IMG/VR virus record: IMGVR_UViG_3300042396_000723
Coordinates: 1-64,000 of that record
DNA: 64,000 nt
Direction: 5' to 3' (one strand)
Source: a virus
Shown: positions 1 through 64,000 of the stretch, one piece after another
Numbering within the stretch: the stretch's first letter is position 1
Layout: each line of letters opens with the position of its first letter
Position numbers and translations under genes: made by a program
The notes under the pieces: model-generated
Told to the model about the DNA's origin: nothing
Seen by the model: the letters and a program-made list of their open reading frames with translations, nothing else
Database searches by the model: none

Positions 1-675
1 AAAAAAGCGACTCCTGCCAAAACCAAAAAAGCAAAACCCTCAACAAAGCTTAGTGAAGTTAGCAAAGAGCAGAAGAAAGTGGAGGCGATCGCAAAACCAT
101 CCAAAACAATAGGAGATGGAACTCATGACGGTGCACCTAAAAATGCTCAGGAATATTACGATATGGTGACAAAAAGCGGAGGTAAAATCACAAAAGAGGA
201 AGCAGAGGGAACAGCAAGAGCAATTGAAAAATGGGGGTTTGATTCCAATTACGTTAGGGATGTACAAAAAGCGGGTAAATCCAGTCAAGATGAGCAGTAT
301 ATAACCGATTACATCAACAATTCAACTCCGTACAAAGGAGAGGTTTATAGAGGGCTTTTGATCTGGATGGAAAACCCAATGGATCTCATGAAAGTAGGAC
401 AGCCATTGGATAATCAAGGGGCTCACGCTTCTTGGACTTCTAAGTTACAGGTAGCAGAGTATTTTGCTGATGTACCCGACGAGCTTCACTACTCTGTTGT
501 GATTAAGTCAATAAATAATAAAACAGGTGCGTCCATTCGTAACATTGCCGAAGAGTGGCAGGGGGGTTTCACGAAAATGGAGGAGGTCATAGTCCCTAAA
601 AATGCCAAGCATATTGTCAGAAGTATTAAGGAGACAAGAAAAGATGTCTTCTTTGTAGAGGTAGAAGAGGTTTGA
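1..675 (+). CDS. ADP-ribosyltransferase-like domain protein (possible MuF/minor-head associated), 5' end outside window
   Basis: Frame is open from nt 1 with no stop, so the GTG at 79 is not the true start. Translation has YRG, SWTS and MEEVIVP motifs resembling the R / S-T-S / E-x-E triad of ART toxins. Confidence 0.4.
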   Translation, partial: KKATPAKTKKAKPSTKLSEVSKEQKKVEAIAKPSKTIGDGTHDGAPKNAQEYYDMVTKSGGKITKEEAEGTARAIEKWGFDSNYVRDVQKAGKSSQDEQYITDYINNSTPYKGEVYRGLLIWMENPMDLMKVGQPLDNQGAHASWTSKLQVAEYFADVPDELHYSVVIKSINNKTGASIRNIAEEWQGGFTKMEEVIVPKNAKHIVRSIKETRKDVFFVEVEEV

Positions 676-691
676 TTCCTTCCAAAATAAA

Positions 692-716
692 ACCCCAAGA
701 ATACCTGGGGTTTTAT
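692..716 (+). terminator. intrinsic terminator
   Basis: ACCCCA/TGGGGT stem, 8-nt loop, then TTTTATT directly after the stop at 675 (coordinates approx.). Confidence 0.6.
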
Positions 717-886
717 TGTTACAATTCAAATTAAACCGATGTGTACTATTCAATGGGAATGGAAATAATGTACCGCAACCCTGCCTATTTAGTCAGAAAA
801 GACCCTGAAATGTTCGACTTTATTTATGCTGTTGTAAGACAACGTTAAACCGTTTGTTGATATAATTAAGAAAACTAGGGTTAACT

Positions 887-1483
887 ATGGATTTTAATAT
901 TTTTGAGTTAGACGGCAACAGATACCCACTAGAAAAGCCTATTGATTTCCTTCTGAATTGGGCAATGGAGGCATCGGCAGACGAGTTCAAGAGCAAGGAA
1001 TCATTAGATAAAATATCAAAGGTTGTTAAGGCTGTTTGTCCTGCTATTCCTAACGACTACTTCTTTACGGTTGACCCGCAGTGTACGATCCCTTTGATTG
1101 ACAGCTATCAAATAATTGACTTTGTAGCTAAATTAATGGTTTGTGTTATTGAGCGACGGATTAAGGTTATTGAGTCAATCCCAGAAGAAGACAGGGTATC
1201 TTTAAAAGTTGATATTGATCAAAAGGTGGCATTATTCCGTCAAGTTGTTGACCGCATCAGCAAGCAATTCTCTGACTTGAAGTTTAGCCTAATTTTGGGA
1301 GGGATTCAGATAACCAATAACGACAAACCACCATCCCCTGTGTCACAAGAAGATCCGAAACTTGTGGCATTGAATCGGCAGATGTGGACAGGGGTGTCCC
1401 CACAGACAGATTCAAAAATCATGGAACTGAAACGACAGATGGAGGATCTAAGTTCTGAGATTGCTCTACTAGAAAAGGTTTAA
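887..1483 (+). CDS. hypothetical protein, C-terminal coiled coil
   Basis: 198-aa ORF with ATG start; no recognisable motif. Confidence 0.55.
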   Translation: MDFNIFELDGNRYPLEKPIDFLLNWAMEASADEFKSKESLDKISKVVKAVCPAIPNDYFFTVDPQCTIPLIDSYQIIDFVAKLMVCVIERRIKVIESIPEEDRVSLKVDIDQKVALFRQVVDRISKQFSDLKFSLILGGIQITNNDKPPSPVSQEDPKLVALNRQMWTGVSPQTDSKIMELKRQMEDLSSEIALLEKV

Positions 1484-1484
1484 T

Positions 1485-1682
1485 TCAGTCCCCGTATCGA
1501 TCCTGGTACTCCTCAATCCCCATTTCTAGGAGCATCAAGAAAAAATAAGTCATCTCCAAAGAGTCAGAAGCGTCGTGCTTGCTGGCTTTTTCTTTTTGGG
1601 CGATCGCTTCTACCTTCTTATATAGGGGCATGGGAACACGGATGGACATTTTACGTTTTTCGATTCCGTCTGAAACTGGCAT
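1485..1682 (-). CDS. ribbon-helix-helix (CopG/Arc-like) DNA-binding protein
   Basis: 65 aa; N-terminal MSIRVPMPLYKKVEAIAQKE resembles an RHH beta-strand plus helix. Confidence 0.45.
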   Translation of the reverse strand: MPVSDGIEKRKMSIRVPMPLYKKVEAIAQKEKASKHDASDSLEMTYFFLMLLEMGIEEYQDRYGD

Positions 1683-1831
1683 TTTATAGGACTCCTAGCG
1701 AATTAAAAAATATTTTAGCATACCCCTTGACATTTGTAGGACAACCGGCTATTATTGGAAATGTGGATGGGAAAACACCCGAAACGACACCCGCCACAAA
1801 AACCAAAAACGCCACAGAGTAAGTAAACCCC

Positions 1832-2062
1832 ATGAACGCAACATTTAAAAGACTACTGGCTATTGACGACCTCAGAACCGCAAACATTGACCTCAACGAA
1901 TGGAAAGCCCTGGAAAGTGAATTAACCGATCCCGAATGCGTGGAGGTTGAAACAATCCCGAACTTCTATAAAACGCTGGCTAAATATACCGAGAAACGTC
2001 AGAAAGCTATGACAGCTTATCGCAAAGCGCATTTGGAATATTTAATCGAAATCGACTCATAG
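1832..2062 (+). CDS. hypothetical protein
   Basis: 76-aa ORF in the operon leading to the tape-measure gene. Confidence 0.4.
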   Translation: MNATFKRLLAIDDLRTANIDLNEWKALESELTDPECVEVETIPNFYKTLAKYTEKRQKAMTAYRKAHLEYLIEIDS

Positions 2063-2100
2063 CTTCCCAAACCGCAAACTCTACACTACAAAGGACAATT

Positions 2101-2766
2101 ATGCTTTTTACTCAACACATCAACGCATTAAATTCAGGTATCACCTCCATTCAATCCCGAATTGACGAACTAGAGGCTATTCTTAAAGGGTTACGCAACG
2201 ACAAAACCAATTTGGAAGCCGAACTTCAAACAGTCCTAACCTTAGAAGGTGCGGCGGAATCAGCTATCAATCAAGCTCAGTCTTTTGTTAACGCCGCCGA
2301 TTCTATGGGACGGACTGACCTGATCGCCACTTTCTGGCAGGCTATGGACGCTATGCAAAAAGGAGCGATCGCACAACTCCCAGAATCACCGGAACCCGAA
2401 CCTACCCCCGAACCCGAACCTACCCCCGAACCACAATCCCCAACCGATGACGTGATCACGGTAGAAGTGACACCGGAACCACAATCCCCAACCGATGACG
2501 TGATCACGGTAGAAGTGACACCGGAACCCGAACCCACCACCCCGACAACGCCAGATCCCATGACTGAAACTCAAAACGGTAAAGTCCCTCAGTCGGTAGG
2601 GAGTGCAGCTTTTAGCACAAAAGATGCTACCTTGGAAGAACTAAAAGAATATGTCCGAAACTTTCAATCGGACGATAAGACAAAAGTTCACGGGAAACTT
2701 AGTCAACGAAGTACCTGGGTGATCGCTGCCAAACAACTTATGAATATCTCAGACTACACGAAATAA
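2101..2766 (+). CDS. hypothetical protein with N-terminal coiled coil and PEPT-rich repetitive linker
   Basis: 221-aa ORF; internal PEPEPTPEPEPT and duplicated PEPQSPTDDVITVEVT segment. Confidence 0.55.
   Translation: MLFTQHINALNSGITSIQSRIDELEAILKGLRNDKTNLEAELQTVLTLEGAAESAINQAQSFVNAADSMGRTDLIATFWQAMDAMQKGAIAQLPESPEPEPTPEPEPTPEPQSPTDDVITVEVTPEPQSPTDDVITVEVTPEPEPTTPTTPDPMTETQNGKVPQSVGSAAFSTKDATLEELKEYVRNFQSDDKTKVHGKLSQRSTWVIAAKQLMNISDYTK
2428..2523 (+). repeat. perfect 48-bp tandem direct repeat (2 units) inside CDS 2101-2766
   Basis: gaaccacaatccccaaccgatgacgtgatcacggtagaagtgacaccg occurs twice head-to-tail. Confidence 0.9.
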
Positions 2767-2877
2767 GTAAAAATCCCAGACTGTACACCTGGGATTTAAT
2801 CAAAAAAGACAAGTAGATTCGCGAATCAATAAACCATAACCTCTTGATTTAATACTAACAAATCAAGGGGTTTTAGG

Positions 2878-5800
2878 ATGTCAAGTTCAAGTCTTAGCGG
2901 AGTCAGTATCACGATCTCGGCAAGTAATCAAGTTTCTCCTGTCCTTAGATCAATTCAAGAGGAGTTGCTTGGGCTGCGCCAACCCCTTCAGGTACTTGAC
3001 TTGTTTCGGAGTTCCTTTGGGGGGATAACGTCATCTATTGTTCAGGCTACGACAACTATCGGCTTCTTTGGGCAGGGGATGTCAACGCTTCGAGGGTTGG
3101 TTTCTAACGGCCCGTTTAAATTGTTGATTGGACAAACAGTCGAATTACATGGGCAGTTGCTATCGGTCGCTTCAACTATGGCGGCAACCTCAAAAATTAT
3201 TAGTAACGGGTTTGAAATTAAAGATCCTACACAAGCGATTCAGGCACTCAACCAACCTATAAACGAACAGATTAGACAGTTAAGAATTGATTCTATTGAT
3301 CTAGTTGGGGTCACGTCTAAGCAGTTGATTCCAGTATTTCAACAGGTGGCACAGGGTGCGACACCGATTGGAGCAACCCTAAGCGACGCAAGGAGTTTAA
3401 CCATTGACTTTGCAGCCGCACTGGGAACTTTACAAGTTCCATTGTTTCAAAGTAGGCAAGAAATTCAATCAATTTTTCTAGGAACAATTGATATGAATTC
3501 TATCCTGGCTAAATCGTTGGGGATAACTAACGTGATGGTTGCCAAGTGGAAGGCTCAGGGAACTTTGGTGCAGGAATTGACCACGCGATTGTCTGCATTT
3601 AGGGCCGGGAACAAATTGGCAGCCCAGAGTTTTTCTGGGGTAACTTCAAACATTCAAGAGATGTTTGAATTGATAGGACAAAGATCGGGGGAAAAACTAT
3701 TAACACCTTTGACTCAATCCCTAAACGAAGTCTACAAGTTTTTACAAACGAACCTTGATATGTTGGTGGGTGAATCGGGGAAGGTTACAGATCAGATCCT
3801 TCGCGCGGGTCTAGCCTTCCAGTCTATTTTTAAAACGGTTCTTGGGGATGTGGTGACGGTCTTTAAGGATGTTCCATTATTCTTGTTTACCTCTCTAGCG
3901 AACGCATTGGAGGCACTGAATCAAGGTCTGGGATTCACGATGGCGGTATTGCGTCCTGCCATTAACCTGTTCGCGGCATTATCAAGTGCGGTAGCTCCCC
4001 TCGCTTCTGGTTTCCTTGTGATTGCCCTTCAGGTAAAAGCCCTCACTGTTGGAGTAGGAATACTTTCTAAGGCTTTTGGGGTATTAGGCGGCATTCTGTT
4101 ACCCGGTGTCGGGCAAATCTTCCCCCTCCTTGTTGCTAACGCAGGTGCTTTAGGCGCTGCTTTTACGGGGCTTGGGGGAGCAACTATCTTCAGTTCTGTA
4201 GGTATGGCTCAATTCTCTGCCAACCTTCAGCGAATACCCGGCGCAATGACGTTAATGGCTTCTGCTACGGCAGCGTTAGGGAATCTTCTCAGGACAGTTG
4301 GCTTGGCGGTTGTCGCATTTGGTGCGTTCAAAATAATTGATGAATTTATCCTCAAAAACAGGGGGTTAATGGAAGTCCTTGGGGGTGTATTTGGGGGGTT
4401 GGGTGAAGTTGTCAATATTTTAATCGGGTCTTGGCAGTCAGCCTTGATCACTTCGACTGTTGTTGTCGGGGGGTTAGCGATCGCATTCCGCGCTCAATTA
4501 ATCCCTGCGGTTTTGTCGTTTATCTCAATTCAATTAGCTGGTGTTGTAACCAGTTCTGCATCTGCATTTGTGTTTCTTGCCGGAGTATTGACTTCTCTTG
4601 GATTTAGTAGTATGGCTATCACGGCCGGAACTGCTGCACTTCATTTACAAATGCTGTCTGCGTCTGCAAGTCTGGGAACATTGACTATGGGAGGGTTGGC
4701 TCTTGCTATTAAAAGTGTAGCCTTATCTGTAGCTACGTTACTCGCTCCTTTGGCTGCTGTAACTGCGGTAGTGGGAGGTGTTGGACTTGTTCTTTATAGT
4801 CAATCCTTAAAGGATTCTACAGAAGCCACACAGGAGTTAGCTAATAGAACTGAAGAATATGGGGATTTAGCTATTGATTCGCTTGAGAAACTGTCTGTGG
4901 CTCAGAAAAAGCAACAGGAGTCAGAGAAATCAGGGATTAGATTGACCGACGAAGAATATAAAAACAATCAAAAACTTCAAAATCAAGCCAAACTCAGGAT
5001 CGGATTAATAGAGGATCAAATAACTGCATTAAAAGAGCAGGAAAAAACAGTTAAGGGTGATGCCAACAAGTCTAACATTCAATCTCAAATAGGTGAGCTA
5101 GAAAAACTAAAAACGGCATTAGCTCAAGCATCTTCTAATGTGGTTATTGCACCAAAAGATTTAATGGTATTGGGGACGGCGTTAGAACAGTTAAAGAAAA
5201 AAGCAAATGAAGCTATGGACGCAATTCTAAAACCATCTGGAGATCAGGAGGTGTTTAAGAAAAAGGCATCCGAGGTTATTGAATTTAACATGGCTTTGTT
5301 AGAAATGGGGCAAACAATTGATAAGGATGTTATTACTAAACTACGTCAGTTAGCTAACGATACAAGGTTAGATCAAGAGGTTCAACGCAAGGCACAGGAA
5401 ACAATTACTAAAGTCATTGAGCAGGAAAGCAAAAAGCGATCCGATACTATTGCAAAACAAAAAGCAGAGGTAGAATCTCAACAAAAAAACGGGGAGATAG
5501 GAGTAAGGAAATCGGAAAAGTTAATAACTGATTTAACTATCAAGGAATTAGAGGAACGGAAATCAGCCCAACAAGAAATCCAGTCCGAGCAACGAGCTTT
5601 TGGAAACATTGAAGCAGCCCGAAAAGCAGGGGAAGAAATCAAGAAAATAGAATCAGATATTACTAAAGCAATTGCAGAGGAACGGTCTAAACGAAACGAG
5701 GAACTGGTTAAAAACTTTCAGGAGCAACAGTCAATTATTGAGGGGTATCTCGCCCAAGGATTAACCACAGAGAAAAACTACAACAACCAAAAATCACAGT

Positions 5801-7926
5801 TACAAATCGAGGGATTGGACGAACAAATTAGGCAGCAGCGAAACAAATTAGGAAAATTAGCAGGGGATGATAAAGAAGGTCGGGAGGCTATTAACGCCGA
5901 GATAGGGAAACTCCAAGTTCAACGGCAAAAAACAATTAAGGACGGTTATGATCAAGAGCTTTCTACCCTTGAAAAACAACTCCAGAAAACCGTTGATTTA
6001 GTCAAAGAGGCTGAATTAATTAGACAAAGTGAAGTTCAGAAGTCGTTTAATGAATTTGGAGGTAATCAGAATTTAATTAACGAGGAAAATGTAAAAAACA
6101 ACCTTAAGACCCTTGAGGCTGAATACAGTAACACGGTTAAAAAATTAAAGGAAACAAAATCTCAACCAGCACTATCAGATCCCCGACTAGAGACTGACAG
6201 ACAAACTAAAATCAGAAAGTTAAGACAAGAACAACTCCAACAATCTTTGGGGATGTTGAAAGTCGAGAAAGAAGCCTGGGATGCTCATACTCAAACCGTT
6301 TTAGGGAATATTGCCAAAGAAAACAATGCCCAACTATTAAGCATAGAAAAGCAGATTAATAGCGGTAACGTACTGAGGGAATTAGAGGGGGCTGCAAGTG
6401 CTACCGATAAAGTTCAGGAGTTGCAAGTTCTACTTAGTCGAGAAAAAGACATTAATAAGCAAGCCGAGTTAAGGTTGTCCCTAGAGAAAGCTATCAGGGA
6501 AGAACGGGAAGCCTGGGGAGCGTTGGGGATTGCCGAAATTGAAGCAATTAACAATCTTGAGTTAATCGCCTTAAAAAATCTGCTAAACCAAGGGAAAATT
6601 CTCAAGGAAGAATACGATCTGAAAATAGCACAGCAAGCCATAGAAACATTACAAAAACGAATTAGTTTAGAGACGGATGTTGGCAAGAAAATCAAGCTCC
6701 AATTACAGCTAGTTGAAGAACAAGGGCGGTTGATTGATGCAAACGTAAGGAGATACGAAGCAGGGTTAAACAAGGAAGCACAAGCCTACGAGAACACCAT
6801 TAAACGCCAGAATAATGAACTAGACAATCAGAGTCGGAAATTCGATATTCTCAATAAAGCCCTTCAGATGCGTTCGGAATTACAGGACGCACAGAAGGGG
6901 GTGTTTGACGCGGCTAGTAGCTTTTACTCAGGGGAATTAGATGCTTTAGTCCAAGGGGAACGCTCCGAACGGAAGAAAAAACAACTTGCAGAATTAATCT
7001 CGGCTATTAAATTAAAATCAGCAATACAGCAAGCTGAATTTGAGAAACAAAGTCTGATATCCCAACAATTAATGAAAACCATCGAGCTTGAACGGGAGAA
7101 AATAGCTGCTAGAAGGGCGCTGAATGATGCGAAAATTGAAAAAAGAAAAGCTGATAATGCTCTTAAAGTAGCAAAAAAAGATCCTAGAACAACTCCAGAA
7201 CAGTTAGAGGAGCTGCAAACAGCGGCAGATATAGCAGGGGAGAACGTTGGCTACCAAGAGCAAAATTTGGGTTTATTACGAAAACAAGAATTTAACCAGT
7301 CAAAGGTTTTTAAACTCCAGAGAGAAGCGTTAGAATTCCGCAGTCAAGGGGCTATTCGTTCGGCACAGGTAGACTTAGCGAACAACACCAGTAACAGATC
7401 ATTGAGACGACAGCGTTTTGCTGATATTACATCCAGTGTGCTTGATAGTTTTGGAGTAGACAGTATAAATGATCTAACGGGTCGAGCCGCGGCGACGGGA
7501 GAACAAGCCCTCAGAGAAAGTGGATTAAGGGGGGGTAGAAGACTTCCAGGGGGATTATCAGCAGAAGAACAGATGCGAAGCCTTAGAGGGGATTCTGGGG
7601 ATTTTTCTGGTGCAACAGGTAGCGCACCTTCTGAAATCTACAAACTAACTGGCGGACTCGGTGGGGGGTCGGCATCATCTCCTCAATTAACAGATCCTCT
7701 CAAACTTCCCTCTGCTTTGTCTCCTGTCCTATCCCCCATCGTCTCCCCAGACTTCTCACGGGCATTGCAGCAAGCTACAGGGAAAGGTCAAACGACAATT
7801 TCTCCAACAATAAATATCCCGATTACCGTAAACGGCGATCAAAAAGTGGGAGAATCAATTAAGAAACAGGTTGAACCAAGGTTAGAAAATGTTATTCAAC
7901 GAATGGTTAATCTCTCCCGTAATTAG
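2878..7926 (+). CDS. tail tape-measure-like protein
   Basis: 1682 aa; N-terminal third is Gly/Ala-rich with multiple hydrophobic segments, remainder is long K/E/Q-rich coiled coil; size and composition typical of a TMP. Confidence 0.6.
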   Translation: MSSSSLSGVSITISASNQVSPVLRSIQEELLGLRQPLQVLDLFRSSFGGITSSIVQATTTIGFFGQGMSTLRGLVSNGPFKLLIGQTVELHGQLLSVASTMAATSKIISNGFEIKDPTQAIQALNQPINEQIRQLRIDSIDLVGVTSKQLIPVFQQVAQGATPIGATLSDARSLTIDFAAALGTLQVPLFQSRQEIQSIFLGTIDMNSILAKSLGITNVMVAKWKAQGTLVQELTTRLSAFRAGNKLAAQSFSGVTSNIQEMFELIGQRSGEKLLTPLTQSLNEVYKFLQTNLDMLVGESGKVTDQILRAGLAFQSIFKTVLGDVVTVFKDVPLFLFTSLANALEALNQGLGFTMAVLRPAINLFAALSSAVAPLASGFLVIALQVKALTVGVGILSKAFGVLGGILLPGVGQIFPLLVANAGALGAAFTGLGGATIFSSVGMAQFSANLQRIPGAMTLMASATAALGNLLRTVGLAVVAFGAFKIIDEFILKNRGLMEVLGGVFGGLGEVVNILIGSWQSALITSTVVVGGLAIAFRAQLIPAVLSFISIQLAGVVTSSASAFVFLAGVLTSLGFSSMAITAGTAALHLQMLSASASLGTLTMGGLALAIKSVALSVATLLAPLAAVTAVVGGVGLVLYSQSLKDSTEATQELANRTEEYGDLAIDSLEKLSVAQKKQQESEKSGIRLTDEEYKNNQKLQNQAKLRIGLIEDQITALKEQEKTVKGDANKSNIQSQIGELEKLKTALAQASSNVVIAPKDLMVLGTALEQLKKKANEAMDAILKPSGDQEVFKKKASEVIEFNMALLEMGQTIDKDVITKLRQLANDTRLDQEVQRKAQETITKVIEQESKKRSDTIAKQKAEVESQQKNGEIGVRKSEKLITDLTIKELEERKSAQQEIQSEQRAFGNIEAARKAGEEIKKIESDITKAIAEERSKRNEELVKNFQEQQSIIEGYLAQGLTTEKNYNNQKSQLQIEGLDEQIRQQRNKLGKLAGDDKEGREAINAEIGKLQVQRQKTIKDGYDQELSTLEKQLQKTVDLVKEAELIRQSEVQKSFNEFGGNQNLINEENVKNNLKTLEAEYSNTVKKLKETKSQPALSDPRLETDRQTKIRKLRQEQLQQSLGMLKVEKEAWDAHTQTVLGNIAKENNAQLLSIEKQINSGNVLRELEGAASATDKVQELQVLLSREKDINKQAELRLSLEKAIREEREAWGALGIAEIEAINNLELIALKNLLNQGKILKEEYDLKIAQQAIETLQKRISLETDVGKKIKLQLQLVEEQGRLIDANVRRYEAGLNKEAQAYENTIKRQNNELDNQSRKFDILNKALQMRSELQDAQKGVFDAASSFYSGELDALVQGERSERKKKQLAELISAIKLKSAIQQAEFEKQSLISQQLMKTIELEREKIAARRALNDAKIEKRKADNALKVAKKDPRTTPEQLEELQTAADIAGENVGYQEQNLGLLRKQEFNQSKVFKLQREALEFRSQGAIRSAQVDLANNTSNRSLRRQRFADITSSVLDSFGVDSINDLTGRAAATGEQALRESGLRGGRRLPGGLSAEEQMRSLRGDSGDFSGATGSAPSEIYKLTGGLGGGSASSPQLTDPLKLPSALSPVLSPIVSPDFSRALQQATGKGQTTISPTINIPITVNGDQKVGESIKKQVEPRLENVIQRMVNLSRN

Positions 7927-7968
7927 TAGAGCCAATGCACAGGCTTGAATAGGTAGTGTTGAATGGTT

Positions 7969-8502
7969 TTAACTGGATTGTGATTGAGACCAATCGACAG
8001 CCGGCTTTATTGCTGCCATATAAAGATAAGGGAATAGTGTTGTCAGGTCTCCCCCTGTAATATTCTTTTTGAGGTGGGTTCTAAGCCATTTTATTATTGG
8101 TAAACCGCCCGATGTACCTAAAACGTAGTTAATAAAAACACTAAATTCACTTTTTAAATTTTCGTCCAATTGATTCATGTATTTGTCAATATCGGGGAGT
8201 AAAACATCCTGTCCGCAACTCAATACTTTAGATGCTAATTTAAAAGATTGAGCTATTTCTCCATTCTTGTTCTCTTGGAGTTGTAAATCCTTGCGTTGAG
8301 AATCAAAAAAACTTCCAGCTTTGATTCGATATCGAAGATAGTCACTCAGAATTTGATCGTCAAATATTGATGATTGCCGATTCTTTAGTATGTCAACTAG
8401 ATCCGTTTTTCCGTAGTTAGGATCTAACGCTTTCCGACGCTTTGCTTCTCCCATGTTTTTATCCCCAAAACTCTCAATAATTATACCGTATTTTGGACAC
8501 AA
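7969..8502 (-). CDS. hypothetical protein
   Basis: 177-aa ORF, ATG start. Confidence 0.5.
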   Translation of the reverse strand: MCPKYGIIIESFGDKNMGEAKRRKALDPNYGKTDLVDILKNRQSSIFDDQILSDYLRYRIKAGSFFDSQRKDLQLQENKNGEIAQSFKLASKVLSCGQDVLLPDIDKYMNQLDENLKSEFSVFINYVLGTSGGLPIIKWLRTHLKKNITGGDLTTLFPYLYMAAIKPAVDWSQSQSS

Positions 8503-8539
8503 CTAAACAATGAAAATGATATAATTAATAATAACAAAA

Positions 8540-8572
8540 CCCCTCGCGGTGCGTGAACACCCAGGGGTAGTA
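8540..8572 (+). promoter_or_regulatory. conserved 5' leader stem-loop motif, copy 1 (second copy at 19106-19141)
   Basis: CCCCTCGCGGTGCGTGAACACCCAGGGGTAGTAAACC about 30 nt upstream of the 8602 start; near-identical architecture upstream of 19162. Confidence 0.35.
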
Positions 8573-8601
8573 AACCAAAACTTCTAAGGAGACGGTTCAC
8601 C

Positions 8602-9138
8602 ATGTCAGATATTGTAAGATCAATCCGTGCAGAATTGAATCTAGGGGATAAAATTATTGATTGCTACCTATTCCCAGATGGAGAGAAACGGATCGGAATA
8701 GGTGGGGCGAGTATTGCTATCGGACGGAATAAAGAGTATTTGAGCAAGTCGGCTAAAAAGGGTACTAAAACGCTCAATGGCTTATGGGATATAGGTTACA
8801 CAGGTCGCCTAGAGGAAACCGAGATAAAAAATGATAGAGGTGCGACACGAAGTAAGACTATCTCAACCAGAGACTTTACAAAAGTAATCACATGGGACGC
8901 TGTAGTAAACAAAAATCAGAGTTCAATTGTCCTGTTAGCTGCTTTTGCTGAAACTGGGTTAGACGTAATTGTAGACAAGTTGTTCGACAATAAATCCGTA
9001 GATTTCCTACTGGAGAAAATTGTCCACTATACGAAATGGACTACAGAAGATCTCCAGGATGCCTTAAATGCCAACTATGACGATTGGAGCGTGATTGTGG
9101 AACAAGAGCAATTTTTGTTAGAGGGAGGGTTGAACTAA
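8602..9138 (+). CDS. hypothetical protein
   Basis: 178-aa ORF; stop overlaps the next start (TAATG). Confidence 0.55.
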   Translation: MSDIVRSIRAELNLGDKIIDCYLFPDGEKRIGIGGASIAIGRNKEYLSKSAKKGTKTLNGLWDIGYTGRLEETEIKNDRGATRSKTISTRDFTKVITWDAVVNKNQSSIVLLAAFAETGLDVIVDKLFDNKSVDFLLEKIVHYTKWTTEDLQDALNANYDDWSVIVEQEQFLLEGGLN

Positions 9139-9539
9139 TGAAACCCATCATAGAATCCAGAAAGTTTCCTATTCGGTTTTGCCACGTTATCCAGTGTGAA
9201 GGTTTTAGACTCCCTGATAGAGAATACCGAGTCACCATTGAATCAGCAATTTCTGTTGTCGGGTACGCCGAACTTAGACAACTTGATCCATTGACTGCGC
9301 TAAAGGAATTGGGGTTTAAGCATCGAGGGGAAATTATCAAAGTTAGAGATATTGAAACTCAAGTCATTTTTGAAACCTTGGGACTCCCCGATTTTAGTCG
9401 CCTAATATCTTTAGCATCAAGAATGGGGAAGCCTCACTCAGTGGCGTTTGTTGAGTCTATCGTTTCCACAGCCTTAGAAGATTGGTTTAGAGACTGCCAG
9501 AGGGAACAGATCGGGGTTGTAGGGGATTTAATCAGATAG
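9138..9539 (+). CDS. hypothetical protein
   Basis: In-frame ATG (MKPIIESRKF) overlapping the upstream stop; the track's longer GTG-start ORF from 9084 would overlap the previous gene. Confidence 0.5.
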   Translation: MKPIIESRKFPIRFCHVIQCEGFRLPDREYRVTIESAISVVGYAELRQLDPLTALKELGFKHRGEIIKVRDIETQVIFETLGLPDFSRLISLASRMGKPHSVAFVESIVSTALEDWFRDCQREQIGVVGDLIR

Positions 9540-9558
9540 TCGAATTAGATATCAAAAA

Positions 9559-9590
9559 GGCGCGGGGTTGAATCCGTGCCTAAGTTTTTT
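9559..9590. terminator. putative bidirectional intrinsic terminator
   Basis: GGCGCGG/CCGTGCC stem (one G-U) with loop GGTTGAAT, T6 downstream and A5 upstream; sits between converging + and - genes. Confidence 0.4.
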
Positions 9591-9620
9591 GGATTGGTTA
9601 ACGCAGTCTAAACGGAATTG

Positions 9621-9830
9621 CTAGGGATTGTGCGATCGCATACCATAATTTTTAGACATACGGAACCAGAAACAATCAAGGCAGAATTGAGAATTTGGCT
9701 TAACATCAAAACTAAATCCCAACCATCCATTTATGGGGTAAAAAGAAATACCATAATCACCCAAAAATATAAAGTCTGGCTCTTTTGTGTTTTCACTGCC
9801 GAGCAATACTGGATAAAAGTTTATGTGCAT
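9621..9830 (-). CDS. hypothetical protein
   Basis: 69-aa ORF continuing the minus-strand block; an overlapping plus-strand ORF (9618-9851) was not chosen. Confidence 0.3.
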   Translation of the reverse strand: MHINFYPVLLGSENTKEPDFIFLGDYGISFYPINGWLGFSFDVKPNSQFCLDCFWFRMSKNYGMRSHNP

Positions 9831-10067
9831 TCAGTCCTCACATGGGGTTGACATTGGTTCTTGTTCAATCCTGTCAAAAACCTCTTTGATTATAGAGAAG
9901 TTTTTGACAGCTCGGTTTCCCGTGTAGATTTCTGTTTTCCCGTAAACTGTTCTTACTCTTAGGATTGGTAACTGTGAGTTTAAGTTACTGATTTGATATT
10001 CTTTGATGTCTTCGACTCTGATCATTGTTAATTCCTGTTTGGTGAAGTGATAGAGGGTGAAATTCAC
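9831..10067 (-). CDS. hypothetical protein
   Basis: 78-aa ORF. Confidence 0.4.
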   Translation of the reverse strand: MNFTLYHFTKQELTMIRVEDIKEYQISNLNSQLPILRVRTVYGKTEIYTGNRAVKNFSIIKEVFDRIEQEPMSTPCED

Positions 10068-10084
10068 CCTCTGGTTATTAGCTA

Positions 10085-10510
10085 CTAACCGAGTGATTGA
10101 CGGGCATCTCTCAGGATTTTGTCCATTTGTTCTTGTGTAATGTCCATATCAGGATTGCTTTTGATGCGCCCCGCGCTAAATGCTTTCCCTGCGTAGGAGC
10201 GAATCATGGGAATTACAGGAATTACCACGGGTCGGGGTCGGGGTTGGGTTGTTACAGGGCGCAAGGCTTTGTATGCGGTCATCCATTTATTAGTCTTAAC
10301 CGTTGCCCATTTACCGTTTAAAACCGTTCCATCTTTGGTTCGGATGAAGTGGATGGTTTGACCATCGTTTGTTAATTCAGTCCAACCATAGCGGATTTCA
10401 ATCGTCCCATCTGGGTGAACCATTTTGATTGTGTCGATTGTGATTCCGTCAAACGTTGAGGTGTAGCTTGAGATGATCTCTGTGGTGATTGTGGCGATTT
10501 GAGCTACCAT
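10085..10510 (-). CDS. hypothetical protein
   Basis: 141-aa ORF. Confidence 0.5.
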   Translation of the reverse strand: MVAQIATITTEIISSYTSTFDGITIDTIKMVHPDGTIEIRYGWTELTNDGQTIHFIRTKDGTVLNGKWATVKTNKWMTAYKALRPVTTQPRPRPVVIPVIPMIRSYAGKAFSAGRIKSNPDMDITQEQMDKILRDARQSLG

Positions 10511-10574
10511 TGATTTAAGTCCTTAATTGGGTTGAGTGGAGTCGGTTGGGTGTCCCTGGTAAGTTGCTCGACCG

Positions 10575-10680
10575 ACTTTGTTTTACTTCTATGTTTTACA
10601 TCTTAACCGATTTGTTTTACGCTGTCAAGTAGTTTTACATCAGTCTTACTTATATGTTTTACTCGTAAGTAAGACTGATA
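10575..10680. repeat. iteron cluster A: 5 copies of GTTTTAC plus a 12-bp inverted repeat (CAGTCTTACTTA...TAAGTAAGACTG)
   Basis: GTTTTAC at about 10580, 10593, 10614, 10632, 10656; perfect IR at about 10641-10677; TGTCAAGTAGTTTTAC is shared with cluster B. Confidence 0.55.
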
Positions 10681-10724
10681 ACTTATAGATGGGTGAACTC
10701 CCCTCTAGGGAGGGGATTTGGGAT

Positions 10725-10991
10725 TTATTTAATTTTCGATTTTAACCATTTGATGATTTCGGTAACTTTCACGTCTTCCGGGAAGGTTTCAGTATCGGTA
10801 AACTCTAAGCCCGTGGGGTCGTACTGGGTAAGTTCGGCTTCTAATTGACCCTCAAAGGTAAGCGTTAAGAACAATTCGCCGTCAGATGGTAAAAAGTCAA
10901 TTTCACTATTTCCAAAGCGATAGAAGAAACCTTCTTCTGTAATCATCTTTTCAGATGCGAATGTCAGGAGCCGTTCTGTTTGGTTATTCAT
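10725..10991 (-). CDS. hypothetical protein (acidic), flanked on both sides by iteron clusters
   Basis: 88-aa ORF. Confidence 0.45.
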   Translation of the reverse strand: MNNQTERLLTFASEKMITEEGFFYRFGNSEIDFLPSDGELFLTLTFEGQLEAELTQYDPTGLEFTDTETFPEDVKVTEIIKWLKSKIK

Positions 10992-11059
10992 GATAGTTAG
11001 GTGCGGTTGTAGTGTTTGCGGGCTTTTCTTTACCCTATGTATAACAGTATAACAATTCT

Positions 11060-11190
11060 GTCTTACTTTGTCAAGTAGTTTTACTTTAGTATTACTTATA
11101 GGTTTATACTGTTTTACAGAATTACAATTAATCTTACTTATATGTCTTACTATTCGTTTTACATCGTGCTACACTTGAAGGTAAGACACA
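11060..11190. repeat. iteron cluster B: repeated GTTTTAC and CTTACTTATA(T/G)G motifs upstream of the RHH gene
   Basis: TGTCAAGTAGTTTTAC, ATTACTTATAGG, TCTTACTTATATGTCTTAC, CGTTTTAC and inverted GTAAGACA all within about 130 bp. Confidence 0.55.
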
Positions 11191-11204
11191 GAAGGAGTAA
11201 ACCG

Positions 11205-11567
11205 ATGGCGGCTAACAAATTAATTAACTTTCGATGCCCTGATGACTTACTTGCTGCAATAGAAGCCTACGGACGGGAACACTACCCTAACGGTCGGGGT
11301 AATACTGATTTTGACCAATCCAAAGCATTACGGGATATTCTAATTTCTGGCTTGGAGAGTTTAACCAATGGAGAAGTAAAGATAGAGAAAAAGGCTGACA
11401 AGCCCAAATCAAGCTATGCCGACCTATTGGATAGGATTGCCAAACTAGAGGCGCAGCAACCCACAGCTATTGATCCAACTATTATGGCGCGGCTAGATGC
11501 GATGGAGGCTGCAATCGCATTTGAGAAGGTGATGGGGATTTTGAAACAAATTGAAACCCCTAGTTGA
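11205..11567 (+). CDS. ribbon-helix-helix (CopG-like) transcriptional regulator
   Basis: GAAGGAG sits 7 nt upstream of the internal ATG; N-terminus MAANKLINFRCPDDLLAAIEAY fits an RHH fold; track start 11142 lies inside the iterons. Confidence 0.5.
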   Translation: MAANKLINFRCPDDLLAAIEAYGREHYPNGRGNTDFDQSKALRDILISGLESLTNGEVKIEKKADKPKSSYADLLDRIAKLEAQQPTAIDPTIMARLDAMEAAIAFEKVMGILKQIETPS

Positions 11568-11605
11568 TTTTTAATCGGAATCAAGCAATTATCACTAATT
11601 AAAAA

Positions 11606-11633
11606 GGGTAGAGGTTCAATCTCTACCCTTTTT
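11606..11633. terminator. bidirectional intrinsic terminator
   Basis: GGGTAGAG/CTCTACCC stem flanked by AAAAA and TTTTT, between converging genes. Confidence 0.7.
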
Positions 11634-11664
11634 AATGTTTGGTTTTAACTAAGTATTCTGCTAA

Positions 11665-12507
11665 TTACTCACCGATAATCATTTGGCGATCGCCTTTTTG
11701 ATTTGCCCATAATTCCCGAACCAATTCAACAGATTCAGCCGGAATATAGTCAGTCTGAACCGGACGCATGGCTTTAGAAATTAGATGATCATGTCCGCAA
11801 GATTCTAACCATTTTTCCAACTCCTTGCCAGACTTGAATTTTAATTCCTTGCCAAGTTGAGCTAAGGACTTCCCACGAAATACAGCTAACTGTTTTCCGT
11901 CTTCATTCATAACAACCGACTCGAATTGGGTTTCGGTTTCTCTCACCACCGCTTCGGGGCGACCTTGAATGAGTGCTAACATTCCTGCACCGTGAATGGT
12001 GACGATAGAGGCACTGGATTCTAAAACAAATCGCTGATCTTTCATGGAACTGGCTTGGGCTTCGGCAATTCGGACTTGCAACCGGAGTGCTTCTAATTCA
12101 TCGTGTTGCTGAGGAATGACGGTTTCCGCTTCACGGGTTTTAACAACAAAGTAAGATTGAGCTTGAGCGATTTCCGGTTTGCGGACATCACCATTCATGG
12201 CGATAAGATATGCCGCGTAACGAGACAGCTTATAGTCCTCTTGTCTACTTCCCCCTCCCTGTGGGCGTTTTACCAGATTGTCGGCTCCGGCAAAATGGTT
12301 TTCCGTCAACTCTCCTTGAATTTGACATGACACAATTGCCCGTTGAATCGCATCAGCAAATCTTTTCCATTGTCCATACCCTAATAACCCCATCAACTCC
12401 CGTGCCAACCAATACTCGCAACCTTCACGGTCAATGCGCTTAATGGAATCAAAAGGGGATTTGGATTGATTGTGATCTTGATTGCCAGACAATGCTAAAC
12501 TAGACAT
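11665..12507 (-). CDS. Bro-N domain protein (DinD-like, DNA-damage-inducible/antirepressor family)
   Basis: CEYWLARELMGLLGYGQWKRFADAIQRA matches the Bro-N core; start placed at the internal ATG preceded by AAAGGAGGG rather than the track's 12642. Confidence 0.55.
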   Translation of the reverse strand: MSSLALSGNQDHNQSKSPFDSIKRIDREGCEYWLARELMGLLGYGQWKRFADAIQRAIVSCQIQGELTENHFAGADNLVKRPQGGGSRQEDYKLSRYAAYLIAMNGDVRKPEIAQAQSYFVVKTREAETVIPQQHDELEALRLQVRIAEAQASSMKDQRFVLESSASIVTIHGAGMLALIQGRPEAVVRETETQFESVVMNEDGKQLAVFRGKSLAQLGKELKFKSGKELEKWLESCGHDHLISKAMRPVQTDYIPAESVELVRELWANQKGDRQMIIGE

Positions 12508-12699
12508 GGGAAACCCTCCTTTGGGTTTTTGTAAGTAATTTTTGAGAAAAGCTGGAGACTTACTACTTCCTCCGGCTTTTCTCATTCCTATATTATACAC
12601 CAAATTAACAGGAGCTTGAATAAAAAACGGGGTATTTAGCAAGTAAATAATATTAAAATTGTGCGGTGGTAAATTACATTAAATACCCTACAATAATCC

Positions 12700-13035
12700 C
12701 TAAATATCCCCATTACCTTCATCTTCTAAACTTTGGATATGCTCAAATACTACGCCCGTTTGATAGATTTGTTCATGGAGTGTGGCAATGGCTTTAACCG
12801 TCTCTACTGCCATCCTTCCGTGAATATGCGTCCCTGATTTGGTTAACTTGCCACAGGCTTTCATTGGGTCATCGCTCTTGGATGCTTGACTATAAGCCTT
12901 TGCACTAACAGCAATAGAAGATGATGCGATTACGTCTAACCCACGCAAATAAACCTCCATCCTTTTGATTCCATCCTCAAGATCCTTTTTATACTTCTCT
13001 CTATTTTCCTCAATCATTGATTTAATTGCCTCCAT
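12700..13035 (-). CDS. hypothetical protein (possibly longer, with N-terminal HTH; see findings)
   Basis: 111-aa ATG ORF; 51 in-frame codons upstream encode an HTH-like segment without an ATG/GTG/TTG. Confidence 0.45.
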   Translation of the reverse strand: MEAIKSMIEENREKYKKDLEDGIKRMEVYLRGLDVIASSSIAVSAKAYSQASKSDDPMKACGKLTKSGTHIHGRMAVETVKAIATLHEQIYQTGVVFEHIQSLEDEGNGDI

Positions 13036-13276
13036 TTTTTCGTTAATAATCTCTCGTTTCCTTTCTTCCCAAATGGGTTGTTTTTTCCAGTGTCTTATTA
13101 TCCCTTCTGAAACTCCAATCTGACTGGCAACCTCTCTGTTGGACAGGGATGGGTTGTCAAGAAATGCCTTAACAGCATCTTTGATCAGATGTGCCTTACC
13201 TCCCTTTATTTCGCAACCTTACGCAATAACAACACTTTAAAGTTAACATAGTTGAAAACATTGCTACAACTTAAAT

Positions 13277-13927
13277 ATGAGTAAACTTAAAATTACTGAG
13301 ACTGATATCTCTAAATTGACCCCTGATCCTAACAATGCAAGGAAAAGAACGCCCTTATCAGCAAGCGTTATTAGGAAATCAATTGAACAATTTGGGATGA
13401 CTCGGAGCATTGTCACCGATGAAAATGGCGTTATTTTGGCGGGTAACGGGGCGTTTGAAGAAGCGGGTCAATTGGGTATTGAAAGGGTGATCGTCGTCGA
13501 AACAACGGGTAATGAGATAGTGGCGGTGAAACGGACAAACCTTACTGCCGAACAGAAAACTCAATATGCCATTGCTGATAATACGGCTTCTGATTTCTCA
13601 ACATGGGATTTTGATATTTTGAGTGAGTTAACTCAGGAAATTGATCTATCTGAGTTTTTCCCTGATGATAAATTGAATGAATTATTAAAACAATTGGGGG
13701 ATAGCAAGAATGAAGGTATCAATGTTTTCCCTGATTATATCAACATGGACGATCAGGATGTAGAGACAACAGCAGAAAATTTTAGCTCGAATGTTAAGAG
13801 GAGTATAATTATTGATTTTCCTGCCGATGAGTATGACGAAGCTAAAAAACTATGTAACACAGCAAAGAAAAAAGGAGAAGATATTGGTGCTATTTTAGTA
13901 TCTGCACTAAAAGATGTTTTACAATAG
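13277..13927 (+). CDS. ParB/Srx-fold (ParB N-terminal domain-like) protein
   Basis: N-terminal ISKLTPDPNNARK...VILAGNGAFEEAGQLGIERVIVV resembles the ParB N-domain but with GNGA in place of GERR; acidic C-terminus. Confidence 0.55.
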   Translation: MSKLKITETDISKLTPDPNNARKRTPLSASVIRKSIEQFGMTRSIVTDENGVILAGNGAFEEAGQLGIERVIVVETTGNEIVAVKRTNLTAEQKTQYAIADNTASDFSTWDFDILSELTQEIDLSEFFPDDKLNELLKQLGDSKNEGINVFPDYINMDDQDVETTAENFSSNVKRSIIIDFPADEYDEAKKLCNTAKKKGEDIGAILVSALKDVLQ

Positions 13928-13951
13928 AGAACGAACCAGTAACCTGTACAA

Positions 13952-14746
13952 ATGAAAGAACAAAAATTAATAGTAACAAAACATGACTACAAAAGAAATG
14001 ATAGCCCAACAAGCCTCATTCCGAACGTAGTAGACTCAACTGTATTCCTTGATTCTATCGGTAACAAAGTTGGATTTTATCTCAGGAGTTTGCCGGATGA
14101 TGTTAATGATGTTTTAGAATATTGCAACAAAGAACTAAGAAGTGACAGAGTACCTAAATCGACAATGCACAGACAATTGCCACTGGGAACTAAAAGCAAG
14201 ACAGGAGCGTGGGAATATGATACTGTCGAACAGGAGTCTGTGATAATCGGATCTGTACCCGCAAAGCCTCACCAAAGAAGACCTTTTAATTCAATAAGTC
14301 AAGTTCATTTAAAAAATTCAGCGTCTGCTTTTATTAAAGGAATGATAGTATTAGCAAAGCTGTCAGAGAATCTGATTAAAGATATTATGCCAGAGCAGTA
14401 TTTTATTCAGAAAAAAATAATAGAAGAAAATGTTTTAAAAAAATTTAGATTTGGAGATTTATTTACTAGCTCTATTAGCAATTATAATATAGCTGCTAAT
14501 TATCATCAGGACAATAGAAATCTCAAGAACACTGTAAATGTTATTTACTCAAAAAAAGAAAATGCCAGTGGTGGAAATCTTCATGTGCCAGACTATGATT
14601 TGGTTTTTGATAGTGTTGACGGATCAATGATCTGTTATCCGGCATGGGCAAACTTACACGGAGTTACACCTATTTTACCCACAAAGAAAGGTGGATACAG
14701 GAATGGTATTGTTTTTTATCCATTAGGAGGTTTGCACAAAGAATAG
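13952..14746 (+). CDS. hypothetical protein, possible 2OG-Fe(II) dioxygenase fold
   Basis: C-terminal H-Q-D (YHQD), a distal His (LHGV) about 50 aa later and Arg (YRNGIVFY) fit the HxD...H...R spacing; weak assignment. Confidence 0.3.
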   Translation: MKEQKLIVTKHDYKRNDSPTSLIPNVVDSTVFLDSIGNKVGFYLRSLPDDVNDVLEYCNKELRSDRVPKSTMHRQLPLGTKSKTGAWEYDTVEQESVIIGSVPAKPHQRRPFNSISQVHLKNSASAFIKGMIVLAKLSENLIKDIMPEQYFIQKKIIEENVLKKFRFGDLFTSSISNYNIAANYHQDNRNLKNTVNVIYSKKENASGGNLHVPDYDLVFDSVDGSMICYPAWANLHGVTPILPTKKGGYRNGIVFYPLGGLHKE

Positions 14747-14822
14747 ATAAAAACATATGAATACTACGATTTTGTTGCATATTGAGGTTAACATAATCAT
14801 AAACCCTTCTACAACTTAAAAT

Positions 14823-15470
14823 ATGAGTAAGCCTAAAATTACTGAGACAGGTATCAGCAAGTTGACGCTATCTATTCACGAAACATTTCAACAAACGATT
14901 CAAGGTGAAGGGTTTTGGTCTGGGACTCCGTGCGATTTCATCCGATTACACGGGTGTCCGGTGGGGTGTTGGTTTTGTGATACTGGGTATAGTTCACAAG
15001 AAACAGTTAAGCCTCCATCAAAAACTTTTAAAACTCTCGACAATTTACTCAGGGAGTTAAAATCTGAGCATATTGTGATATCAGGCGGGGAACCTTTTAT
15101 CCATAAAGAGTTGCCCGAATTGGTTGATGCTCTTAATGATGCTGATAAATTTGTTGCGATTGAGACATCAGGGAGTTTTTTTCAACCCGTTAAAGACACC
15201 TGGATAACCCTTTCCCCAAAAGAACATCTAAATGATCGTTACCCCGTTTTAGACGAGCTATGGGGACTCGCTAACGAAATAAAATTAATTATCTCCACAG
15301 GGCAGGAGATTGATTTTTACAAGAAAAAGTTAGATGCGTTAAATATTCCTATCTACTTACAGCCGGAATGGAATGGCATAAATAAAACCCTTCCTTTAAC
15401 AATTGAATTAGTGATAGAATATAAGTATAGACTTTCTTTGCAAACTCACAAATTAATAGGGGTTCAATAA
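14823..15470 (+). CDS. queE: 7-carboxy-7-deazaguanine synthase QueE (radical SAM)
   Basis: TIQGEG followed by CPVGCWFC (Cx3Cx2C) cluster; length 215 aa. Confidence 0.8.
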   Translation: MSKPKITETGISKLTLSIHETFQQTIQGEGFWSGTPCDFIRLHGCPVGCWFCDTGYSSQETVKPPSKTFKTLDNLLRELKSEHIVISGGEPFIHKELPELVDALNDADKFVAIETSGSFFQPVKDTWITLSPKEHLNDRYPVLDELWGLANEIKLIISTGQEIDFYKKKLDALNIPIYLQPEWNGINKTLPLTIELVIEYKYRLSLQTHKLIGVQ

Positions 15471-15880
15471 TGTGGACACTGGTTAAGAAATTCACCTTTG
15501 AAGCGGCACACCAACTAACTAAACATCAAGGCAAATGCTCAAGACTTCATGGACATAGTTGGGTTGGATATGTTTATGTTTCAGGTGATAACCTAAAACA
15601 ATCAGGTAGTGAAGCGGGGATGGTGATGGATTATGGCGAAATTAAAAAAGTTATCAATCTTTTGGTCGATAATTATTTAGACCACCATTTTTTAAATGAT
15701 ACGACAAAACTAGAAAACCCTACCAGTGAAGAAATAGCGAGATGGATTTATGATCGAATCAAGCTCAAGCTCCCAGGACTTACAGCAATCAGAATCGATG
15801 AAACTTGCACAAGTCAATGCTTCTACTCTGAACTCAGTGATTTCTCTAGTAGAATCCGCAATGGTGACATTATGGGGTGA
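15470..15880 (+). CDS. queD: 6-carboxy-5,6,7,8-tetrahydropterin synthase QueD
   Basis: FTFEAAHQL...CSRLHGHSW...LDHHFLND...ENPTSEEIARWIY...ETCTS, hallmark QueD/PTPS motifs. Confidence 0.8.
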   Translation: MWTLVKKFTFEAAHQLTKHQGKCSRLHGHSWVGYVYVSGDNLKQSGSEAGMVMDYGEIKKVINLLVDNYLDHHFLNDTTKLENPTSEEIARWIYDRIKLKLPGLTAIRIDETCTSQCFYSELSDFSSRIRNGDIMG

Positions 15881-16373
15881 ACTACCAGAAGGAATGAAAG
15901 AGACACCTTCTAGGGTTGTTAAATACTGGGTAGAGATGTCTCAAGGTATAGGCGTTGATCCTTCCGAGTCTTTGAGTAAAGTTTTTGATTGTGGATATGA
16001 CCAGGTAGTGATTGAAAAGGGTATTCCTTTCACTTCATTATGTGAACATCACCTATTACCCTTTTACGGTGTTGCTCATATTGGCTATATTCCTAATCAA
16101 AAAGTTGTAGGGTTATCAAAACTCCCAAGGGTTTTAGAGGTGTTGGCAACACAACCCCAAATTCAAGAAAGATTAACTGAACAGATGGGCGATTTGATTT
16201 TTGATAAGTTGAGTTGTAAAGGTGTTGTAGTAATTTTAGAAGCGGAACATAATTGTATGAGTTGTAGGGGAGTTAAAAAGCATGGGGTGAAAACTATCAC
16301 CAGTTGTTTAAGAGGTGTTTTTATGACTGATTCCGCAGCCAGGGCAGAAGTTTTAAACCTGATTAAAGGATGA
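15798..16373 (+). CDS. folE: GTP cyclohydrolase I FolE
   Basis: CEHHLLPF, GLSKLPR, QPQIQERLT and EAEHNCM motifs; start uncertain (in-frame alternatives 15750 or 15861); overlaps the queD 3' end in another frame. Confidence 0.75.
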   Translation: MKLAQVNASTLNSVISLVESAMVTLWGELPEGMKETPSRVVKYWVEMSQGIGVDPSESLSKVFDCGYDQVVIEKGIPFTSLCEHHLLPFYGVAHIGYIPNQKVVGLSKLPRVLEVLATQPQIQERLTEQMGDLIFDKLSCKGVVVILEAEHNCMSCRGVKKHGVKTITSCLRGVFMTDSAARAEVLNLIKG

Positions 16374-16557
16374 CATGAGAATACATTTGATTATTCCTAT
16401 TAAGGGGGGATGCAAGTTGACTTTGCATCAAATGTTTTATTAGAACAGGAGTACACCAATAATTTATTCTCTTTTGCTTATCAAGAGTACGAAAAATATC
16501 AGCATCAGTATTGGAATGGATTAATTAATCGCGTCAACAGTACAAGGAATGAAAACA

Positions 16558-17268
16558 ATGGCTGATAAATGTTTGGTAATTTTAAGCGGCGGTCAAGATA
16601 GTACGACTTGCTTGGCGATCGCAAAAAGTAAATTCAAAGAAGTTCACGCAGTAACTTTTAATTATGGTCAACGGCATTTAACCGAAATTGAGAGCGCGAT
16701 CAAAATAGCTGAAAAGTTAAACTTAGCTTCCCATGAAATTATCGATCTAGGTCAGGGGATTTTAAAAGGTAGCTCCCCACTGGTCAGCAACAACGAATTG
16801 GGAGTTTATAAGAATGTTGATGAATTACCTGGCGGGGTAGAACCAACTTTTGTTTATAGCAGGAATATTTTATTTTTAACTATTGCATCTAATCGCGCCG
16901 CCGTTATGGGTATTAATGATATCTTTATCGGTGTCTGTGAAGCTGATTATGCGGGTTATTTTGATTGCAGACTAGATTTTATCAATGTCATGTCGAAAGC
17001 GTTAGGAGAGGGTGTTTATGGTTCGCCCGATGCTTTTAAAATTCATACTCCGTTAATGAGCTTAACTAAAGCCGAATCGGTATTATTAGCTAAGGATTTA
17101 TTGGGTGATGATTTTGATTCAGTGATGGAATTAACCCATACTTGTTATGCGGGTGTTAAGGGCGGATGTGGTAAATGTCACGCTTGTTTGATTCGTGACA
17201 GAGGTTTTCAAGAGGCGGGAATAGTTGACCCAATATGGAAGTTTAGAAATGTATCTGTATTTAGTTGA
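16558..17268 (+). CDS. queC: 7-cyano-7-deazaguanine (preQ0) synthase QueC
   Basis: PP-loop SGGQDS and C-terminal zinc motif CYAGVKGGCGKCHAC; internal ATG preferred over track start 16549. Confidence 0.85.
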   Translation: MADKCLVILSGGQDSTTCLAIAKSKFKEVHAVTFNYGQRHLTEIESAIKIAEKLNLASHEIIDLGQGILKGSSPLVSNNELGVYKNVDELPGGVEPTFVYSRNILFLTIASNRAAVMGINDIFIGVCEADYAGYFDCRLDFINVMSKALGEGVYGSPDAFKIHTPLMSLTKAESVLLAKDLLGDDFDSVMELTHTCYAGVKGGCGKCHACLIRDRGFQEAGIVDPIWKFRNVSVFS

Positions 17269-18361
17269 TCACTCATCCGAACGCGGACAACGCAAAGTTC
17301 TTACTGAGGAGAGATATATAAGCTATTTGCAATCCTACGCATTCGTTGGACAAGCGGGTTTTATTGACACTCAAAAATATTGGGAGGAGTTATTGAGGAT
17401 TCATTTAGCTGATACAACAGCAAAACTAAATGGTGACGTTAACATAAAAGAAGTTTTAGTTGATGAAAACAAACCAGAACATCTGTTTAGTTATGCCTAC
17501 CAAAACCACGAATCTCAATGGTCTGATTCTTGGAATCAGACCATTGAGAAAAACAAGAATATGAATATACATTTAGCGGGTCATTCTGTTAACGTTGACA
17601 TGGACAAAGTGGTGAAGCCTTTACATGAAAACCATTTAACAACATTTGCAGACCAGAAAGAAGTTAAAGATACTTTGTCCATTTTGGACAAAGTATCTGA
17701 CTTAAGACCTAGAGTAATAATTGACTCAGGAGCATTTACAGCTTTTACAACTGGGAAAATAATTAATCCTAAAGATTATGCTACATGGTCTTTAGACTTT
17801 CAGAAGCGATGGGAGCATAAAATGAAATCTCTAAGTTTTATGAACCTGGACGTTATTGGTAATCAAGATGATAGCTGGAAAAATCAATCAATACTTGAAT
17901 CGTTAGGAATGAAACCGATTCCTATTATTACTTTTGGATGTGATAAAAAGCATTTAATTAGAGCATTAGATAACTATGATTATATAGCTTTAGGCGGTTT
18001 AGTTCCCCATAGTAGGAATAAAATCAAACTTCAAAAATGGTTAGATTATTGTTTCAACATAATCATGGGAAGATATAAAGAAACGGGTGTTATGTCAAGG
18101 ATTCATTTACTCGGTATAACAACTGATTGGGTACTGAAAAGATATCCCTGCTATAGTTCAGATTCGTCATCATGGGTTGCTTGTTTAAGGTTTGGCGGCG
18201 GTGCTGCTGCGGGTTTAGATAAAATACCCAGATATAAAGAATCAGATGCCGCGTTATCAGCAACAATTCACACTTTACGATCAGAGGTAGTAAAATATAA
18301 AAAGATGGAAACTGAAGCAACAAATTTATGGAAATCAAGGGGAATAATCTGGGATGACTAA
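17249..18361 (+). CDS. dpdA: DpdA-like DNA-guanine transglycosylase (TGT superfamily)
   Basis: VIIDSGAFT (cf. TGT DSGGFQ), YIALGGL and RIHLLGIT motifs; sits directly after preQ0 genes; ATG at 17249 preferred over TTG 17225. Confidence 0.65.
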   Translation: MYLYLVDHSSERGQRKVLTEERYISYLQSYAFVGQAGFIDTQKYWEELLRIHLADTTAKLNGDVNIKEVLVDENKPEHLFSYAYQNHESQWSDSWNQTIEKNKNMNIHLAGHSVNVDMDKVVKPLHENHLTTFADQKEVKDTLSILDKVSDLRPRVIIDSGAFTAFTTGKIINPKDYATWSLDFQKRWEHKMKSLSFMNLDVIGNQDDSWKNQSILESLGMKPIPIITFGCDKKHLIRALDNYDYIALGGLVPHSRNKIKLQKWLDYCFNIIMGRYKETGVMSRIHLLGITTDWVLKRYPCYSSDSSSWVACLRFGGGAAAGLDKIPRYKESDAALSATIHTLRSEVVKYKKMETEATNLWKSRGIIWDD

Positions 18362-19028
18362 TTATAAAGTTGAGCGTGGGGTTTTGGTTGATAGTATTGA
18401 TATTGAACCTAACCCGTGGAACCCCAACAAAACATCTGAACGTCAGCAAGAGGCGATCACAGAATCATTAAATGCCTACGGTCAAATCATAGAATTACTG
18501 GTTAGACCGCATCCAGAAAAAAAGGGTAAATATCAAGTTATTGACGGGGAACATCGTTTAATCTCATTGAGCAACAAAGAGCAAAAAATCTTTGTTAATA
18601 TTATTTACGACTTACCCGATGTCGAAGCAAAGAAATTAACCATTATCCTCAATGAAACCAGGGGTGATGCTGATAAAATCGAACTTGCTAAACTATTGGA
18701 AGATATAAATAATGATTTAGGGATTGAAACGATCATAGGGTTGCCATACAGTTCTAATGAATTGGATGAGTTAATAAAATTAGCTGATATTGATTGGGAT
18801 AATTTTGCTAAGGGTGATGATGGTGACGAATTTGATGAAAATGATCCTACGACTGAATCATCGGAATGGATTACTGTAGTTGTTAAAATCCCTTCTGATG
18901 CGATGGAGAGAATACAAGATGTGTACAACATCGTAAAAGATGAAAGGGGTACTTTACACAAAGATAAAGCGATTGCATGGGGACAGGTTTTGGAGTCTAT
19001 GTCTGCTGATTACTTAGCTGGAAAATAG
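18354..19028 (+). CDS. ParB/Srx-fold (ParB-like nuclease domain) protein
   Basis: IDIEPNPWNPNK...QVIDGEHRL resembles the ParB/sulfiredoxin DGxHR core; overlaps the dpdA stop by 8 nt. Confidence 0.55.
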   Translation: MTNYKVERGVLVDSIDIEPNPWNPNKTSERQQEAITESLNAYGQIIELLVRPHPEKKGKYQVIDGEHRLISLSNKEQKIFVNIIYDLPDVEAKKLTIILNETRGDADKIELAKLLEDINNDLGIETIIGLPYSSNELDELIKLADIDWDNFAKGDDGDEFDENDPTTESSEWITVVVKIPSDAMERIQDVYNIVKDERGTLHKDKAIAWGQVLESMSADYLAGK

Positions 19029-19105
19029 GAATAATTGAACCTAAATTAATCGGGAGATTGCCAGACTAATTAATATTAATTGTGGTACAATAGTTAATAG
19101 AAATC

Positions 19106-19141
19106 GCCCTTCGCGGTACGTCAAATACCCAAGGGCTGTAA
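19106..19141 (+). promoter_or_regulatory. conserved 5' leader stem-loop motif, copy 2
   Basis: GCCCTTCGCGGTACGTCAAATACCCAAGGGCTGTAAACC about 25 nt upstream of the 19162 start; shares CGCGGTRCGT...ACCCARGGG...TAAACC with copy 1. Confidence 0.35.
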
Positions 19142-19161
19142 ACCTAACTAACAGGATCACA

Positions 19162-19431
19162 ATGAATAACTTTAACAAAGAACTGGCTTTAAGTTTACTC
19201 GGATCTGGTAAAGAATACCCCGTTGATTTTGAAGACGCTTGGCAATGGTTGGGATATTCGAGTAAACAGGCTGCCAAAAAGAAGCTAACCCGCAACTTTG
19301 AACAAGAGGAAGACTATTTATCCGAATGGATGAAAACCCCAGATGGCGGTCGTCCTAGCGAATCCATCTATCTCACCGTCGATTGTTTCAAGGCATTAGG
19401 GATTGATTGTTTTAATGTGTTATACTATTAA
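19162..19431 (+). CDS. antirepressor N-terminal (AntA-like) fragment, candidate exon 1
   Basis: 89 aa; VDFEDAWQWLGYS...SIYLTVDCFKALGI resembles the start of phage antirepressor N-domains and stops where the homing-endonuclease gene begins. Confidence 0.4.
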   Translation: MNNFNKELALSLLGSGKEYPVDFEDAWQWLGYSSKQAAKKKLTRNFEQEEDYLSEWMKTPDGGRPSESIYLTVDCFKALGIDCFNVLYY

Positions 19432-20165
19432 AACAATCACACAACACTTTAACAATAAATGAACATCGAAATATCTTCTGTTACGCCCCATCTAATTGAA
19501 GATTTAGCTAAGACAGGAATTTATTCTATTACACAAAAGAGTACGGGAAGAAAATATATAGGGAGTACATCGGAAAATTTTTACCAAAGATGGAGGCGAC
19601 ATTTAAGCGAACTAAAAAAAGGTAATCACCATAGCCAGTTTTTGCAACGAACCTGGGATAAATATGGCTCCGATGATTTTGTATTTGAGATTATTGAATT
19701 TCACGACGTACTATCTGTTTTAGATAATTTATCTTTATTGAATTTAGAACAGTCTTATTTGGATAAATTAACTCCAGAGTTCAATATTTCACCTTCTGCA
19801 CATAGTAGAAAAGGGGTGAAAGTATCGGAAGAAACCCGCACTAGAATCAAAGAAGCAAGAAAATATCAAGTAATGAAACCCGTTAAAGAAGAAACAAAGA
19901 AAAGAATTTCAGAATCAAATAAAGGAAAACATGAGGCAAGTATTGAAACTAGAAGAAAAATGGCTGAAGCAAAAAGAGGATTACCACTTAGGGCTATAAA
20001 TACTTATGTCTTAACATCTCCACTTGGTGTTGATATCACGGTAAATAACCTAAAAGATTTTTGTCGAGAAAATAATCTGAATTATCAAAACCTTTTTCAT
20101 GTTATAAGAGGGAATAGAAAATCTTCTCAGGGATGGAAAATAGTCAAGATAAATCCCTAGAGATG
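19412..20165 (+). mobile_element. candidate HEG-containing intervening sequence (possible group I intron) in antirepressor gene
   Basis: GIY-YIG ORF lies exactly between the two antirepressor halves; boundaries are inferred from the protein break, not from intron structure. Confidence 0.3.
19459..20160 (+). CDS. GIY-YIG homing endonuclease with NUMOD3-like repeats
   Basis: GIYSIT...KYIGST, RWRRHL, and repeated S-E-x-T/N-K-G-K motifs (VSEETRTRIKEARK / ISESNKGKHEASIETRRKMAEAKRG). Confidence 0.85.
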   Translation: MNIEISSVTPHLIEDLAKTGIYSITQKSTGRKYIGSTSENFYQRWRRHLSELKKGNHHSQFLQRTWDKYGSDDFVFEIIEFHDVLSVLDNLSLLNLEQSYLDKLTPEFNISPSAHSRKGVKVSEETRTRIKEARKYQVMKPVKEETKKRISESNKGKHEASIETRRKMAEAKRGLPLRAINTYVLTSPLGVDITVNNLKDFCRENNLNYQNLFHVIRGNRKSSQGWKIVKINP

Positions 20166-20687
20166 TCAGGGACGGAGCAAGGGAAGAAAACCCGACAATA
20201 TTTCCTGCGGTGCGAGAAGGAGTTGAAAAACACTCATGGAATTAATTTACTAGACAAGCCTTCACCTCAACTGATTAGTGATGCGGTTATGGCAGTTTTC
20301 CGACCCACCAATGTTGACCCAACACTTATCTCAGGGGTCATTGCCAACAACATCGCTAAAACTTATCCGGCGCTAGCTCCTGCGATGGAAGAATCCAAAA
20401 AACATCTGACCGTCGAAGTCGAGGGAAAACTTCTCACGCCCACCGAACTCGGATTAATCTTAGAACAGCGCACTGGTGTTAAACACAGTGGCAGACGAGT
20501 TAATCAATTGTTAGCCGAGAATGGATTGCAAACTCCTAACCCCGCGGGGAAAGATCCGGCTTGGGTTCCAACTCCAGAGGGGAGTGCTTTTTCTAAACTG
20601 TTACTTGCAGCGCAGAAGGGCGTTAAGGATGCGACTAGACAACATTTGCAGTGGTTTGAATCTGTTGTAGATGTTTTGGCGGTTTAG
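20163..20687 (+). CDS. antirepressor C-terminal part (KilAC-like), candidate exon 2
   Basis: EQGKKTRQYFLRCEKEL resembles the conserved R-x-YFI-x-E segment ending antirepressor N-domains; LTPTELGLILEQRTGVKHSGRRVNQLLAENGLQ is KilAC-like. Confidence 0.4.
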   Translation: MSGTEQGKKTRQYFLRCEKELKNTHGINLLDKPSPQLISDAVMAVFRPTNVDPTLISGVIANNIAKTYPALAPAMEESKKHLTVEVEGKLLTPTELGLILEQRTGVKHSGRRVNQLLAENGLQTPNPAGKDPAWVPTPEGSAFSKLLLAAQKGVKDATRQHLQWFESVVDVLAV

Positions 20688-20704
20688 AAGGTTGAAATAG
20701 CAAA

Positions 20705-20735
20705 AACCCCAGGGGTTGAGTCCTGGGGTTTTTAA
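20705..20735 (+). terminator. intrinsic terminator
   Basis: ACCCCAGG/CCTGGGGT 8-bp stem followed by TTTTT. Confidence 0.75.
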
Positions 20736-20941
20736 GGGTTATGGCGTGGTCTAACAGTATCCTTTCTCTCTCAAGTCTTGGATTTCATGAAATCCCCAGA
20801 ATTGCTTAACAGGGATAAAACCATCTTTTGTTATTACCCGCACTTTTTTCTCGGTTTCAATAACCTCGACAACAACATTTCCAAAAAACTCAAATCCAAC
20901 CTTGATCCAGTTTGCGTTCATTTTTTGCTCCGTATAATTCG

Positions 20942-21193
20942 CTAACAGTCTGTTGACAATATCGTTCCGTGTTCCCTATTCTGTCTTTCCTTGTCTCGTC
21001 GTCTTTCGGCACATAACCGCTTCTGTTCGCGCCGATTTTCCTTTTGTTCTGGGGTTAAGTTGGCAAGGTAGCGTTTCCGCCGTTCCCTTGCCTTCTCCGT
21101 CCCCTCGTACTTCAGATCCCTGTCTTTACCCTTCTGGGTTGCCTTATACCGTTGTTGGGCTTCCCAGAGGGAGGGTTTCCATTCTTTGGTCAT
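20942..21193 (-). CDS. small basic repeat protein (family member 1)
   Basis: MTKEWKPSLWEAQQRYKATQKGKDRDLKYEGTEKARERRKRY; paralogous to 22033-22236 and 24491-24694; start at in-frame ATG. Confidence 0.4.
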   Translation of the reverse strand: MTKEWKPSLWEAQQRYKATQKGKDRDLKYEGTEKARERRKRYLANLTPEQKENRREQKRLCAERRRDKERQNREHGTILSTDC

Positions 21194-21468
21194 GTGATAA
21201 ACCACCAATATTTCTTAATTCCCGTGCTTTTCCCGTTGTTGGGACAATCCCCTTCACCCATAACGAGGTTTCCGTCATTGGTGGGATAACCGTCTTCAGT
21301 TTCCCCGACTATTGACAACATGGCTCTATTTAGTGTTTGGATTGAGCAAATAACGTCTTTTTCTTCTTTGAGTTTTTGGGCTAATTCTTTGGTAGAAACC
21401 CCGTCAATCCATCCGGGGTCGCTGTCAATTATCCCCTTGATTTTTGTTTTTAATTGTTCTATTTTCAT
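21190..21468 (-). CDS. hypothetical protein
   Basis: 92-aa ORF with ATG preceded by AAAGGAGG. Confidence 0.5.
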   Translation of the reverse strand: MKIEQLKTKIKGIIDSDPGWIDGVSTKELAQKLKEEKDVICSIQTLNRAMLSIVGETEDGYPTNDGNLVMGEGDCPNNGKSTGIKKYWWFIT

Positions 21469-21538
21469 CTGTCCTCCTTTGTGCGTTTTGGTTTATTAAA
21501 TCCCTAGCCGTTTGGTGTTTGGCTAGGGTGTGGGGTTG

Positions 21539-21961
21539 TTAGATTGGTCGCCCTCTTTCGTCTCGGAGGTAAGGCAAATCATTTTCTTGATTAGCTTTAA
21601 CTTCTGTTTTAAAATTGTTCTCTTGCAACCACCGCCATAAAGCTCTCATTTCAGGTTTATTTTCATCTGTTAAGTCAAAATCACTTGTGATAGTTTGTCC
21701 ATCACCTTTACATCCCCACAGGATTTGAATTTGCTCAAATGGTGCAATTACGTTTACTTTCAAACCGTTTTGTTTTTGCGCTCTGTAACGGTCAACACCT
21801 TGTTGATACGTCGCTTTCCCCGCTTTTTTAGGGTATTTAGTAGATAAGGAGATTGTCTTTGCTCCGGCACACAAAAAACATCTTCCGTTGGCAATATGAG
21901 AAAATTCTTTCAAAAATCCTTTAGCGTCACATCTTGGGCAGTCTATTTGTTGGCAGTTCAT
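21539..21961 (-). CDS. hypothetical zinc-ribbon protein
   Basis: N-terminal CPRC...CFLC pairs; 140 aa. Confidence 0.5.
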   Translation of the reverse strand: MNCQQIDCPRCDAKGFLKEFSHIANGRCFLCAGAKTISLSTKYPKKAGKATYQQGVDRYRAQKQNGLKVNVIAPFEQIQILWGCKGDGQTITSDFDLTDENKPEMRALWRWLQENNFKTEVKANQENDLPYLRDERGRPI

Positions 21962-22000
21962 TGTTTCGTCCTTTGCTTTTGGGTGTTGTTCAATAATCTA

Positions 22001-22047
22001 AATATAGTAGACTTACGGCTATATGTCAACCCCTAAAATAAAATATT
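22001..22047 (-). promoter_or_regulatory. sigma70-like promoter (TTGACA-17-TATATT) with conserved upstream element, copy 1
   Basis: Minus-strand reading AATATTTTATTTTAGGGGTTGACA-17 nt-TATATT about 40 nt upstream of the 21961 start. Confidence 0.4.
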
Positions 22048-22236
22048 GTTTTTGCCTTTCCTGTGGCAAGTTCGGCACGTCGCAGGAGTTTTTGTTACGA
22101 GCCACTGAATCCGTCCACAGTGAAAACATTGACCCTTTCTATCGCCCCTCAACTCCTCTAACTTCTTCCTGTTCCGTTTGTTGTACTCAGTCCGGTTTTT
22201 TCTGCCCTTTTCTGAGTGGTTATAGTTGTCTGTCAT
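22033..22236 (-). CDS. small basic protein (family member 2)
   Basis: MTDNYNHSEKGRKNRTEYNKRNRKK...CFHCG...CRTC; ATG start; conflicts with plus-strand ORF 22023-22328, which was not chosen. Confidence 0.35.
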   Translation of the reverse strand: MTDNYNHSEKGRKNRTEYNKRNRKKLEELRGDRKGQCFHCGRIQWLVTKTPATCRTCHRKGKNNILF

Positions 22237-22324
22237 GTTATTATGAGTTAGTGGTTTTCTGTGACAAGTTCGCCACAAAGAAAGCCGGATCAATTGATCC
22301 GGCTTTTGGTTTGTTGCCTGAAAA

Positions 22325-22606
22325 TTAAAGCCAATCAGACCCCAAATTAAGAGCCGAATCGACTACGGCACCCTCAGGGAGTTCTTCTATTCCCAGTTCT
22401 TTAGCCATAGCGTCTTCGTCAAGACACGCATATCGGGCGCATTTTTTAGCTAATTCATAAAAGTCTTCATGCACCCAGTAGCCCCATTGACAGTCATACT
22501 GACCGCCAGAGATAAAACGATAGTGATTCTCTATCAATTTTTGTCTGTGATCTTCTAGTGAAACAAAAGCGTTTTCGATTTCCAATCCTTTGCTGTAGTC
22601 TTTCAT
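22325..22606 (-). CDS. hypothetical protein
   Basis: Start moved to the internal ATG because the track's TTG start at 22669 lies inside the -35 hexamer. Confidence 0.45.
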   Translation of the reverse strand: MKDYSKGLEIENAFVSLEDHRQKLIENHYRFISGGQYDCQWGYWVHEDFYELAKKCARYACLDEDAMAKELGIEELPEGAVVDSALNLGSDWL

Positions 22607-22639
22607 CTTGTTTGCTTGGTATTTTCTGTGACTTCCTAA

Positions 22640-22687
22640 ATAGTACACGGTGACAAGTTGTATTGTCAACCCCTAAAATAAAATATT
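22640..22687 (-). promoter_or_regulatory. sigma70-like promoter with conserved upstream element, copy 2
   Basis: The same 24-mer TGTCAACCCCTAAAATAAAATATT (plus strand) as at 22024-22047; minus reading TTGACA-18 nt-TACTAT. Confidence 0.4.
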
Positions 22688-22735
22688 TTTTAGATTGACT
22701 GAACCCCTTGCTATGTAAGGAGTTCAGTCTTTTGG

Positions 22736-23029
22736 TTAATCCTCAAATTTTGCCTTGAGAGCCAGCATAGCCTTTTTCTTCTTATGCCTTAAATAAGATT
22801 CGGCATCGGTCAATTTCCTGCCTGGAAAAATAGACGGTCTCCCTATAGGCTTAGGATCAGTTTTGGGATGAATCCTCGGTCTTCCCACGGGCTTAGGATC
22901 GGAGGTTTGGGACGCTCCGCAGGGGGTACAGCGCCATTTTTGCCGACCATCAGGACGCACCCCGTTCTTTTTCATCCTATGCCCACACTTTGGACAGGAC
23001 AGATGTTTTTCCGTGTTATCGTTGATCAT
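22736..23029 (-). CDS. zinc-ribbon (InsA-like) plus AT-hook-like DNA-binding protein
   Basis: CPKCGHRMKKNGVRPDGRQKWRCTPCG zinc ribbon, then PKPVGRPRIHP and PKPIGRPSIFPGRK GRP motifs. Confidence 0.5.
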   Translation of the reverse strand: MINDNTEKHLSCPKCGHRMKKNGVRPDGRQKWRCTPCGASQTSDPKPVGRPRIHPKTDPKPIGRPSIFPGRKLTDAESYLRHKKKKAMLALKAKFED

Positions 23030-23187
23030 CAGTAGCCTGTTATATAGGTTTGCTCAAGTCCCCAGATGTTTTGTCACATCGTGGGGATATTGCATTATTA
23101 TATCATTTTATCTTGGTAGCGCGATCGCTTAAAATCCCTAGCAACAATCAGGGTTACAGCCAATTTAAAAATAATTTTATAAAACGC

Positions 23188-23216
23188 TTGACATATCGTA
23201 GTAAGTAGATTATAGT
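23188..23216 (+). promoter_or_regulatory. sigma70-like promoter
   Basis: TTGACA-17 nt-TATAGT about 30 nt upstream of the 23248 start. Confidence 0.45.
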
Positions 23217-23247
23217 TGTATTAACAACACGCAAAGGACTCAAGACA

Positions 23248-24432
23248 GTGGACATCAAAGATATCGCTAAAGAAATCCGTGTAATTCTTGCCAACAGCTT
23301 CTACAAAACCAAATTCTCAGTTAAGATTAGTCGATTCAGTCAAGGATCATCAGCCGATATTACCTGGACTGATGGCCCCACAGAAAAACAGGTTAATGAA
23401 TTAGTTGGTTATTTTGGAGACACCCGATCTAAATTCATAAATACAACCCGCCTACATAGCGCGACACTGATTAACGGGGCGATCGCAAAATGGAAAGAGT
23501 TTCACCCTAGCCAAGCTCATTTAACCTTAAATTGTGTAGCATCTGGACTTGATCATTATGCAGCCTTTGATATTACCGAGTTTGGTTCCAACAACCCTGA
23601 TTTACCTCTCTATGAACAATCCATCTATGAGATTGTTCGCCATTCAATTCTTGATGAAACGGGTATCCGTGTTACTGGTGATTTAATCTCTAATGAAGAA
23701 TTGGTCAAACTCAATGAGTTAACCGAACCCGAAACCGAAACTCAAGAAACCATCACCCCTATTAAAATCAACTCACTCGCTGAACCGATTTATATTCAAG
23801 GAAATTACCCATCTTTAAACAAGTGCAATACAATTCAGCAATACATTCGGCAGGAAGACAATAATCGCACATTAACCCAGATAAGTAAGATAGTTGAACT
23901 TTCGTCAAAGGATTATCGTGAGTTCCTTCAAAACTTATTACAGCCCCACGAATGGCTCAATGGGGAAGGTGGGAGTGACAGTTTTTATAAGTCACCGCAC
24001 GGCGATAATTCAATAGCACTGATTAACGATAAAATTGAATTAAAAAAATGGTTAGCTGAACGCTACACAATTGCATTGTTAGTCACCAATGGATCTGAGT
24101 ACATTCTAGTTGACCCTCAAGGATATCGTTATGCCCGATACGTTGGCTTTGGTGTTGAGATGACACTTGACGATATTCTAAAGCTCTCGGAAGGGACAAC
24201 TACCGAACCTGAATTAGAAATAGCCGCGCCCGAACCCGAATCCAATCTAGTCCCATTCAAAAAACCAGTCCCTAGTTCAACACCCACGCCCGCACAAAAC
24301 CCCCAAAGTTCAGAGGATGTATTTTTTATCCAGACATACGAAGCATGGGTCAAGAAGCTGATGACAAAAGGGGAACTCAATAAGATTAAGAGCTTTGATG
24401 ATTGGTATGCGATCGCATCTCAAGTCCTTTAA
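23248..24432 (+). CDS. hypothetical protein
   Basis: 394-aa ORF, GTG start; Pro/Glu-rich C-terminal linker. Confidence 0.55.
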   Translation: MDIKDIAKEIRVILANSFYKTKFSVKISRFSQGSSADITWTDGPTEKQVNELVGYFGDTRSKFINTTRLHSATLINGAIAKWKEFHPSQAHLTLNCVASGLDHYAAFDITEFGSNNPDLPLYEQSIYEIVRHSILDETGIRVTGDLISNEELVKLNELTEPETETQETITPIKINSLAEPIYIQGNYPSLNKCNTIQQYIRQEDNNRTLTQISKIVELSSKDYREFLQNLLQPHEWLNGEGGSDSFYKSPHGDNSIALINDKIELKKWLAERYTIALLVTNGSEYILVDPQGYRYARYVGFGVEMTLDDILKLSEGTTTEPELEIAAPEPESNLVPFKKPVPSSTPTPAQNPQSSEDVFFIQTYEAWVKKLMTKGELNKIKSFDDWYAIASQVL

Positions 24433-24442
24433 TTAAACAATC

Positions 24443-24468
24443 CCCTAGTTATCACAGCTAGGGGTTTT
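24443..24468 (+). terminator. intrinsic terminator
   Basis: CCCCTAG/CTAGGGG stem followed by TTTT. Confidence 0.7.
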
Positions 24469-24490
24469 AGAACAATATAACGGGGTAATT

Positions 24491-24694
24491 ATGACTGATT
24501 GGAGTGAGTCTCAATGGCAAGCGCACAAACGCTACGAAGCCACCGAGAAGGCAAAAAAAAGACAGGCTAAATATGAATCCACCGAGAAGGCAAAGAAAAG
24601 ACAGGCTAAATATGAATCCACCGAGGAAGCTAAAGAAAAGCGACGGGTAAGGCAACGGCTTTACCTTCTCAGGAAAAAGGGATTAGCAGAATAA
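24491..24694 (+). CDS. small basic repeat protein (family member 3)
   Basis: Internal tandem KYESTEKAKKRQA repeats encoded by about 42-bp DNA repeats; N-terminus MTDWSESQWQAHKRYEAT matches the paralogs. Confidence 0.45.
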   Translation: MTDWSESQWQAHKRYEATEKAKKRQAKYESTEKAKKRQAKYESTEEAKEKRRVRQRLYLLRKKGLAE

Positions 24695-24698
24695 ATAA

Positions 24699-24734
24699 TT
24701 ATCCCGATCATTTGTAGTGATCGGGATAATTTTT
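24699..24734. terminator. bidirectional intrinsic terminator
   Basis: TTATCCCGATCA/TGATCGGGATAA 12-bp stem, loop TTTGTAG, then TTTTT; between converging genes. Confidence 0.7.
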
Positions 24735-24971
24735 CTACGCACTTAATACGATTGCAGCCGGATAAATTGCCATGTAATCGTTTTCACCTAAGCTGATTTT
24801 CTGTTGCTCAACTAAAGTAAAAATTGCAAACCAGAATACTTTTTCACTCAATCCCAAATCTTTCTGAGCTTTGGAGGGATAGGTAAATACTGCCCTCTTT
24901 CCTAGGAATTGAGGGATTAACCATTTTTCCACAATGGTGCTCGCATTCTCTAGTTCTTGAGTATTAATCAT
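24735..24971 (-). CDS. hypothetical protein
   Basis: 78-aa ORF. Confidence 0.4.
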   Translation of the reverse strand: MINTQELENASTIVEKWLIPQFLGKRAVFTYPSKAQKDLGLSEKVFWFAIFTLVEQQKISLGENDYMAIYPAAIVLSA

Positions 24972-25036
24972 AATTTAATCAGCACAAAACTATTGTTTTA
25001 TTATATAATATAAACAGTTCTAAATGCTAACAAAAT

Positions 25037-25393
25037 ATGGCGATCGCAACGAACCTAAACCAAAGAATTGAAGGGCAAAAACTTCTATTCACGGCTGCCA
25101 CTGATACTATGATTATCGGGGGAATAGTTAGCAATCTTTCTGTAACGGATGCCTATTTTAGCTTAAAACCTTTTATGGTTAATGCTAAGATAGATCGGGG
25201 TTTTCCATTCCAACTTCAAACCAAGTTACTCGCTCCTGCATTAACAGAGGTTAAGGCTTTTGCTGCTGATGCTCCTATTAATTTATTGTGGGATTCTAGC
25301 GATGGTTGGAACTCGGAAGTTTTAGAAAATTGGAACGGTTCAATCCCTAACTTTATTCCTGTATTGTTGAATATAACTATAGCGGAGATTTAA
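25037..25393 (+). CDS. hypothetical protein
   Basis: 118-aa ORF. Confidence 0.5.
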   Translation: MAIATNLNQRIEGQKLLFTAATDTMIIGGIVSNLSVTDAYFSLKPFMVNAKIDRGFPFQLQTKLLAPALTEVKAFAADAPINLLWDSSDGWNSEVLENWNGSIPNFIPVLLNITIAEI

Positions 25394-25397
25394 GATA

Positions 25398-25883
25398 ATG
25401 GTTTGGATGGGTTCAAAGGCGAATATAGCCACAATCACGGCTTTAAGTGTTACTGATTTAGAAGATGGAATTGTCTTCTATGCTTCTGCCGAAAAAACCT
25501 GGTTAGCATTAGCTAAAACCGACACGACTTCAACAGCAAATAGTAAAAGTTGCTACACTGCCACAGGGGGCGGTAGATGGTTTATATCCAGAGATTCTAC
25601 GGTTGTCGCCACTACCACGCCAACGGGGGCGGCTGCGATTGGAACCCGTTGGATATATCAAGAGAATGGGGCGGTCAATAACTATGATTCAGTCCTAACC
25701 TATGTCTACAACGGCACGGCGTGGGTTGAGACAGATGCCAGAATGCGCGTACACACTAACACCCCGGCAAGTGTTTCTAAGACCCCCAATAGTGCGAGAG
25801 AGACCTGGCTTGATACTTCTACTGGGCTGATGTATGTTGCCTTTTCCGGTGGGTGGGTTTGGGCTGGAGCCAGTAATGCTTAA
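25398..25883 (+). CDS. hypothetical protein (Thr/Ser/Gly-rich)
   Basis: 161-aa ORF. Confidence 0.5.
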   Translation: MVWMGSKANIATITALSVTDLEDGIVFYASAEKTWLALAKTDTTSTANSKSCYTATGGGRWFISRDSTVVATTTPTGAAAIGTRWIYQENGAVNNYDSVLTYVYNGTAWVETDARMRVHTNTPASVSKTPNSARETWLDTSTGLMYVAFSGGWVWAGASNA

Positions 25884-26616
25884 ATTTACTTGCGGGTCAA
25901 CTCAATCCATTGACTACGATCAATTTGATGGGATTGTCGCTGGGTATCATTTGAATCTTGGGAGGGAGCCTTGCGCTCTGGATATCCCCAATAAAATCTA
26001 TAGATCCCAATTCCTTTATGGTCACAAACACCATAAACCCGGCGAGGGATGGGAACACTGCGAGACTATTACTGAATGGGTTTATCAGAGGGTTTTGAAG
26101 CGCCCAAAGATTAACGAATGGGTGTTGGTAAATGAATTTACCGATGATTTAGGAGTTTGCTATCCAGATTACAAGCTCGATGACTTAAAGCGGTATTGTG
26201 AAGCCGCGCATATTGCCAATCCCAAAGCCCGATTAATCCTGGGAGATTTTAAGCCCCATCTTTTAAGGAAGTGGGAACAAATAGCGGTTATCTGTCACGA
26301 ATTAAATCGTGAAGGTTTCCCCGTTGAGGTTGGGGTTCAAACCCATATTAAGACCTATAACGCCCCCGTAATTCTTGATAGACTCCCACGGGTAATCAAG
26401 ATGTTTGACTGCCCTGTTCATCTAATAGAGGCAAGTCTCTGGTATCAGAATGATGTTGATAGGTTGCTATGTAATTACTTTTGGGGGAAATTAGAGGGAA
26501 TTGCAGACCAACCTAAAGTTAAATCATTTTGTCAGTGGTGGTTATGTTCTGAAGATGTAGAAATTGGGCGACGGATGCCTACTTTTGAAAACTTGCAGCT
26601 ATATGTTCCTAATTAA
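25876..26616 (+). CDS. hypothetical protein, possible TIM-barrel glycoside hydrolase
   Basis: WVLVNEFTDD (cf. GH10 WDVVNE) and VEVGVQTHI (cf. GxQxH); weak; ATG overlaps the upstream stop. Confidence 0.3.
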   Translation: MLKFTCGSTQSIDYDQFDGIVAGYHLNLGREPCALDIPNKIYRSQFLYGHKHHKPGEGWEHCETITEWVYQRVLKRPKINEWVLVNEFTDDLGVCYPDYKLDDLKRYCEAAHIANPKARLILGDFKPHLLRKWEQIAVICHELNREGFPVEVGVQTHIKTYNAPVILDRLPRVIKMFDCPVHLIEASLWYQNDVDRLLCNYFWGKLEGIADQPKVKSFCQWWLCSEDVEIGRRMPTFENLQLYVPN

Positions 26617-27164
26617 TTAACAAAAACCGCCATATCCAAAAGCCTGCCGTGCGGTCTAAATTCCCACTGTTTAAGAAACTCTTTCATATCTTCTAGTCCC
26701 AAGGTTGTGGCTTCTATCTCAACTTCTCTATCTAAAATCCCCTCCTCTTGTGTCCAATACTTAACACCATCATTAGGGTTGTTGTTATCATATGCAGGTT
26801 TTCGTTTCATTAAAATATATTCCTCGGAAAATTTCAAGGTTTCATTCTTTGGATTTGGAATGCCTAAACCTTGAATCCTAGCGGGAATTTTATTAATTAT
26901 ATCCAAGGACAAATTCTCGTCTTCTCCGGTTACATTGTAAAGCTCAACAGACCAATTAAATGATTCCTTTGAACACAAAAAAGCAAGGTTAGATGGGAAT
27001 ATAGTTGGAAGGTCTTCTGAACGTGAATATAATGATCCAAGCTCATCATTAGCCCTTCGGCAAGCATTGTACCGATAAAGCGTTCTTTTTAGCCACTGAT
27101 AACGCCAATTAGTAATATTATATTTTTGGTCTTCATAATAAGATCGAATGCCTCTAGCTTCCAT
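26613..27164 (-). CDS. hypothetical protein
   Basis: 183-aa ORF. Confidence 0.5.
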   Translation of the reverse strand: MEARGIRSYYEDQKYNITNWRYQWLKRTLYRYNACRRANDELGSLYSRSEDLPTIFPSNLAFLCSKESFNWSVELYNVTGEDENLSLDIINKIPARIQGLGIPNPKNETLKFSEEYILMKRKPAYDNNNPNDGVKYWTQEEGILDREVEIEATTLGLEDMKEFLKQWEFRPHGRLLDMAVFVN

Positions 27165-27189
27165 TTTATTCTCCTATTTTTGATTGTTT

Positions 27190-29520
27190 TCAAGTATCCG
27201 AACCCTCGCCAACAAGATAACGTGCTGGTTCAAAGTACGGGTACGAATACGGGGAGATTCTAGCCCATTTTACCACTTTTCCTTCTGAATCAAGAATTGG
27301 TGAACCTCTTAGCCGCTCTGATTCTACTACCTCGGCGAAATAGTTCTCTGATGTACGGTCAAAGCCTTCATAAGTGCCCGGAGGAGCTGCTACAGGTTTT
27401 AAATCAATATAATATCTATAGGGTCTAACACTACTTCTCCCGTGTGCGCTAAATTTAGTCTCAAGCTCAAAGATAAAATAACTGGTATTTGTTAACGGTT
27501 TTTTTGGACGCTCCAATAAATTCCAGAATATCCAATCTTTTTGATTCCACAAGGATTGAGGCTTAATGTAATCAGGGATTGATTCTATTGGGAAATAACG
27601 ATTTAATGATAGGTCTGTTGTAAAATCAGGTATTGGGTTTGTAGCCCAAGTACCAGGAATTGTCCCCGCTATTTGTGGGTAGCAAATCGGATTACCTGAG
27701 AAACCATTGTCCGACGCTCCTAGGTTGGAAATTGAAATCAAATTAAACCTAGCGTTGCCAGTCCCTCTGTTGTCATAAAATGACCGATATCTGGGGGTTT
27801 TCTCTTGAGTTGATATTTCGTAGCCGATAACAAATTGTTTTGTTTCTGTTAAAGGTTCTGGGTATGTTTTTAAAGATTCTGAAACAATAGAAAATGTTTT
27901 TTTATCTATTGTAAACGTTTTACAATATTTCCAACTGTCTTTTTTGGGTCTGGCATTACTTGTAATTACACCCGTCCCATAACGACTTACCTTGCTATAT
28001 TCATCTCCAATAAAAGGCACGGTATCGGGTGACTGTATCCATCCTTGAGTTACTGATCCAGAATTATAATCATACGTTTCATCGGGTAACTGTTTTCCTG
28101 TCTCCCACTCTCTAATTGTTCCATACAATATTGAAGCATAAATATTTTCTTTATCCATACTGACACGCCCAACAAAAGCCTCTGAAACTATAGGCTGTTC
28201 AGTCGGTCGCCATTCTGTTGCAGGGATATTGCTTTGAATGTATTCACCAGTTCCACTGCCAATTTCACCATTTATATCCCCCGTTTCTGTATCCCAATAA
28301 CTAAGTTTATAATGTTCTGCGGGTGCATCGGGAATAAATTTAACCTTTGTTGCTCTTGTTGGAAATTCAATTGGAAGGGTTAGTTCTTGTGTTTTTCCTT
28401 TTGATTGGTAGTTTAAAATAATGGAAGAATACCGACCTTTGAATCTCAAGGAATAAACCGGAATCTCCTCCTCAACAGGATCAGGATAGATTTCCCCATT
28501 AGCGTCTGTATTACATCCAGATGGTGAAACGCCTCTGACAAATCGAAGGGAGCCGGGGATGCCCCAGTAAGCTAAGATTTGATTTAAGTAGCTCTCGATA
28601 GCACCCTTTTTATCAAGTTGGCACATAACAGCAAAATATCCATTTTTATGTGCTTCGTCAGATGCTTCCCCTGCTGCTTCAGGGATAAAAGATTGGTGCG
28701 CTGAAATATTGACAGTGTTAATATCAGAATCTATAAGAGGATACCAAGCCCAATTATTTAATACTTGACTACATGAAACAACTCGACACATATCAAGATC
28801 CAAAACAGTTAGCATTCGACTCATTGTATAAAAACCAAAATCCTCCTCGTCTTCCCAATTGACGTATCTCATGACATTCGGTGCTGTTGCGTAGTAATTA
28901 ATGTATGCCGTTTCCTCACTCAAAAGTAAAGCCGTTGGTGCTGAAAATCTATAATATTCTTTCTTCCAGTTTGGAATTTTTGGGGTTCTAAACCCTATTT
29001 TTATTAGCCCCGCAGGGTAAGGGATGGGATCGAGAAGGGGGCAATGCTGTGGGCTTTGAGTTGGTGCTACTCCTAGCAAAAAATTCGGATCTGGATTCTC
29101 TTGCCAATTTTTCCAAAATCCATAAAAATTAGGATCGTAAACCTGAGTTTCTTTATTGGGATAAGTAGACTGCCCCGCTATTTTGAAAATTTGATAAAAT
29201 GAAACAGGGCTATTCCCACCCTGTAAATCGTAAAATAAAGTAACTAACTTGCTTTGGGGTGTATCAGATGTATTTGTGCCTGGTCTTCTCTCGTCGTTTA
29301 GAGCGTCTTCCTCTGTGGCATAGACTCCCGTGGGTTCGGGAATTTCAAGACAGCATTCTACGCCCGTATTACCAGGTGACAATATTTTTCTCCACGATGT
29401 TGTTCCCCCCGTAAAAACAAATTCCCTGTCATTTTCTTGAAGTTTTGAATAGAGGAAAGCAAAATCAAGTTTATTAATTATTGCCTCTGTAGAGAATTTA
29501 TAAGCTCCGTTAATTTTCAT
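27190..29520 (-). CDS. large hypothetical protein (putative virion/tail-associated)
   Basis: 776-aa ORF coupled by a 4-nt overlap to the upstream gene; aromatic/Gly-rich. Confidence 0.55.
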   Translation of the reverse strand: MKINGAYKFSTEAIINKLDFAFLYSKLQENDREFVFTGGTTSWRKILSPGNTGVECCLEIPEPTGVYATEEDALNDERRPGTNTSDTPQSKLVTLFYDLQGGNSPVSFYQIFKIAGQSTYPNKETQVYDPNFYGFWKNWQENPDPNFLLGVAPTQSPQHCPLLDPIPYPAGLIKIGFRTPKIPNWKKEYYRFSAPTALLLSEETAYINYYATAPNVMRYVNWEDEEDFGFYTMSRMLTVLDLDMCRVVSCSQVLNNWAWYPLIDSDINTVNISAHQSFIPEAAGEASDEAHKNGYFAVMCQLDKKGAIESYLNQILAYWGIPGSLRFVRGVSPSGCNTDANGEIYPDPVEEEIPVYSLRFKGRYSSIILNYQSKGKTQELTLPIEFPTRATKVKFIPDAPAEHYKLSYWDTETGDINGEIGSGTGEYIQSNIPATEWRPTEQPIVSEAFVGRVSMDKENIYASILYGTIREWETGKQLPDETYDYNSGSVTQGWIQSPDTVPFIGDEYSKVSRYGTGVITSNARPKKDSWKYCKTFTIDKKTFSIVSESLKTYPEPLTETKQFVIGYEISTQEKTPRYRSFYDNRGTGNARFNLISISNLGASDNGFSGNPICYPQIAGTIPGTWATNPIPDFTTDLSLNRYFPIESIPDYIKPQSLWNQKDWIFWNLLERPKKPLTNTSYFIFELETKFSAHGRSSVRPYRYYIDLKPVAAPPGTYEGFDRTSENYFAEVVESERLRGSPILDSEGKVVKWARISPYSYPYFEPARYLVGEGSDT

Positions 29521-30410
29521 ATTATTATTATCTCCTGAGAATCAAAATAGACCTTAGTTTTTAAAGATTCAGAATAAAACGATTCATTTTTCGATACAAC
29601 ATCTCCCGCAAAAGCCACCAATGAATCACTATTATACAGGAATAATATATTATAATCCGATGTTGATTCAGTTTTTATATACTCAACTTCGGACGCAAAC
29701 TTGATGGCAACAAATGGGCTAAGGGTTGTAACAGTTGAAAAAGAGATATCAGTATAATTTACTGGTTTTGTTGATGCTATGATTAGATTATTCAAAACAT
29801 CTTCAGATTTATTCGTGACAACGCCGTTTTTATCTACTATCAGTTCCGATAAAGAACCCGACAGGGAGCCAAACCCAGTAAACCAATCTACATCGCTACT
29901 AAACCACGTCAGACATTCCCTAGAGAAGCAATCCAATGGCGGTGCGGTGGTAACATTCCGATCCTTCTTATCGTAATTTGAAACAGTTATAACTTCGTTT
30001 ATCCCATCTTCATCTATCCTGAACAAATAGAGTGATTTGGCTTTATTTGCCTTAGTAGATGGGATTGAAATATCGTTATAGCCAACGTAAACGGGCGACG
30101 ATTCCGGTCGGGTATAGGCAAAGGGATTTTTAATTGATACTGTCCCTATGGGTGAGTTCAAAAACTCGGCTTCAGTGTTTAGACATAACCATTCCGAGTT
30201 GGTTGTGGAGTGAAACATCGGGACAATAGTTGATATTCCTAGGCCATAACTAACGGTTGAGTCCCATTGTTTCTTAGCTACCAACTCCAAAAATTCCACT
30301 GTTGGCAGTAACGAAACCGAACTAACATAATCAGTCGTCGTTGGCATTTCTCCCTCTGATCTCTCCAATAATATTCTAACACCCAAACCCATAAAACAAA
30401 AAGCCACCAA
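29517..30410 (-). CDS. hypothetical protein (putative virion-associated)
   Basis: 297-aa ORF. Confidence 0.5.
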   Translation of the reverse strand: MVAFCFMGLGVRILLERSEGEMPTTTDYVSSVSLLPTVEFLELVAKKQWDSTVSYGLGISTIVPMFHSTTNSEWLCLNTEAEFLNSPIGTVSIKNPFAYTRPESSPVYVGYNDISIPSTKANKAKSLYLFRIDEDGINEVITVSNYDKKDRNVTTAPPLDCFSRECLTWFSSDVDWFTGFGSLSGSLSELIVDKNGVVTNKSEDVLNNLIIASTKPVNYTDISFSTVTTLSPFVAIKFASEVEYIKTESTSDYNILFLYNSDSLVAFAGDVVSKNESFYSESLKTKVYFDSQEIIII

Positions 30411-30678
30411 GCGGATGCCAGGTAACTTTAAGAGAGAATCTTTCCACCAATATTATTATAACACGAAAACATTAACATAATCAGTCGTTGTTGGCATTGC
30501 GATCGCACTCCTCGTCCACGGGATAAAAAACTATATATCCCTTTGAGTTTATCGTTGCTTTGCACTTAATTGTCTTCCCTTGATTGTCGAGTAAATACCC
30601 TACAATCGACGGCGTAGCTATTTCCGTTGGTGCTGTTTCTGTTGTCATTCTATTTCCTCAATTCTTATCTAAATTTGT

Positions 30679-30957
30679 TCATGTTGATCTTTTCCACGCT
30701 TTTCTACAATCTTCAGAAGTGAACTTGTACAGTGTTCCTTTATCACGAGATACCTTGCCACCTTTACGACCTATCTCAGTCATGTAGTCTTTGTTTCGTG
30801 ATGTGGAAACCCCGCCATCGCTACACTCGTCTGGCGTGAATTTATGAAGCGTTCCTTTATCGTGAGATGCTTTACCGCCTTTGCTAGAAATCTCCCGACG
30901 TTTTTCTGGACTCATGGCGGCGAAACCACATTTCTTTTTCTTATTTTCTGATTTCAT
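30679..30957 (-). CDS. KGG-repeat stress-protein-like protein
   Basis: Two repeats EISSKGGKASHDKGTLHKFTPDE / EIGRKGGKVSRDKGTLYKFTSED typical of the KGG motif. Confidence 0.5.
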   Translation of the reverse strand: MKSENKKKKCGFAAMSPEKRREISSKGGKASHDKGTLHKFTPDECSDGGVSTSRNKDYMTEIGRKGGKVSRDKGTLYKFTSEDCRKAWKRST

Positions 30958-31081
30958 AATTTTACTAACATCTAAGTTAATATTTATTTTAACACAAATA
31001 CCTTATAATAAAGAAAAAGTATCTGAGTTTGTAGAGAATCTCAGATACTTTTAAAAAGCAAACACACAAAGCAACAACATA

Positions 31082-31633
31082 ATGATTATACAACAACTTT
31101 CACTATTTGAAACACAACCCGTAATTCTTGATTCAAACGAAAATTATACCCCGTCTGATTTGATTGATTTAGTCCATGAGTTTTATGGATTTCCTGAATT
31201 AGACCCTTTTAGCTGTGAACTTGCCAACCGAACGGTAAAAGCTCAAAAGATATTTACAATTCAAGATGATGGATTCAAACAGAACTGGAGACGGGCTAAA
31301 ACACTCTGGTTAAACCCTCCCTACAGCGCGGGATTTATTGAGAAGGTTGTTGATAAATTGATTGCAACATTGAACGAGACTGAAGCGGAAGCATTCTTGT
31401 TAACCAATACCGACAACAGTACGGTTTGGTACAAAAAGGCTTTGAATCGGTGCGATCGCTTCTGTCTACCGTCAACTCGGTTAACTTTTTATTCCCCAAG
31501 ACGGGCAGTGGAGGGGAAGAAACAAAACCAAAACCGATTCTCCCAAACTCTATTTTATTTCGGATTGCAACCTCAAAGATTTGAGGAAATTTTTGAGGGT
31601 TGGGGAACTGTTTGTCAGACTTCTAAATGGTAA
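31082..31633 (+). CDS. phage Dam-like DNA N6-adenine methyltransferase
   Basis: LNPPYS motif IV (N/DPPY) in a 183-aa protein, the size of phage Dam-family enzymes. Confidence 0.5.
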   Translation: MIIQQLSLFETQPVILDSNENYTPSDLIDLVHEFYGFPELDPFSCELANRTVKAQKIFTIQDDGFKQNWRRAKTLWLNPPYSAGFIEKVVDKLIATLNETEAEAFLLTNTDNSTVWYKKALNRCDRFCLPSTRLTFYSPRRAVEGKKQNQNRFSQTLFYFGLQPQRFEEIFEGWGTVCQTSKW

Positions 31634-31640
31634 AAAATAA

Positions 31641-31667
31641 CCCCTGTAAATTAATTTACAGGGGTTT
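31641..31667. terminator. bidirectional intrinsic terminator
   Basis: Perfect 24-bp palindrome CCCCTGTAAATTAATTTACAGGGG flanked by A- and T-tracts. Confidence 0.75.
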
Positions 31668-31691
31668 AAAGTTTTAGCTATTAATCACTGG

Positions 31692-31904
31692 TTATATATC
31701 GCCACGACTGACCTCGCGCCGAAGATCCAGGTCTTTATTTAAAACAAATACTCCATCTTGGAGTTCAATCAAATAGCCTGGTTTCAGTGCTTCAAAGATA
31801 GATCCTTGACACCGATCTGCTTTTTTATAATCCCCTGTAGACGCTAACTTGCCTTCCACGAAATTCAGAAAACCATCTTTGTTAAAGATTTTAATATCTC
31901 TCAT
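31692..31904 (-). CDS. hypothetical protein
   Basis: 70-aa ORF. Confidence 0.4.
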   Translation of the reverse strand: MRDIKIFNKDGFLNFVEGKLASTGDYKKADRCQGSIFEALKPGYLIELQDGVFVLNKDLDLRREVSRGDI

Positions 31905-31962
31905 TTGCTTTGTCCTTTATCAATCATTAATTTAGGGTGCTTTTTATTTGTTGAAACTTAAC

Positions 31963-32160
31963 CTATAAAGTAATCGTTTTTCCTGTTAAAAGATTTTCGA
32001 GAGCAACTCGATTTTCCATTAGGTGAATGGACTCTCCATCAAGACACTGAGATCCTATCTCGCCCTTTCTAATTTTCAAACAGTGGCTTGTTTTATTTGT
32101 CATTACCACCACAGGAATAGGGGGATAAGGTGGGGCTACTATGTATGCCGATAATTTCAT
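31963..32160 (-). CDS. hypothetical protein
   Basis: 65-aa ORF. Confidence 0.3.
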   Translation of the reverse strand: MKLSAYIVAPPYPPIPVVVMTNKTSHCLKIRKGEIGSQCLDGESIHLMENRVALENLLTGKTITL

Positions 32161-32213
32161 AATTATTGATTTAGTCCTCTGCGCTAACTCCTATTATAGT
32201 ACAAATCAAACCC

Positions 32214-32681
32214 TCAATATCTCCGCCTTAAATATTCTGCCAATAATAACGCCTCTGCCCTCCCGTGATGTTTTTCGAGTTTAAGATTGTTAGTTTCACC
32301 TGGAAACATCTGCAACGCCATCACCCTTGACGCTTTCTTATCTTTTCCTATTAGGCTGTAGTGCTTTTTCCATGCCTGGGGAGTAACAAACTCCATCGGG
32401 ATTCCTAGCGTTGCAATAATCCCAAGCCAAATCCCAAAACCCATCCCAAAGTTAAAAGTAGAAGATACCCCTTGCTTGGGCATTGCATGAACATTCTCAA
32501 TAATTAGGTGAGTATTGATGGTGATCATTTCCTTCAGTCCAGATGCCATTAATGTCGGGTTGGGGCGTATCTTTCCACTAATCTTAATCACTGGACAGTC
32601 GAGAAATTTAACCTCACCATTAGAAATCCTACACACTGCCCCCGTCGCTCCGGGGTCAATTCCGATAAATGTTTTAGTCAT
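32214..32681 (-). CDS. RuvC-like Holliday junction resolvase
   Basis: N-terminal FIGIDPGATGAV and C-terminal HGRAEALLLAEY match RuvC/YqgF family signatures. Confidence 0.7.
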   Translation of the reverse strand: MTKTFIGIDPGATGAVCRISNGEVKFLDCPVIKISGKIRPNPTLMASGLKEMITINTHLIIENVHAMPKQGVSSTFNFGMGFGIWLGIIATLGIPMEFVTPQAWKKHYSLIGKDKKASRVMALQMFPGETNNLKLEKHHGRAEALLLAEYLRRRY

Positions 32682-32994
32682 TATCCGTTGTTGTTTGTAA
32701 ATAGTTGATAACAGATGGGCTATAGTCAGATATTAAAATTCTTTCAATTGCCCAAGAGAAGTTGTATTTATCAATTTTTTCACCAAGTCTTCTGCTTAGA
32801 ATTTTAAATATTATTCTGATTTTATCGCCAATATAAGCAGATCCATAATTTAGATTTTTGGCAATCTCAGGATAAGTATTGTCGTTTAATATTCCCTCGA
32901 GAATCTTTCTAGTCAAGCTATCAAGATGTTTTCCGGTCTCGGAAAATACCAAACTATCAACCAACCAGATATATTCTAACTGTTCCCTAGTCAC
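32674..32994 (-). CDS. hypothetical protein
   Basis: 106-aa ORF. Confidence 0.4.
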   Translation of the reverse strand: MTREQLEYIWLVDSLVFSETGKHLDSLTRKILEGILNDNTYPEIAKNLNYGSAYIGDKIRIIFKILSRRLGEKIDKYNFSWAIERILISDYSPSVINYLQTTTDND

Positions 32995-33319
32995 CTATAA
33001 AATCTCCCTCCGCATGGTAGATCCCATTATGAATTTTAAAACCTTCAATATTCTCGGTTTCAATATCCGAAAAACTTACCCGTTCACTAACCATCCAGAT
33101 TAGTAATTTTTCTAAAGTGTCAAAAGCTGGAAGGTGTGGCAGTTCAAGCCTTAATCTATCGGGTGTTCCAAAAGCACCTTTAAAGTGAGTGCTGAATTTA
33201 AAGATAGAATAATGGCGATCGCTTACCCCTCTTGATATTTTTTCCACTTCATCGAGTAGGCATCCTAAGTTTTCCATCCTAAGTTTTCCATCCTTTCTTA
33301 GCACTGTTGGCATCCGCAA
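32987..33319 (-). CDS. hypothetical protein
   Basis: 110-aa ORF. Confidence 0.4.
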   Translation of the reverse strand: MRMPTVLRKDGKLRMENLGCLLDEVEKISRGVSDRHYSIFKFSTHFKGAFGTPDRLRLELPHLPAFDTLEKLLIWMVSERVSFSDIETENIEGFKIHNGIYHAEGDFIGD

Positions 33320-33554
33320 AAGCTATATGATCTCGCGTTATTTGCCACTCGTAACGAGGTCTTAGTCCCTCTCCAATCCTAACACAATCCGAGTCTGTAT
33401 CAGTCAGAGGAGTCACACCATTCTGATATTTGAACAGGGTCTTAGTCACCCAATTGACATCGGTTAATAATTGATTCCCGCCGCGTTTTCTGGCAGTGGT
33501 AACAACTAACTCGGCAATCTCTGGATAATTTGATTTAACTTTTGACTTTTTCAT
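33279..33554 (-). CDS. hypothetical protein
   Basis: 91-aa ORF. Confidence 0.4.
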   Translation of the reverse strand: MKKSKVKSNYPEIAELVVTTARKRGGNQLLTDVNWVTKTLFKYQNGVTPLTDTDSDCVRIGEGLRPRYEWQITRDHIAFADANSAKKGWKT

Positions 33555-33884
33555 TTAAAATTCTTGATTGTTGTCTATGGTTTTCTTGAACTCTGAACCA
33601 ACGGGAGCTAAGTTTTCTCGCCAGCTTAACCATCGGGTTTGTTGGTTTAGTTTGGCGGCGTTATAGTCTTCTAGTGTGATGTTCCAATCCTCAACAGGAG
33701 CAAACTCTAAACCAAGATCAAGAATGGTTTTGACAGCCCCTTCACGGGGGTATTTGGCTTTAGGGTTTGTCGTCCGGTGATAGAGTGTCATCAAAATAAA
33801 GTCTTTGTTTTTGGGGATGGGATTGGGTTCTGGGATTAACAGGATTTGACTGTAGACTGATTCGACTACTTCTGGATATTGCAT
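33555..33884 (-). CDS. hypothetical protein
   Basis: 109-aa ORF. Confidence 0.45.
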   Translation of the reverse strand: MQYPEVVESVYSQILLIPEPNPIPKNKDFILMTLYHRTTNPKAKYPREGAVKTILDLGLEFAPVEDWNITLEDYNAAKLNQQTRWLSWRENLAPVGSEFKKTIDNNQEF

Positions 33885-33891
33885 GAGGTTA

Positions 33892-34659
33892 TTAAGCTCT
33901 TGACGGTATCTTGTTAGTGTTGTCAGATGGAACTATTGAGGTAATACTTGAATCCCCATAATTATTCCACTGAACTATATTTGTCGCCTGCTTCCAGAGT
34001 TGTTGCACTCGGACTTTGTGAGGTAAAAATTCTTCGCTACAAAACTTTCCGAAGTAATCTATATCCCCATCATAACAATCAGTAATTAAATCCCTGGGAT
34101 ATTCAAAATCATAAATCCCGTAAATATTGTTAAAGTTTGCATCGGAATGTTTACCAGATCCCTCCCACAAACCAAATTGACCCCGAAACCACCCTCGACT
34201 TATATCTTCTCTCTTTTGGAATTGTTTACGTCTTTGTATCTCGTATTCGTAACCGTCAATCTCGCTACAGTCTTCCTGTTCATCAGGAGCGTAAAGCATC
34301 CCTATTGCTGTTTCCGAGTCAGGATCATAATGTGATGATATCCCGTTATCAAGCAAAGAAATCCCAACTAAAAGAATAAGCCCTTTGCAATTACAGTTTT
34401 CTATATTCTCCTTAATCTTCCGAACAGTTGCATCGTAATCATGGAACGGATAAACGGGTTTAACCTCAACAAATATCAATTCTTGTCTCCCTACTATCAC
34501 AAAGTCAGGTATCCATCCATCAAAATCGCAAGGTTCATATTCCCATTTCCAATTAAGTAAATCAAAGAAAGCCGCCCACTTAGCTTCTAATCTTGACCGG
34601 AATTGAATCCCATTATATCGAGTGGGTTTGTTTTTGATGGTGTAGTCAAATCCTTTCAT
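33892..34659 (-). CDS. PD-(D/E)xK-type nuclease-like protein
   Basis: FRSRLEAKWAAFFD...WIPDFVIV...ELIFVEVKP fits a PD...EVK active-site arrangement. Confidence 0.4.
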   Translation of the reverse strand: MKGFDYTIKNKPTRYNGIQFRSRLEAKWAAFFDLLNWKWEYEPCDFDGWIPDFVIVGRQELIFVEVKPVYPFHDYDATVRKIKENIENCNCKGLILLVGISLLDNGISSHYDPDSETAIGMLYAPDEQEDCSEIDGYEYEIQRRKQFQKREDISRGWFRGQFGLWEGSGKHSDANFNNIYGIYDFEYPRDLITDCYDGDIDYFGKFCSEEFLPHKVRVQQLWKQATNIVQWNNYGDSSITSIVPSDNTNKIPSRA

Positions 34660-34695
34660 GTTTTCCTCTTATTTGCTAATGTTTGCAATTCAAAA

Positions 34696-35316
34696 TTACC
34701 AACTCGGATTACCGCCATTAACGGCATCCGTCATGTATTTAGTTCTACGATGCCAACCCGACTTAAACACGGTTTGAGAAGGTCTACTGGTATAAATTGA
34801 GGTGTAATAACTATCTTGAGACTTGAGATAGTTTAACGCCTGTTCCTGCGGTGTTGACCCTGAGATATCCCACTTTTTACCACTATTAACATAACTATTC
34901 ATAATAGCTAAATTAAGCGGTTTCTGGGCTTTATCTGCACCTGAAGCTATCCAGTAGTCGGTGTGATATATCTTTATTGCTTGGGGTAAAGTTATTGAGG
35001 AAACGTTTAACCCGTGCCGTTTGGCTACACTTTCAATAATACCATACTTGGTTTTCCCACCGCCATCGGCAGGGTGATCCGACCAACCTCCTTCTACCTT
35101 CAAAATGTGACTTATAGCCCATGCAAAACCCTCGTCATTTATACCAGCTTGACTAACAGCTTTCTTAATCTCTTCAGGGGCTTGTGCTTTGGAAATATCA
35201 CCGGAAACATTACCCGATGGATTAGCACCCGTTACTGATTGAATTGCGGGGGATTGTAATAAATTGATAAGTGTAAACCCCGTTACCCCTAACATCATTA
35301 AGTTATTGAAAATCAT
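34696..35316 (-). CDS. GH108-family lysozyme with N-terminal membrane/signal segment
   Basis: ILKVEGGWSDHPADGGGKTKYGI matches the GH108 catalytic motif; hydrophobic N-terminus. Confidence 0.6.
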   Translation of the reverse strand: MIFNNLMMLGVTGFTLINLLQSPAIQSVTGANPSGNVSGDISKAQAPEEIKKAVSQAGINDEGFAWAISHILKVEGGWSDHPADGGGKTKYGIIESVAKRHGLNVSSITLPQAIKIYHTDYWIASGADKAQKPLNLAIMNSYVNSGKKWDISGSTPQEQALNYLKSQDSYYTSIYTSRPSQTVFKSGWHRRTKYMTDAVNGGNPSW

Positions 35317-35909
35317 TTTTTCGGCTCCATTATTGGGATTACTTTTTTAGGGTCAATATATTTCCCGTTGAGTTTTATTCCTAAGTGCAGGTGATTTCCG
35401 GTTGATGTTCCCGTAGTACCAACTAGAGCTATGGGAGTACCTGCTTTGACCGACTGACCCTTTTGAGCTAAAACTTTCGAGGCGTGGCAGTATTTGGACA
35501 GGTAGCCACCTGAGTGATTGATCTCAACTGCATTGCCACAACCGCCCATGTCACCCGCAAAAGACACCTGACCATCGGCAACGGCTAAGATGTTTGCACC
35601 CCCCGGCGCTGCAAAATCAATCCCGTTGTGCATTTTTTGCCCTCCCGTTACAGGATGCTCTCTCATACCAAACCCAGAAGATATTGTGTAAGGGGTTGAA
35701 TGGGGATAGATAAACTTAGGGGCGTTTTTACCTAACGTAATTGTTTCTGATGTTGTTGTTGATTGGGATTGAGGAACTGAGGTAGAGGGTGATCCAAACT
35801 TAAAAATGCTAAAGCCCACAAGCAAAACAGAAACGAAACACCAGAACCAAACATCATCAAGCTGTTCCTCACAATCCCTTATCCTCTCCTCCAATTTCCG
35901 GTTCAACAT
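35313..35909 (-). CDS. M23 family peptidase (LytM-like) with N-terminal TM segment
   Basis: HNGIDFAAP...INHSGGYLSKYCH...GTTGTSTGNHLHLGI motifs. Confidence 0.75.
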   Translation of the reverse strand: MLNRKLEERIRDCEEQLDDVWFWCFVSVLLVGFSIFKFGSPSTSVPQSQSTTTSETITLGKNAPKFIYPHSTPYTISSGFGMREHPVTGGQKMHNGIDFAAPGGANILAVADGQVSFAGDMGGCGNAVEINHSGGYLSKYCHASKVLAQKGQSVKAGTPIALVGTTGTSTGNHLHLGIKLNGKYIDPKKVIPIMEPKK

Positions 35910-35913
35910 TGCC

Positions 35914-36264
35914 TTATTTTCCCCCCATATCTTGCTTGCCTATTTGTTCTGATTTATCGTTTTTGGGAACGTCAAGGTTGTAGCGCGATCGCAAGCCACC
36001 TAATTTAAACTCGCCACTAAATAGGTTTTTAGCTGTCTCTTTCTTTTCGGGTTTAGTGGAATCGGAAGATTTTTTATCATCGGTTTTGGGTTCTTCTTTA
36101 GGTTTTGCCCAGTCCTCCTTGGGTATCTGCCTAGTTATTTCTGGGATGGTTTTTACCGTTTCGGCTACACCCTTTTTAAACCACCAAGGGATTGACTGAT
36201 TCCAACAAAAGTAAATCAGAAATACCCAACCCAGAACAGATCCAAAATAGAATAAAACTCTCAT
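35914..36264 (-). CDS. membrane protein
   Basis: 116 aa; N-terminal TM helix, then lysine-rich tail. Confidence 0.45.
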   Translation of the reverse strand: MRVLFYFGSVLGWVFLIYFCWNQSIPWWFKKGVAETVKTIPEITRQIPKEDWAKPKEEPKTDDKKSSDSTKPEKKETAKNLFSGEFKLGGLRSRYNLDVPKNDKSEQIGKQDMGGK

Positions 36265-36500
36265 TATTTAACATCCTCCAGTGATTCAATTGGGGTAATG
36301 GTTGAATCGGAATCGTCACCTTGACCGGGGGGAAGTTGACGATTATTTGTGGCATTTATAGACCCGCCGAACCAATAGGTTAAAGTCCCTACACTTTTCT
36401 CGAATAATGTCTTGATAGCGGTTTCAACTGTCATCCCTCTGACTCCAAAAAAGACAAGTAAAGTTAGCGCAGAAACGAAAACAATTCTTGAGGGTTTCAT
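36264..36500 (-). CDS. small membrane protein
   Basis: 78 aa with N-terminal TM helix; start overlaps the upstream stop. Confidence 0.45.
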   Translation of the reverse strand: MKPSRIVFVSALTLLVFFGVRGMTVETAIKTLFEKSVGTLTYWFGGSINATNNRQLPPGQGDDSDSTITPIESLEDVK

Positions 36501-36512
36501 AAGTAAAGGCTC

Positions 36513-37949
36513 CTATTTATTAATTAAGACTTTGGACTGAGAGGACTGAGATAATTGAGACTCCCATGCGGGTTTGAGGTAATTCGTGTAACGCTTGTTA
36601 GTAGAACGCGGCTCTATTCCTAACTCGCTACAAATTTGTTTTAGGGGTGATGGAATCAAACCGTGGGAATATTTAAAAGCCCGAAGTTCAAGAGAAGATT
36701 TAAACAGGGCAGTATTAACCTGCTCCCACCAATCACTATCCGGGTCGGTTGATTTGGCACTGGCAAAGGTAACGTTAAATCCTGATAGGTCAGGAATTGA
36801 AACTACTCTTGATTGCCCTTTGATTGTGCAGATAGCGGGTCTTTTCCCTTCCTTGAGCAACCTTTCAGCTATCTCTATTAACCCCGTTTTCTCCCCTGCT
36901 AAATACCGTAACTGCGATTCAGGGATTGATGGGTAGCAGATTATTAATTGAGCTAAATTTTCCAGTGTTGCCAAAGTAAAACCACCCTCACCGACGGACG
37001 CGGATTGACCCACGGGGATTAACTTAATCTTGTAGCCTCTACCCTGCTTAATGATCTCAATTAGCTTATCGAGCCGGGAATTGGTTTTGTCTGACTTGTA
37101 TCGTTCCACGATACTGTCAAATTCTTCGCAGATTAGGCAAATCGGAGTCAGGTCAACTTGAATTTCTGATATCTTTTTGGCTCCGTTTTTGGCTCCGTCA
37201 ACACAAGCCTTAATCCGTTTATCTAATTGGGCGTGAACGTGATCAATTAGGCTATCAATCTCGTCATCGGGTTGCTTGATCCATTCGGTGTCCAACCCAA
37301 ACCAATTATTAAGATAACCGTCATTATCGGGCTTTCCATAGTTCGGGTCAGCAATAAACAGTTGACCATCGGGGTTATTCTCAAGCCATTGACTGATTAT
37401 CAATCCCAGGAGTTTAGATTTTCCCGACCCCGTGCCACCCGTTAGCCTTTGATGTGGCAACGATAGAAATTCGGATACCCAACCCGAATCATCTTTGATT
37501 GATTGAAACTTAGACTTGATTTCCGGTGGGATAGCGCGGATCAACAGTTGAGATGATTTGGCATAACCTTTTTCTCCAAAGTCCCCTAGACTATCCAAAG
37601 CCTGACCAACTCCCCAAACTGTCCAACTAACTGATTTAGCCAAGGTATCGGGGACGGTGCGGGGTAGATCCTCAAGTTTGACCATAGACTCATCCCCTAG
37701 TATCAACCCCGCTAAAGCACCAAGGCATCCCACGCCCGCTAAATATAGAAGGATTGAATTATTAACGGGTTTACGCTCAATTACCAAAACGCTACCCCAT
37801 TCTCCTTTCTGAGATTGGTGGGGTGAGATACCTTTTAAATCCTCAATCTGAACAGTCGCAGCGCTGAATAAACCAATGGCTGAAAATCCTAAACTTGCTG
37901 CAACGGCAACCCCCCAATTATCCTTAGTGAAGTTATTTGGTCTTGCCAT
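36513..37949 (-). CDS. membrane-anchored FtsK/SpoIIIE-like (or coupling-protein-like) P-loop ATPase
   Basis: Two N-terminal TM segments, Walker A LTGGTGSGKSKL, Walker B LICEEFD; start at the ATG preceded by AAGGAGG. Confidence 0.55.
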   Translation of the reverse strand: MARPNNFTKDNWGVAVAASLGFSAIGLFSAATVQIEDLKGISPHQSQKGEWGSVLVIERKPVNNSILLYLAGVGCLGALAGLILGDESMVKLEDLPRTVPDTLAKSVSWTVWGVGQALDSLGDFGEKGYAKSSQLLIRAIPPEIKSKFQSIKDDSGWVSEFLSLPHQRLTGGTGSGKSKLLGLIISQWLENNPDGQLFIADPNYGKPDNDGYLNNWFGLDTEWIKQPDDEIDSLIDHVHAQLDKRIKACVDGAKNGAKKISEIQVDLTPICLICEEFDSIVERYKSDKTNSRLDKLIEIIKQGRGYKIKLIPVGQSASVGEGGFTLATLENLAQLIICYPSIPESQLRYLAGEKTGLIEIAERLLKEGKRPAICTIKGQSRVVSIPDLSGFNVTFASAKSTDPDSDWWEQVNTALFKSSLELRAFKYSHGLIPSPLKQICSELGIEPRSTNKRYTNYLKPAWESQLSQSSQSKVLINK

Positions 37950-38739
37950 CTTTAGCCTCCTTTTCTGCCAATTGTTTAGCCTCAAGTTCTAATTGCTTTT
38001 GAAGGGCCTCAGTCCGCTTCTGCTGCTCGTAGGTTAAAGCTCTAAGTGTCATGGCAACCTCAGAGAACCGACGGACATCACTCGCCAAAACCGAGACATT
38101 AACAGAGGTAAACTTTAATTGAATTTGATCTGCCGATGTAGTTTCCCAATGGCGTTTTAGTGCCAAAAGATTTCCCCAAACCTCAAACAACAAATCAGCC
38201 GCTTGCTTCCGTTCTTTAGGTGAACCGTTAAATTCTCCCTCTAGCGTAGCTTTATCAAGTTTGTTAGCCAGAAAGTTGATTTTCTTAATCAGAAATAACT
38301 CAATAGAAATGGGTTTCTTTTCAATCTCAGAACGAGCTTGCAACAGGAATGTTTCTGCTACCGCTTCACTCAAGTTGTTAACTTGAAAACCTACCTCGTT
38401 TAATGACTTATCTAATAGCTCATTTCGTGCCATTTCTAAGTCAGGGGATGGTTGAAATTCTCCAGAATTATCATTAGCTTCGGTCGAGGTTTCCCCTGTT
38501 GGTTCTACCGTCATTTGCTGAACTTCGGCACTTTCAGCTACGGGAACGTTAGGAGCAAACTTCTTGATAATTCCTGATTTATTCCCGACTAAGGTAATAA
38601 AACTACAAACTGCAATAACTGTTAGTAAAACCGCTACTCGTTTTCGTGTTTTATTAGGCTTTCTAGGTTCCCTCTGAGTGGCTTCTGAATCCCCACTAAA
38701 AGCTGGTAAGTCATCACTAGGCTGTAAACTGTCTAACAT
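37933..38739 (-). CDS. membrane-anchored coiled-coil protein
   Basis: 268 aa; one TM helix (VAVLLTVIAVCSFITLV) then coiled coil. Confidence 0.5.
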   Translation of the reverse strand: MLDSLQPSDDLPAFSGDSEATQREPRKPNKTRKRVAVLLTVIAVCSFITLVGNKSGIIKKFAPNVPVAESAEVQQMTVEPTGETSTEANDNSGEFQPSPDLEMARNELLDKSLNEVGFQVNNLSEAVAETFLLQARSEIEKKPISIELFLIKKINFLANKLDKATLEGEFNGSPKERKQAADLLFEVWGNLLALKRHWETTSADQIQLKFTSVNVSVLASDVRRFSEVAMTLRALTYEQQKRTEALQKQLELEAKQLAEKEAKDGKTK

Positions 38740-38744
38740 CTATA

Positions 38745-39170
38745 TCAATCTCCCTGTGCATGGTGTGAGGTTTTGATTTTCTGGGCGTTGGTGTTTGGAG
38801 TGGTGTTTTCGGGCGAAAGTACCTTTCCATAGAGTTCAAGGGCTTCAAAGTATTCAGGACTCCCAGGCTGAAGGCAATTCAGGTGATTCTCGGTTGCCCT
38901 TTGGATCAGTTCACCCAACACAAGGTTAAAGTCTGGTTTTGTGTCTGATCTGTTGGGGCTTGTTTCCTTGTTTGATTGGGTGTTATTGCGGGTTGTGATA
39001 GCCAAGAGTGCAGTAGTTGTGGAACTAGCTATTAATCCGATAAAACCCCCGTATTGACCCATTCTAACCTCTGATATTTCCGGTTCTAATGTTAGGGATA
39101 ACAGGACTGAACTAAGACCACCAATCACAGTTCCAACCATGATCGCCTTAACGGGTTCTGGGATTTTCAT
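38745..39170 (-). CDS. membrane protein
   Basis: 141 aa with two hydrophobic helices. Confidence 0.45.
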   Translation of the reverse strand: MKIPEPVKAIMVGTVIGGLSSVLLSLTLEPEISEVRMGQYGGFIGLIASSTTTALLAITTRNNTQSNKETSPNRSDTKPDFNLVLGELIQRATENHLNCLQPGSPEYFEALELYGKVLSPENTTPNTNAQKIKTSHHAQGD

Positions 39171-39460
39171 ATTGATAGTTTTGGGATTGTTCCCTGATTC
39201 GACTAAAAACTACTTGATTGCTAAATATTAAAAACCCAATAAAGAATGCTGTTAAATAATAAATAGTATTCATTAGAAACAACCTCCCATTAAAAAGGGC
39301 ATTACGTTATGTGAGCAGTAAACTCCAAATAGATTAACCAAGTCGATAACGATTCCCACTTAAAACCCTCCCATTAATAATTCTAATTGTTGACTGATTT
39401 CCTTGGGTTGAGGGATTTTTAGGATAACTTCTATTCTCTCAACCCGTGTTTCTAGTTCGT

Positions 39461-39970
39461 TTATTCTCCGAAAAAACTTCTCACAGCTAACTGGGATTTT
39501 TTTGACTTTCCCACCGCTTCGTTAAGTTGCTGTTCTAAAGCCTCAATTGAGATTTCTTGATCAAAGTCTAAGAGGTTTCCTAACTCATCCCCGGACGCTT
39601 GATCAATTGCATTCTTGTACTCAGGAATCCCAACTAATAAAGCCTTGGCGGATTCAATTTCATCGTCTGCAATTTCATTTAAGAAAGCCAATTGTTTTGC
39701 TTTTTTAAATAGTTTAGCATCTTCCCGCCCGGAGTTTTGACCCGCAACAACAACGGCTTTAGTGTTAACAATCGCGTTATCCTTAGCTTTCTTTTGGGTC
39801 TTAACAACTGCATCATTGAGTTGATCTGTTGTACTCCCTTTGGTGATAGCTGATTTAGTCTGCTGTTTCGGCTGTTCCGCCTGGGTTTGGGGTTTCCGTG
39901 AGTTCTGATACAACTCGGTAAGTTCCGGTTGAGTGTTGTTGTCGGTAGCTTGTGATTCTTGATAGGACAT
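39461..39970 (-). CDS. hypothetical protein
   Basis: 169-aa ORF. Confidence 0.45.
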   Translation of the reverse strand: MSYQESQATDNNTQPELTELYQNSRKPQTQAEQPKQQTKSAITKGSTTDQLNDAVVKTQKKAKDNAIVNTKAVVVAGQNSGREDAKLFKKAKQLAFLNEIADDEIESAKALLVGIPEYKNAIDQASGDELGNLLDFDQEISIEALEQQLNEAVGKSKKSQLAVRSFFGE

Positions 39971-40328
39971 CGACTTTAAACTCCTTAAATAGTTGGGTTG
40001 TGTTTAGCATTAACATCTTCTGGAAAACTTCTATCTCGATAGATAAACCGTTGTTTAAACAGTGGTGATAGAGGCTTTGGAACTGATAGTAGGTATGGTG
40101 TGGGTATTTGGAACTAACAAAAATATGCAATAGGTACAAGATGTTTAATTCCGCCCAATCAACAGGTTTTCTTGTTATCCCCAAAACCCCTTTTCTGTCT
40201 GCGATTGTCTGGTGGGAAACCTTGAAAATCAACTGAATCTCTTTTGAGGAAAATGGTTCTAAAGCGTTTTCGTCTCTAAGATCTATTGTTTTCCTAATTC
40301 CCCCTTGCCTCGATCTAAAATCGCCCAT
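39855..40328 (-). CDS. hypothetical protein (start or extent uncertain)
   Basis: 157-aa ORF overlapping the downstream gene by about 116 nt in another frame. Confidence 0.3.
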   Translation of the reverse strand: MGDFRSRQGGIRKTIDLRDENALEPFSSKEIQLIFKVSHQTIADRKGVLGITRKPVDWAELNILYLLHIFVSSKYPHHTYYQFQSLYHHCLNNGLSIEIEVFQKMLMLNTTQLFKEFKVDVLSRITSYRQQHSTGTYRVVSELTETPNPGGTAETAD

Positions 40329-40451
40329 TCATGGCTTCCTATAGTCCTCCGTTCTGGGTTTACTCAGGCTTGATTTAACCTGATGTACCAATAGTAAACC
40401 CACCTCTAAGGGTGGGCATAGGGGAAAATACATCTGGGGTGGAATTTGCCA

Positions 40452-40655
40452 CTACTGATTATTCTTTTCCTGCCATTCCATAACATAAAGCGTGTGTTTG
40501 CAAAATCGTTTCAATACATCTCGGTCAACCCATAAGTCCACAAAGGTATTATCTTGATTAATCGTTGCAATACAGTATTGACCATTAAGGTTTTGCCCTA
40601 ATTTTATTTCCCCTTTTAGGTGATGGACTTCTTGAGAGTGTGAATAATTGTCCAT
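40452..40655 (-). CDS. hypothetical protein
   Basis: 67-aa ORF. Confidence 0.35.
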   Translation of the reverse strand: MDNYSHSQEVHHLKGEIKLGQNLNGQYCIATINQDNTFVDLWVDRDVLKRFCKHTLYVMEWQEKNNQ

Positions 40656-40852
40656 TATATTTTTCCCTCTGATTGTGCTAACAAACCTAAGTGGCGACGA
40701 AATTGAACGTATTGGGGTTTAGGGTCGTAGCCTTTGCGACGGTGATTTTTTACCGTGTCAGGGTCGGCTCCTGTTAACAATGAAATTTGGTTGATGGATT
40801 TTCCGGTAAGTAAACGAAATTCATCTACAGATAGTTCTTTTTGTGCAAACAT
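40655..40852 (-). CDS. hypothetical protein
   Basis: 65-aa ORF. Confidence 0.35.
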   Translation of the reverse strand: MFAQKELSVDEFRLLTGKSINQISLLTGADPDTVKNHRRKGYDPKPQYVQFRRHLGLLAQSEGKI

Positions 40853-40977
40853 TGTAATAGCCTCAACTGGGTTAAAGAATGGGTTGGGGTGGGGCTGATC
40901 GGCTGATATCCGGTCAGCCCCTTTCAGTATTTGTGTTAATGTTATGCTGATTATATGCTAAACGACATAAAAAAACA

Positions 40978-41229
40978 ATGGACAAAAGGTATAGAATTAC
41001 GATTAAGATCCCTGCGTGGCATAATAAGCGATTAAGGGAATGGGCAGCACTCAAGGGTGTAGCACCCACAACCTTGGCGGGTAACGTATTGCAAGCTCGA
41101 ATAGAAGCAAACGACGAACAAATTGTGGCGATGTTAAAGTCTCGGTCTGAGGATGAAGGATTAACTATTGAGGAATTTATTAAAAAGATTGTCAATGATT
41201 CAGATGATCAAGAAAAGCCCACTAGGTAG
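40978..41229 (+). CDS. ribbon-helix-helix (CopG-like) protein
   Basis: ITIKIPAWHNKRLREWAALKGVAPTTLAGNVLQARIE fits an RHH beta-alpha-alpha pattern. Confidence 0.5.
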   Translation: MDKRYRITIKIPAWHNKRLREWAALKGVAPTTLAGNVLQARIEANDEQIVAMLKSRSEDEGLTIEEFIKKIVNDSDDQEKPTR

Positions 41230-41281
41230 AGTGAGCTTCTTTGGAGTTATCGGGAATAAGGGCAGGAGTTGTAAGATTGTT

Positions 41282-41716
41282 TTAAATAAGACTGTTCAAA
41301 CTATTTACAATTTCTTCCTTATTGATTTCATCATCTACAAATCTTTTTGCATTGATTGAATCAATTAAAAATTGAAAAGCTCTTGATTCAGTAAGATACA
41401 TTGGGATATTTAAAACGTTGTCAAGTTCACCGTTAAATATTTTATTTGCTATTATCACGGCATCCTCAACATTTAGAACGCCATCATGCACCAACAATTC
41501 CACAATGCCAATTAATCCCATGTAGAATCCAGCTTTTAATAAATCCGAATAATCGGGTTTTACTATTTTGGCTTTTTCGTTAATTTCAACCGTAGATTTA
41601 TGAGCTAAACTGTATTCTAAACAGTATTTGAAATTATCTGGGTTCAATTGTGAGAGTAAAATAACGCCTTTTTCACTCACAAACTTTGAGCCAGAATCTA
41701 ATTCTTTAATGTCCAT
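41282..41716 (-). CDS. hypothetical protein
   Basis: 144-aa ORF. Confidence 0.45.
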   Translation of the reverse strand: MDIKELDSGSKFVSEKGVILLSQLNPDNFKYCLEYSLAHKSTVEINEKAKIVKPDYSDLLKAGFYMGLIGIVELLVHDGVLNVEDAVIIANKIFNGELDNVLNIPMYLTESRAFQFLIDSINAKRFVDDEINKEEIVNSLNSLI

Positions 41717-41829
41717 TTTGTCTCCATAATGTTTCCTGTGGGATGCCCCTACTCTGACGGGAATCAGAAATAGGGGCTTTTAATTTATTTTATCGCCACC
41801 ATTGTCCGTCGCTGATGAAGTCTTGATCG

Positions 41830-42159
41830 TTAGATAAACAAACTTAACTGACCCTCACTAGCAACCGCTTTACGTTTTGGATTGTTCCACGATTCCCCCC
41901 GACTGTTGACACGGTTTCGCCAGTGGGGATAGGTTCTGAACGGTTGTTTCAGTGCCACAAATTTAGGAATCAGTTTCAATTCCTCAAGCCAGATTTTGTA
42001 AGGACTGTATTCCCTGGCTCCGAATGGGTAGCGGTCGTTGCAATACTTCCGGGCATCCTTAGAGTTGATCTCTTCGCTCAGACAAGCGCATTGTGCTTCG
42101 TACTCGATCAAAGAGTCTGCAATCTTTGAGATTGAACAATCGCGCCAAGACATTTGCAT
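41830..42159 (-). CDS. hypothetical protein
   Basis: 109-aa ORF. Confidence 0.4.
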   Translation of the reverse strand: MQMSWRDCSISKIADSLIEYEAQCACLSEEINSKDARKYCNDRYPFGAREYSPYKIWLEELKLIPKFVALKQPFRTYPHWRNRVNSRGESWNNPKRKAVASEGQLSLFI

Positions 42160-42290
42160 TTCAATTCCCTCCAGAATAATAATTCAACCAATACCAAAAC
42201 GTTGTCAGTTGCCACTCGTGGGGTTTTTTACGACTGACAATATTGCGCCATAGTCTGAAGTTGGCTCGAAAGTCACGCAGGCCAGTCCAA

Positions 42291-42572
42291 TCAATCATGT
42301 TTCCTCCTGTGTTTTTTGGGGTTTAGCGATCGCAAATAATCTGCAATCGCTCGGCAATGGTTTGGATCATTAACATCTTCATGACACTGAATCCAATGTT
42401 TAATCAGTGTCAAATTGTAGCCATACCCCGCCCGATTCCCCCCAGGGCGTTTGTAATAATGAATATTTTCGATCCATTTTTTGTGAGAGTGTTTAACGGA
42501 ATCGGGATTTTTTAATCCCAGGAGTTTGACCGCTTCATGTTTGGAGCCAAATTCGTAGGCTGTGGCAATCAT
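42291..42572 (-). CDS. hypothetical protein
   Basis: 93-aa ORF. Confidence 0.4.
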   Translation of the reverse strand: MIATAYEFGSKHEAVKLLGLKNPDSVKHSHKKWIENIHYYKRPGGNRAGYGYNLTLIKHWIQCHEDVNDPNHCRAIADYLRSLNPKKHRRKHD

Positions 42573-42958
42573 AAACCTTGAATCCTTAACTGAATAGGAA
42601 CCTCGTTAATCTCCAACAATCCTTTTTTAGAAAGTTTTGCCAATTCAACCTGAACATCTTGCACGTCGAATTTAATTTCTTTCTCCTTCCCCAATGGAGT
42701 TACGCCAGAACAGTCAAGTATTGTGATTAGATTTTCTGGTGTAACTTCTAAATCTTTATTGCAGCCATAAAGAAGACGAAGCATATAGAGAATGTAGACA
42801 GATTTGTTTATTCCCCCTGCTATTAAATCCGATTGCAAATTATAAACAGATTGGACTAATTTACCCTGTTTATTCATCACTGTCCCCATATTTTTCTCTG
42901 GGGCTTTTAATTGAATGACGTTATCAATTTCAGTGGTTTCAATTTGTTCAACTTGCAT
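42569..42958 (-). CDS. hypothetical protein
   Basis: 129-aa ORF; 4-nt overlap with the next gene. Confidence 0.45.
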   Translation of the reverse strand: MQVEQIETTEIDNVIQLKAPEKNMGTVMNKQGKLVQSVYNLQSDLIAGGINKSVYILYMLRLLYGCNKDLEVTPENLITILDCSGVTPLGKEKEIKFDVQDVQVELAKLSKKGLLEINEVPIQLRIQGL

Positions 42959-42967
42959 AATCTTCTC

Positions 42968-43261
42968 CTATCTAGTAAAACTGATTTGAGCATCCCAGAG
43001 GGTTTGAAGCCACTGGTTTTGCGTGGGCATTAAGTGTTGATTTTTTTCTCTTAACGGATGCGGGAACATCCTCCGAGCTAGTTTAGATGCTGCGATCGCA
43101 TCTTTTTTAGAATGAAAATACCCAGGGAAACGTCGCCCTGATGCCAAGTGAGTAACCCCCCAGTAATCGTCGTCAATCCGATGTACAGCGATCCACTTTC
43201 TGATAGTTGCCTTTACTTTCCATCGCCCATAAATAGTATGGGTTACAATCGTTTTTCTCAT
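42968..43261 (-). CDS. hypothetical protein
   Basis: 97-aa ORF. Confidence 0.4.
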   Translation of the reverse strand: MRKTIVTHTIYGRWKVKATIRKWIAVHRIDDDYWGVTHLASGRRFPGYFHSKKDAIAASKLARRMFPHPLREKNQHLMPTQNQWLQTLWDAQISFTR

Positions 43262-43449
43262 GACTCAACCCTTGTTCTTGTGATAACTGAAACGGGAACC
43301 CCGTCCCAATCTTCCTGGATATAGTATCTGCCAGTGCCAGATTTATTCATTTCCTCGCACTTTTTCCGAGCTTGATTAAATCTCGGATAAGACGCGATAA
43401 TAACGCCTTTTCCTAGTTCCCAAATCGCGTAGCCTTTCTGTTTGCTCAT
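43258..43449 (-). CDS. hypothetical protein
   Basis: 63-aa ORF. Confidence 0.35.
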   Translation of the reverse strand: MSKQKGYAIWELGKGVIIASYPRFNQARKKCEEMNKSGTGRYYIQEDWDGVPVSVITRTRVES

Positions 43450-43540
43450 CTTTCTGTCTTAATGTTAATTTGGCATATTCAATAGCAAAAAATATGCCCC
43501 CTTTATACTGTTTTTCCCTGTATGGATTGGGGGCTTAAAC

Positions 43541-43697
43541 TTTAAGCTCGTTTTAATCTCGAACCATATTGAACGTGATGGTATAGAGTCTCAACAGTTT
43601 TGAACCGATGCCCACAGTCTGGACATTTCCGCTCTCGGTACTCTTTCCTCGTGCCGACTACACAAGTCTTTTCAGCGTTGCATTTAGGACATTTCAT
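43541..43697 (-). CDS. small zinc-ribbon protein (not in ORF track)
   Basis: Hand translation MKCPKCNAEKTCVVGTRKEYRERKCPDCGHRF... with two CxxC pairs, preceded by GGAGGAGG; coordinates approx. Confidence 0.4.
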
Positions 43698-44050
43698 TAC
43701 AACACCTCCTCCTTCTTGTTGTAAAAGTCTTTTAGTTCGCTAATGGCTTTAATGAGAAGATCAATTTCTGGAGAATAACGCTTCGTACTTGACATCTGGT
43801 TTCTGGTTAATGGGTTAAAAAAGGGGTGTAGCTAGAGGGCTTTCCACCCCAGGAGATTCTTACTTACACAAACGTTTAAATGATTAAACGATTTTTGTCT
43901 AAACATCACCTCCTTCATCTTCGGCTTCAATATCAATTGAAGCATCCGCTTTTTCTAGCAGCCATTCGATAAATTCTTGGTAGATTTCTTCTTTGGTCAA
44001 AGAAGGATAATCTATTTCTTCTGTGTCACCACAAGCTCTAAATATTGCTT

Positions 44051-44347
44051 TCATGATTCTCCTTTCTGCTTGATATAATCCCCAAGCGATAAAACATAAA
44101 CTTCTGTCCCTTGTTCAATTGTTCCTTCGCTCCATTCAGGCTTGGGGATTCCCTTAGAGATTCCTAACAAAGTAACTGTTACCGAGGGGACGCTGTTGCC
44201 GTATCCGTTGGTAAAGCGGATATGGGTTAGTGGCTTATGAAATCGGGATTGATAGTAAGGTTTAATCTCCCGATATTCCTCTAGCTTCACGCCGGAGGCT
44301 ATCATGTCAAACCACTTTTTCTTGATGGCTAGAGTTAAGGTTTTCAT
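44051..44347 (-). CDS. ASCH/PUA-like domain protein
   Basis: LTLAIKKKWFDMIASGVKLEEYRE resembles the ASCH N-terminal motif. Confidence 0.4.
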   Translation of the reverse strand: MKTLTLAIKKKWFDMIASGVKLEEYREIKPYYQSRFHKPLTHIRFTNGYGNSVPSVTVTLLGISKGIPKPEWSEGTIEQGTEVYVLSLGDYIKQKGES

Positions 44348-44379
44348 AACCCTTTTCCTGCTCTCATAAGTTCATTGAT

Positions 44380-44589
44380 CTAGCGAGTGCGATCGCGCCC
44401 CGCTTGTTGACCATCTTCATAACACCCTTGATCAAGGTGTGCTATTACTTCATCCCCTTTCAGGAGCCACCATTTCCGGTGATAAGGGACAGAACCCGTA
44501 GCGGTTCCCCAGAGTTCAACGCCTTCGGGCATCGCGTAATAATCTTTGTCGTAATTTGAAGCCACCCGTCTAATTTCTGATGCGTTCAT
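44380..44589 (-). CDS. hypothetical protein
   Basis: 69-aa ORF. Confidence 0.35.
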   Translation of the reverse strand: MNASEIRRVASNYDKDYYAMPEGVELWGTATGSVPYHRKWWLLKGDEVIAHLDQGCYEDGQQAGRDRTR

Positions 44590-44668
44590 AATTCTCTTAT
44601 TTATGCTGGGTTTTGAATTGGGGGAATTTCACCCCCGGAGTTAATCAGTCAAGAACCAAGGCAATTAT

Positions 44669-45352
44669 TTAGAAATCGAAATTACTTCCAGTGAGAACTT
44701 TTACTTCAACAGGTGGCAGCGCCGAGGGGAGTGTGGGAGTTTTGTTCCCAACTAAATAACTCAATTCATCTTGAGCAAGACCATCAATGCACTGCATCAT
44801 CCGAGTCCCTTCCATGTCGGTCATTCGAGACAGATTAGCCGGATCAGCTAAAACCGCCGACGCTTGATCTAACATCGCCCAGTCGGTGCGCTCCTGCCAA
44901 GACCACTTAAGGCTGTAATAATTAACAGGCTTGATAACGTTGTTGGCATCGGGTTTGGAGCTTGACTGTTTGACAAATTCGGGTACAAAAATGCCTGTCG
45001 CGGGTTCCACACCTCGCGCTTGAACTTCTGTGACGAGGCGGTTAAAATCCCCTAAAGATTGGGTTTTTAAGTACGTCACCATCACCACACCTTTAGGCAG
45101 TTCCCCCGATTCAGCGACGAACCAAATCTGTCCCCAGGTTGCGCCTTGAGTTTGTCCGAGGTCGCCCCAGAATTTGGAGAATTTCAGGATTGTCATGGAA
45201 CATTTAGAGCCATAATCGGTGTCGCCAATTGTCCATTGTCCGGCTTGGCAATTGTTACGAACGGCAATAGGGAAATTGGGAACTAAGATTGCATCTTTCG
45301 GCTTAGCTCCGAAGACGGAAATAGTGGATTTTTCGGCTGCTGTTTTTGTCAT
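44669..45352 (-). CDS. hypothetical protein
   Basis: 227-aa ORF. Confidence 0.5.
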   Translation of the reverse strand: MTKTAAEKSTISVFGAKPKDAILVPNFPIAVRNNCQAGQWTIGDTDYGSKCSMTILKFSKFWGDLGQTQGATWGQIWFVAESGELPKGVVMVTYLKTQSLGDFNRLVTEVQARGVEPATGIFVPEFVKQSSSKPDANNVIKPVNYYSLKWSWQERTDWAMLDQASAVLADPANLSRMTDMEGTRMMQCIDGLAQDELSYLVGNKTPTLPSALPPVEVKVLTGSNFDF

Positions 45353-45445
45353 TTTGTTTTAGCTTGGTTTCTGTTAGTTTAATTAGGCTTAATCGCACCG
45401 CCCCAACGCCTCACAATCGCACTATGAAGCGTAAGGGAAAAACGA

Positions 45446-45682
45446 TTACTGATTACGCTCTTTGTACATATCAAAAGGATAAAAGTCGTCATCCGGCATT
45501 TCGGGAAAGAAGCCGTCGCTACCATCGGCAAATAGAATAATTCCCCCTGAGTTGTTGGGGTTCTTGATAAAAATGTCCCCTTCTGGATTTGAGAAATAAT
45601 CCAGACTTAAACTAGATCCACGATCAGATCCGATCTCATAGGCTCTATCTAAATTTTTTCTGTCCATGTTAGTTTTCTCCAA
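45446..45682 (-). CDS. hypothetical protein
   Basis: 78-aa ORF. Confidence 0.35.
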   Translation of the reverse strand: MEKTNMDRKNLDRAYEIGSDRGSSLSLDYFSNPEGDIFIKNPNNSGGIILFADGSDGFFPEMPDDDFYPFDMYKERNQ

Positions 45683-45866
45683 GAATTGAATTAATTAATT
45701 CGTTAAACTCATTCATTGTTCCCTGTGGAATCTGCTTAATAATTGCAGGGATCAAAACATCGTCAATCTCAATACATCGGTCGTTATAGGTTTCGTTGAA
45801 CTCGACAATGAAGTCGCGTTCTTCTATTAATTCGACGAATCTTTCAGCCAACTGCTTAACATCCAT
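45669..45866 (-). CDS. hypothetical protein
   Basis: 65-aa ORF. Confidence 0.35.
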   Translation of the reverse strand: MDVKQLAERFVELIEERDFIVEFNETYNDRCIEIDDVLIPAIIKQIPQGTMNEFNELINSILGEN

Positions 45867-46096
45867 TACGCCACCTCCTCGTGGGATTTGTAATATTTCA
45901 CCGATCCGTTGTCGTAACGATATTCGATCCGATAGACTCGGTTAAATTTATCAGTTTCTTCTTTATTCGGAAATCCTATGATTCCTTCACATCTGAAGGT
46001 GGGATTTTCCCCATTCTCTCCCACCCATTCTTTAAATTCTTGGTAGGTGTCGAAGTTGATGGGTTCGATTCCCAGCGTGATGTAGTTACTGTTCAT
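45866..46096 (-). CDS. hypothetical protein
   Basis: 76-aa ORF. Confidence 0.4.
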   Translation of the reverse strand: MNSNYITLGIEPINFDTYQEFKEWVGENGENPTFRCEGIIGFPNKEETDKFNRVYRIEYRYDNGSVKYYKSHEEVA

Positions 46097-46171
46097 TTTT
46101 TTTGCCTTAAATAATTAATGCTTTGTTGAACCTTTTAGGGACTTGTTCAGGTCTCGGTTGTTCTATGGGTA

Positions 46172-46696
46172 TTAATAGCGGTTTTCCTCCTCAGTCCAAC
46201 TTTGTTCAACTAAGCAATCAACAGCTAACTGAAACGAACTATGGCGGGACGTACTATACTGAAAACCTTTCCCATGCACCAGCATCTCACCGACCGCATA
46301 AAACCAGGATTTGTACTGGACTACGAAACCCAACTTACAACCCGTCTCATAAATAACCGTCCCCTGTTGTTTGGCTAAGGAAACAATCATTTCTTGAGTT
46401 GGTTGATTCGCGTCGATTAATTCCCGTTTTTGGGAACAGATTAGCTCCCAATAGAATGAGAACTGATCCGCACCAATTAGAATTGCGCCACCATCAGCTA
46501 ACACAAATTTCAAGATGTCGTGATTGGTAAAGATACCTGTTATCTGTTCGGGCGTGGGATTGATTTGTCCGAATGTGTCCCAAGCAATGACTTGGGCAGC
46601 GATGGTCTTGTCTAGTGCTAACGCCATGATTTCCCCTGAAATCAGAGGGGCGGGCGCTGTCTGAACTTGACTTGTTTGGACGGTTGTTGCTATCAT
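46172..46696 (-). CDS. hypothetical protein
   Basis: 174-aa ORF. Confidence 0.5.
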   Translation of the reverse strand: MIATTVQTSQVQTAPAPLISGEIMALALDKTIAAQVIAWDTFGQINPTPEQITGIFTNHDILKFVLADGGAILIGADQFSFYWELICSQKRELIDANQPTQEMIVSLAKQQGTVIYETGCKLGFVVQYKSWFYAVGEMLVHGKGFQYSTSRHSSFQLAVDCLVEQSWTEEENRY

Positions 46697-46915
46697 GGTT
46701 TAGTTGGGTTTTGACCCGTAAGGCGGTTGGCACTGATGTTGTAGTCGGGTGCTGACCGCTTTTGGCTTTGTATCTACAATCTTATAGTAATCTGATTACT
46801 ATGTCAAGGGGTTTCGGAAAAATTCTTGTTACTACACAAAAAGAAGTTTAGGTATTGGCGGCAAGGCTTGTACAGAAAGGCATTTAGCTTATGCGGTTGC
46901 AATCGACAATCACTC

Positions 46916-47248
46916 TCATCGCTTCTGACTAAAGGACTTGATTGTCACGGTAGGGAACAGGTCTCGGATATCAGCACCGAGGGTCTTTAAAACAAAATCC
47001 AATCTTTCACGACTAACAGATGCAACTTTTCCCTGTTCCCATTTGAGGATTGTGTCAAAGGAAACCGTTGGCTCCGTAAGGGTTGCAAGTTTTTTTTGCG
47101 ATATGTTTTTGGCATTTCTTACATCTTGCAATCTAGTCCCAACGTCCTTATCCCAAGCAATTTGGACAATACAGTTATATGGAATCATAATCTCCTCTTC
47201 TTGATCTTTCGGTATAGTATTGACATTACTACCTTTTTGTTCTAACAT
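46916..47248 (-). CDS. HTH (XRE/Cro-CI-type) transcriptional regulator
   Basis: VGTRLQDVRNAKNISQKKLATLT...ILKWEQGK is a classic XRE HTH; start uncertain (track 47401, in-frame ATGs at 47248 and 47188). Confidence 0.5.
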   Translation of the reverse strand: MLEQKGSNVNTIPKDQEEEIMIPYNCIVQIAWDKDVGTRLQDVRNAKNISQKKLATLTEPTVSFDTILKWEQGKVASVSRERLDFVLKTLGADIRDLFPTVTIKSFSQKR

Positions 47249-47465
47249 AGCAATATTGTAGGAATCTGGCAAGACCAAATCACCAGATTCCTGCACCCCC
47301 TGAAACAACAAGCCTTGGATCGGCTTTGTAAATCGTAAGGGGAAAAACCCGAAAAGGAAAATGCCTATGGGATGAAACTGAACGGGCAGATTGTAGAACA
47401 CCTAAATACCAGAGGGAAGATTCAAGCATTCCCTTTGGTTTCCTAAATAATGAAATGAAAAAAAT

Positions 47466-47490
47466 AGCGATAGCGATTGCGATTGCGATT
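47466..47490. repeat. tandem hexamer repeat (GCGATW)x4
   Basis: agcgat agcgat tgcgat tgcgat t between the HTH regulator and the replication module. Confidence 0.8.
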
Positions 47491-47630
47491 TTTGCAGTCA
47501 TAAATTGTTTATTAATTTTCTGTGATGATTCGCAGAAAATCGGGGAAAATTCCCCGTCGGAAGAGCAACCCAAACGGGGAGATGGTCGAAGAAGCTGATC
47601 ATCATTTTCCCTAAAAATTTTGAGGAAAAT

Positions 47631-47909
47631 ATGAAGATTTCAATTTCAGAAGAATTGGATGACATTGGAATGTCCGCCGAAGCATTCCGAGTCTATTTTG
47701 CGATCGTTTGCCATATTGCAAATCACGAGACGTTTCCAACGGTTGATCAAATCACGTCAAAATGTTTTTCCAGACGACGCGCGTCTGGAAAAACGCAGAC
47801 AAGGCTTGCGTTGCGCGAGCTAATTAAGCTCGGTTTAATTAGCGGTGATATCGAAACGGAAAACTATACCTTAGTTCATCCCAGTAAGTGGGAAGTGGGG
47901 GCTGTATGA
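47631..47909 (+). CDS. winged-helix DNA-binding protein (possible replication-module organizer N-domain)
   Basis: 92 aa; helix-rich with a basic wing, first gene of the operon containing dnaB. Confidence 0.4.
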   Translation: MKISISEELDDIGMSAEAFRVYFAIVCHIANHETFPTVDQITSKCFSRRRASGKTQTRLALRELIKLGLISGDIETENYTLVHPSKWEVGAV

Positions 47910-49081
47910 AACCATCTATTCTAGCCGCCTTTGCAGAAGCCGTCCCCTATATCCCCGGACTCAGACAGCAAACAGGGAGCGTAGTAGCCACGATTCTTAT
48001 GATGCAACTTGAGTATCGTTTCGCAAAGTATCCAGACGGGTTTTATAAGTTTTTAGAACCCCCTCAAAACGGACATCAGGACTACAGGCTTGGGGATAGT
48101 TGGGTTGAGGAACTCGCTTTTTCTAAAGAAGAATTTAGGACTGGGTTTGACAAGATTGGAGTCCGTTACAACTCCAAAACCCAGTATGACGAAGCAAAAT
48201 CTAGCGGATCGGAATTTGGTTGTAATTACTACTGTTCTTACGTTGACCGGAGGTCGGGGTTAACTTTCTACTTTCGGAATCACAGCAAGGTAGATGAGCT
48301 AATTTCCGATATCGAACCCAGGCAAAAATCAGTGGGTTTTCGCCCACGGAAAACTAGACCCCAAATGGTAGATCCCAATCTACAGGAAATCGGGAATCCC
48401 AATTTACTGAATATGGTAAATCCCAATTTACCATCATCGGGAATCCCAATTTACCAGAGTGGTGAATCCCAATTTCCTATTCCTTATATAGATATTTCAG
48501 AAAAGACTTCAGAAAAGACTCCAGAAAATACCCCCCTTACCCCCCAAGGGGAATCGGAGGAGGGGGGGATTCAGAACGAAGCCGTTTTGATTTCAAACGA
48601 AGACCAGGGGAAAGAGCTTACCGAGGACTCTGCTACACAGCAAAGTCAAAAAGAGAATCACCGACCTGAACAAAATCTTAATCCGGTGATCAGACATTCC
48701 GCCGCCGTCGAGTCCGATCCTCGATTTCTACCAACGGACGCAACAGCAGACAATATGAAAACTTGGAACGCAATTGTGGCGACCGGAGCCATGAGAGGTG
48801 AGCGATCGCCCGACCCTGAGTTTTTGGAATATTACAGGGGGCTATTAAGCAAATGCACTCATTACAGGGGCAAAGACTGTAATTCAAACCATGCCAAATC
48901 TTCCCTTGCTCAGAAATGGAAATCCGAGCCACTAAAAATCCTTGCCGATGCCGAGTCGTGGTTGAAATCAAAAGCCAAGTTTAGCGGTGGCAAATCAACC
49001 CAGACCCGCAATATCAGCGAACTTTCTAGGGATGAACGCCTCGCCATCCTGAGAGCCAAACGCGAACAAAAAGGAGCCTAA
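47888..49081 (+). CDS. hypothetical protein (replication module)
   Basis: 397-aa ORF; repeated NPNL-like tetrapeptides. Confidence 0.5.
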   Translation: MGSGGCMKPSILAAFAEAVPYIPGLRQQTGSVVATILMMQLEYRFAKYPDGFYKFLEPPQNGHQDYRLGDSWVEELAFSKEEFRTGFDKIGVRYNSKTQYDEAKSSGSEFGCNYYCSYVDRRSGLTFYFRNHSKVDELISDIEPRQKSVGFRPRKTRPQMVDPNLQEIGNPNLLNMVNPNLPSSGIPIYQSGESQFPIPYIDISEKTSEKTPENTPLTPQGESEEGGIQNEAVLISNEDQGKELTEDSATQQSQKENHRPEQNLNPVIRHSAAVESDPRFLPTDATADNMKTWNAIVATGAMRGERSPDPEFLEYYRGLLSKCTHYRGKDCNSNHAKSSLAQKWKSEPLKILADAESWLKSKAKFSGGKSTQTRNISELSRDERLAILRAKREQKGA

Positions 49082-49083
49082 CC

Positions 49084-49671
49084 ATGACCGAGCTTAACGA
49101 TGAAATCTTTGATCAGGGAATTGAAAACCTGAAAGAAAATTTTTCCGACGCGATTTTCACCGAACTCAAATATGAAATTTGGTTCGACAAACTCTCTCAG
49201 GAGTTATCAGCTGAAGAATTTGAGACTGCAATCCGTGAGGCAATTTTCAACCTTAGCAAGTGTCCCACGGGAAAAGAGCTTGTAAGCCTCGTTAAAGAAT
49301 CCGAACGTGAGTTAGTAAGTAACTGTTGGTCAAGATGCCTAGAATCGCTTGCTAAACGCCTCCCGTTGAATAATTTAGACGATGCGAGTCAATATGCAAT
49401 CGTTCAACTCGGAGGGATGTCTCACCTTGGGTCGATTGAAAGTACCCAACTCAACTACCTGAGCAACGATTTCAAGACTCATTGGCAAGCCTACCGAAAA
49501 GCCCCGCGAGAATTTGAGCGTCCCACGCAGGTCATCCCCCGTGAGCAAATCGAGTTCAAGCCCAATGGACTCAAGCCACAGATTTCAGAGGAACAGAAGT
49601 TAAAAAATCAGGAATTTCTAAATAACCTGATCGCCACAAAAATGAATAAAAACTTAAATGGAGCGAAATAA
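49084..49671 (+). CDS. hypothetical protein (replication module, possible helicase loader)
   Basis: 195-aa ORF immediately 5' of dnaB; stop overlaps the dnaB start. Confidence 0.45.
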   Translation: MTELNDEIFDQGIENLKENFSDAIFTELKYEIWFDKLSQELSAEEFETAIREAIFNLSKCPTGKELVSLVKESERELVSNCWSRCLESLAKRLPLNNLDDASQYAIVQLGGMSHLGSIESTQLNYLSNDFKTHWQAYRKAPREFERPTQVIPREQIEFKPNGLKPQISEEQKLKNQEFLNNLIATKMNKNLNGAK

Positions 49672-50987
49672 TGGAAACAATAATCATGCAAAACGTTGAG
49701 GCAGAACAAGCCGTTTTGGGAGCGATTCTCTTAGACCCCGAAGCTATGGGGCGAGTTGCGGAAACGCTAACTGCTAAATCTTTTTCCCTGCGATCGCATC
49801 AAACAATCTACAAAGCAGCTTTAGCATTACATTCCGAGGGAATAACCACGGATTTAATGACCGTCACTACCTGGTTATCCGATCAGAAATTACTTGAAAA
49901 AGCCGGGGGACAATTAGGATTAACCCAATTATTAGACCGCACAGTTTCAGCAGTTAACATTGATCAATACGGGCTGTTAATTGCCGATAAGCAAACTCGA
50001 AGAAACCTAATTGAATCTGCCCATAAAATTATTGAATTGGCAGAAGATACCAGTCAACCTTTAGAGACAATTCTCCAAAAGTCAGAGGAACAAATTGCTA
50101 ATATTTCCCAATCAAAATCACAACAGGATTTAGTTTCGATTGGTGAAACTTTAATTGATACCTTTCAAGAAATTGAAGACCGGAGCGAAAGCAAGATTCC
50201 CCCCGGTGTCCCCTCTGGATTTTATGACCTCGATGCTATGACTGGAGGATTCCAACACACCGACTTAATTATTGTGGCAGGAAGACCTGCAATGGGCAAA
50301 TCGAGTTTGGCTTTAAATTTTGGATATAACATTGCCAAAAAAGGGCTACCCGTCGCGGTCTTCAGTTTAGAAATGTCTAAAGGTCAATTAGTCCAAAGAC
50401 TATTATCGAGCGAAACCAAAATTGAAAGTACCCGCATTCGTTCAGGAAACATTCAGCAAGAGGAATGGGAACCTTTGACAACCGCAATTAGTTCCTTAGC
50501 AGAATTACCGATTTATATTGACGACACCTCGAATATTACCATCACCGAAATGCGTTCTGAAGCTCGAAGATTGCAAGCCGATAACGATGGAAAGTTAGGC
50601 TTAATTCTAATAGATTATCTGCAATTAATGGACGGAGGAAGTGATAATCGGGTGCAAGAATTGTCAAGAATTACACGGGGATTAAAGGGAATGGCAAAAG
50701 ATTTAAACGTTCCTGTAGTTGTCCTGTCTCAGTTGAGTCGTAGCGTCGAACAGCGCACCAATAAACGCCCAATGCTTTCAGACTTGAGAGAATCGGGCTC
50801 AATTGAACAAGACGCGGACTTAGTAATGATGATCTATCGAGATGATTATTATAATCCCAACACTTCGGACGCGGGAATAGCTGAATTAATTTTAGCTAAA
50901 CATCGCAACGGCCCCACCGGAACAGTAAAGCTATTGTTCGATTCTCAATTTACCCAATTTAAAAATTTAGTACGGGGGATGAACTAA
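49671..50987 (+). CDS. dnaB: replicative DNA helicase DnaB
   Basis: N-terminal AEQAVLGAILLDPEA, Walker A AGRPAMGKSSLALN, Walker B LGLILIDYLQLM, RecA-like SQLSRSVEQR and arginine finger region. Confidence 0.9.
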   Translation: METIIMQNVEAEQAVLGAILLDPEAMGRVAETLTAKSFSLRSHQTIYKAALALHSEGITTDLMTVTTWLSDQKLLEKAGGQLGLTQLLDRTVSAVNIDQYGLLIADKQTRRNLIESAHKIIELAEDTSQPLETILQKSEEQIANISQSKSQQDLVSIGETLIDTFQEIEDRSESKIPPGVPSGFYDLDAMTGGFQHTDLIIVAGRPAMGKSSLALNFGYNIAKKGLPVAVFSLEMSKGQLVQRLLSSETKIESTRIRSGNIQQEEWEPLTTAISSLAELPIYIDDTSNITITEMRSEARRLQADNDGKLGLILIDYLQLMDGGSDNRVQELSRITRGLKGMAKDLNVPVVVLSQLSRSVEQRTNKRPMLSDLRESGSIEQDADLVMMIYRDDYYNPNTSDAGIAELILAKHRNGPTGTVKLLFDSQFTQFKNLVRGMN

Positions 50988-51416
50988 ATGGACATACTTG
51001 GTTGGGAAGACTTAGGAAGTATTATCAATTGGTTTTACGAACAGCAGAGACAAGGCAAAACTTCCTTTAAAGTTCAAGAAATGCGCGATAAGTTTAATTT
51101 GAATATTCCAAATTCAAACACCCGAATAAAACGGTTTCTTAAGTTTGGAATCATTAAACCACTAACTTATGGCAGATACGAAATCGAACCACTGTCAGAA
51201 GAAAGAATCCAGGAGATTAAAGACAAAATCATCCCCCCTAATCCCATTTTTAAAACCTATTATTTCAGGGGAAGACAACATACCGTCGAATGGATTTACC
51301 AAAACCAAAACCCCCCGATGACCCTCCAATATTTTGCTCAAAGACTTCAACGGGGTTGGTCACTAAAGAAAGCATTAGAAACACCGACCCGAAAATACAA
51401 AAAAGAGGTTAATTAA
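50988..51416 (+). CDS. hypothetical protein
   Basis: 142-aa ORF. Confidence 0.5.
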   Translation: MDILGWEDLGSIINWFYEQQRQGKTSFKVQEMRDKFNLNIPNSNTRIKRFLKFGIIKPLTYGRYEIEPLSEERIQEIKDKIIPPNPIFKTYYFRGRQHTVEWIYQNQNPPMTLQYFAQRLQRGWSLKKALETPTRKYKKEVN

Positions 51417-51420
51417 CGCC

Positions 51421-51984
51421 ATGACCGCAGCAACCAAGAAGATAATTGAAAGAATCTTAAAAATTGGTGAGTGGGTAGAGATTGACCCACATAAACACCG
51501 CCCATCTTATCTAATAAGAGGTACAGCATGGCGAGTTGAAAGTTTCAATGTATTAAAACAAACCTGTCAAGTAACTAACGAAAAAACCAGATCGGAAACC
51601 CTAGACTTTGAGGAGGTTTCCGACTCATCCCCATTCAAAAAAACAGATATTGTGCAATTAAAAAAGGATAGCCGTTACATCGGACGGGTGATTATGTGCC
51701 GGGGGAATAAAATCAAAATTCAGTGGGCGAAAGGATTGGCAGAATCCTTAGACTCGGACAAGATAAAACTATTTATTCAGATGGTCAAAGGGGAACAAAT
51801 CCCCCTCGGAAATTACGCTTTCCAGAAAGGCGATCATGTCAAAACTACAGACAAGAATTTTGGCAATGTAATCCTCACTGTAAAAGAATGCTTACCCTCT
51901 GGAATGGTGGTGTTGAGTTCATCAAACGATCCTAATTTATTGCTCCCCGGCTGTGGCTTAACAATTGTTGAGGAGGGTTTCTAA
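51421..51984 (+). CDS. hypothetical protein
   Basis: 187-aa ORF. Confidence 0.5.
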   Translation: MTAATKKIIERILKIGEWVEIDPHKHRPSYLIRGTAWRVESFNVLKQTCQVTNEKTRSETLDFEEVSDSSPFKKTDIVQLKKDSRYIGRVIMCRGNKIKIQWAKGLAESLDSDKIKLFIQMVKGEQIPLGNYAFQKGDHVKTTDKNFGNVILTVKECLPSGMVVLSSSNDPNLLLPGCGLTIVEEGF

Positions 51985-53015
51985 TGCCAACATTCGCAAC
52001 ATTATTCATGGGCGGAGGCGGTGCAGATTTGGGGTTAGAGGCCGCAGGGTTTAAGTCTTTATGGGGAATTGAAAGAGATCCTAAAATTGCAGAAGTAGCA
52101 CGATTAAATTTCCCAAATACCAAAGTATTTAATTCTTGCGCAGGAGACATAAACCCCCGCAGTCTTCCCTATGTTGACCTGCTTTGGATGAGTCCCCCGT
52201 GCCAACAGTATTCAAACGCTAGACGGGGTAATTTAGGCGATCACAAAGACAAGGACGCGGGGCTGTACTGTAGCAGTTATATCGCAGCGATTGATCCTCG
52301 ATGGGTAGTTTTAGAAAACGTCCCTGGCTACTCAAAATCACCTGTATTCGAGAAAATCCTACAATCCTTAATTCGCCACGGATATCGCTATCATTGGTTA
52401 ATACTTGACGCGGCGGATCACGGGGTTCCCCAAAACCGGAAACGGTTGATTATGTGGGCAGTTAAAAATGATCAACCTCTCCCCTATTTCCCCGAATCAA
52501 AACCCAAAAAGGGATGGTATCAAGCCATTGCTGACTTAATCCCAGAAATGCAGGACTGTGAGCTTGCAGACTGGCAGATTAAGCGACTAAATGAATTGGG
52601 TTATTTACCAGAAAAAGCCTGGATTGATATTGGGAAACAACTCATTAGACAGGCTACAGTTCGGGAGTCAAACGATCCAAGTTTTACTATTGTGAGTGGT
52701 CATGTTAACTCGCATTCTCCTATCCTGTTAATCCCCCGAGCGGGAGCTTGCATCAAGAATATTCTCCCGACTCCACAGAACAAACCCTGCCCAACAATTC
52801 GAGCTATGAAGGATGTTTCAACCCATTGGGCGGACATCGTGCAGGGAAGCCAAATTAAACGAATTAGTCAGAAAGCGACGGCACGGCTCCAGACTTTCCC
52901 CGACTCCTATCAATTCCCAGAATCCAAAACTTTAAGCCAACAAATAATAGGAAACGCCGTGCCTCCGTTATTGGCTAAAGAATTAGGTCTGGCAATCTTA
53001 AAATCAATTAACTAA
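51984..53015 (+). CDS. DNA (cytosine-5)-methyltransferase
   Basis: Motif I LFMGGGG, motif IV SPPCQQYS (PCQ), motif VI VLENVPG. Confidence 0.85.
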   Translation: MPTFATLFMGGGGADLGLEAAGFKSLWGIERDPKIAEVARLNFPNTKVFNSCAGDINPRSLPYVDLLWMSPPCQQYSNARRGNLGDHKDKDAGLYCSSYIAAIDPRWVVLENVPGYSKSPVFEKILQSLIRHGYRYHWLILDAADHGVPQNRKRLIMWAVKNDQPLPYFPESKPKKGWYQAIADLIPEMQDCELADWQIKRLNELGYLPEKAWIDIGKQLIRQATVRESNDPSFTIVSGHVNSHSPILLIPRAGACIKNILPTPQNKPCPTIRAMKDVSTHWADIVQGSQIKRISQKATARLQTFPDSYQFPESKTLSQQIIGNAVPPLLAKELGLAILKSIN

Positions 53016-53017
53016 CC

Positions 53018-53461
53018 ATGAAAACATCAACTAAAGCCAAAACCAAACCCGCTAAAAAAGGATTTCAACCCGCCCCTAAAATTCATGACAATGACTTACA
53101 TATATTTTCTTGTGAGTGCCTTTGGTATGACTCAGAAACCGACGAGGAACTATTGACCGAATTGTGGACAGTCAAACTCGATAAACGACGGTTTCGGACT
53201 GATGTCAGGCAAGCCATTATTACGGGGTTGATCTATTGCTTTCTTGAAACACCGGAAGCAACGGAACGGCATATTAACAGGGTGTTTTTTTGGAATAATA
53301 AATCCCGTGCCTATGAGCCATTAGGGGCGGTGTCTGACGCGCCGATGGACGGATCTAGTCCGGTTGATTTTGAAGCCGATCCGGTGGTGGCTTATGAGCG
53401 ATTAAAAGCCCTTTGTGTCGAGATCGAAGTTATCAAGGTTGACGATTGCTTTTGCTCTTGA
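53018..53461 (+). CDS. hypothetical protein
   Basis: 147-aa ORF. Confidence 0.5.
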   Translation: MKTSTKAKTKPAKKGFQPAPKIHDNDLHIFSCECLWYDSETDEELLTELWTVKLDKRRFRTDVRQAIITGLIYCFLETPEATERHINRVFFWNNKSRAYEPLGAVSDAPMDGSSPVDFEADPVVAYERLKALCVEIEVIKVDDCFCS

Positions 53462-53469
53462 CCTTTTAA

Positions 53470-53515
53470 AAATACACAAATAAACTTGTTTTTTTTGCGT
53501 TATTTGTGTATAATG
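53470..53515 (+). promoter_or_regulatory. promoter-like element with overlapping inverted repeat (extended -10 TGTGTATAAT)
   Basis: ACACAAATAA...TTATTTGTGT inverted repeat and a TATAAT box about 16 nt after TTGTTT. Confidence 0.4.
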
Positions 53516-53519
53516 AAAA

Positions 53520-53780
53520 CAGTCAAGAATCAAGGTTTACCAATGTAGTTTGTTGGTAAATAGTTAACCAGTCTAAGCTCTTTACTGAGCTACGTTATTG
53601 GGAAGTGTTTAAGTTCATACCTTGGGATGCGTTGCCAGTTCCAAGCTCTATAACTAAGTGATTAAACAGATGTACAGCAATTAAGTCAGCAATACTGCTG
53701 ATACCCTCTTAATAAGCAGCGATTTCCCACAAATCCCCATAATCTGTTATAACTGGTGAGTAGTTATATGAGGTTGTTTT
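53520..53780 (+). ncRNA. candidate structured noncoding RNA or long 5' leader
   Basis: About 260 nt without an ORF downstream of the promoter-like element; hairpins TTTACCAA/TTGGTAAA and CAGCA/TGCTG. Confidence 0.25.
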
Positions 53781-53781
53781 T

Positions 53782-53982
53782 ATGGTAAGACCCCACGAAC
53801 ACAGGCAAGAAATCAAAGCCAGACTCAAACCAGAAGATAGGGAGAAGTTGAAAGCCCTCGTCGTTGGCATGGGTTATCGTTATTGGAGGCAGGAGTCACC
53901 GGAACCCGCATGGACTGAGTTTTTGGAGGCGATCGCAACGGGCGATATAATTCTTTACAAAAAAGTCGGGGGAGGGGGTTGA
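53782..53982 (+). CDS. hypothetical small protein
   Basis: 66-aa ORF. Confidence 0.35.
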   Translation: MVRPHEHRQEIKARLKPEDREKLKALVVGMGYRYWRQESPEPAWTEFLEAIATGDIILYKKVGGGG

Positions 53983-54043
53983 CCTTTTGGGATAAGTGGG
54001 GTACAGTTATAAATGTAGAAGGTTGAAATAAAGGAACAAGACG

Positions 54044-54274
54044 ATGACCACTCAAACCGAGCCAACTAAAATTTACTGCGACCGGAAATTTTCACTTTAC
54101 GACGTAACACCCTGGACAGCCGCAAGGCTGACGAATTTCTTTAACTTGGTTGACGATGGTGAAGACGTGAAACGTGCCGTCAATGGGTTGAAAACCTGGA
54201 AAGGTAGTCAGTCCTACCGCTTGACAATGAGTGACAAAGCTTCGATTGATTACGTTATTGAATGCTACGGTTAA
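54044..54274 (+). CDS. hypothetical protein
   Basis: 76-aa ORF. Confidence 0.45.
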   Translation: MTTQTEPTKIYCDRKFSLYDVTPWTAARLTNFFNLVDDGEDVKRAVNGLKTWKGSQSYRLTMSDKASIDYVIECYG

Positions 54275-54342
54275 AGATTAATTAACCGAGTAAGGTGGCT
54301 GCCCTACTCGGTTCGAAGTCAATCATTTAAGAGGAGTATACC

Positions 54343-54852
54343 ATGTCAAGCAAAAAACAGGTCAAGCAATCTTTAGAACTGACACTAAGTTTAGCCGAAT
54401 CACTAGGGCCATTAACACGGTCAGAAGCTAAAGAGTTTTTTGGATTATTGGGAGAACTCAATAAAGTTTTCAGTAAAGTAGTTGACCCCGATGCTCACGG
54501 CCTAAAACCCGAACCCAGTCCCGAAGTAGTTAAACACCCCATTGATGCCCTACTCAAAAAAGGAAAGGTCGAACTACCAGAGGGACGCTACAAACAACTG
54601 ATTCAGATTCATGACGAGCTTTTAGTCCTCAAGATTAAATTCTTGAGTGCGAAGCAAAATCAGAATGTCACCTGGTTCCCCCTTGAGTGGAACGGGGATA
54701 AGTCAGCCGCGTTGTACTTGTCATCGTCGGAATGGTCTATAGCTCCCATCAAGTACCGAGATGACAACGATTTGACGGGCGAGTGGGAAGGATTTGATCT
54801 TACTGAGTTCATGAGTATGAACTGCCCAGAGTTTGATCAAGACGAATATTGA
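54343..54852 (+). CDS. hypothetical protein
   Basis: 169-aa ORF. Confidence 0.5.
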   Translation: MSSKKQVKQSLELTLSLAESLGPLTRSEAKEFFGLLGELNKVFSKVVDPDAHGLKPEPSPEVVKHPIDALLKKGKVELPEGRYKQLIQIHDELLVLKIKFLSAKQNQNVTWFPLEWNGDKSAALYLSSSEWSIAPIKYRDDNDLTGEWEGFDLTEFMSMNCPEFDQDEY

Positions 54853-54904
54853 TTTCATGGGAGGTCTTACCCTCCCTCCAAGAAGTAAAGCAGGAGAACA
54901 AATT

Positions 54905-55063
54905 ATGCTATATCGCATCACCCGAATCAAAACCGCACCCGACAGAAAAGACCGTCAAGGGTATTATTTAGAAGCCTTGAATGAGTTAGAGGCTTTGACA
55001 AGATTTCATAACCAATTCCCTGAATTTGTAGGGGAAGAATTAGAGTTAGAGGAATGGAATTAA
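54905..55063 (+). CDS. hypothetical small protein
   Basis: In-frame ATG with AGGAG 8 nt upstream; the track's longer form would overlap the previous gene. Confidence 0.4.
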   Translation: MLYRITRIKTAPDRKDRQGYYLEALNELEALTRFHNQFPEFVGEELELEEWN

Positions 55064-55088
55064 AAGACCTCTAATTCAACTTAAAACT

Positions 55089-55118
55089 AACCAGGGGTTT
55101 ATATTCCCTGGTTTTTTG
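55089..55118. terminator. bidirectional intrinsic terminator
   Basis: AACCAGGG/CCCTGGTT stem followed by TTTTT, between converging genes. Confidence 0.7.
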
Positions 55119-55122
55119 CTGT

Positions 55123-55719
55123 TTATCTAATCACAGGGACAGGAATAATCCCCATCAGAATGCCAGATATTTCCTGAAACATTCGCGTAGTTGTTTGCGT
55201 TGCGTCAATTATAATCCAGTTATTTTGCCTAGCCAATTCCAGATATCCGAAGCGAACCCGATCTAAAAAAAGCAAGTCTCGTTCAACCTTGTCCAGAGGT
55301 TTGTCGAGATCGCGGCGCACCGCCACCTCAACAGGACAATCGAACAAAATCACCATATCGGGATCAATTCCCCCCGTCGCCTCGTGATTTAGCTTCCTTA
55401 AATTATCTAAATTAAGCCCGTGCCCATATCCCTGATAGGCAAGTGTTGAATCCGTGTATCGATCACACAATACCAAATCAGAATCTTCTAACAAATATCT
55501 AATCGTGGGATTGTGTTTAATCCTATCCTTCAGGATTAATTTAAGCTGCTGCTCCGGCGTTAAACACCCATTCTTTAATTCAAAACGAACGTCATAATCG
55601 CAGGGTTCTCTTGTGATGTAGAACTTTAACTTTAACGCCGTGAAATGGTCGCAAAGTTTTCTAATTTGGGTTGTTTTCCCACTGCGGTCAATACCTTCAA
55701 AAGCAATCAATTTACTCAT
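55123..55719 (-). CDS. tmk: thymidylate kinase
   Basis: P-loop FEGIDRSGKTTQ, DRY-like LCDRYTDSTLAYQG and lid region; start at ATG overlapping the upstream stop. Confidence 0.8.
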   Translation of the reverse strand: MSKLIAFEGIDRSGKTTQIRKLCDHFTALKLKFYITREPCDYDVRFELKNGCLTPEQQLKLILKDRIKHNPTIRYLLEDSDLVLCDRYTDSTLAYQGYGHGLNLDNLRKLNHEATGGIDPDMVILFDCPVEVAVRRDLDKPLDKVERDLLFLDRVRFGYLELARQNNWIIIDATQTTTRMFQEISGILMGIIPVPVIR

Positions 55720-55880
55720 TTCATCCTCATCCAATTTTTAATCAAATCATCTTTAATCATACCTTGCCTTATTAATTCAATTATATATTCTCTAGCTTCC
55801 TCCAGTGTCAATATATCCACATTACGTTTAATTATCGCAAGTTTAAATTCTTGCTCCATTGTTAGCTGTGTTGGTTCCAT
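55716..55880 (-). CDS. hypothetical small protein (not in ORF track)
   Basis: 54-aa hand-translated ORF whose TGA overlaps the tmk ATG (ATGA). Confidence 0.35.
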   Translation of the reverse strand: MEPTQLTMEQEFKLAIIKRNVDILTLEEAREYIIELIRQGMIKDDLIKNWMRMK

Positions 55881-55912
55881 TTCCGTTGTTATAAGAATAT
55901 CAACACATAGAT

Positions 55913-55976
55913 TATATCAAAAAATATTTTGATTTTTATACCTCTTTAATACAGAATCAAAATATTTTTTTGATTT
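55913..55976. promoter_or_regulatory. pair of palindromic operator-like sites (ATCAAAA-N-TTTTGAT)
   Basis: ATCAAAAAATATTTTGAT and ATCAAAATATTTTTTTGAT about 45 bp apart in the divergent region between the tmk operon and the RHH gene. Confidence 0.4.
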
Positions 55977-56011
55977 ACCTGTTGCCAATTGCTCCTGATG
56001 ATGGATTTAAT

Positions 56012-56040
56012 TTGCCAATGCGTATAGTATAGAAATATAT
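56012..56040 (+). promoter_or_regulatory. sigma70-like promoter
   Basis: TTGCCA-17 nt-TATATA upstream of the 56063 start; shares ATGCGTATAKTATAGAA with the promoter at 56269. Confidence 0.4.
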
Positions 56041-56062
56041 AAATACAGCAGGAGATGGCACA

Positions 56063-56272
56063 ATGCGCGACTATATAAACAGAGTCCCCGACTATGGGGA
56101 AAAGAAAAAGCCTCACAATCTGAGTTTGACCGACACGGCGTGGCAACGGCTTGATAAATTAGCTGCGCTCTTGGGAGTGTCCAGGAGTGAGTTCGTCGAA
56201 CGCCTATCCCGTGGAGCGATTGCCCCACAAGACTTACAAGCCTTTTATAAAATTTTTTTAAAAAAAGGTTGA
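56063..56272 (+). CDS. ribbon-helix-helix (CopG-like) regulator
   Basis: LSLTDTAWQRLDKLAALLGVSRSEFVERL fits an RHH fold. Confidence 0.5.
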   Translation: MRDYINRVPDYGEKKKPHNLSLTDTAWQRLDKLAALLGVSRSEFVERLSRGAIAPQDLQAFYKIFLKKG

Positions 56273-56298
56273 CAATTTCTAAAGTATGCGTATATTAT
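56269..56298 (+). promoter_or_regulatory. sigma70-like promoter
   Basis: TTGACA-17 nt-ATATTA/TATATT upstream of the 56328 start. Confidence 0.45.
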
Positions 56299-56327
56299 AG
56301 AATTTGTAAACGCACAGAGGTAACGCC

Positions 56328-57131
56328 ATGACAACCGCAACCACAGCAAAAACCAAAACCGCAGCAAAAACTAAAACCCCTGAGTGGAAATGGAATAATA
56401 ATCTGGGGTGTGATGCCCTAAAACTCCCTACAAAGGGATGTCACGTTGACAACAGAGGAAACGTCTGGAAAGACGGCGACTCCATTGGTAACGTCACCCC
56501 GTTGCCAAATTCAGTTAAGGTGACACCCCTAGAATGGGTTGTCACCCACGAACAAAAACAGGAAGCCGTTTCCTGCGAAAAGCTACACGGGAGCTACAAA
56601 AAAAACGCGACTCCTGCCCGTCGTAAAGAATCCCCCGATGGGATGCGGGGAGGCAATTCTCAGTGGGGAGAAGTCTCTGGCCCTAAAGCCCATTTTGTGG
56701 CTGATGAGTACGAGGTGATTGTCACCTACACGGCAACTAAAGCCGTCAATCAATTCAGGGAAATTATTGAGGGAAAACCCAAGTTTCCTTCCCCCACTAC
56801 CATTGCCTATGAAACGGGCTATGGGAAAGAAACGGAATATACCGTGACCGAGTTGGCCGTCTTAGACTTGCCTACCGAAAAAGTGGAGAAGGTCTACACA
56901 GACCAACGAAAACACCTCTATGGAGAGGCAATCAAGGTTGTCAAAGAATACCTTGACAATTTAGATAAACCCGTTGAAGGGCTGTTAAAGGTCGGTGACA
57001 GCGTGATTCACCCTGTATATGGACAGGGAACTGTCACAAAGGCTTTCGGGACTAAAAACCCCACCTACCAGTCCGTTTGCGCGGATTTCCCCTGCGGGAA
57101 CAAGATGGTAGGAAAATGTGACCTGATATGA
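56328..57131 (+). CDS. hypothetical protein
   Basis: 267-aa ORF with Thr/Ala/Lys-rich N-terminus. Confidence 0.55.
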   Translation: MTTATTAKTKTAAKTKTPEWKWNNNLGCDALKLPTKGCHVDNRGNVWKDGDSIGNVTPLPNSVKVTPLEWVVTHEQKQEAVSCEKLHGSYKKNATPARRKESPDGMRGGNSQWGEVSGPKAHFVADEYEVIVTYTATKAVNQFREIIEGKPKFPSPTTIAYETGYGKETEYTVTELAVLDLPTEKVEKVYTDQRKHLYGEAIKVVKEYLDNLDKPVEGLLKVGDSVIHPVYGQGTVTKAFGTKNPTYQSVCADFPCGNKMVGKCDLI

Positions 57132-57187
57132 CCTTTTCACTATGATTACCCCACGGAAGCCACAGCTAAAAACAGAGAGGAAAAACA

Positions 57188-57685
57188 ATGACAACTTTCA
57201 CAAAACCAGAAAACCTTTTTGATTCAGTTGATTTTCAAGGATTTGTCGTCGGAGAAGACGACGCGGTAACAACAGTATTGTATCGGGGTCAAGTCCCCGA
57301 TTTTAAGCGGAATAAAAAACAGGTCGTAAAGTTTGACTTCGACCTTCACTGCCTAACGGCAAAACACTGGTTTCTAGCTATAGAGCTATCTACTTCTGAC
57401 CTTTTGTTTAAGGAGGTAGAAAGTTGTCCTGTTGAACTTCCCAATGAGTTCAAGGATTCAGTTGTCCTGCACCCTGTAAACGGGAAAGTGGGCGTTTGGG
57501 TTGCGCCGATGTCACCCACTGATGTTTCGGGTTGGCAAAAAGCTATGGAAACTACAGCGACAGAGGTAAAAGCCTCTGGTAGTGTGAAGTTTCGAGGGCT
57601 TCACAACCTGTTCAACAGGCTATCCCGCGTTACCCCCAAAACAGGGGTTGTTGGGGGTGCTAAATTCCCGACATGGAGAGACTAA
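57188..57685 (+). CDS. hypothetical protein
   Basis: 165-aa ORF. Confidence 0.55.
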   Translation: MTTFTKPENLFDSVDFQGFVVGEDDAVTTVLYRGQVPDFKRNKKQVVKFDFDLHCLTAKHWFLAIELSTSDLLFKEVESCPVELPNEFKDSVVLHPVNGKVGVWVAPMSPTDVSGWQKAMETTATEVKASGSVKFRGLHNLFNRLSRVTPKTGVVGGAKFPTWRD

Positions 57686-57710
57686 AAGTAGCGATCTCAG
57701 GTTAGCTCCT

Positions 57711-57737
57711 AGCACGGTTCGATTCCGTGCGGTCGCA
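57711..57737 (+). other. tRNA 3'-end-like element (T-arm plus acceptor-like), not a complete tRNA
   Basis: CACGG-TTCGATT-CCGTG followed by CGGTCGCA; no D-arm or anticodon arm can be built upstream. Confidence 0.3.
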
Positions 57738-57774
57738 TTCCCGAAAGGGATTATTAACTACATAGGCTAAAGCA

Positions 57775-58056
57775 ATGAAGAAACATCAAATCAATGAGCA
57801 ACTTAGTAAGTTATTGAAACTTACTAACTGCTCTAACCTAGAGGTAACGGTTGACAACAACACCAGGGATTGTATGACCGTCTGGAAGCTATGGGGTAAA
57901 GGTGGGCAAATTGCCCAAGCCGAAGCACGGTTTGGATCGGAATATTCTGATCAACCCGATGGTTTTGCCTTCTATTTAGAAGGCTACAACTGGACAGATT
58001 ACTGTCCTACAGTTCAAGATTGTGCCAGCCAACACAAGGAGCGCGCTCTTGTCTAA
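57775..58056 (+). CDS. hypothetical protein
   Basis: 93-aa ORF. Confidence 0.45.
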   Translation: MKKHQINEQLSKLLKLTNCSNLEVTVDNNTRDCMTVWKLWGKGGQIAQAEARFGSEYSDQPDGFAFYLEGYNWTDYCPTVQDCASQHKERALV

Positions 58057-58057
58057 T

Positions 58058-58222
58058 ATGACCCATTATTTCGGCTACGAAGTCGAGATTAAAGATAAAT
58101 CAGGGAAGTACGCCTGGTTTATCTACCAAGACGGGGTAATCATCTTTTCAAGTGGCTACGATTACCCCACAGAAGCCACAGCCTATGACTGCGCTTGCAG
58201 TCGCATTGACACATTATTCTAA
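58058..58222 (+). CDS. hypothetical small protein
   Basis: 54 aa from the in-frame ATG (track's TTG start at 58022 overlaps the previous gene). Confidence 0.35.
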   Translation: MTHYFGYEVEIKDKSGKYAWFIYQDGVIIFSSGYDYPTEATAYDCACSRIDTLF

Positions 58223-58233
58223 GGAAAAATCAA

Positions 58234-58614
58234 ATGGAAATCATTAACGCTACACCCCATCAAATCGTTATCTGTAGCAACCAAGGGGTTGTCCAAGATG
58301 CAAAGACTAAGCAATTCACAGCTTCGGCTGTTGAGATCCTCCACACCCTGCCACCATCGGGAATCATCCCCCGCGTGGCGATGGGGAATACCGAATCCGA
58401 ACCCATTTTAGGTATTCCAGTCCAAAGCGTTCAATATGGCGAGATTGAGGGACTCCCCCCTGCGTCTCCCGATGTTTATTATGTAGTGTCGGGACTGGTA
58501 GCAGCAGCCGCCGTTAAAGTGAACAGGGCTGATTGCCTGGCTCCGGGTGCGCTAGTCCGCAATTCTGCCAACCCATCAGAGGTGTTAGGCTGTCTTTTTT
58601 TGCAAAAGCCCTGA
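58234..58614 (+). CDS. hypothetical protein (possible frameshift partner of downstream zinc-ribbon ORF)
   Basis: 126-aa ORF ending just after a T7 run. Confidence 0.45.
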   Translation: MEIINATPHQIVICSNQGVVQDAKTKQFTASAVEILHTLPPSGIIPRVAMGNTESEPILGIPVQSVQYGEIEGLPPASPDVYYVVSGLVAAAAVKVNRADCLAPGALVRNSANPSEVLGCLFLQKP

Positions 58615-58721
58615 TTGGCGACGGTTGCCCCCGGTGTGGTAGTCATAGGCTGGTTAGATATGGTTACACCGAACACGGTCGCCGCCGAATGAAATGCAAG
58701 GATTGTAATAAATTATTTTAA
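58533..58721 (+). CDS. zinc-ribbon (InsA-like) ORF in -1 frame, probably expressed only as a fusion
   Basis: CPRCGSHRLVRYGYTEHGRRRMKCKDCNKLF; only a TTG start, no SD; lies in the -1 frame relative to 58234-58614. Confidence 0.35.
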   Translation: MPGSGCASPQFCQPIRGVRLSFFAKALIGDGCPRCGSHRLVRYGYTEHGRRRMKCKDCNKLF

Positions 58722-58725
58722 AATC

Positions 58726-58757
58726 AACCCTCTAAATATTTAGAGGGTTCTTTTTTT
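58726..58757. terminator. bidirectional intrinsic terminator
   Basis: Perfect palindrome AACCCTCTAAATATTTAGAGGGTT followed by T7. Confidence 0.75.
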
Positions 58758-58759
58758 GA

Positions 58760-59449
58760 TTATCTGATAATCGTTAACGTCGTAGTCTCTGGCAACTTCA
58801 CCCACGGATAAACGATCCGCCAAACATCGTGACTATAAATATTTTTCGTCATGTACCGGGCGTCGGGAACTTGTTTAATCTCTATCCCCATCTTAATACT
58901 CATCGCTTTGAGAGGTCGCCAACTGAAGTTAGACTCATGAACTTTATTGAACTTGGCAACCCTGATGATTGACGAATAATCAAAAAGTTCATCCAAAGCC
59001 TCGGACAGTTGATTGTTTTCTTCCTCAAGCAGTGCTTTCTCGGCCTCTAACTTTTCTACCTCTAACGCCAATCGTCCAGCCTCTAGCAAAGCCTGAGCAT
59101 AGGTTTGTGGTAACGCAAGCGGGGTCTGAACGTGGTTATTCTTAGCAAGGGAGAAAGCCTCAACTAACCGTTCTTTGCAATCCAAAACCTGATCACTGTT
59201 TCGGGAAAACGTCATCAAAAGTGTTGCTTGTGCTTCATTCAAGAAACAGTAAGAGACTTCGTAAGCCCCACCCTGCGGGCGTCTCACCACGTCCGTTTTA
59301 AACGCGACTGGTGTTTTTCGTTCTAATCGGTCTAAATACTTTGTGATTGTTTGCAGTAAGTTCTTATGTTGAATCCCCAGTTCATCAGCAATCAATCGGG
59401 AATCGACAACTAAGGTGTCATTCTGTGTGGTAATGTCAAGAATAGCCAT
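58760..59449 (-). CDS. phage regulatory protein Rha / antirepressor-like
   Basis: N-terminal LVVDSRLIADELGIQHKNLLQTI resembles the Rha DNA-binding domain; central coiled coil. Confidence 0.55.
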   Translation of the reverse strand: MAILDITTQNDTLVVDSRLIADELGIQHKNLLQTITKYLDRLERKTPVAFKTDVVRRPQGGAYEVSYCFLNEAQATLLMTFSRNSDQVLDCKERLVEAFSLAKNNHVQTPLALPQTYAQALLEAGRLALEVEKLEAEKALLEEENNQLSEALDELFDYSSIIRVAKFNKVHESNFSWRPLKAMSIKMGIEIKQVPDARYMTKNIYSHDVWRIVYPWVKLPETTTLTIIR

Positions 59450-59604
59450 TGTTTACTCCGTATAAGTAAGTTGTGGTTAGACCCGTTCAAAAGCCAAAAA
59501 CTTTTGGCGGGTTGCCTATTTATATTATAATACAAACCCAATATCTTCACCAATAAAAATAACCCAACAATTAATAAATCATCGGGTGTGTTGTCCAATT
59601 TTAA

Positions 59605-60036
59605 TCAGTGTGCATTATTATTATAGCACCCTATTTCATCATCAACCATTGCTGAAACCAAAGGTTTTCTTTCTGGAAATAAATCTTTAATTGACCTGAC
59701 AGCATCAATATAAGACTTACCGAGGTATGTTCCATTCTCTCCAAAACTAACAGGGATATCAGAAACCGCCCACCACCCAGACCGACCTCTGAACTCAATA
59801 TACCAATAACCATAGTTGGTATTTTCTCCCGTTGTTTGGGATATTAAATTATTTAATTGTTCTGTTTTTGTTTGCATTCGCAACATCATTTCCTCTCTAA
59901 TTTTCCCTTGAAGTTCCCAGATATCTTTTTTTATAATGTCGTTCATCTGATTAGCTAATCTCATCTTGTACCCTGAATCCGTAGTAGCATTCTCGTACTC
60001 GGTTATTAAATTTTTTAATGCTTCCGTATCCATCAT
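59605..60036 (-). CDS. hypothetical protein
   Basis: 143-aa ORF. Confidence 0.45.
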   Translation of the reverse strand: MMDTEALKNLITEYENATTDSGYKMRLANQMNDIIKKDIWELQGKIREEMMLRMQTKTEQLNNLISQTTGENTNYGYWYIEFRGRSGWWAVSDIPVSFGENGTYLGKSYIDAVRSIKDLFPERKPLVSAMVDDEIGCYNNNAH

Positions 60037-60272
60037 CCCACCTCAAAAGTAACAACATTCCACTTCAATTCTACCTGTAATTCTACCTGTAATTTTACCT
60101 GTTCTGATATCCATTTATCCATACACGAATTAATAAAAACAGGATAATCATTACGAGATTGTAGCCATTGTTTAGGATACTTAACTTTCAATTCCTTAAT
60201 CGTGAAAGTTTCCTCGGATACGGTAACTTCACGATCCAATGCAATCAGTTTAATTTTAGTTGAATTATTCAT
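60033..60272 (-). CDS. hypothetical protein
   Basis: 79-aa ORF, 4-nt overlap with the next gene. Confidence 0.4.
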   Translation of the reverse strand: MNNSTKIKLIALDREVTVSEETFTIKELKVKYPKQWLQSRNDYPVFINSCMDKWISEQVKLQVELQVELKWNVVTFEVG

Positions 60273-60344
60273 GATAAAAAGGGACTGGGTTGTGTTGGTG
60301 TTGCATTAAATACAATCTAATGCCCTCCCGTGCAAGAGATTGTC

Positions 60345-60791
60345 TCAGGTTTGATTGCCGTCGTTAGTGTTTGAATTACTTGCATTGGTAGATACCCCTT
60401 TTAGCTTCTTTATTATTGCAATAGCTTTTTGATGTTCTGAAGCTAAGTGTTGATATTTTTCTTGAATGTTTACTAATTGTTCAGAAAAATTAGAGTTAGT
60501 TTTCTCCTGTAGCGCGGCTATCTTTTCCCTGAGTTCGTTGTTTTCAACCTCAAGCCTGTTTAAATCATTCTCCCTATAATTAGCCTCCCTCTGAAGGCTT
60601 TTAATTTCACTTTGTAATTCAACTATAACCTTGATGTTTTTGGTATCAAAAATTCTATTGATAGCAATACCAATTACACTACTACCACCCAACAGAACGG
60701 TAATCAAACCAAATACTGATTGAATCGTTTGGTCTGTAGTAGCTGTTGTTGTATTTGATTGGAGAATAACATGAAAAAAAGACATCAACAT
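60345..60791 (-). CDS. membrane-anchored coiled-coil protein
   Basis: One TM helix then coiled coil. Confidence 0.45.
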   Translation of the reverse strand: MLMSFFHVILQSNTTTATTDQTIQSVFGLITVLLGGSSVIGIAINRIFDTKNIKVIVELQSEIKSLQREANYRENDLNRLEVENNELREKIAALQEKTNSNFSEQLVNIQEKYQHLASEHQKAIAIIKKLKGVSTNASNSNTNDGNQT

Positions 60792-60808
60792 TTTGATTAC
60801 GAGGGTAA

Positions 60809-61339
60809 TTAACTTTTGTAGGCATATTTAATTGATAACATAATCTCTGCAAGCATTGAAGAAAACACCCCGCAAGCTAAGGAAGATATACTGCCATTTT
60901 GCTTGATTCCTACAGACAAAAAGAAAACTACTATAAACAATACTGAAAGGATGTGGCAGATATTTAAAAGAATATAGCAAGCAGTCCAAACAGAGGAGCT
61001 AATTTCACTACTAAACTCTTTCTTGAACTTGTAGACGAAACACCAACAAATTATCCCGCCAATCCCCACCCCAAGGGTGATAGCGTTTAAAAAATCAATA
61101 CTCTCATTTATCCATCTAATAGATGTTTCTAATGGGGTAAAAATCATTCCAAACAATCCGACCAGAATCATCACCAGGAAATGATGATTAAAAAATAATG
61201 CCTGAACTATATATTTAATTCTAAAAACAGGGCGTGGCATATTGCAATATTTACCCCCTCTTTCTAAAATCGTAAGACTCACCCTCTTTTTTTCGCTCTT
61301 TGAGTTTTTTGCTACGTTCATAGTGATGCCCCAATACAA
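60809..61339 (-). CDS. multi-pass membrane protein
   Basis: 176 aa with about 4 hydrophobic helices; start uncertain. Confidence 0.4.
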   Translation of the reverse strand: MYWGITMNVAKNSKSEKKRVSLTILERGGKYCNMPRPVFRIKYIVQALFFNHHFLVMILVGLFGMIFTPLETSIRWINESIDFLNAITLGVGIGGIICWCFVYKFKKEFSSEISSSVWTACYILLNICHILSVLFIVVFFLSVGIKQNGSISSLACGVFSSMLAEIMLSIKYAYKS

Positions 61340-61610
61340 GGAAAAGCGATAAAAAACTTATAATAATTTGAATTATTAAAGTTGATATTTTCATATTATC
61401 AAACTTGTCATAACCTATCTTGTTAAAGCTGTCAAACAATAACATCAATCCGTTATTTATCAACAGAGTAGATGACAAGTATTGATTCAACTTTCGGTTA
61501 TCAAATATCAAGGAAAATCCATTAATAATAGAAATCAGTCCGGCAAAGAAAAGCAAGAAGGCATAACCGGACTGGTTGAAAGGGAGCGAAAAAATTGATA
61601 TTGATATCAT
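61251..61610 (-). CDS. membrane protein
   Basis: 119 aa with 3 hydrophobic helices; overlaps the downstream ORF. Confidence 0.35.
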   Translation of the reverse strand: MISISIFSLPFNQSGYAFLLFFAGLISIINGFSLIFDNRKLNQYLSSTLLINNGLMLLFDSFNKIGYDKFDNMKISTLIIQIIISFLSLFLVLGHHYERSKKLKERKKEGESYDFRKRG

Positions 61611-61930
61611 TCTATTGGTGTTAATGGGTTGTTTTTTGACGCTTCAATTGCTGCTTTTCTGGTGGCTATTATTCCCATTGCCTCTGTAACCAGTGCAATT
61701 TTTATCCACTCCATCTTTTCGGAAAATCCTGGATATTTAGTCTCTAATTCATTGGGTGTTCCCAAATTCAAAATACCTTCACCTGGACTTGTCCCCAAAA
61801 CTTCTCCAGTCTCAAGATTGACAATCGAATATTGGTGGCACAGTTCAATTACAACATCCAATAAAATCCCACTCACAGGAATCTGTTGGCTTTGTAATAC
61901 AAAAAAATGGTCTTTTTTCTCAATAGTCAT
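61607..61930 (-). CDS. hypothetical protein
   Basis: 107-aa ORF directly downstream of the tail-fibre gene. Confidence 0.45.
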   Translation of the reverse strand: MTIEKKDHFFVLQSQQIPVSGILLDVVIELCHQYSIVNLETGEVLGTSPGEGILNLGTPNELETKYPGFSEKMEWIKIALVTEAMGIIATRKAAIEASKNNPLTPIE

Positions 61931-61934
61931 GATT

Positions 61935-64000
61935 TTATGCCGTGTAAATTATTGTTATTTTAACTGGTTTTGATAAAATATTTTCGCTATTTGTTGGATG
62001 ATTTATTATTTGTATGTCCGCCACTGACACGGACACGGAAAAATGAAGACCAACAAACTGTGTATCATATCCAGACAATACAAACGCGTTTGCGCTGAAT
62101 TCCACTAATACTGTGACGGATACAATTTTTGAAACCGTAACTCCATGAGCTATTAATGCAACCCCCCCTTCAGTTGCAGCCGTAGTCCCCGTCAAAACTT
62201 TAATCTTAATCCCTGGATGATTAGCGTCCCCACCTAAAGAACTGAAACCACCAACATATTGATTTCCTCCAATCCCCTGTCCCCCAGGAATTACACTAGC
62301 TCCCGTGGTGGGAGATGTTGAAGGTGTTGTGGAATTAGTTGATATCACACCTCTTAGGTAGGTATTGGTGATACTTGAATCACCAATTGTTACGGTGTTT
62401 GAGCCGTTACCGGTGGCGTTAAAACAAAATACGTTTTCGTTGGTTGCGTTCTGGGTTCCTTTTGTATTTGCGCCAAAAAAACAAGAGTTATTTGAGATAG
62501 TTAGACCTGTAACGCCGTCAGAAGTGAAGCGTCCTGCACCAACTCCAAAACCTGCCAAATTACTCCCTGTTATATTGCTGAAAAGCGCACCAACTCCAGA
62601 GGCAGTTAAATTATTCCCTGTAGTGTTATTTTCTAAAGCCCCAACGCCAAAAGCAGACGAATTATTCCCTGTAGTATTAGAACGAAGCGCATTAAGTCCA
62701 GCGGCAGTTAAACTACTCCCTGTAATATTGGACAAAAGCGCACTAACTCCAACTGCCGTTGAATAATTCCCTGTGGTGTTATTTTGTAAAGCCCCAGTTC
62801 CAAAACCTGCCAGGCCAATACCTGTGGTATTGGCCTGGAGCACACTAACTCCTGTTATTGTATTTGTGTCTAAACTCCCCCCTCCTCTCCCAATAGGAAT
62901 CAAATTATAAGAATTGGCACTAACAGTACCAGCAAAAATAGCACCCGTAACCCCTAAACTAGCGACCCTTAAAGCCCCTGTAGTTGTTGATGTTGATTGG
63001 GTTGATAGGGGAATATGAAATCTCGAACTATCAACAGAGAAATAAGTAGTCGCACCATCTCCCCAGGATTGAATCCCTGTCGATATATCTCTCTCCCACC
63101 ACGTTCTAGTGGTACTCAGGGGAATGTTAAAGGAAGCATCAACAGCTATCCCGTTATGAAAACTGGTTGTATTCCAGTCTACACCATTAGCTTTCCGACA
63201 AAGCCAAGTTCTTTCTGTTATTATGTTTCCTGATGCCCCTGTTTTTGAAGATAAAACTTGAAAATCTCCAGATGTACTACCGAGAGGAGACCCTTGATAT
63301 AGACTAACTCCTGCACCTAAAGAACCTATTATGTTTCCGTTTACTGCTAGATTCCCCGTGATAGTCCCACCCGCCAATGAAAGATAGGAATTAATATCAA
63401 TTGAATAAGTCCCATCCCCTGTTTTCTTTAGGAATCCTGGGGTGTCGGATAGCGATTGAATAGCAATTAATTCGTTGCCGATACTGTTAGTTGAAACCGC
63501 AGTTACTTGACCCTTAGCATTGACAGTAATAGCAGGAATTGAACTAGCACTACCGAAAGAACCAGCATTACTATTGACCGTTGCCAGTGTTATCGCACTT
63601 GTAACATTGGCTGAACCATCAAAAGATACTGAATAACTAGCATCCCCCGTTGTTGTAATTGTCCGTGGCGTGGTTAGTTTTAAAGCCTCTCCCGCAGTAG
63701 CAGAACTCGATATCTCAACATAAACAGAACCCGACCATCGGTAAACTTTATTAGTCGTTTCATCAACGTAAATCTTTCCAGTTTCACCCGTACCTGGGAA
63801 CCCGGCAAGGTTTGTATAACTCAGGACATCATCAACATAAGACGGTAAAAGCCCAGATGAAATTGTGCCAGACGCGGCGTTTAAACTTGTTAAAACTTCG
63901 TTACCAGTAGACGCGATCGCACCAACATCAGACGCGGTTAAACTAATCTGAGCTTTAGGAACCTTGGTATTTGAATCCAAGGTAGCCACACCATTAGCCA
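61935..64000 (-). CDS. tail fibre-like protein, N-terminus outside window
   Basis: Frame stays open upstream of the GTG at 63989 to the window edge; Thr/Ser/Gly-rich with about six 17-19-aa N-x-TG-x(4)-A-x-G-x-(G)AL repeats; KIYVDETTNKVYRWSGSVYVEI fibre-like segment. Confidence 0.55.
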   Translation of the reverse strand, partial: ANGVATLDSNTKVPKAQISLTASDVGAIASTGNEVLTSLNAASGTISSGLLPSYVDDVLSYTNLAGFPGTGETGKIYVDETTNKVYRWSGSVYVEISSSATAGEALKLTTPRTITTTGDASYSVSFDGSANVTSAITLATVNSNAGSFGSASSIPAITVNAKGQVTAVSTNSIGNELIAIQSLSDTPGFLKKTGDGTYSIDINSYLSLAGGTITGNLAVNGNIIGSLGAGVSLYQGSPLGSTSGDFQVLSSKTGASGNIITERTWLCRKANGVDWNTTSFHNGIAVDASFNIPLSTTRTWWERDISTGIQSWGDGATTYFSVDSSRFHIPLSTQSTSTTTGALRVASLGVTGAIFAGTVSANSYNLIPIGRGGGSLDTNTITGVSVLQANTTGIGLAGFGTGALQNNTTGNYSTAVGVSALLSNITGSSLTAAGLNALRSNTTGNNSSAFGVGALENNTTGNNLTASGVGALFSNITGSNLAGFGVGAGRFTSDGVTGLTISNNSCFFGANTKGTQNATNENVFCFNATGNGSNTVTIGDSSITNTYLRGVISTNSTTPSTSPTTGASVIPGGQGIGGNQYVGGFSSLGGDANHPGIKIKVLTGTTAATEGGVALIAHGVTVSKIVSVTVLVEFSANAFVLSGYDTQFVGLHFSVSVSVADIQIINHPTNSENILSKPVKITIIYTA

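What the first reader, a model, noticed from the sequence alone, without database searches (positions are those of the whole stretch)
13277..19028. 7-deazaguanine DNA hypermodification island: complete preQ0 pathway plus DpdA, bracketed by two ParB-fold proteins
FolE, QueD, QueE and QueC are all present with their catalytic motifs, giving a full GTP-to-preQ0 route, and are followed by a TGT-superfamily protein of the DpdA type, which inserts 7-deazaguanine bases into DNA rather than tRNA. There is no QueF, so the inserted base would be dPreQ0 or a derivative, not preQ1. Two ParB/Srx-fold proteins (13277, 18354) flank the island; bacterial Dpd systems pair DpdA with a ParB-like partner (DpdB), but these are shorter and the first has GNGA in place of the GERR arginine motif. 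That flanking arrangement, together with the adjacent oxygenase-like gene, is the most likely new wiring in the window.
Basis: partly seen in the sequence, partly recalled or inferred. Interest (0 to 1): 0.85.

Follow-up and report, generated by a model that had tools for sequence, protein, structure and literature searches.

The report
Two ParB-partnered phage DNA-modification modules

Summary
The genes are real and sit at the stated coordinates. The window is a relative of Planktothrix phage PaV-LD. The island is not one system bracketed by two ParB proteins. It is two independent modules.

- **Module 1 (13277-14746):** ParB1 plus a Tet/JBP-type 2OG/Fe dioxygenase (5mYOX). This matches the ParB-associated phage thymine dioxygenases published in 2026. 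69 of 70 assessable homologous loci have a ParB, and none of 80 has DpdA or QueC.
- **Module 2 (14823-19028):** QueE-QueD-FolE-QueC-DpdA-ParB2, a cassette conserved in cyanophages and cyanobacterial prophages. No QueF, Gat-QueC or ArcS turned up in the island or among the window ORFs scanned, so dPreQ0 is the predicted base.

ParB2 is a CTPase-type ParB without an HTH domain. It is not a DpdB. 43 of 66 viral DpdA loci have a ParB-like gene immediately adjacent.

Sister phages carry a ParB-methyltransferase fusion, module 1 or module 2 at this same locus.

Unexplained extra: perfect palindromes, kept perfect by compensated substitutions, lie inside the dpdA N-terminal repeat units.

Verdict: new variant of known kinds, moderate interest.

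The parts
13237..13320 (+). Direct repeat, copy A: about 40 nt upstream plus the first 15 codons of ParB1
   Evidence: families D1 and D2 (spacing 1546 nt, 77-83% identical). It lies within the 90.6%-identical block shared with PaV-LD 69178-71200.
13277..13927 (+). ParB1: small ParB-like protein (nucleotide-binding domain, acidic linker, C-terminal domain), the partner of the dioxygenase. The GERR motif is replaced by GNGA.
   Evidence: phrog_620 4e-31 and phrog_723 full length. Residues 1-137 are orthologous to the ParB domain of the PaV-LD ParB-methyltransferase ORF098R. The C-terminal domain is shared with the L077 and MED4-117 ParBs that precede 5mYOX.
13952..14746 (+). Tet/JBP-family 2OG/Fe(II) 5-methylpyrimidine dioxygenase (5mYOX), a predicted thymine dioxygenase
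   Evidence: Pfam PF12851 4e-8. 2698 homologues, nearly all of the 120 listed with PF12851. Invariant H185-x-D187, H236 and R250. A ParB lies upstream in 69 of 70 assessable loci.
14782..14866 (+). Direct repeat, copy B: the 5' region and first 15 codons of the former ParB-methyltransferase gene, now fused in frame to QueE
   Evidence: 14810-14866 is 89.5% identical to PaV-LD 70779-70834. In L011 the same segment directly precedes QueE. In L077 it starts an intact ParB-methyltransferase gene.
14823..15470 (+). QueE (7-carboxy-7-deazaguanine synthase, radical SAM)
   Evidence: Pfam Radical_SAM 3e-13 and phrog_2076 2e-33. The five top NCBIfam hits are QueE models, best TIGR04322 124 bits, below the cut-off of 200.
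15470..15880 (+). QueD (6-carboxytetrahydropterin synthase)
   Evidence: PF01242 4e-35. TIGR03367 102 bits, cut-off 89.
15861..16373 (+). FolE (GTP cyclohydrolase I). The ORF is open from 15750; the likely start at 15861 gives 170 aa, like the homologues.
   Evidence: PF01227 6e-61. TIGR00063 185 bits, cut-off 182. Homologue lengths are 161-173 aa.
16410..16565 (+). 51-codon ORF resembling one DpdA N-terminal repeat unit (LFSFAYQ...YW), a probable relic
   Evidence: No Pfam hit.
16549..17268 (+). QueC (preQ0 synthase); no glutamine-amidotransferase domain
   Evidence: PF06508 2.5e-60. TIGR00364 195 bits, cut-off 150.
17249..18361 (+). DpdA-type DNA guanine transglycosylase. The TIM barrel has invariant D159 (IDSGAF), D201 (NLDV) and D305 (SSDSSSW). 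It overlaps QueC by 20 nt and ParB2 by 8 nt.
17513..17549 (.). Perfect palindrome P1 (17-nt arms, 3-nt spacer) inside dpdA, at the end of N-terminal repeat unit 2
   Evidence: z -8.9 as ssDNA on both strands. In L014/L015 it carries 3 substitutions, all compensated, and the spacer is flipped between ttg and caa.
17668..17698 (.). Perfect palindrome P2 (14-nt arms, 3-nt spacer) inside dpdA, 55 nt before the catalytic-Asp codon
   Evidence: There is a perfect palindrome at the same place (about -54 to -59 nt) with a different sequence in L007, L014, L015, L018, L023 and L031. All 14 stem positions vary, with no mismatch and no G:T pair.
18354..19028 (+). ParB2: CTPase-type ParB nucleotide-binding domain (DGEHR, NETRG), helix pair, acidic disordered linker and C-terminal domain, with no HTH. 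It is the conserved partner of this DpdA clade.
   Evidence: Pfam ParB_N 1.5e-5 and phrog_723 1e-23. 205 homologues, of which about 100 of the 120 listed have PF02195. Invariant motifs. AF2 pLDDT 83.8. Foldseek top hits are Caulobacter, Bacillus and Myxococcus ParB, down to E 6e-8. It directly follows DpdA in 31 of 66 viral loci.
19034..19187 (+). Remnant of the 3' end of the replaced ParB-methyltransferase gene, plus the intergenic region and the start of the PaV-LD ORF099R homologue
   Evidence: 80.6% identical to PaV-LD 72039-72191; ORF098R ends at 72074.
19459..20160 (+). GIY-YIG/NUMOD3 homing endonuclease next to the island; absent from PaV-LD and L011
   Evidence: Pfam GIY-YIG 3e-10 and phrog_314 3e-28. 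There is no PaV-LD match for 19187-20430. L011 lacks 19253-22744.

Best explanation
The region holds two independent post-replicative DNA base-modification modules. They lie in tandem at a recombination hot spot of a PaV-LD-like cyanophage.

**Module 2.** FolE, QueD, QueE and QueC make preQ0 from GTP. The DpdA-type transglycosylase then exchanges guanine in phage DNA for preQ0, giving dPreQ0. ParB2 is translationally coupled to DpdA. I infer that it acts as a DNA-clamping activator or loader, as DpdB does for bacterial DpdA.

**Module 1.** The Tet/JBP dioxygenase oxidises thymine in DNA to 5-hydroxymethyluracil. I infer that ParB1 helps it on double-stranded DNA, as shown for phage 5mYOX176/ParB176.

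**Shown here:** gene identities, the fold, the catalytic residues, conserved gene linkage, module independence and the recombination breakpoints.

**Inferred:** the actual bases made, the dependence on ParB and a role in evading restriction.
For: **Pathway enzymes.** FolE, QueD and QueC pass the curated NCBIfam cut-offs, and the best hits of the fourth enzyme are all QueE models.

**DpdA.**
- The profile matches the Rosebush and phiSM DpdA (prob 99.3% and 99.2%, E 4e-20 and 1e-19).
- The core is 31-36% identical to the CAjan and 9g DpdA.
- D159, F163, D201 and D305 are invariant in 35 homologues.

**Cassette and ParB2.**
- The QueE-QueD-FolE-QueC-DpdA-ParB2 cassette recurs in L007, L008 and about 25 IMG/VR loci.
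- A ParB-like gene lies immediately beside DpdA in 43 of 66 viral loci. The same holds in Rosebush and phiSM.
- Bacterial DpdA needs the ParB-fold ATPase DpdB (PMC10164549).
- phiSM DpdA1 expressed alone in E. coli was inactive (PMC10516641).

**5mYOX.**
- The HxD...H and R residues are invariant.
- A ParB lies upstream in 69 of 70 assessable loci.
- ParB-dependent phage thymine dioxygenases have been shown experimentally (PMC13229309).

**Independence of the modules.** 0 of 80 5mYOX loci carry DpdA or QueC. L011 has module 2 only. L077 and L084 have module 1 only.
Against: - No chemistry was measured.
- DpdA has no hit to Pfam TGT, NCBIfam, PADLOC Dpd models or any PDB sequence, even with a profile. 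Foldseek gave only generic TIM barrels.
- QueE scores below the NCBIfam cut-offs.
- The 5mYOX scores 1.9 bits under the Pfam cut-off. It also lacks the C-terminal extension reported as exclusive to ParB-dependent 5mYOXs (PMC13229309).
- ParB1 lacks the Glu and Arg of the GERR box.
- 20 of 66 DpdA loci have no ParB nearby. CAjan, 9g and Me-ZS1 have none either, and 9g DpdA works alone in E. coli, so ParB dependence cannot be general.
- A C5-cytosine methyltransferase at 51984-53015 leaves 5mC open as the oxygenase substrate.
Confidence: 0.7

Rival explanations
1. The dioxygenase works as a TET-like enzyme. It oxidises 5-methylcytosine laid down by the phage's own C5-cytosine methyltransferase, rather than thymine.
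For: A C5-methyltransferase is encoded at 51984-53015 (PF00145 3e-54). Phage 5mYOX97 and 5mYOX176 oxidise both T and 5mC in vitro (PMC13229309). Phage TETs of clades A and B act on 5mC (PMC8256090).
Against: The methyltransferase lies 37 kb away. PaV-LD has it too but has no 5mYOX, so the two are not co-inherited. Phage 5mC dioxygenases have an adjacent C5-methyltransferase, whereas ParB-linked ones are thymine dioxygenases (PMC13229309).
Confidence: 0.2
2. The oxygenase and both ParB proteins belong to one system, in which the oxygenase further modifies the inserted 7-deazaguanine.
For: The genes are adjacent, on the same strand, and separated from QueE by only 76 nt.
Against: 0 of 80 5mYOX loci carry DpdA or QueC, and only the window's own phage among 66 DpdA loci carries a 5mYOX. 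The modules are separated by a recombination scar. The enzyme family acts on the C5 methyl group of pyrimidines, and preQ0 has no equivalent methyl group.
Confidence: 0.03
3. The TGT-like protein is a tRNA-guanine transglycosylase. The island boosts queuosine or preQ0 in tRNA during infection, not DNA modification.
Against: There is no Pfam TGT hit. The profile matches are to DpdAs of phages with proven DNA modification. A DNA-associated ParB is translationally coupled to it. The sequence shows no zinc-site CxCxxC...H motif.
Confidence: 0.05
4. The ParB-like proteins are ordinary partition, packaging or nuclease proteins of the phage. They sit next to the modification genes by chance or because the region is a hot spot, and play no part in catalysis.
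For: ParB-like genes are common in phages. ParB1's N-terminal domain derives from a ParB-methyltransferase gene by recombination. Mutating the NTP residues of ParB176 had little effect (PMC13229309).
Against: Linkage is conserved across very divergent lineages (43 of 66 and 69 of 70 loci). The ends of dpdA and parB2 overlap by 8 nt. There is no HTH domain, and no ParA gene was annotated in PaV-LD or found among the window ORFs scanned. Partner dependence has been shown experimentally for both 5mYOX and bacterial DpdA.
Confidence: 0.1

Closest known systems
[quoted passage not shown] 2019, PMC6884629)
   Same: The five enzymes are the same, and no QueF or amidotransferase is present. The DpdA profile matches Rosebush gp2 (99.3%) and the CAjan DpdA (31% identity). 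Rosebush also has a ParB-like gene directly beside DpdA.
   Different: This is a cyanophage-specific DpdA clade (258 homologues, none of the 120 listed with a Pfam hit). It has 1-4 extra N-terminal repeat units carrying perfect palindromes. The gene order differs. CAjan and 9g have a sliding clamp and DNA polymerase next to DpdA instead of ParB.
ParB-dependent phage thymine dioxygenases (5mYOX clade C1, e.g. 5mYOX176/ParB176; O'Toole et al. 2026, PMC13229309)
   Same: It is a Tet/JBP catalytic core with the HxD...H and R residues. A small ParB (nucleotide-binding domain, linker, C-terminal domain, no HTH) is encoded just upstream. There is no adjacent C5-methyltransferase.
   Different: The window enzyme lacks the C-terminal extension described as exclusive to the ParB-dependent subclass. 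It has a conserved N-terminal region instead. No kinase, glycosyltransferase or amino-acid transferase lies next to it. ParB1 has GNGA instead of the Glu/Arg box. I could not compare it with the tested enzymes because their sequences are not held.
Bacterial Dpd system, DpdA-DpdB (Gedara et al. 2023, PMC10164549)
   Same: It pairs a TGT-fold DNA preQ0 insertase with a ParB-fold NTPase partner encoded next to it. The best structural match of the window DpdA is this DpdA (7ui4).
   Different: ParB2 is not a DpdB. It has DGEHR and NETRG instead of DGQQR, no SspE-like C-terminal domain and no PADLOC hit. Its closest structures are the CTP-dependent segregation ParBs. There are no DpdC-K genes and no restriction half.
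ParB-domain-DNA methyltransferase fusions (PaV-LD ORF098R, phrog_498; noted in PMC12783734)
   Same: It occupies the same locus and has the same ParB N-terminal domain (90% nt identity to ParB1 residues 1-137). A ParB fold is again joined to a post-replicative base-modifying enzyme.
   Different: In the window the methyltransferase domain has been replaced. The ParB fold now works, if at all, in trans with a dioxygenase.

Membership tests
DpdA (DNA 7-deazaguanine transglycosylase, TGT superfamily) | TGT-type TIM-barrel fold | tested here: met
DpdA (DNA 7-deazaguanine transglycosylase, TGT superfamily) | Three active-site aspartates and the gating Phe (Salmonella DpdA D95, F99, D130, D256) | tested here: met
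   D159, F163 (the same D-x3-F spacing), D201 and D305 are invariant in 35 homologues. They align with the DSGAFS, LDVIGDQ and SVDSSGW motifs of Rosebush gp2. Equivalence to the Salmonella residues is inferred from motif and spacing, not from a residue-level superposition.
DpdA (DNA 7-deazaguanine transglycosylase, TGT superfamily) | Sequence relationship to DpdAs of phages with proven DNA modification, rather than to tRNA Tgt | tested here: met
   hhalign 99.3% to Rosebush and 99.2% to phiSM. tblastn hits CAjan and 9g at E 1e-19 and 2e-20. No Pfam TGT hit.
DpdA (DNA 7-deazaguanine transglycosylase, TGT superfamily) | Membership of the bacterial bDpdA subfamily | tested here: not met
   No PADLOC, NCBIfam or PDB sequence hit.
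DpdA (DNA 7-deazaguanine transglycosylase, TGT superfamily) | 7-deazaguanine present in genomic DNA | not testable with these tools
   This needs LC-MS/MS of virion DNA.
preQ0 biosynthesis pathway (FolE, QueD, QueE, QueC) | All four enzymes present and passing the curated family cut-offs | tested here: inconclusive
   FolE, QueD and QueC pass the NCBIfam equivalog cut-offs. For QueE the five best hits are QueE models, but all are below their cut-offs (best 124 bits, cut-off 200). It does have the CxxxCxxC motif and the QGEG N-terminal motif.
Tet/JBP 5-methylpyrimidine dioxygenases (PF12851) | 2OG/Fe(II) jelly-roll with the HxD...H iron triad and the 2OG-binding Arg | tested here: met
   H185, D187, H236 and R250 are invariant in 20 sequences, actinophage members included. 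Pfam gives 33.0 bits against a cut-off of 34.9 for the window protein, but homologues at 50-98% identity carry PF12851.
ParB-dependent subclass of phage T-dioxygenases (PMC13229309) | Co-located small ParB with a nucleotide-binding domain and C-terminal domain but no DNA-binding domain | tested here: met
   ParB1 lies 24 nt upstream. A ParB is on the same strand in 69 of 70 assessable loci. The C-terminal domain is conserved with the L077 and MED4-117 ParBs. ParB1 itself was not modelled.
ParB-dependent subclass of phage T-dioxygenases (PMC13229309) | Extended C-terminus after the last conserved residue | tested here: not met
   The window protein and all cyanophage-type homologues end 3-12 residues after the conserved FYPL strand. 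The actinophage homologues (PRodriguez, Tonitrus) extend about 45 residues further.
ParB-dependent subclass of phage T-dioxygenases (PMC13229309) | No immediately neighbouring C5-cytosine methyltransferase | tested here: met
   The nearest C5-methyltransferase is 37 kb away.
ParB-dependent subclass of phage T-dioxygenases (PMC13229309) | Thymine oxidation on dsDNA requires the cognate ParB | not testable with these tools
   This needs a co-expression assay.
DpdB (ParB-fold ATPase partner of bacterial DpdA) | DGQQR motif, DndB/SspE-type architecture | tested here: not met
   ParB2 has DGEHR and NETRG and no PADLOC hit. The best structures are CTP-bound ParB, Noc and KorB.
Canonical CTP-dependent ParB (chromosome/plasmid segregation) | N-terminal nucleotide-binding domain with the GxxR and ENxxR boxes | tested here: met
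   This holds for ParB2: G65-E66-H67-R68 is invariant, and in the NETRG box T102 and G104 are invariant while N100, E101 and R103 are at least 90% conserved. Foldseek gives E 6e-8 to 7bm8. ParB1 does not meet it, having GNGA in place of GERR.
Canonical CTP-dependent ParB (chromosome/plasmid segregation) | Central HTH parS-binding domain and a ParA partner | tested here: not met
   The ParB2 model is a nucleotide-binding domain (1-105), three short helices (108-153, overlapping the start of the linker), a disordered acidic linker (151-169) and a C-terminal domain with two helices (170-224). No ParA gene was seen in the island.

The most novel reading that the evidence does not exclude
Small HTH-less ParB proteins may be general, cognate activators (CTP-gated DNA clamps or loaders) for post-replicative DNA base-modifying enzymes of phages. 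That would include a large ParB-associated class of DpdA, alongside a ParB-less class that sits next to the replisome sliding clamp.

The window's locus then reads as a natural swap experiment. The same ParB-headed site holds a methyltransferase (fused), a thymine dioxygenase (in trans) or a guanine transglycosylase (in trans) in sister phages.

This would explain why phiSM DpdA1, and perhaps the DpdA3 and DpdA4 families, were inactive when expressed alone.

The conserved perfect palindromes inside dpdA could be structure-specific loading sites or recombination sites for this machinery.
Probability: 0.35. Interest if true: 0.75.

Novelty: new variant of a known kind. Interest (0 to 1): 0.55.

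Why it matters
If the predictions hold, this phage modifies guanine (dPreQ0) and thymine (5hmU) after replication. Its C5-cytosine and Dam-like methyltransferases could add marks on C and A, so all four bases may be altered, giving a broad shield against restriction and CRISPR.

More usefully, the comparative data give a cheap, decisive test of whether phage DpdA enzymes need a ParB partner. That would unify three observations:
- bacterial DpdA needs DpdB;
- phage 5mYOX needs ParB;
- ParB domains are fused to methyltransferases.

It might also rescue DpdA families that have failed in heterologous assays.

The allelic series at one locus shows how phages exchange whole modification chemistries by recombining at a shared ParB 5' end.

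Tried and rejected
- **phmmer and a profile search of DpdA against PDB sequences** found nothing relevant.
- **PADLOC** gave no DpdA or DpdB hit.
- **A single-sequence scan of viral contigs** found only near-identical relatives. The alignment-based scan worked.
- **The sigma-70 promoter and terminator scan of the island** was not above the shuffled expectation for promoters and gave no operon boundaries.
- **Rfam at E up to 1** found nothing in 12800-20800, so there is no preQ1 riboswitch or other known RNA.
- **RNAalifold on the P2 region** failed because MAFFT misaligned the diverged palindromes. I counted the pairs by hand-anchored script instead.
- **Sequences of the experimentally tested 5mYOX and ParB proteins** are not in the supplements held, so clade assignment against them was impossible.
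- **Palindromes as parS sites for an HTH ParB or as dispersed mobile repeats:** I considered and rejected both. The two palindromes in one phage are unrelated in sequence, ParB2 has no HTH, and there are no other copies in the window.
- **N-terminal repeat units as untranslated relics:** rejected, because pN is far below pS there.

Full report
**Context.** The window is colinear with Planktothrix phage PaV-LD (NC_016564). PaV-LD is the only record in the phage collection with DNA similarity to the island.
- Window 11656-13686 matches PaV-LD 69178-71200 at 90.6%.
- The next 5.35 kb (13686-19034) replaces 840 bp of PaV-LD.
- Homology resumes at 19034, which corresponds to PaV-LD 72039.
- The replaced PaV-LD gene, ORF098R, is a ParB-domain-N6/N4 DNA methyltransferase fusion (PADLOC MTase_II 3e-28).

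**Observation.** Eight co-oriented genes occupy 13277-19028.
- Pfam, PHROG and NCBIfam identify QueD, FolE and QueC above the curated cut-offs. QueE is identified as a best match only, below its cut-offs.
- A Tet/JBP oxygenase scores just under the Pfam cut-off.
- Two ParB-fold proteins are present. The TGT-like protein hits only the phage families phrog_887 and phrog_7068.
- No QueF, amidotransferase, ArcS or DpdC is present in the island.

**DpdA.** The protein has 258 homologues, mostly from cyanobacterial metagenomes and prophages, and none of the 120 listed has a Pfam domain.
- It has no sequence match to any PDB chain, even as a profile.
- The family profile aligns with Rosebush gp2 and phiSM DpdA1 at 99% probability.
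- The core is 31-36% identical to the CAjan and 9g DpdA.
- D159 (with F163 four residues on, as in Salmonella D95/F99), D201 and D305 are invariant.

**Two modules, not one.** An 84-nt direct repeat places the upstream region and first 15 codons of the ParB gene both before ParB1 and, fused in frame, before QueE. Relatives show every intermediate state.

| Source | Arrangement at the locus |
|---|---|
| PaV-LD | ParB-methyltransferase |
| L077 | ParB, 5mYOX, ParB-methyltransferase |
| L084 | ParB and 5mYOX only |
| L011/L013 | repeat segment fused directly to QueE...ParB2, no ParB1 or 5mYOX |
| window and L010 | both modules |

- Among 80 viral loci with the cyanophage-type 5mYOX, none has DpdA or QueC within 5 kb. 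69 of the 70 assessable loci have a ParB-like gene on the same strand: 16 adjacent, and 44 with one intervening gene. In MED4-117 and L079 that intervening gene is an FkbM-type methyltransferase.
- Among 66 viral DpdA loci, only the window's own phage has a 5mYOX.

**Module 1.** The oxygenase has the invariant HxD...H and Arg residues. It belongs to a family of 2698 homologues, and PF12851 is recorded for all but one of the 120 listed.
- O'Toole et al. 2026 (PMC13229309) showed that phage 5mYOX enzymes with a neighbouring ParB are thymine dioxygenases. 5mYOX176 needs ParB176 on dsDNA, and such ParBs have a nucleotide-binding domain and a C-terminal domain but no DNA-binding domain.
- ParB1 fits by position and by its conserved C-terminal domain.
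- Two features differ. The enzyme lacks the C-terminal extension reported for the dependent subclass, and ParB1 has GNGA in place of the Glu/Arg box.
- A distal C5-methyltransferase keeps 5mC open as an alternative substrate.

**Module 2 partner.** ParB2 overlaps the end of dpdA by 8 nt.
- Its family (205 homologues) keeps DGEHR and NETRG.
- The model shows a nucleotide-binding domain, short helices, a disordered acidic linker and a C-terminal domain, with no HTH.
- The best structural hits are CTP-bound ParB, Noc and KorB. These include the two proteins, Myxococcus and Caulobacter ParB, that were reported as closest to the 5mYOX-associated ParBs.
- It is not a DpdB.
- A ParB-like gene lies immediately beside DpdA in 43 of 66 viral loci, 31 downstream and 12 upstream (some loci are near-duplicates).
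- In Rosebush, gp1 (ParB) precedes gp2 (DpdA). In phiSM, DpdA1 precedes a ParB. In the Acadian-type sister phages the same gp1 ParB precedes a 5mYOX instead.
- The two main phage deazaguanine papers never mention ParB. I found no paper describing a phage DpdA-ParB dependence.
- Cui et al. report that phiSM DpdA1 alone was inactive in E. coli.
- CAjan, 9g and Microcystis phage Me-ZS1 have a sliding clamp and DNA polymerase, and no ParB, next to DpdA.

I infer ParB-associated and ParB-less DpdA classes, paralleling the 5mYOX case.

**Unexplained feature.** The DpdA N-terminus contains a variable number (0-4) of extra copies of its own first beta-alpha-beta unit.
- AF2 places unit 1 in the barrel and leaves residues 51-150 at low confidence.
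- These units are translated and constrained: pN is 0.25-0.33 against pS of 0.69-0.86.
- In the three genes where I counted both (window, L007, L015), each inserted unit ends in a perfect palindrome: P1 at 17513-17549 and P2 at 17668-17698.
- Relatives carry perfect palindromes at the same places with different sequences. At the P2 site all 14 stem positions show 2-3 Watson-Crick pair types, with no mismatch and no G:T pair. Spacers are flipped between close relatives, ttg to caa and ttt to aaa.
- Density is 0.40 per kb in the 750 nt before the DSGAF codon, against 0.019 per kb elsewhere in 850 kb.
- The strict Watson-Crick symmetry and the spacer flips point to a DNA-level hairpin or cruciform rather than an RNA element. 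The function is unknown.

**Verdict.** The island combines two known kinds of phage DNA modification. The new points are the tandem combination, the allelic exchange with a ParB-methyltransferase, a divergent cyanophage DpdA clade with a CTPase-type ParB partner, and the palindromes. Interest is moderate (0.55), not 0.85.

Noticed in passing
window 17393-17698 (dpdA codons 49-150), palindromes 17513-17549 and 17668-17698; also L007, L008, L014, L015, L018, L019, L023, L031: The dpdA genes of this clade carry 0-4 extra in-frame copies of their own N-terminal beta-alpha-beta unit. Where I counted both (window, L007, L015), each ends in a perfect 11-18-nt-arm palindrome. Palindromy is kept through fully compensated substitutions, with no G:T pairs, and spacers are flipped between close relatives. 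Density is about 21-fold that of the flanking DNA. Function unknown.
   Followed up: partly
window 16410-16565: A 51-codon ORF between FolE and QueC resembles one DpdA N-terminal repeat unit (LFSFAYQ..YW). A hairpin (16409-16429) sits at its start. It is probably a relic of cassette shuffling.
   Followed up: partly
window 19459-20160: A GIY-YIG/NUMOD3 homing endonuclease lies just downstream of the island. It is absent from PaV-LD and from the L011 sister phage, and could promote co-conversion of the island.
   Followed up: partly
window 51984-53015 and 31082-31633: A C5-cytosine DNA methyltransferase (PF00145 3e-54) and a Dam-like N6-adenine methyltransferase (PF05869 2e-16) are present, both shared with PaV-LD. 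Together with the island they give the phage the genetic potential to modify all four bases.
   Followed up: partly
L006 20791-20950 (PaV-LD 70791-70950): PaV-LD ORF098R is annotated from 70950, and its frame is open only from 70905. DNA homology to the window's ParB1 start reaches 70791. The first roughly 40 codons of the ParB domain are therefore out of frame in the PaV-LD record, through a frameshift, a pseudogene or a sequencing error.
   Followed up: no
L002 4617-6741 (cyanophage MED4-117); RefSeq records of cluster B mycobacteriophages: Three annotation errors. CPWG_00024, labelled 'DNA methylase', is a ParB-like protein. CPWG_00023 is an FkbM-type methyltransferase lying between ParB and 5mYOX. 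The Tet/JBP homologues (phrog_6059) are labelled 'queuine tRNA-ribosyltransferase' or 'DpdA-like' in many RefSeq and GenBank records.
   Followed up: partly
L008 11070-11480 (Chlorogloeopsis fritschii PCC 6912 chromosome): A DUF6884 gene (PF21818 5e-41) sits between DpdA and ParB in a prophage-like copy of the cassette, next to IS605-family elements. Its role is unknown.
   Followed up: no
L164, L165, L166 (CAjan, 9g, Microcystis phage Me-ZS1): In the ParB-less phages, dpdA is immediately followed by the sliding-clamp (processivity factor) and DNA polymerase genes. This suggests an alternative, replisome-coupled way of bringing DpdA to DNA.
   Followed up: partly
L015 8531-8535; L017 7214-9080; L025 2-1476: In several relatives the dpdA N-terminal units are separated from the catalytic core. 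L015 has an in-frame TAG just before palindrome P2. L017 and L025 have two overlapping DpdA ORFs. This could be assembly error, pseudogenisation or regulated expression.
   Followed up: no
window 31639-31666 and 22281-22306: Two further perfect palindromes of 28 and 26 bp. The first lies directly after the Dam-like methyltransferase gene and is probably a terminator.
   Followed up: no

What the first reader, a model, noticed from the sequence alone, without database searches (positions are those of the whole stretch)
13952..14746. Possible 2OG-Fe(II) dioxygenase inside the modification island, with a Dcm methyltransferase elsewhere in the genome
The 264-aa protein has an H-x-D (YHQD), a distal His about 50 residues later and an Arg about 14 after that, the spacing of a double-stranded beta-helix oxygenase. 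It lies between a ParB-fold gene and queE. The phage also encodes a C5-cytosine methyltransferase (51984-53015), so a TET/JBP-like oxidation of 5mC, or an oxidative modification of the deazapurine, is conceivable. The fold assignment is weak.
Basis: inference. Interest (0 to 1): 0.65.

Follow-up and report, generated by a model that had tools for sequence, protein, structure and literature searches.

The report
Phage TET/JBP thymine dioxygenase with ParB partner
The gene is a real TET/JBP-type DNA dioxygenase, paired with its own ParB-like helper as in recently described phage enzymes that turn thymine into 5-hydroxymethyluracil, and it lies next to the deazaguanine genes only because modification cassettes are swapped at this spot.

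Summary
ORF 13952-14746 encodes 264 aa with H185-x-D187, H236 and R250, all invariant in 124 homologues. The fold guess is right: Pfam Tet_JBP (E 4e-8), an AF2 model with pLDDT 93, and best structural matches to CcTet, TET2 and NgTET1.

The functional reading needs changing. The gene forms a conserved pair with the upstream ParB-like gene (13277-13927). About 75 of 89 homologue loci show this pairing. In relatives the space between the two genes holds thymidine-hypermodification genes (kinase, GATase, amino-acid:DNA transferase), TET-associated glycosyltransferases or FkbM methyltransferases. None of these loci holds preQ0 or DpdA genes, and only 4 hold a C5-methyltransferase.

A 99%-identical allele is followed by a ParB-methyltransferase gene instead of queE. 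The same deazaguanine cassette, with its own ParB, occurs in other phages without ParB1 or the TET gene. The first 15 codons of queE are a leftover ParB 5' end, which marks the recombination junction.

Best reading: a ParB-partnered 5-methylpyrimidine dioxygenase making 5hmU on phage DNA. Oxidation of Dcm-made 5mC is a plausible side activity. Action on deazaguanine is very unlikely. Caveats are no C-terminal extension and a unique S252G change at a 2OG-contact position. It is a new member of a known kind, of moderate interest.

The parts
13277..13927 (+). ParB1: 216-aa ParB-like protein, the predicted activator or partner of the dioxygenase. It has an N-terminal ParB nucleotide-binding-type domain, an acidic linker and a small C-terminal domain, and it is too short to hold an HTH DNA-binding domain.
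   Evidence: PHROG 620 E 4e-31. AF2 N-domain pLDDT 85-94; Foldseek neighbours are pNOB8 ParB-N, B. subtilis ParB-CDP, and M. xanthus and C. crescentus ParB. A homologue lies upstream of the TET gene in 75 of 89 loci. It is 73% identical to the ParB beside the 91%-identical TET in L004.
13952..14746 (+). 5mYOX: 264-aa TET/JBP-family Fe(II)/2-oxoglutarate dioxygenase, a predicted thymine (5-methylpyrimidine) dioxygenase acting on DNA.
   Evidence: Pfam PF12851 E 4.3e-8. 2698 homologues, nearly all pre-annotated PF12851. AF2 pLDDT 93.3, pTM 0.88. Foldseek top hits are CcTet, TET2, CMD1 and NgTET1 at E 6e-11 to 9e-9.
14504..14512 (+). Codons for H185-Q-D187, the first two Fe(II) ligands. They align with TET2 H1382-R-D1384. 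N190 (14519-14521) aligns with TET2 N1387.
   Evidence: Invariant in 124 of 124 homologues. Profile alignment to TET2.
14657..14659 (+). Codon for H236, the third Fe(II) ligand (aligns with TET2 H1881).
14699..14707 (+). Codons R250-N251-G252. R250 is the 2OG-binding Arg (TET2 R1896). G252 occupies the position of TET2 S1898 and is S or T in all 123 other homologues.
   Evidence: PMC6625141 classes R1896 and S1898 among the Fe/2OG ligand residues.
14823..14868 (+). Recombination scar. The first ~15 codons of queE (MSKPKITETGISKLT) derive from the 5' end of the ParB-methyltransferase gene that follows the TET gene in close relatives.
   Evidence: DNA alignment of the window with L004, L092 and L106. 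Nucleotide homology to L092 ends at 14745 and homology to L106 begins at 14874.
14823..19028 (+). A separate neighbouring module: the dPreQ0 cassette queE (14823-15470), queD (15470-15880), folE (ORF 15750-16373), queC (16549-17268), dpdA (17225/17249-18361) and ParB2 (18354-19028).
   Evidence: Pfam, NCBIfam and PHROG hits. The whole block, including ParB2, recurs in L106 and L108 without ParB1 or TET. The gene set matches the dPreQ0 phages of Hutinet 2019.
51984..53015 (+). Dcm-type C5-cytosine methyltransferase in the replication module. It is a possible source of 5mC as a secondary substrate.
   Evidence: PF00145 E 3e-54. Best PDB sequence hits are DNMT1, M.HaeIII and M.HhaI. Asn is retained in motif X (GNAV), so it is not a CmoX carboxymethyltransferase.

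Best explanation
ORF 13952-14746 encodes a TET/JBP-family Fe(II)/2-oxoglutarate 5-methylpyrimidine dioxygenase (5mYOX). It works as a two-gene module with the ParB-like protein encoded just upstream (13277-13927). Shown: H185, D187 and H236 align with the Fe(II) ligands of TET2, R250 with its 2OG-binding Arg, and Y256 with the Tyr that TET2 places at position 1902; the fold is that of a TET enzyme. From my own knowledge of the TET2-DNA structure, not a tool result, that Tyr stacks on the flipped-out base. Inferred: after replication the enzyme hydroxylates the C5-methyl group of thymine in phage DNA to give 5-hydroxymethyluracil. ParB1 would help it act on double-stranded DNA, as shown for 5mYOX176/ParB176. 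No kinase, amino-acid:DNA transferase or glycosyltransferase was found among the ~35 larger window ORFs that were scanned, so 5hmU (perhaps with some 5fU and 5caU) would be the end product unless tailoring genes lie elsewhere. Characterised phage enzymes of this kind oxidise T and 5mC about equally in vitro, so 5mC made by the phage Dcm is a plausible secondary substrate. The adjacent queE-queD-folE-queC-dpdA-ParB2 block is an independent dPreQ0 cassette that was recombined into the slot downstream of the dioxygenase. The two modules are neighbours, not one pathway.
For: Family and fold. Pfam Tet_JBP scores E 4.3e-8. There are 2698 homologues, nearly all PF12851. The AF2 model has pLDDT 93.3, and the best structural matches are CcTet, TET2, CMD1 and NgTET1, ahead of FTO and AlkB. 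The catalytic residues are invariant in 124 of 124 sequences and align to TET2 H1382, D1384, H1881 and R1896.

ParB pairing. A ParB1 homologue lies upstream in 75 of 89 loci, and most of the exceptions are cut by a contig end. About 26 loci have direct adjacency as here. The same ParB-then-TET order occurs in Mycobacterium, Rhodococcus and Prochlorococcus phages. ParB1 has the size (216 aa against 183-218 aa) and the structural neighbours of the 5mYOX-associated ParBs in O'Toole et al..

Thymine direction. In homologues about 50% identical, the ParB-TET interval holds a P-loop kinase, GATase_6 and ADDT (PF18724) in 8 loci, with 2 more nearby. It holds TAGT in about 12 loci and an FkbM methyltransferase in about 23. 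Only 4 of 89 loci hold a C5-MT. O'Toole et al. showed T to 5hmU activity and ParB activation for related enzymes.

Independence from the deaza genes. None of the other ~100 loci held shows preQ0 or DpdA genes. The only ones that do are L091, which is the window phage itself, and Rosebush L090, which I fetched as a DpdA reference and which has no TET gene. L092 carries an allele with only 2 substitutions but is followed by a ParB-N6/N4 methyltransferase, and homology stops at the stop codon. L106 and L108 carry the deaza cassette plus ParB2 directly after the same left-flank gene, with no ParB1 or TET. The queE 5' end is a ParB-derived chimera.
Against: No biochemical data exist for this protein or for its ~260-aa subtype. 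The enzymes whose lengths I saw in the preprint's Foldseek table are 285-316 aa. The protein lacks the ~45-50-aa C-terminal extension that O'Toole et al. found only in ParB-dependent enzymes and that was required for activity: the tail after L258 is 6 aa here against 50 aa in the actinophage homologues. ParB dependence is therefore inferred from gene linkage alone. The window allele has Gly at position 252, where all 123 other homologues have Ser or Thr; this position aligns with TET2 S1898, a 2OG contact, so activity could be reduced. Three of the five closest relatives with enough downstream sequence have a C5-MT within about 1 kb (L006, L008, L011), and the phage has its own Dcm, so a larger role for 5mC cannot be excluded. 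The Pfam score of the single sequence (33.0 bits) is just below the gathering cut-off of 34.9.
Confidence: 0.7

Rival explanations
1. The enzyme is mainly a 5mC dioxygenase (TET-like). It oxidises the 5mC installed by the phage Dcm (51984-53015) to 5hmC and further products, as in the clade A/B phage TETs of Burke et al. 2021.
For: The phage encodes an intact C5-MTase. Among the closest relatives, L006, L008 and L011 have a C5-MT gene within about 1 kb of the TET gene. The characterised phage T-dioxygenases 5mYOX97 and 5mYOX176 also oxidise 5mC about as well as T in vitro. The best structural matches are 5mC-oxidising TETs.
Against: Dcm is 37 kb away in the replication module beside DnaB, not next to the gene. 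Phage 5mC dioxygenases have an immediately neighbouring C5-MT. Only 4 of 89 homologue loci hold a C5-MT, while at least 15 hold 5hmU-specific tailoring genes (kinase with ADDT). The residue aligned with TET2 H1904, a DNA-substrate recognition residue, is an invariant Leu in this family and in the actinophage ParB-linked enzymes. Several close relatives carry an N6/N4 methyltransferase, not a C5 one, next door.
Confidence: 0.15
2. The gene is attenuated or on its way to loss in this lineage. After the phage gained the dPreQ0 cassette, the dioxygenase acquired S252G at a 2OG-contact position and contributes little or nothing.
For: G252 is unique among 124 sequences. The 99%-identical allele in the relative without the deaza cassette (L092) has Ser. 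The aligned TET2 S1898 is classed with the Fe/2OG ligand residues, and S1898F is listed as an activity-impairing variant.
Against: The ORF is full length, and every other catalytic and invariant residue is intact. Only two substitutions separate it from L092, so there is no sign of decay. The 2OG-binding Arg is retained. From general knowledge of RxS-motif oxygenases, loss of the Ser hydroxyl usually raises the Km for 2OG rather than abolishing activity. ParB1 is also intact.
Confidence: 0.08
3. The enzyme tailors the 7-deazaguanine base, or an intermediate of its synthesis, as part of the neighbouring pathway.
For: The only support is position. The gene lies 76 nt upstream of queE on the same strand with no predicted terminator between them.
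Against: No other homologue locus carries preQ0 or DpdA genes. A near-identical allele exists with a methyltransferase in place of the cassette. The cassette exists in other phages without this gene. The junction carries a recombination scar. The gene set (FolE, QueD, QueE, QueC, DpdA, no amidotransferase and no QueF) predicts dPreQ0, whose nitrile carbon has no C-H bond to hydroxylate (chemical reasoning). The fold and active-site residues match enzymes that act on 5-methylpyrimidines.
Confidence: 0.02

Closest known systems
ParB-dependent phage T-dioxygenases (5mYOX176/ParB176 and relatives; O'Toole et al., PNAS 2026, PMC13229309)
   Same: It belongs to the TET/JBP (PF12851) family and has the same top structural neighbours (TET2, CcTet, NgTET1). 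A cognate ParB-like gene of about 200 aa lies immediately upstream, and its N-domain resembles the Mx, Cc and Bs ParB nucleotide-binding domains. Family members are linked to P-loop kinases, GATases, amino-acid:DNA transferases, glycosyltransferases and FkbM O-methyltransferases, and often lie near the terminase gene.
   Different: It is shorter (264 aa against 285-316 aa) and lacks the C-terminal extension reported as exclusive to, and required by, the ParB-dependent enzymes. Its region corresponding to the 'variable insertion' differs from the actinophage type. It carries S252G. No tailoring genes were found in the window. Activity and ParB dependence are untested.
Mycobacteriophage cluster B and Rhodococcus phage ParB-TET/JBP cassettes (for example PRodriguez gp1-gp5, Tonitrus gp1-gp7)
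   Same: The gene order is ParB then TET/JBP at the start of a DNA-modification block. The homology is clear (25-28% identity, all catalytic residues shared). These phage groups also show alternative cassettes at the same slot: Rosebush has ParB-DpdA-QueC/D/E-FolE where PRodriguez has ParB-TET-GT.
   Different: Those proteins have the 50-aa C-terminal tail and lack residues ~49-73 of the window protein. In those phages the two cassettes are alternatives. Here both are present in tandem.
Phage 5mC dioxygenases, clades A/B (TET43 and others; Burke et al., PNAS 2021, PMC8256090)
   Same: Same superfamily and chemistry, and both act on phage DNA after replication. This phage also encodes a C5-MTase.
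   Different: Those enzymes have an immediately adjacent C5-MT and are GpC-specific 5mC hydroxylases. Here the C5-MT is 37 kb away, and the family is ParB-linked and associated with thymidine-hypermodification genes.
Trypanosome JBP1/2 and eukaryotic TETs (TET2, NgTET1, CcTet)
   Same: The HxD...H...R active site, the DSBH fold and the aromatic residue aligned with TET2 Y1902 are shared.
   Different: It has no Cys-rich or J-binding domains and is a minimal 264-aa single-domain protein. Leu replaces TET2 H1904. It needs, or is at least linked to, a ParB partner.
Bacterial DpdA/DpdB (Dpd system)
   Same: This is a parallel for the neighbouring module only. A TGT-like DpdA is encoded next to a ParB-fold protein (ParB2), and in Salmonella the ParB-fold DpdB ATPase is required for preQ0 insertion.
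   Different: ParB2 showed no match in the PADLOC search, which may or may not include a DpdB model, and it has no detectable sequence similarity to ParB1. Its role is inferred from linkage.

Membership tests
TET/JBP (PF12851) Fe(II)/2OG dioxygenases (5mYOX superfamily) | HxD...H facial triad for Fe(II) | tested here: met
   H185, D187 and H236 are invariant in 124 of 124 homologues and align with TET2 H1382, D1384 and H1881.
TET/JBP (PF12851) Fe(II)/2OG dioxygenases (5mYOX superfamily) | 2OG-binding Arg about 14 residues after the distal His (RxS motif) | tested here: met
   R250 is invariant and aligns with TET2 R1896.
TET/JBP (PF12851) Fe(II)/2OG dioxygenases (5mYOX superfamily) | Ser or Thr of the RxS motif (TET2 S1898) contacting 2OG | tested here: not met
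   The window has G252. The other 123 homologues have S (115) or T (8), and the 99%-identical L092 allele has S.
TET/JBP (PF12851) Fe(II)/2OG dioxygenases (5mYOX superfamily) | Double-stranded beta-helix fold closest to TET-type enzymes | tested here: met
   AF2 pLDDT 93.3 and pTM 0.88. The top 26 Foldseek PDB hits are all CcTet, TET2, CMD1 or NgTET1 (E 6e-11 to 9e-9), followed by FTO and AlkB at about 1e-6.
TET/JBP (PF12851) Fe(II)/2OG dioxygenases (5mYOX superfamily) | Pfam model score above the gathering threshold | tested here: inconclusive
   33.0 bits against a cut-off of 34.9, with E 4.3e-8. Nearly all of the listed homologues carry a precomputed PF12851 annotation.
TET/JBP (PF12851) Fe(II)/2OG dioxygenases (5mYOX superfamily) | Oxidation of the C5-methyl group of T or 5mC in DNA | not testable with these tools
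   This needs expression followed by nucleoside LC-MS.
ParB-dependent phage T-dioxygenase subclass (O'Toole et al. 2026) | Co-located cognate ParB-like gene | tested here: met
   ParB1 ends 24 nt upstream. A ParB1 homologue lies upstream in 75 of 89 homologue loci.
ParB-dependent phage T-dioxygenase subclass (O'Toole et al. 2026) | Partner ParB has a nucleotide-binding-type N-domain and a C-terminal domain but no DNA-binding HTH domain | tested here: inconclusive
   The N-domain is confident and matches ParB N-domains. At 216 aa the protein falls within the 183-218 aa of the tested partner ParBs. The C-terminal part is modelled at low confidence (pLDDT 57-75) and shows a conserved motif shared with the marine partner ParBs.
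ParB-dependent phage T-dioxygenase subclass (O'Toole et al. 2026) | C-terminal extension beyond the last conserved residue | tested here: not met
   The tail after L258 is 6 aa in the window (family median 7, range 4-20) against 50 aa in PRodriguez gp2 and Tonitrus gp3.
ParB-dependent phage T-dioxygenase subclass (O'Toole et al. 2026) | Linkage to thymidine-hypermodification genes (P-loop kinase, GATase, amino-acid:DNA transferase) | tested here: inconclusive
   Not found among the ~35 larger window ORFs scanned, about a third of all ORFs. Present between ParB and TET in 8 loci of ~50%-identical homologues, with 2 more nearby, plus 5 loci with a kinase and an unassigned 333-aa gene.
ParB-dependent phage T-dioxygenase subclass (O'Toole et al. 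2026) | Activity on dsDNA requires ParB | not testable with these tools
   This needs co-expression with and without ParB1.
Phage 5mC dioxygenases, clades A/B (Burke et al. 2021) | Immediately neighbouring C5-cytosine methyltransferase gene | tested here: not met
   Dcm lies 37 kb away. A C5-MT is present in 4 of 89 homologue loci.
7-Deazaguanine (Dpd / phage dPreQ0) pathway component | Co-occurrence with dpdA and preQ0 synthesis genes across homologues | tested here: not met
   Absent from the other ~100 loci held. The only exceptions are L091, which is the window phage itself, and Rosebush L090, fetched as a DpdA reference and lacking a TET gene. The two modules occur separately in L092 and in L106/L108.

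The most novel reading that the evidence does not exclude
The window protein represents a large, so far unassayed short subtype (~260 aa, no C-terminal extension) of ParB-linked 5-methylpyrimidine dioxygenases. In this cyanophage it acts alongside an independently acquired DpdA/ParB2 dPreQ0 cassette and a Dcm, so the virion DNA would carry modifications on three bases (5hmU, dPreQ0, and 5mC or 5hmC). More generally, the island would show ParB-fold proteins acting as exchangeable, enzyme-specific loaders for three unrelated DNA-modifying enzymes (TET/JBP, DpdA, methyltransferases), swapped as ParB-plus-enzyme cassettes at one genomic slot.
Probability: 0.35. Interest if true: 0.55.

Novelty: new member of a known kind. 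Interest (0 to 1): 0.35.

Why it matters
It turns a weak fold guess into a firm assignment and corrects the functional hypothesis. The dioxygenase belongs with its ParB partner, not with the deazaguanine genes.

The natural variants found here form a ready-made comparison set for asking what each modification contributes to evading host defences, and whether ParB partners are enzyme-specific. The variants are ParB1-TET with a methyltransferase, the deaza cassette alone, and both together.

The work also flags a propagating annotation error: TET/JBP proteins are labelled 'queuine tRNA-ribosyltransferase' or 'DpdA-like' in PHROG 6059 and in RefSeq and GenBank phage records. That error could lead to false predictions of deazaguanine DNA.

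If the mass spectrometry confirms it, this would be a phage whose DNA combines 5hmU with dPreQ0 and 5mC. I found no report of that combination in the papers searched.

Tried and rejected
- A direct sequence search of the PDB with the single protein gave only noise. The family profile was needed to align it with TET2.
- I tried to place the protein in the published clades (A/B, C1, C2, D or 'E'). The papers' sequences and contig identifiers are not in the held text or supplements. Only enzyme lengths could be compared.
- I tested whether ParB2 is a recognisable DpdB. NCBIfam gave only generic ParB and RepB hits and PADLOC gave none. I do not know whether either library holds a DpdB model. The DpdB-like role rests on linkage only.
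- I tested whether ParB1 and ParB2 are paralogues. They show no significant similarity.
- I looked for tailoring enzymes (kinase, ADDT, glycosyltransferase) among ~35 of the larger window ORFs, about a third of all ORFs, with Pfam and PHROGs. None was found and most of these ORFs have no annotation.
- I checked whether the 'Dcm' could be a CmoX carboxymethyltransferase because of its SPPC motif. This was rejected: Asn, not Arg, is present in motif X, and the best matches are ordinary C5-MTases.
- The promoter and terminator scan of the island was uninformative.
- I considered 6mA oxidation because CcTet binds 6mA DNA and close relatives have an N6/N4 methyltransferase next door. I did not pursue it, as nothing in the family's gene neighbourhoods beyond that adjacency supports it.
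Full report
**1. The observation**

The ORF at 13952-14746 (+) is real and encodes 264 aa. I aligned 120 database homologues together with the Prochlorococcus, Mycobacterium and Rhodococcus phage proteins. H185, D187, N190, H236, R250, Y256, L258, R74 and R110 are identical in all 124 sequences. The motif is therefore a conserved active site, not a chance pattern.

The stated neighbours are correct. A ParB-fold gene lies at 13277-13927 and queE at 14823-15470. These are followed by queD, folE, queC, a DpdA-type transglycosylase (PHROG 887) and a second ParB-fold gene at 18354-19028. The C5-cytosine methyltransferase at 51984-53015 is confirmed and has all its catalytic motifs. It sits in the replication module next to a DnaB helicase, 37 kb away.

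**2. What the protein is**

Pfam gives Tet_JBP (PF12851) at E 4.3e-8. The score of 33.0 bits is just under the curated cut-off of 34.9. The large protein database holds 2698 homologues at E <= 1e-3, and nearly all of those listed are pre-annotated as PF12851.

An AlphaFold2 model built on 36 sequences is confident (pLDDT 93.3, pTM 0.88). Its top 26 Foldseek matches in the PDB are all TET-type enzymes: CcTet, human TET2, CMD1 and NgTET1, at E 6e-11 to 9e-9. FTO and AlkB follow about four orders of magnitude weaker.

A profile of the family aligns with TET2 as follows:

| Window residue | TET2 residue |
|---|---|
| H185 | H1382 |
| D187 | D1384 |
| N190 | N1387 |
| H236 | H1881 |
| R250 | R1896 |
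| Y256 | Y1902 |

R1896 and S1898 are listed among the Fe/2OG ligand residues of TET2, and H1904 among its DNA-substrate recognition residues (PMC6625141). The 'weak' fold assignment is therefore correct and now well supported.

**3. The conserved partner is the ParB gene, not the deazaguanine genes**

In sequenced phages the homologues always follow a ParB-like gene. Examples are Cyanophage MED4-117 (ParB, FkbM methyltransferase, TET, then terminase), Mycobacterium phage PRodriguez (gp1 ParB, gp2 TET/JBP, then glycosyltransferase, deacetylase and kinase) and Rhodococcus phage Tonitrus (ParB, then TET, aGPT-Pplase2 and kinase).

I fetched about 100 loci that encode homologues from IMG/VR, metagenomes and genome bins, and searched them with the window's proteins.
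- Of the first 89 loci, 75 have a ParB1 homologue upstream. Most of the rest are cut by a contig end.
- Four have a C5-methyltransferase.
- None has QueE, QueD, FolE, QueC or DpdA.
- The later loci added only the window phage itself (L091). Rosebush (L090) also shows these genes, but I fetched it as a DpdA reference and it has no TET gene.

Between ParB and the TET gene the relatives (~50% identical) carry a variable tailoring slot:

| Content of the ParB-TET interval | Loci |
|---|---|
| Nothing (direct adjacency, as in the window) | about 26 |
| FkbM-type methyltransferase | about 23 |
| TET-associated glycosyltransferase (PF20691) | about 12 |
| P-loop kinase + GATase_6 + amino-acid:DNA transferase (PF18724) | 8, plus 2 nearby |

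The kinase and transferase chemistry acts on 5-hydroxymethyluracil, so this family feeds thymidine hypermodification.

**4. Literature**

O'Toole et al. (PNAS 2026, PMC13229309) mined PF12851 in IMG/VR and showed two things. Phage 5-methylpyrimidine dioxygenases ('5mYOX') oxidise thymine in DNA to 5hmU. One subclass requires a co-encoded ParB-like protein for activity on double-stranded DNA.

Their partner ParBs have a nucleotide-binding-type N-domain and a C-terminal domain but no DNA-binding domain. They measure 183-218 aa and have M. xanthus, C. crescentus and B. subtilis ParB as nearest structures. ParB1 of the window is 216 aa. Its confidently modelled N-domain hits the same structures. 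Its C-terminal motif (VKRSIIIDFPADEYDEA) is shared with the ParBs that accompany the marine homologues.

Both of their purified enzymes oxidised T and 5mC about equally in vitro. Only about 6% of the contigs they mined carry a C5-MT, and their co-occurrence table lists no deazaguanine genes. Neither that paper nor Burke et al. 2021 mentions deazaguanine.

**5. The two modules are independent and were joined by cassette exchange**

- L091 and L105 are the same phage as the window (99.5-100% nucleotide identity) and show the same arrangement.
- L092 carries a TET allele with only two substitutions (S221N, G252S) and an 89%-identical ParB1. Downstream it has a ParB-N6/N4-methyltransferase fusion, and nucleotide homology with the window stops at 14745, the TET stop codon.
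- The 91%-identical alleles (L004, L093, L102, L103) also have this methyltransferase. L011 has a short ParB plus a C5-MT instead.
- Conversely, L106 and L108 (contigs of 78 kb and 42 kb) carry queE-queD-folE-queC-dpdA-ParB2 (DpdA 99% identical, ParB2 85%). Nucleotide homology to the window runs only from 14874 to 18995. The cassette sits directly after a homologue of the window's left-flank gene (12700-13035), with no ParB1 or TET.
- The junction is visible in the sequence. The first ~15 codons of the window's queE (MSKPKITETGISKLT, 14823-14868) match the 5' end of the displaced ParB-methyltransferase gene. From about 14870 onward the sequence matches the queE of L106.

The same logic appears in cluster B mycobacteriophages. 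Rosebush has ParB-DpdA-QueC/D/E-FolE where PRodriguez has ParB-TET-GT, and their ParB N-domains are 55% identical.

ParB2 always travels with dpdA. In Salmonella the ParB-fold ATPase DpdB is required for DpdA to insert preQ0 (PMC10164549; PMC5699537). ParB2 is therefore plausibly the phage counterpart, but this is inference from linkage. Sequence searches gave only generic ParB hits, and ParB1 and ParB2 are unrelated in sequence.

**6. Mechanism proposed**

Shown:
- TET/JBP fold and an intact Fe(II) triad.
- An intact 2OG-binding Arg.
- A conserved ParB partner.
- Family linkage to 5hmU-tailoring genes.
- Independence from the deaza cassette.

Inferred: the enzyme hydroxylates thymine in replicated phage DNA to 5hmU, with ParB1 enabling action on duplex DNA. 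No tailoring gene was found among the ~35 larger window ORFs that were scanned, about a third of all ORFs. So 5hmU, perhaps with some 5fU and 5caU, would be the end product unless tailoring genes lie elsewhere.

The Dcm is an ordinary SAM-dependent C5-MTase, not a CmoX carboxymethyltransferase. 5mC is therefore available and may be a secondary substrate. [quoted passage not shown]

**7. Caveats**

- The protein lacks the ~50-aa C-terminal extension that O'Toole et al. found only in ParB-dependent enzymes and that was needed for activity.
- The tested enzymes whose lengths I could see are 285-316 aa, so this ~260-aa subtype appears untested.
- The window allele has Gly252 where every other homologue has Ser or Thr, at the position of the TET2 2OG contact S1898. 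This may lower activity.
- Three of the five closest relatives with enough downstream sequence have a C5-MT within about 1 kb, so a larger role for 5mC in this sub-lineage cannot be excluded.

**8. Rivals**

| Reading | Confidence | Main reasons |
|---|---|---|
| Mainly a 5mC dioxygenase | about 0.15 | Supported by the phage Dcm and the dual activity of characterised enzymes. Weakened by the distance to Dcm, the rarity of C5-MTs near homologues, the 5hmU-type tailoring genes, and Leu at the TET2 H1904 position. |
| Attenuated enzyme (S252G) | about 0.08 | Rests on one substitution. |
| Deazapurine tailoring | about 0.02 | Contradicted by the reciprocal separation of the modules, the recombination scar and the chemistry of a nitrile substituent. 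|

**9. Novelty and verdict**

The gene is a new member of a known kind: the phage ParB-linked TET/JBP 5-methylpyrimidine dioxygenases. These were recognised bioinformatically before that work (its ref. 27; Burke et al. credit Aravind and coworkers) and demonstrated experimentally in 2026.

Several points are mildly new:
- The short architecture without the C-terminal extension.
- The tandem presence of a TET/ParB module and a DpdA/ParB module in one island, with a mapped recombination junction.
- The prediction of a phage DNA that combines 5hmU, dPreQ0 and 5mC.

Interest is moderate to low (0.35). The substrate ideas are only partly right (5mC) or not supported (deazapurine).

Noticed in passing
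window 14823-14868: The first ~15 codons of queE (MSKPKITETGISKLT) are a remnant of the 5' end of a ParB-family gene, the ParB-methyltransferase that follows the TET gene in relatives. The window's QueE is therefore an N-terminal chimera, and this marks the left junction of the cassette swap.
   Followed up: yes
window 14705-14707 (codon 252 of the dioxygenase): Gly occurs where all 123 other homologues have Ser or Thr. The position aligns with TET2 S1898, a 2OG contact. The near-identical allele in a relative without the deaza cassette (L092) has Ser.
   Followed up: partly
window 18354-19028: The second ParB-fold gene (ParB2, with a DGEHR motif) overlaps the end of dpdA and travels with the deaza cassette in other phages (L106 and L108, 85% identical). 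It may be a phage analogue of the bacterial ParB-fold ATPase DpdB. It is unrelated in sequence to ParB1.
   Followed up: partly
window 19459-20160: A GIY-YIG/NUMOD3 homing-endonuclease-like gene lies at the right edge of the deaza cassette. It is absent from the related cassette in L106 and might have helped to mobilise the region.
   Followed up: no
L001 6956-7741 (Cyanophage MED4-117 CPWG_00022); L002 813-1691 (PRodriguez gp2); PHROG 6059: These proteins are named 'queuine tRNA-ribosyltransferase' or 'DpdA-like tRNA-guanine transglycosylase' in RefSeq, GenBank and PHROGs, but their only Pfam hit is Tet_JBP. The likely cause is annotation transfer between alternative cassettes at the same locus in cluster B mycobacteriophages.
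   Followed up: yes
window 51984-53015: The C5-methyltransferase has the SPPC motif used to recognise CmoX carboxymethyltransferases, but it keeps Asn in motif X (GNAVPP) and best matches DNMT1, M.HaeIII and M.HhaI. It is an ordinary methyltransferase.
   Followed up: yes
L001 6258-6959 and ~23 other loci (for example L015, L025, L036): An FkbM-type methyltransferase (Methyltransf_21) sits between ParB and the TET gene in about a quarter of the homologue loci. This could mean O-methylation of the 5-hydroxymethyl group (5-methoxymethyluracil).
   Followed up: no
L104 (Planktothrix phage PaV-LD) 6001-7361: PaV-LD ORF098 is a ParB-N6/N4-methyltransferase fusion at the syntenic slot. Its ParB part is 86% identical to ParB1, and the nucleotide match starts about 240 nt upstream of the annotated start, so the annotated ORF looks about 53 codons short. 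PaV-LD has no TET gene here.
   Followed up: partly
window 15470-15880 and 15750-16373: The longest folE ORF overlaps the end of queD by 131 nt. The GTP cyclohydrolase I domain starts only at residue 47, so the real folE start is probably further downstream.
   Followed up: no
window 8602-9138 and 9138-9539: Two adjacent genes are paralogues of the same family of unknown function (PHROG 32599).
   Followed up: no
L102 (contig JBIPLY010000606.1, labelled as an Acetobacteraceae MAG) and L103 (Terrimicrobiaceae MAG): These contigs carry the phage ParB1-TET module. L102 also has 4.2 kb that is 83% identical to the window's putative 1682-aa tape-measure gene (assigned by size and by synteny with PaV-LD; it has no Pfam or PHROG hit). 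They look like cyanophage contigs mis-binned into bacterial genome bins.
   Followed up: no
L090 1-792 against L002 1-816: The ParB proteins of Rosebush (partner DpdA) and PRodriguez (partner TET/JBP) are 55% identical across the N-domain but diverge in the C-terminal part. The C-terminal part might therefore carry the partner specificity.
   Followed up: partly

What the first reader, a model, noticed from the sequence alone, without database searches (positions are those of the whole stretch)
19162..20687. GIY-YIG homing endonuclease splitting an antirepressor gene: candidate group I intron
ORF 19162-19431 ends ...SIYLTVDCFKALGI and ORF 20163-20687 begins ...SGTEQGKKTRQYFLRCEKEL; together these resemble one continuous conserved segment of phage antirepressor N-domains, followed by a KilAC-like C-terminus. 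A GIY-YIG/NUMOD3 endonuclease ORF sits exactly between them. This is the typical layout of a HEG-carrying self-splicing intron; the alternative is a free-standing HEG that has split the gene in two.
Basis: partly seen in the sequence, partly recalled or inferred. Interest (0 to 1): 0.75.

Follow-up and report, generated by a model that had tools for sequence, protein, structure and literature searches.

The report
Homing endonuclease gene splitting a phage antirepressor
A selfish I-TevI-like endonuclease gene, with no intron around it, has inserted precisely into the most conserved part of a cyanophage antirepressor gene and cut it into two reading frames; this is an ordinary kind of mobile element, though well documented here.

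Summary
A 233-aa GIY-YIG/NUMOD3 ORF (19459-20160) lies between two ORFs that form one 255-aa "anti-repressor" in more than 30 related protein clusters. A near-identical empty-site allele (L032) fixes the insertion at window 19404-20161: 758 bp, inside codon Met81, with no duplication or deletion.

It is not a group I intron. No intron family matches in Rfam, even at E<=10, here or in four relatives. Only 55 nt lie before the ORF and 1 nt after it. The inserted DNA ends in A, not G. Synonymous change is even along the ORF. In related lineages the same cassette sits at the same site while the downstream half of the gene is deleted or decayed.

The cassette is a free-standing, I-TevI-like homing endonuclease gene. 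Six lineages (64-93% aa identity, dN/dS 0.06-0.19) all follow "...DCFKxxG(M)". The identical cassette occurs on two different exon-2 backgrounds, which points to recent spread.

This is a new member of a known kind (Aeh1 nrdA/mobE, T4 39/60/mobA). Whether the two fragments still work is untested; decay elsewhere suggests the gene is dispensable. Interest is modest.

The parts
19083..19091 (+). TGGTACAAT, an extended -10-like motif 70 nt upstream of the antirepressor start; candidate promoter of the host gene (inferred)
   Evidence: Pattern match. The motif is common in the window (178 matches; 152 expected), so this is only a lead.
19162..19403 (+). Native 5' part of the antirepressor gene: codons 1-80 plus the first two bases (AT) of codon Met81
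   Evidence: Collinear with the empty-site allele L032 1-1452 at 98.3% identity, ending exactly at 19403. Protein alignment.
19162..19431 (+). N-fragment ORF as it now reads: 80 native residues plus 9 foreign ones (IDCFNVLYY), stop TAA at 19429-19431
19404..20161 (+). The inserted cassette (758 bp): 55-nt leader, endonuclease ORF, 1 nt
   Evidence: The alignment with L032 breaks at 19403|20162 and with L001-L004. The segment shared with the differently placed copy L005 is 19399-20156. There are 0 differences from L027-L029 across the cassette.
19381..19428 (+). Imperfect tandem repeat, period 24. Exon copy GATTGTTTCAAGGCATTAGGGATT (19381-19404), leader copy GATTGTTTTAATGTGTTATACTAT (19405-19428). 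The leader copy re-encodes DCFKALG as DCFNVLY.
   Evidence: 15/24 identical; 0.3% of equally spaced 24-mer pairs in the region do as well. The same feature occurs in five other lineages at 10-14/24.
19404..19439 (+). 14-bp hairpin that starts at the first inserted base; its loop is TGTTATAC
   Evidence: Fold (z = -2.0). L005 keeps it with one compensatory T-A to C-G change. L010 has a different 9-bp hairpin. It is absent or weak in L013, L018 and L022, so it is not a conserved requirement.
19418..19426 (+). TGTTATACT, an extended -10-like motif 32 nt before the endonuclease ATG; candidate promoter of the cassette (inferred)
   Evidence: TGnTAnnnT sits at the equivalent place in all six lineages (TGTTATACT, TGTTATGCT, TGCTACAAT, TGCTAATAT). 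The chance rate is about 1 per 700 nt per strand.
19459..20160 (+). GIY-YIG / NUMOD3 homing endonuclease ORF, 233 aa, I-TevI-like
   Evidence: dN/dS is 0.06-0.19 against five relatives. R44, E97 and N109 are invariant in the family; I read them as the equivalents of I-TevI R27, E75 and N90.
20163..20687 (+). C-fragment ORF (174 aa). It starts at the native Met82 codon, 2 nt after the endonuclease stop (TAG AG ATG).
   Evidence: Collinear with L032 1453-2024 at 99.1% from 20162..
20702..20733 (.). Terminator-like hairpin AAAAACCCCAGG-GGTTGAGT-CCTGGGGTTTTT after the gene
   Evidence: Read from the sequence. Weak terminator-type matches appear.

Best explanation
A free-standing homing endonuclease gene of the I-TevI (GIY-YIG) type has inserted by homing into the antirepressor gene of a PaV-LD-like freshwater cyanophage. 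The cassette is a 55-nt leader plus a 233-aa ORF, with no intron and no intein. It sits inside codon Met81, in the most conserved stretch of the gene (DCFKxxGMMxGTEQGK).

Shown:
- The insertion is exact and is polymorphic among near-identical phages.
- The same endonuclease family occupies this site in six lineages.
- The identical cassette sits on different exon-2 backgrounds.

Inferred:
- The enzyme cuts empty alleles near this site, and repair from a cassette-bearing genome copies it in. By analogy with I-TevI the cut would be about 23-27 bp upstream in exon 1.
- The cassette is transcribed from its own extended -10 promoter in the leader.
- The leader's degenerate copy of the target may serve as an operator, as in I-TevI.

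The transcript is not repaired. The gene is expressed, if at all, as an 89-aa N-fragment and a 174-aa C-fragment, the latter started by re-initiation at the native Met82 codon 2 nt after the endonuclease stop. The break lies inside the folded N-terminal domain, and the downstream half is lost in older lineages. I therefore think the insertion cripples a dispensable gene rather than creating a maintained two-piece protein.
For: Exact 758-bp insertion relative to the empty-site allele L032, whose flanks are 98.3% and 99.1% identical.

Rfam finds no intron family at gathering score in the 64 kb, at E<=10 in 19000-20800 or 19370-20200, or at E<=5 in L005, L010, L011 and L013.

The ORF fills all but 56 nt of the insert. 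Between-lineage synonymous difference is flat along the ORF (0.29-0.53) and is 0.5 in the last 60 codons.

The homologues P0085-P0091 (64-93% identity) all lie directly after an antirepressor N-fragment ending ...DCFKxxG(M). Behind them the gene's fate differs:
- In L013, about 370 nt are not alignable with the intact allele L023 from the same metagenome project.
- In L005 the rest of the gene is absent.
- In L018 it is decayed.
- In L011 and L012 it is intact, with GTG overlapping the endonuclease stop.

The cassette has 0 differences from L027-L029, while exon 2 differs from nt 20166 onward (32-39 differences in 526 nt).

The catalytic domain matches I-TevI at 5.8e-9.

The AF2 model of the intact protein (pLDDT 83) puts the break in helix 73-83, ahead of helix 86-103 of the N domain; the linker is at 104-115. 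The natural module boundary is near residue 114.

Precedents for endonuclease-split phage genes, the I-TevI operator and exon-I-biased co-conversion are in PMC2988022.
Against: There are no RNA or protein data, so absence of splicing is inferred from sequence alone.

Both halves are intact ORFs in the window, in L027-L030 and in L011/L012, and the C-half start abuts or overlaps the endonuclease stop. That also fits a maintained two-piece protein.

The window-type insertion is so recent (0 differences in 758 nt over five contigs) that lack of decay says nothing either way.

The promoter, operator and cleavage geometry are inferred from motifs that are individually common. TGnTAnnnT occurs about once per 700 nt. 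CGTCG at -27..-23 is present in A-type alleles but not in B-type alleles.
Confidence: 0.85

Rival explanations
1. Functional 'gene in pieces'. The endonuclease gene is free-standing as above, but the 89-aa and 174-aa fragments reassemble into a working antirepressor that selection maintains, as with split NrdA of phage Aeh1.
For: Both halves are open in the window, in L027-L030 and in L011/L012. The C-half starts at the native Met82 codon, 2 nt after the endonuclease stop here and overlapping it (TAGTG) in L011. A remnant ATGATG overlaps the TGA stop in L005 and L013, an arrangement suited to translational coupling. Split nrdA and split gene 43 are active (PMC2988022).
Against: The break is inside a folded domain, in the codon of an invariant Met, not at the natural module boundary near residue 114. 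The downstream half is deleted or decayed in four of six cassette lineages. L010 carries a frameshift relative to L011/L012. The PaV-LD orthologue has an in-frame TGA. The intact halves here are explained by the insertion being very recent.
Confidence: 0.3
2. Group I intron whose catalytic core overlaps the endonuclease ORF and which splices the two halves together at the RNA level.
For: The insertion is precise, follows a U (19403/19404), and lies in a highly conserved coding site, as mobile introns do. A G-ending in-frame alternative exists (19405-20162). The exon-1 end UUAGGGAU can pair with AUCCCUAG at the 3' end of the insert (seen).
Against: No Rfam intron match at E<=10. Only 55 + 1 nt lie outside the ORF. 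The exact insert ends in A, and the G-ending alternative would turn invariant Met81 into Ile. Synonymous sites are not constrained anywhere in the ORF. The 3' ends of the cassettes differ between lineages, and the ORF runs into the exon for its stop codon. The leader hairpin is not conserved. The host gene is destroyed behind the same cassette elsewhere.
Confidence: 0.03
3. Assembly artefact or chimeric contig that places an unrelated endonuclease gene inside the antirepressor gene.
For: The window appears to be a metagenome-derived contig, judging from matches to JGI and IMG/VR records.
Against: The same junctions, base for base, occur in four further IMG/VR contigs from different samples (L027-L030). 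Related cassettes occupy the same site in contigs from JGI, ENA and Logan assemblies.
Confidence: 0.01

Closest known systems
mobE inside nrdA of Aeromonas phage Aeh1; mobA between T4 genes 39 and 60 (endonuclease-split phage genes; PMC2988022)
   Same: A free-standing homing endonuclease gene is inserted into a functionally critical, conserved part of a gene that is contiguous in related phages, leaving two separate ORFs. No intron or intein is present. Regulatory hairpins and stop/start proximity occur around the endonuclease gene.
   Different: Those endonucleases are HNH enzymes in essential genes, and the pieces are shown or presumed to reassemble. Here the enzyme is GIY-YIG, the host gene is an accessory antirepressor, and related lineages show the downstream piece being lost.
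I-TevI of the phage T4 td group I intron
   Same: The GIY-YIG catalytic domain matches (5.8e-9). NUMOD3 and a C-terminal DNA-binding region are present. A sequence resembling the homing site overlaps the putative promoter just upstream of the ORF; the I-TevI operator is 15/20 identical to its homing site (PMC2988022). The mosaic in L027-L029 fits exon-I-biased co-conversion.
   Different: I-TevI sits in a loop of a self-splicing intron, so td stays functional. Here there is no ribozyme and the host ORF is broken.
T4 Seg proteins (free-standing GIY-YIG endonucleases, intron-less homing)
   Same: A free-standing GIY-YIG gene inherited with flanking markers. One lineage here (L005-L009) is effectively intergenic.
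   Different: Seg genes lie between genes and cut a neighbouring gene at some distance. This family is inserted at a fixed position inside its target's coding sequence.
Fractured genes with split inteins and an intervening endonuclease gene (Dassa et al. 2009, PMC2677866)
   Same: A gene is split into two ORFs with a free-standing endonuclease gene between them, in environmental phage-like DNA.
   Different: No intein halves are present. The N-fragment gains only 9 foreign residues, the C-fragment starts at native Met82, and no intein domain is found by Pfam.

Membership tests
Group I intron | Conserved catalytic core (P3-P9) recognisable by covariance models | tested here: not met
   No intron family in Rfam 15 at gathering score or at E<=10 in 19000-20800 and 19370-20200. 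None at E<=5 in four related loci.
Group I intron | Excision after a U and after a terminal G that restores the host reading frame | tested here: not met
   The exact insert is 19404-20161 and ends in A. The only G-ending in-frame option (19405-20162) would change invariant Met81 to Ile.
Group I intron | About 200 nt or more of structured RNA outside the ORF, or visible RNA constraint inside it | tested here: not met
   55 nt lie 5' and 1 nt lies 3' of the ORF. Synonymous difference is 0.29-0.53 along the ORF and 0.5 at its 3' end. The leader hairpin is present in only 3 of 6 lineages.
Group I intron | Host gene remains intact wherever the element is present | tested here: not met
   The downstream half is not alignable for about 370 nt in L013, absent in L005, and decayed in L018 and L022.
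Group I intron | Self-splicing of the transcript | not testable with these tools
   Needs RT-PCR, RNA-seq or in vitro splicing.
Free-standing GIY-YIG homing endonuclease gene | GIY-YIG catalytic domain with conserved catalytic residues, under purifying selection | tested here: met
   Pfam GIY-YIG 2.9e-10. I-TevI 1MK0 5.8e-9. R44, E97 and N109 are invariant. dN/dS 0.06-0.19.
Free-standing GIY-YIG homing endonuclease gene | Not embedded in an intron or intein | tested here: met
   See the group I rows. The insert is 758 nt (not a multiple of 3). Three in-frame stops separate it from the upstream ORF. There are no intein domains.
Free-standing GIY-YIG homing endonuclease gene | Presence/absence polymorphism at one precise site among closely related genomes | tested here: met
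   L032 is the empty site, with flanks 98.3% and 99.1% identical. L001-L004 and L023-L025 are also empty. L023-25 and the cassette-bearing L013-17 come from the same metagenome project.
Free-standing GIY-YIG homing endonuclease gene | The same element on different flanking backgrounds (horizontal spread, co-conversion) | tested here: met
   The cassette is identical in the window and in L027-L029, while exon 2 switches to the B-type sequence 5 nt after the junction. This is consistent with homing but does not prove it.
Free-standing GIY-YIG homing endonuclease gene | Site-specific cleavage of the empty allele | not testable with these tools
   Needs purified enzyme and an L032-type substrate.
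Endonuclease-split 'genes in pieces' that retain function (Aeh1 nrdA type) | Gene contiguous in relatives, split here into two open ORFs by the endonuclease gene | tested here: met
Endonuclease-split 'genes in pieces' that retain function (Aeh1 nrdA type) | The fragments reassemble into an active protein and are maintained by selection | tested here: inconclusive
   Reassembly cannot be tested directly. Indirect signs point against maintenance: the break is inside a folded domain, the C-half is lost in four of six lineages, and the window-type insertion is too recent to judge.
Intein / split-intein fractured gene | In-frame insertion carrying intein splicing blocks on the two host fragments | tested here: not met
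   The insert length is not a multiple of 3, there are stops at 19429, 19450 and 19456, only 9 foreign residues sit on the N-fragment and none on the C-fragment, and there is no intein Pfam hit.
Phage antirepressor (Ant/AntA-type) as host gene | Significant match to Ant profiles | tested here: met
   The intact homologue P0001 matches PHROG Ant families at 6e-11 to 1e-4 over residues 23-220. Pfam AntA is only sub-threshold (0.008-0.015). KilAC is not detected. Antirepressor activity itself is an annotation, not tested.

The most novel reading that the evidence does not exclude
The transcript, or the protein, is repaired after all by something that is not a recognisable group I intron. One example would be a core-less or trans-assisted splicing reaction that uses the 8-bp pairing between the exon-1 end (UUAGGGAU, 19396-19403) and the 3' end of the insert (AUCCCUAG, 20153-20160). 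The antirepressor would then remain whole in cassette-bearing phages.

A milder novel reading is that the leader's decayed copy of the target is an operator through which this free-standing endonuclease represses its own promoter, as I-TevI does. I would give that about 0.25.
Probability: 0.03. Interest if true: 0.85.

Novelty: new member of a known kind. Interest (0 to 1): 0.3.

Why it matters
The finding removes a false intron candidate. It also gives a clean natural example of how a homing endonuclease gene behaves without a splicing element to hide in. It targets the most conserved codons of an accessory gene, spreads between alleles, and the broken host gene then decays until the endonuclease gene stands alone between genes. 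All of these stages are visible in related contigs.

For annotation, the 89-aa and 184-aa "hypothetical proteins" of PaV-LD-like Planktothrix phages should be read as two halves of one antirepressor. "Group I intron endonuclease" labels on this family should not be taken as evidence of an intron. The enzyme's long, well-defined target could make it useful as a site-specific nuclease.

Tried and rejected
- **Rfam:** searched at gathering score over the whole window and at E<=10 on two nested sub-regions, plus four related loci. Only chance-level hits to unrelated families.
- **Leader hairpin as a conserved RNA element:** strong in the window and L005, with one compensatory pair. L010 has a different hairpin. 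L013, L018 and L022 have none (z-scores +0.2 to +0.9). Rejected as a requirement.
- **Leader as a decayed copy of the whole target, exon 1 end plus exon 2 start:** suggested by RRVTQYF in L010/L018. The DNA-level semi-global test was significant only where the exon-1 repeat dominates (window 14/2000, L022 60/2000, L013 103/2000) and not for L011, L018 or L005. Kept only as a lead.
- **Target-site duplication or deletion:** none.
- **Other copies of the endonuclease gene, the halves or the leader in the 64 kb:** none.
- **Intein, ribosomal bypass or read-through fusion:** rejected because of frame and stops.
- **PDB fold search with the AF2 model of the intact protein:** nothing below E = 0.1.
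- **Exact-sequence look-up of the annotated 184-aa C-fragment P0018:** not on record.
- **Literature:** no description of this element found for PaV-LD-like phages.
- **CNNNG at I-TevI distance:** present in A-type alleles (CGTCG, -27..-23) but not in B-type alleles (TGTCG). Not used as evidence.

Full report
**What is there.** Between 19162 and 20687 the + strand carries three ORFs.
- An 89-aa ORF (19162-19431) ends ...YLTVDCFKALG-IDCFNVLYY*.
- A 233-aa ORF (19459-20160) has a GIY-YIG domain (Pfam 2.9e-10) and a NUMOD3 motif. It matches PHROG homing-endonuclease families at 3e-28. Its N-terminal 60 residues align with the I-TevI catalytic domain (1MK0, 5.8e-9).
- A 174-aa ORF runs from ATG 20163 (MSGTEQGKKTRQYF...) to 20687.

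A search with the joined outer ORFs found 84 relatives. More than 30 clusters of 253-280 aa read straight through the junction as ...DCFKALGMMSGTEQGKK..., and the closest are 95-98% identical. PHROG antirepressor profiles match residues 45-105 of the intact protein, across the break, and match neither half alone. The exception is the 'KilAC-like' C-terminus, which Pfam does not support. Residues 114-255 are a separate module shared at 73% identity with Bro-N proteins of Planktothrix. The window resembles Planktothrix phage PaV-LD.

**Exact boundaries.** Contig L032 carries the uninterrupted gene in an almost identical genome. L032 1-1452 equals window 17952-19403 (98.3%), and L032 1453-2024 equals window 20162-20733 (99.1%). 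Four further intact alleles give the same break. The insert is therefore 19404-20161, 758 bp, with no target duplication and no loss of host bases. It lies between the second and third base of codon Met81 (AT|G). Met81 is invariant and Met82 nearly so in 33 homologues.

**Is it an intron?** Five tests say no.
1. Rfam 15 finds nothing at gathering score in the whole 64 kb. It finds no intron family at E<=10 in 19000-20800 or in 19370-20200. It finds none at E<=5 in four related loci.
2. The ORF fills the insert apart from 55 nt before it and 1 nt after it.
3. The insert ends in A. The only G-ending, in-frame alternative (19405-20162) would replace the invariant Met81.
4. If a ribozyme were written into the ORF, synonymous sites would be constrained there. 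Across six lineages the synonymous difference per 20-codon window is 0.29-0.53, and it is 0.5 over the last 60 codons. The protein itself is under purifying selection, with dN/dS of 0.06-0.19.
5. The 3' ends of related cassettes differ, and in several the ORF borrows exon bases for its stop codon.

The insert is also not an intein. Its length is not a multiple of three, and three in-frame stops separate it from the upstream ORF.

**Relatives of the endonuclease.** Seven close homologues (64-93% identity) were traced to their contigs. Every one lies directly after an antirepressor N-fragment that ends ...(L/I)(T/S)(V/I)(D/E)(C/A)(F/L)Kxx G(M). What lies behind them differs.

| Lineage | Identity to the window endonuclease | State of the downstream gene half |
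|---|---|---|
| L013-L017 | 88% | Cassette plus about 50 nt stands where about 370 nt of the gene are no longer alignable with L023, an intact allele from the same metagenome project |
| L005-L009 | 93% | Only a 50-aa remnant precedes the cassette; a terminator and a convergent gene follow it |
| L018-L021 | 70% | Short decayed remnant |
| L022 | 64% | No recognisable C-half |
| L011, L012 | 70% | A diverged antirepressor keeps a full C-half whose GTG start overlaps the endonuclease stop (TAGTG); L010 differs by an A7/A8 frameshift |

The segment shared between the window and the differently placed L005 copy is window 19399-20156 only. This confirms that the mobile unit is leader plus ORF.

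**Evidence of recent spread.** IMG/VR holds one contig identical to the window (L030). It also holds three (L027-L029) in which 19207-20165 is identical to the window, including all 758 bp of the cassette. In those three, exon 2 differs from base 20166 onward, with 32-39 differences in 526 nt. The first 30 nt of their exon 2 are the 'B-type' sequence seen in L023 (MAGTEKGRETRQYF), whereas their exon 1 is 'A-type' like the window. The same cassette on two backgrounds, with the switch within 5 nt of its 3' edge, is what homing would leave. The one-sidedness matches the exon-I-biased co-conversion described for I-TevI (PMC2988022). A pre-existing mosaic allele cannot be excluded.

**Anatomy of the leader.** Three features stand out in the first 55 nt of the insert.
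- It begins with an imperfect tandem copy (period 24) of the preceding exon. The two copies, GATTGTTTCAAGGCATTAGGGATT and GATTGTTTTAATGTGTTATACTAT, are 15/24 identical. Only 0.3% of equally spaced pairs nearby do as well. The other lineages score 10-14/24, re-encoding DCFKxLG as DCFNVLYY, DCFNMLCY, DYFKMLQ, DCFKMLY and DCANILK in varying frames.
- Inside this copy every lineage has TGnTAnnnT, 32-45 nt before the ATG. This is a plausible extended -10 promoter, but the motif is frequent.
- In the window a 14-bp hairpin (19404-19439) encloses it. The hairpin is kept in L005 with a compensatory change, replaced in L010, and absent in three lineages.

A target-like sequence over the endonuclease's own promoter recalls the I-TevI operator, which is 15/20 identical to its homing site (PMC2988022). 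That parallel is an inference only.

**Consequence for the host protein.** An AlphaFold model of the intact protein (33-sequence alignment, pLDDT 83) shows an N-terminal domain of residues 1-103, a disordered linker at 104-115, and a C-terminal part. The break at 81|82 falls at the end of helix 73-83 and removes helix 86-103 from its domain. It is about 30 residues before the natural module boundary. The C-fragment can start at native Met82, 2 nt after the endonuclease stop, so re-initiation is plausible (inferred).

Whether the pieces reassemble is unknown. Three things make me favour 'crippled, dispensable gene' over 'maintained gene in pieces', at roughly 2:1:
- the C-half is lost in four of six lineages;
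- L010 has a frameshift;
- the PaV-LD orthologue has an in-frame TGA.

**Comparison and novelty.** The arrangement works like the endonuclease-split genes of T4-type phages, namely mobE in Aeh1 nrdA and mobA in T4 39/60 (PMC2988022). The enzyme is an I-TevI relative. It is not a fractured gene with split inteins (PMC2677866). I found no description of this element in the searchable literature. It is a new member of a known kind. Its value lies in correcting the annotation and in showing, within one family, the stages from in-gene insertion to a stand-alone intergenic endonuclease gene.

**Limits.** All statements about transcription, translation, cleavage and absence of splicing are inferred from sequence. 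The decisive experiments are listed separately.

Noticed in passing
L033 1049-1718 (also L034, L035; proteins P0071, P0082, P0084): This looks like a second, unrelated cassette in the same antirepressor gene, about 25 codons upstream of the GIY-YIG site. The N-terminus (to ...EGEDFS) runs in frame into a diverged duplicate of the next ~30 codons (IESVTVSHEGKTTASRTEIIKISVECFNKL versus TKWMSVPHSNGLTASRTETIFLTVDCFKSL). About 110 aa follow with a GRIDLL...VVEIKD motif, which looks PD-(D/E)XK-like by eye but has no Pfam hit. After its stop the native sequence resumes at ...MSVPHSNGLTASRTETI. The contigs end there.
   Followed up: partly
L026 3128-3922 (PaV-LD NC_016564 72166-72960, ORF099R + ORF100R): The PaV-LD 'hypothetical protein' ORF099R and 'anti-repressor' ORF100R are one antirepressor gene interrupted by an in-frame TGA (...FSQI*QKVQTGRPTDKI...). 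It is a nonsense mutation, a sequencing error or a read-through site.
   Followed up: partly
L010 2941-3000, L018 390-449: In these lineages the N-fragment ORF reads on in frame through the leader (GM-TILKCYNSCNRRVTQYFAAK*, GM-TVLKCYTNCSHRVTQFFATE*). 'RRVTQYF' resembles exon-2 'KKTRQYF', and the tblastn match of the intact protein runs to residue 95. The leader may be a decayed copy of the whole target region. The DNA-level test was not significant.
   Followed up: partly
window 19396-19403, 20131-20136, 20153-20160, 20168-20172: The motif AGGGA(U) occurs at the exon-1 end, near the 3' end of the endonuclease ORF and at the start of exon 2. AUCCCU(AG) at the 3' end of the insert can pair with any of them. 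The local fold pairs 20125-20134 with 20153-20163. One alternative would enclose the Met82 start codon in a loop. The pairing is not conserved in other lineages, and its significance is unknown.
   Followed up: partly
window 17225-18361 and 18354-19028: The two genes upstream overlap by 8 nt. One is a 378-aa ORF with no Pfam hit; by eye its HLLG and SSDSSSW motifs recall tRNA-guanine transglycosylase/DpdA-type enzymes. The other is a ParB_N-like protein (1.5e-5). At the same place L002 has a 378-aa protein with weak PAPS-reductase/DUF3440 hits before its ParB-like gene.
   Followed up: no
L022 2390-2440: Just upstream of the cassette there is a short tandem duplication in the exon (gaaatatttttaactatagagag / atatttttaactatagactgt), giving IFLTIERYF* and then IFLTIDCLKSIG in different frames.
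   Followed up: no
L018 1695-2168: Two genes downstream of the cassette lies a 157-aa BstA_C-domain protein. Its N-part aligns weakly (26-29% identity) with residues 71-193 of the antirepressor, and its start matches the L011 C-fragment at 51% over 37 residues. It is a second Ant-like gene nearby.
   Followed up: no
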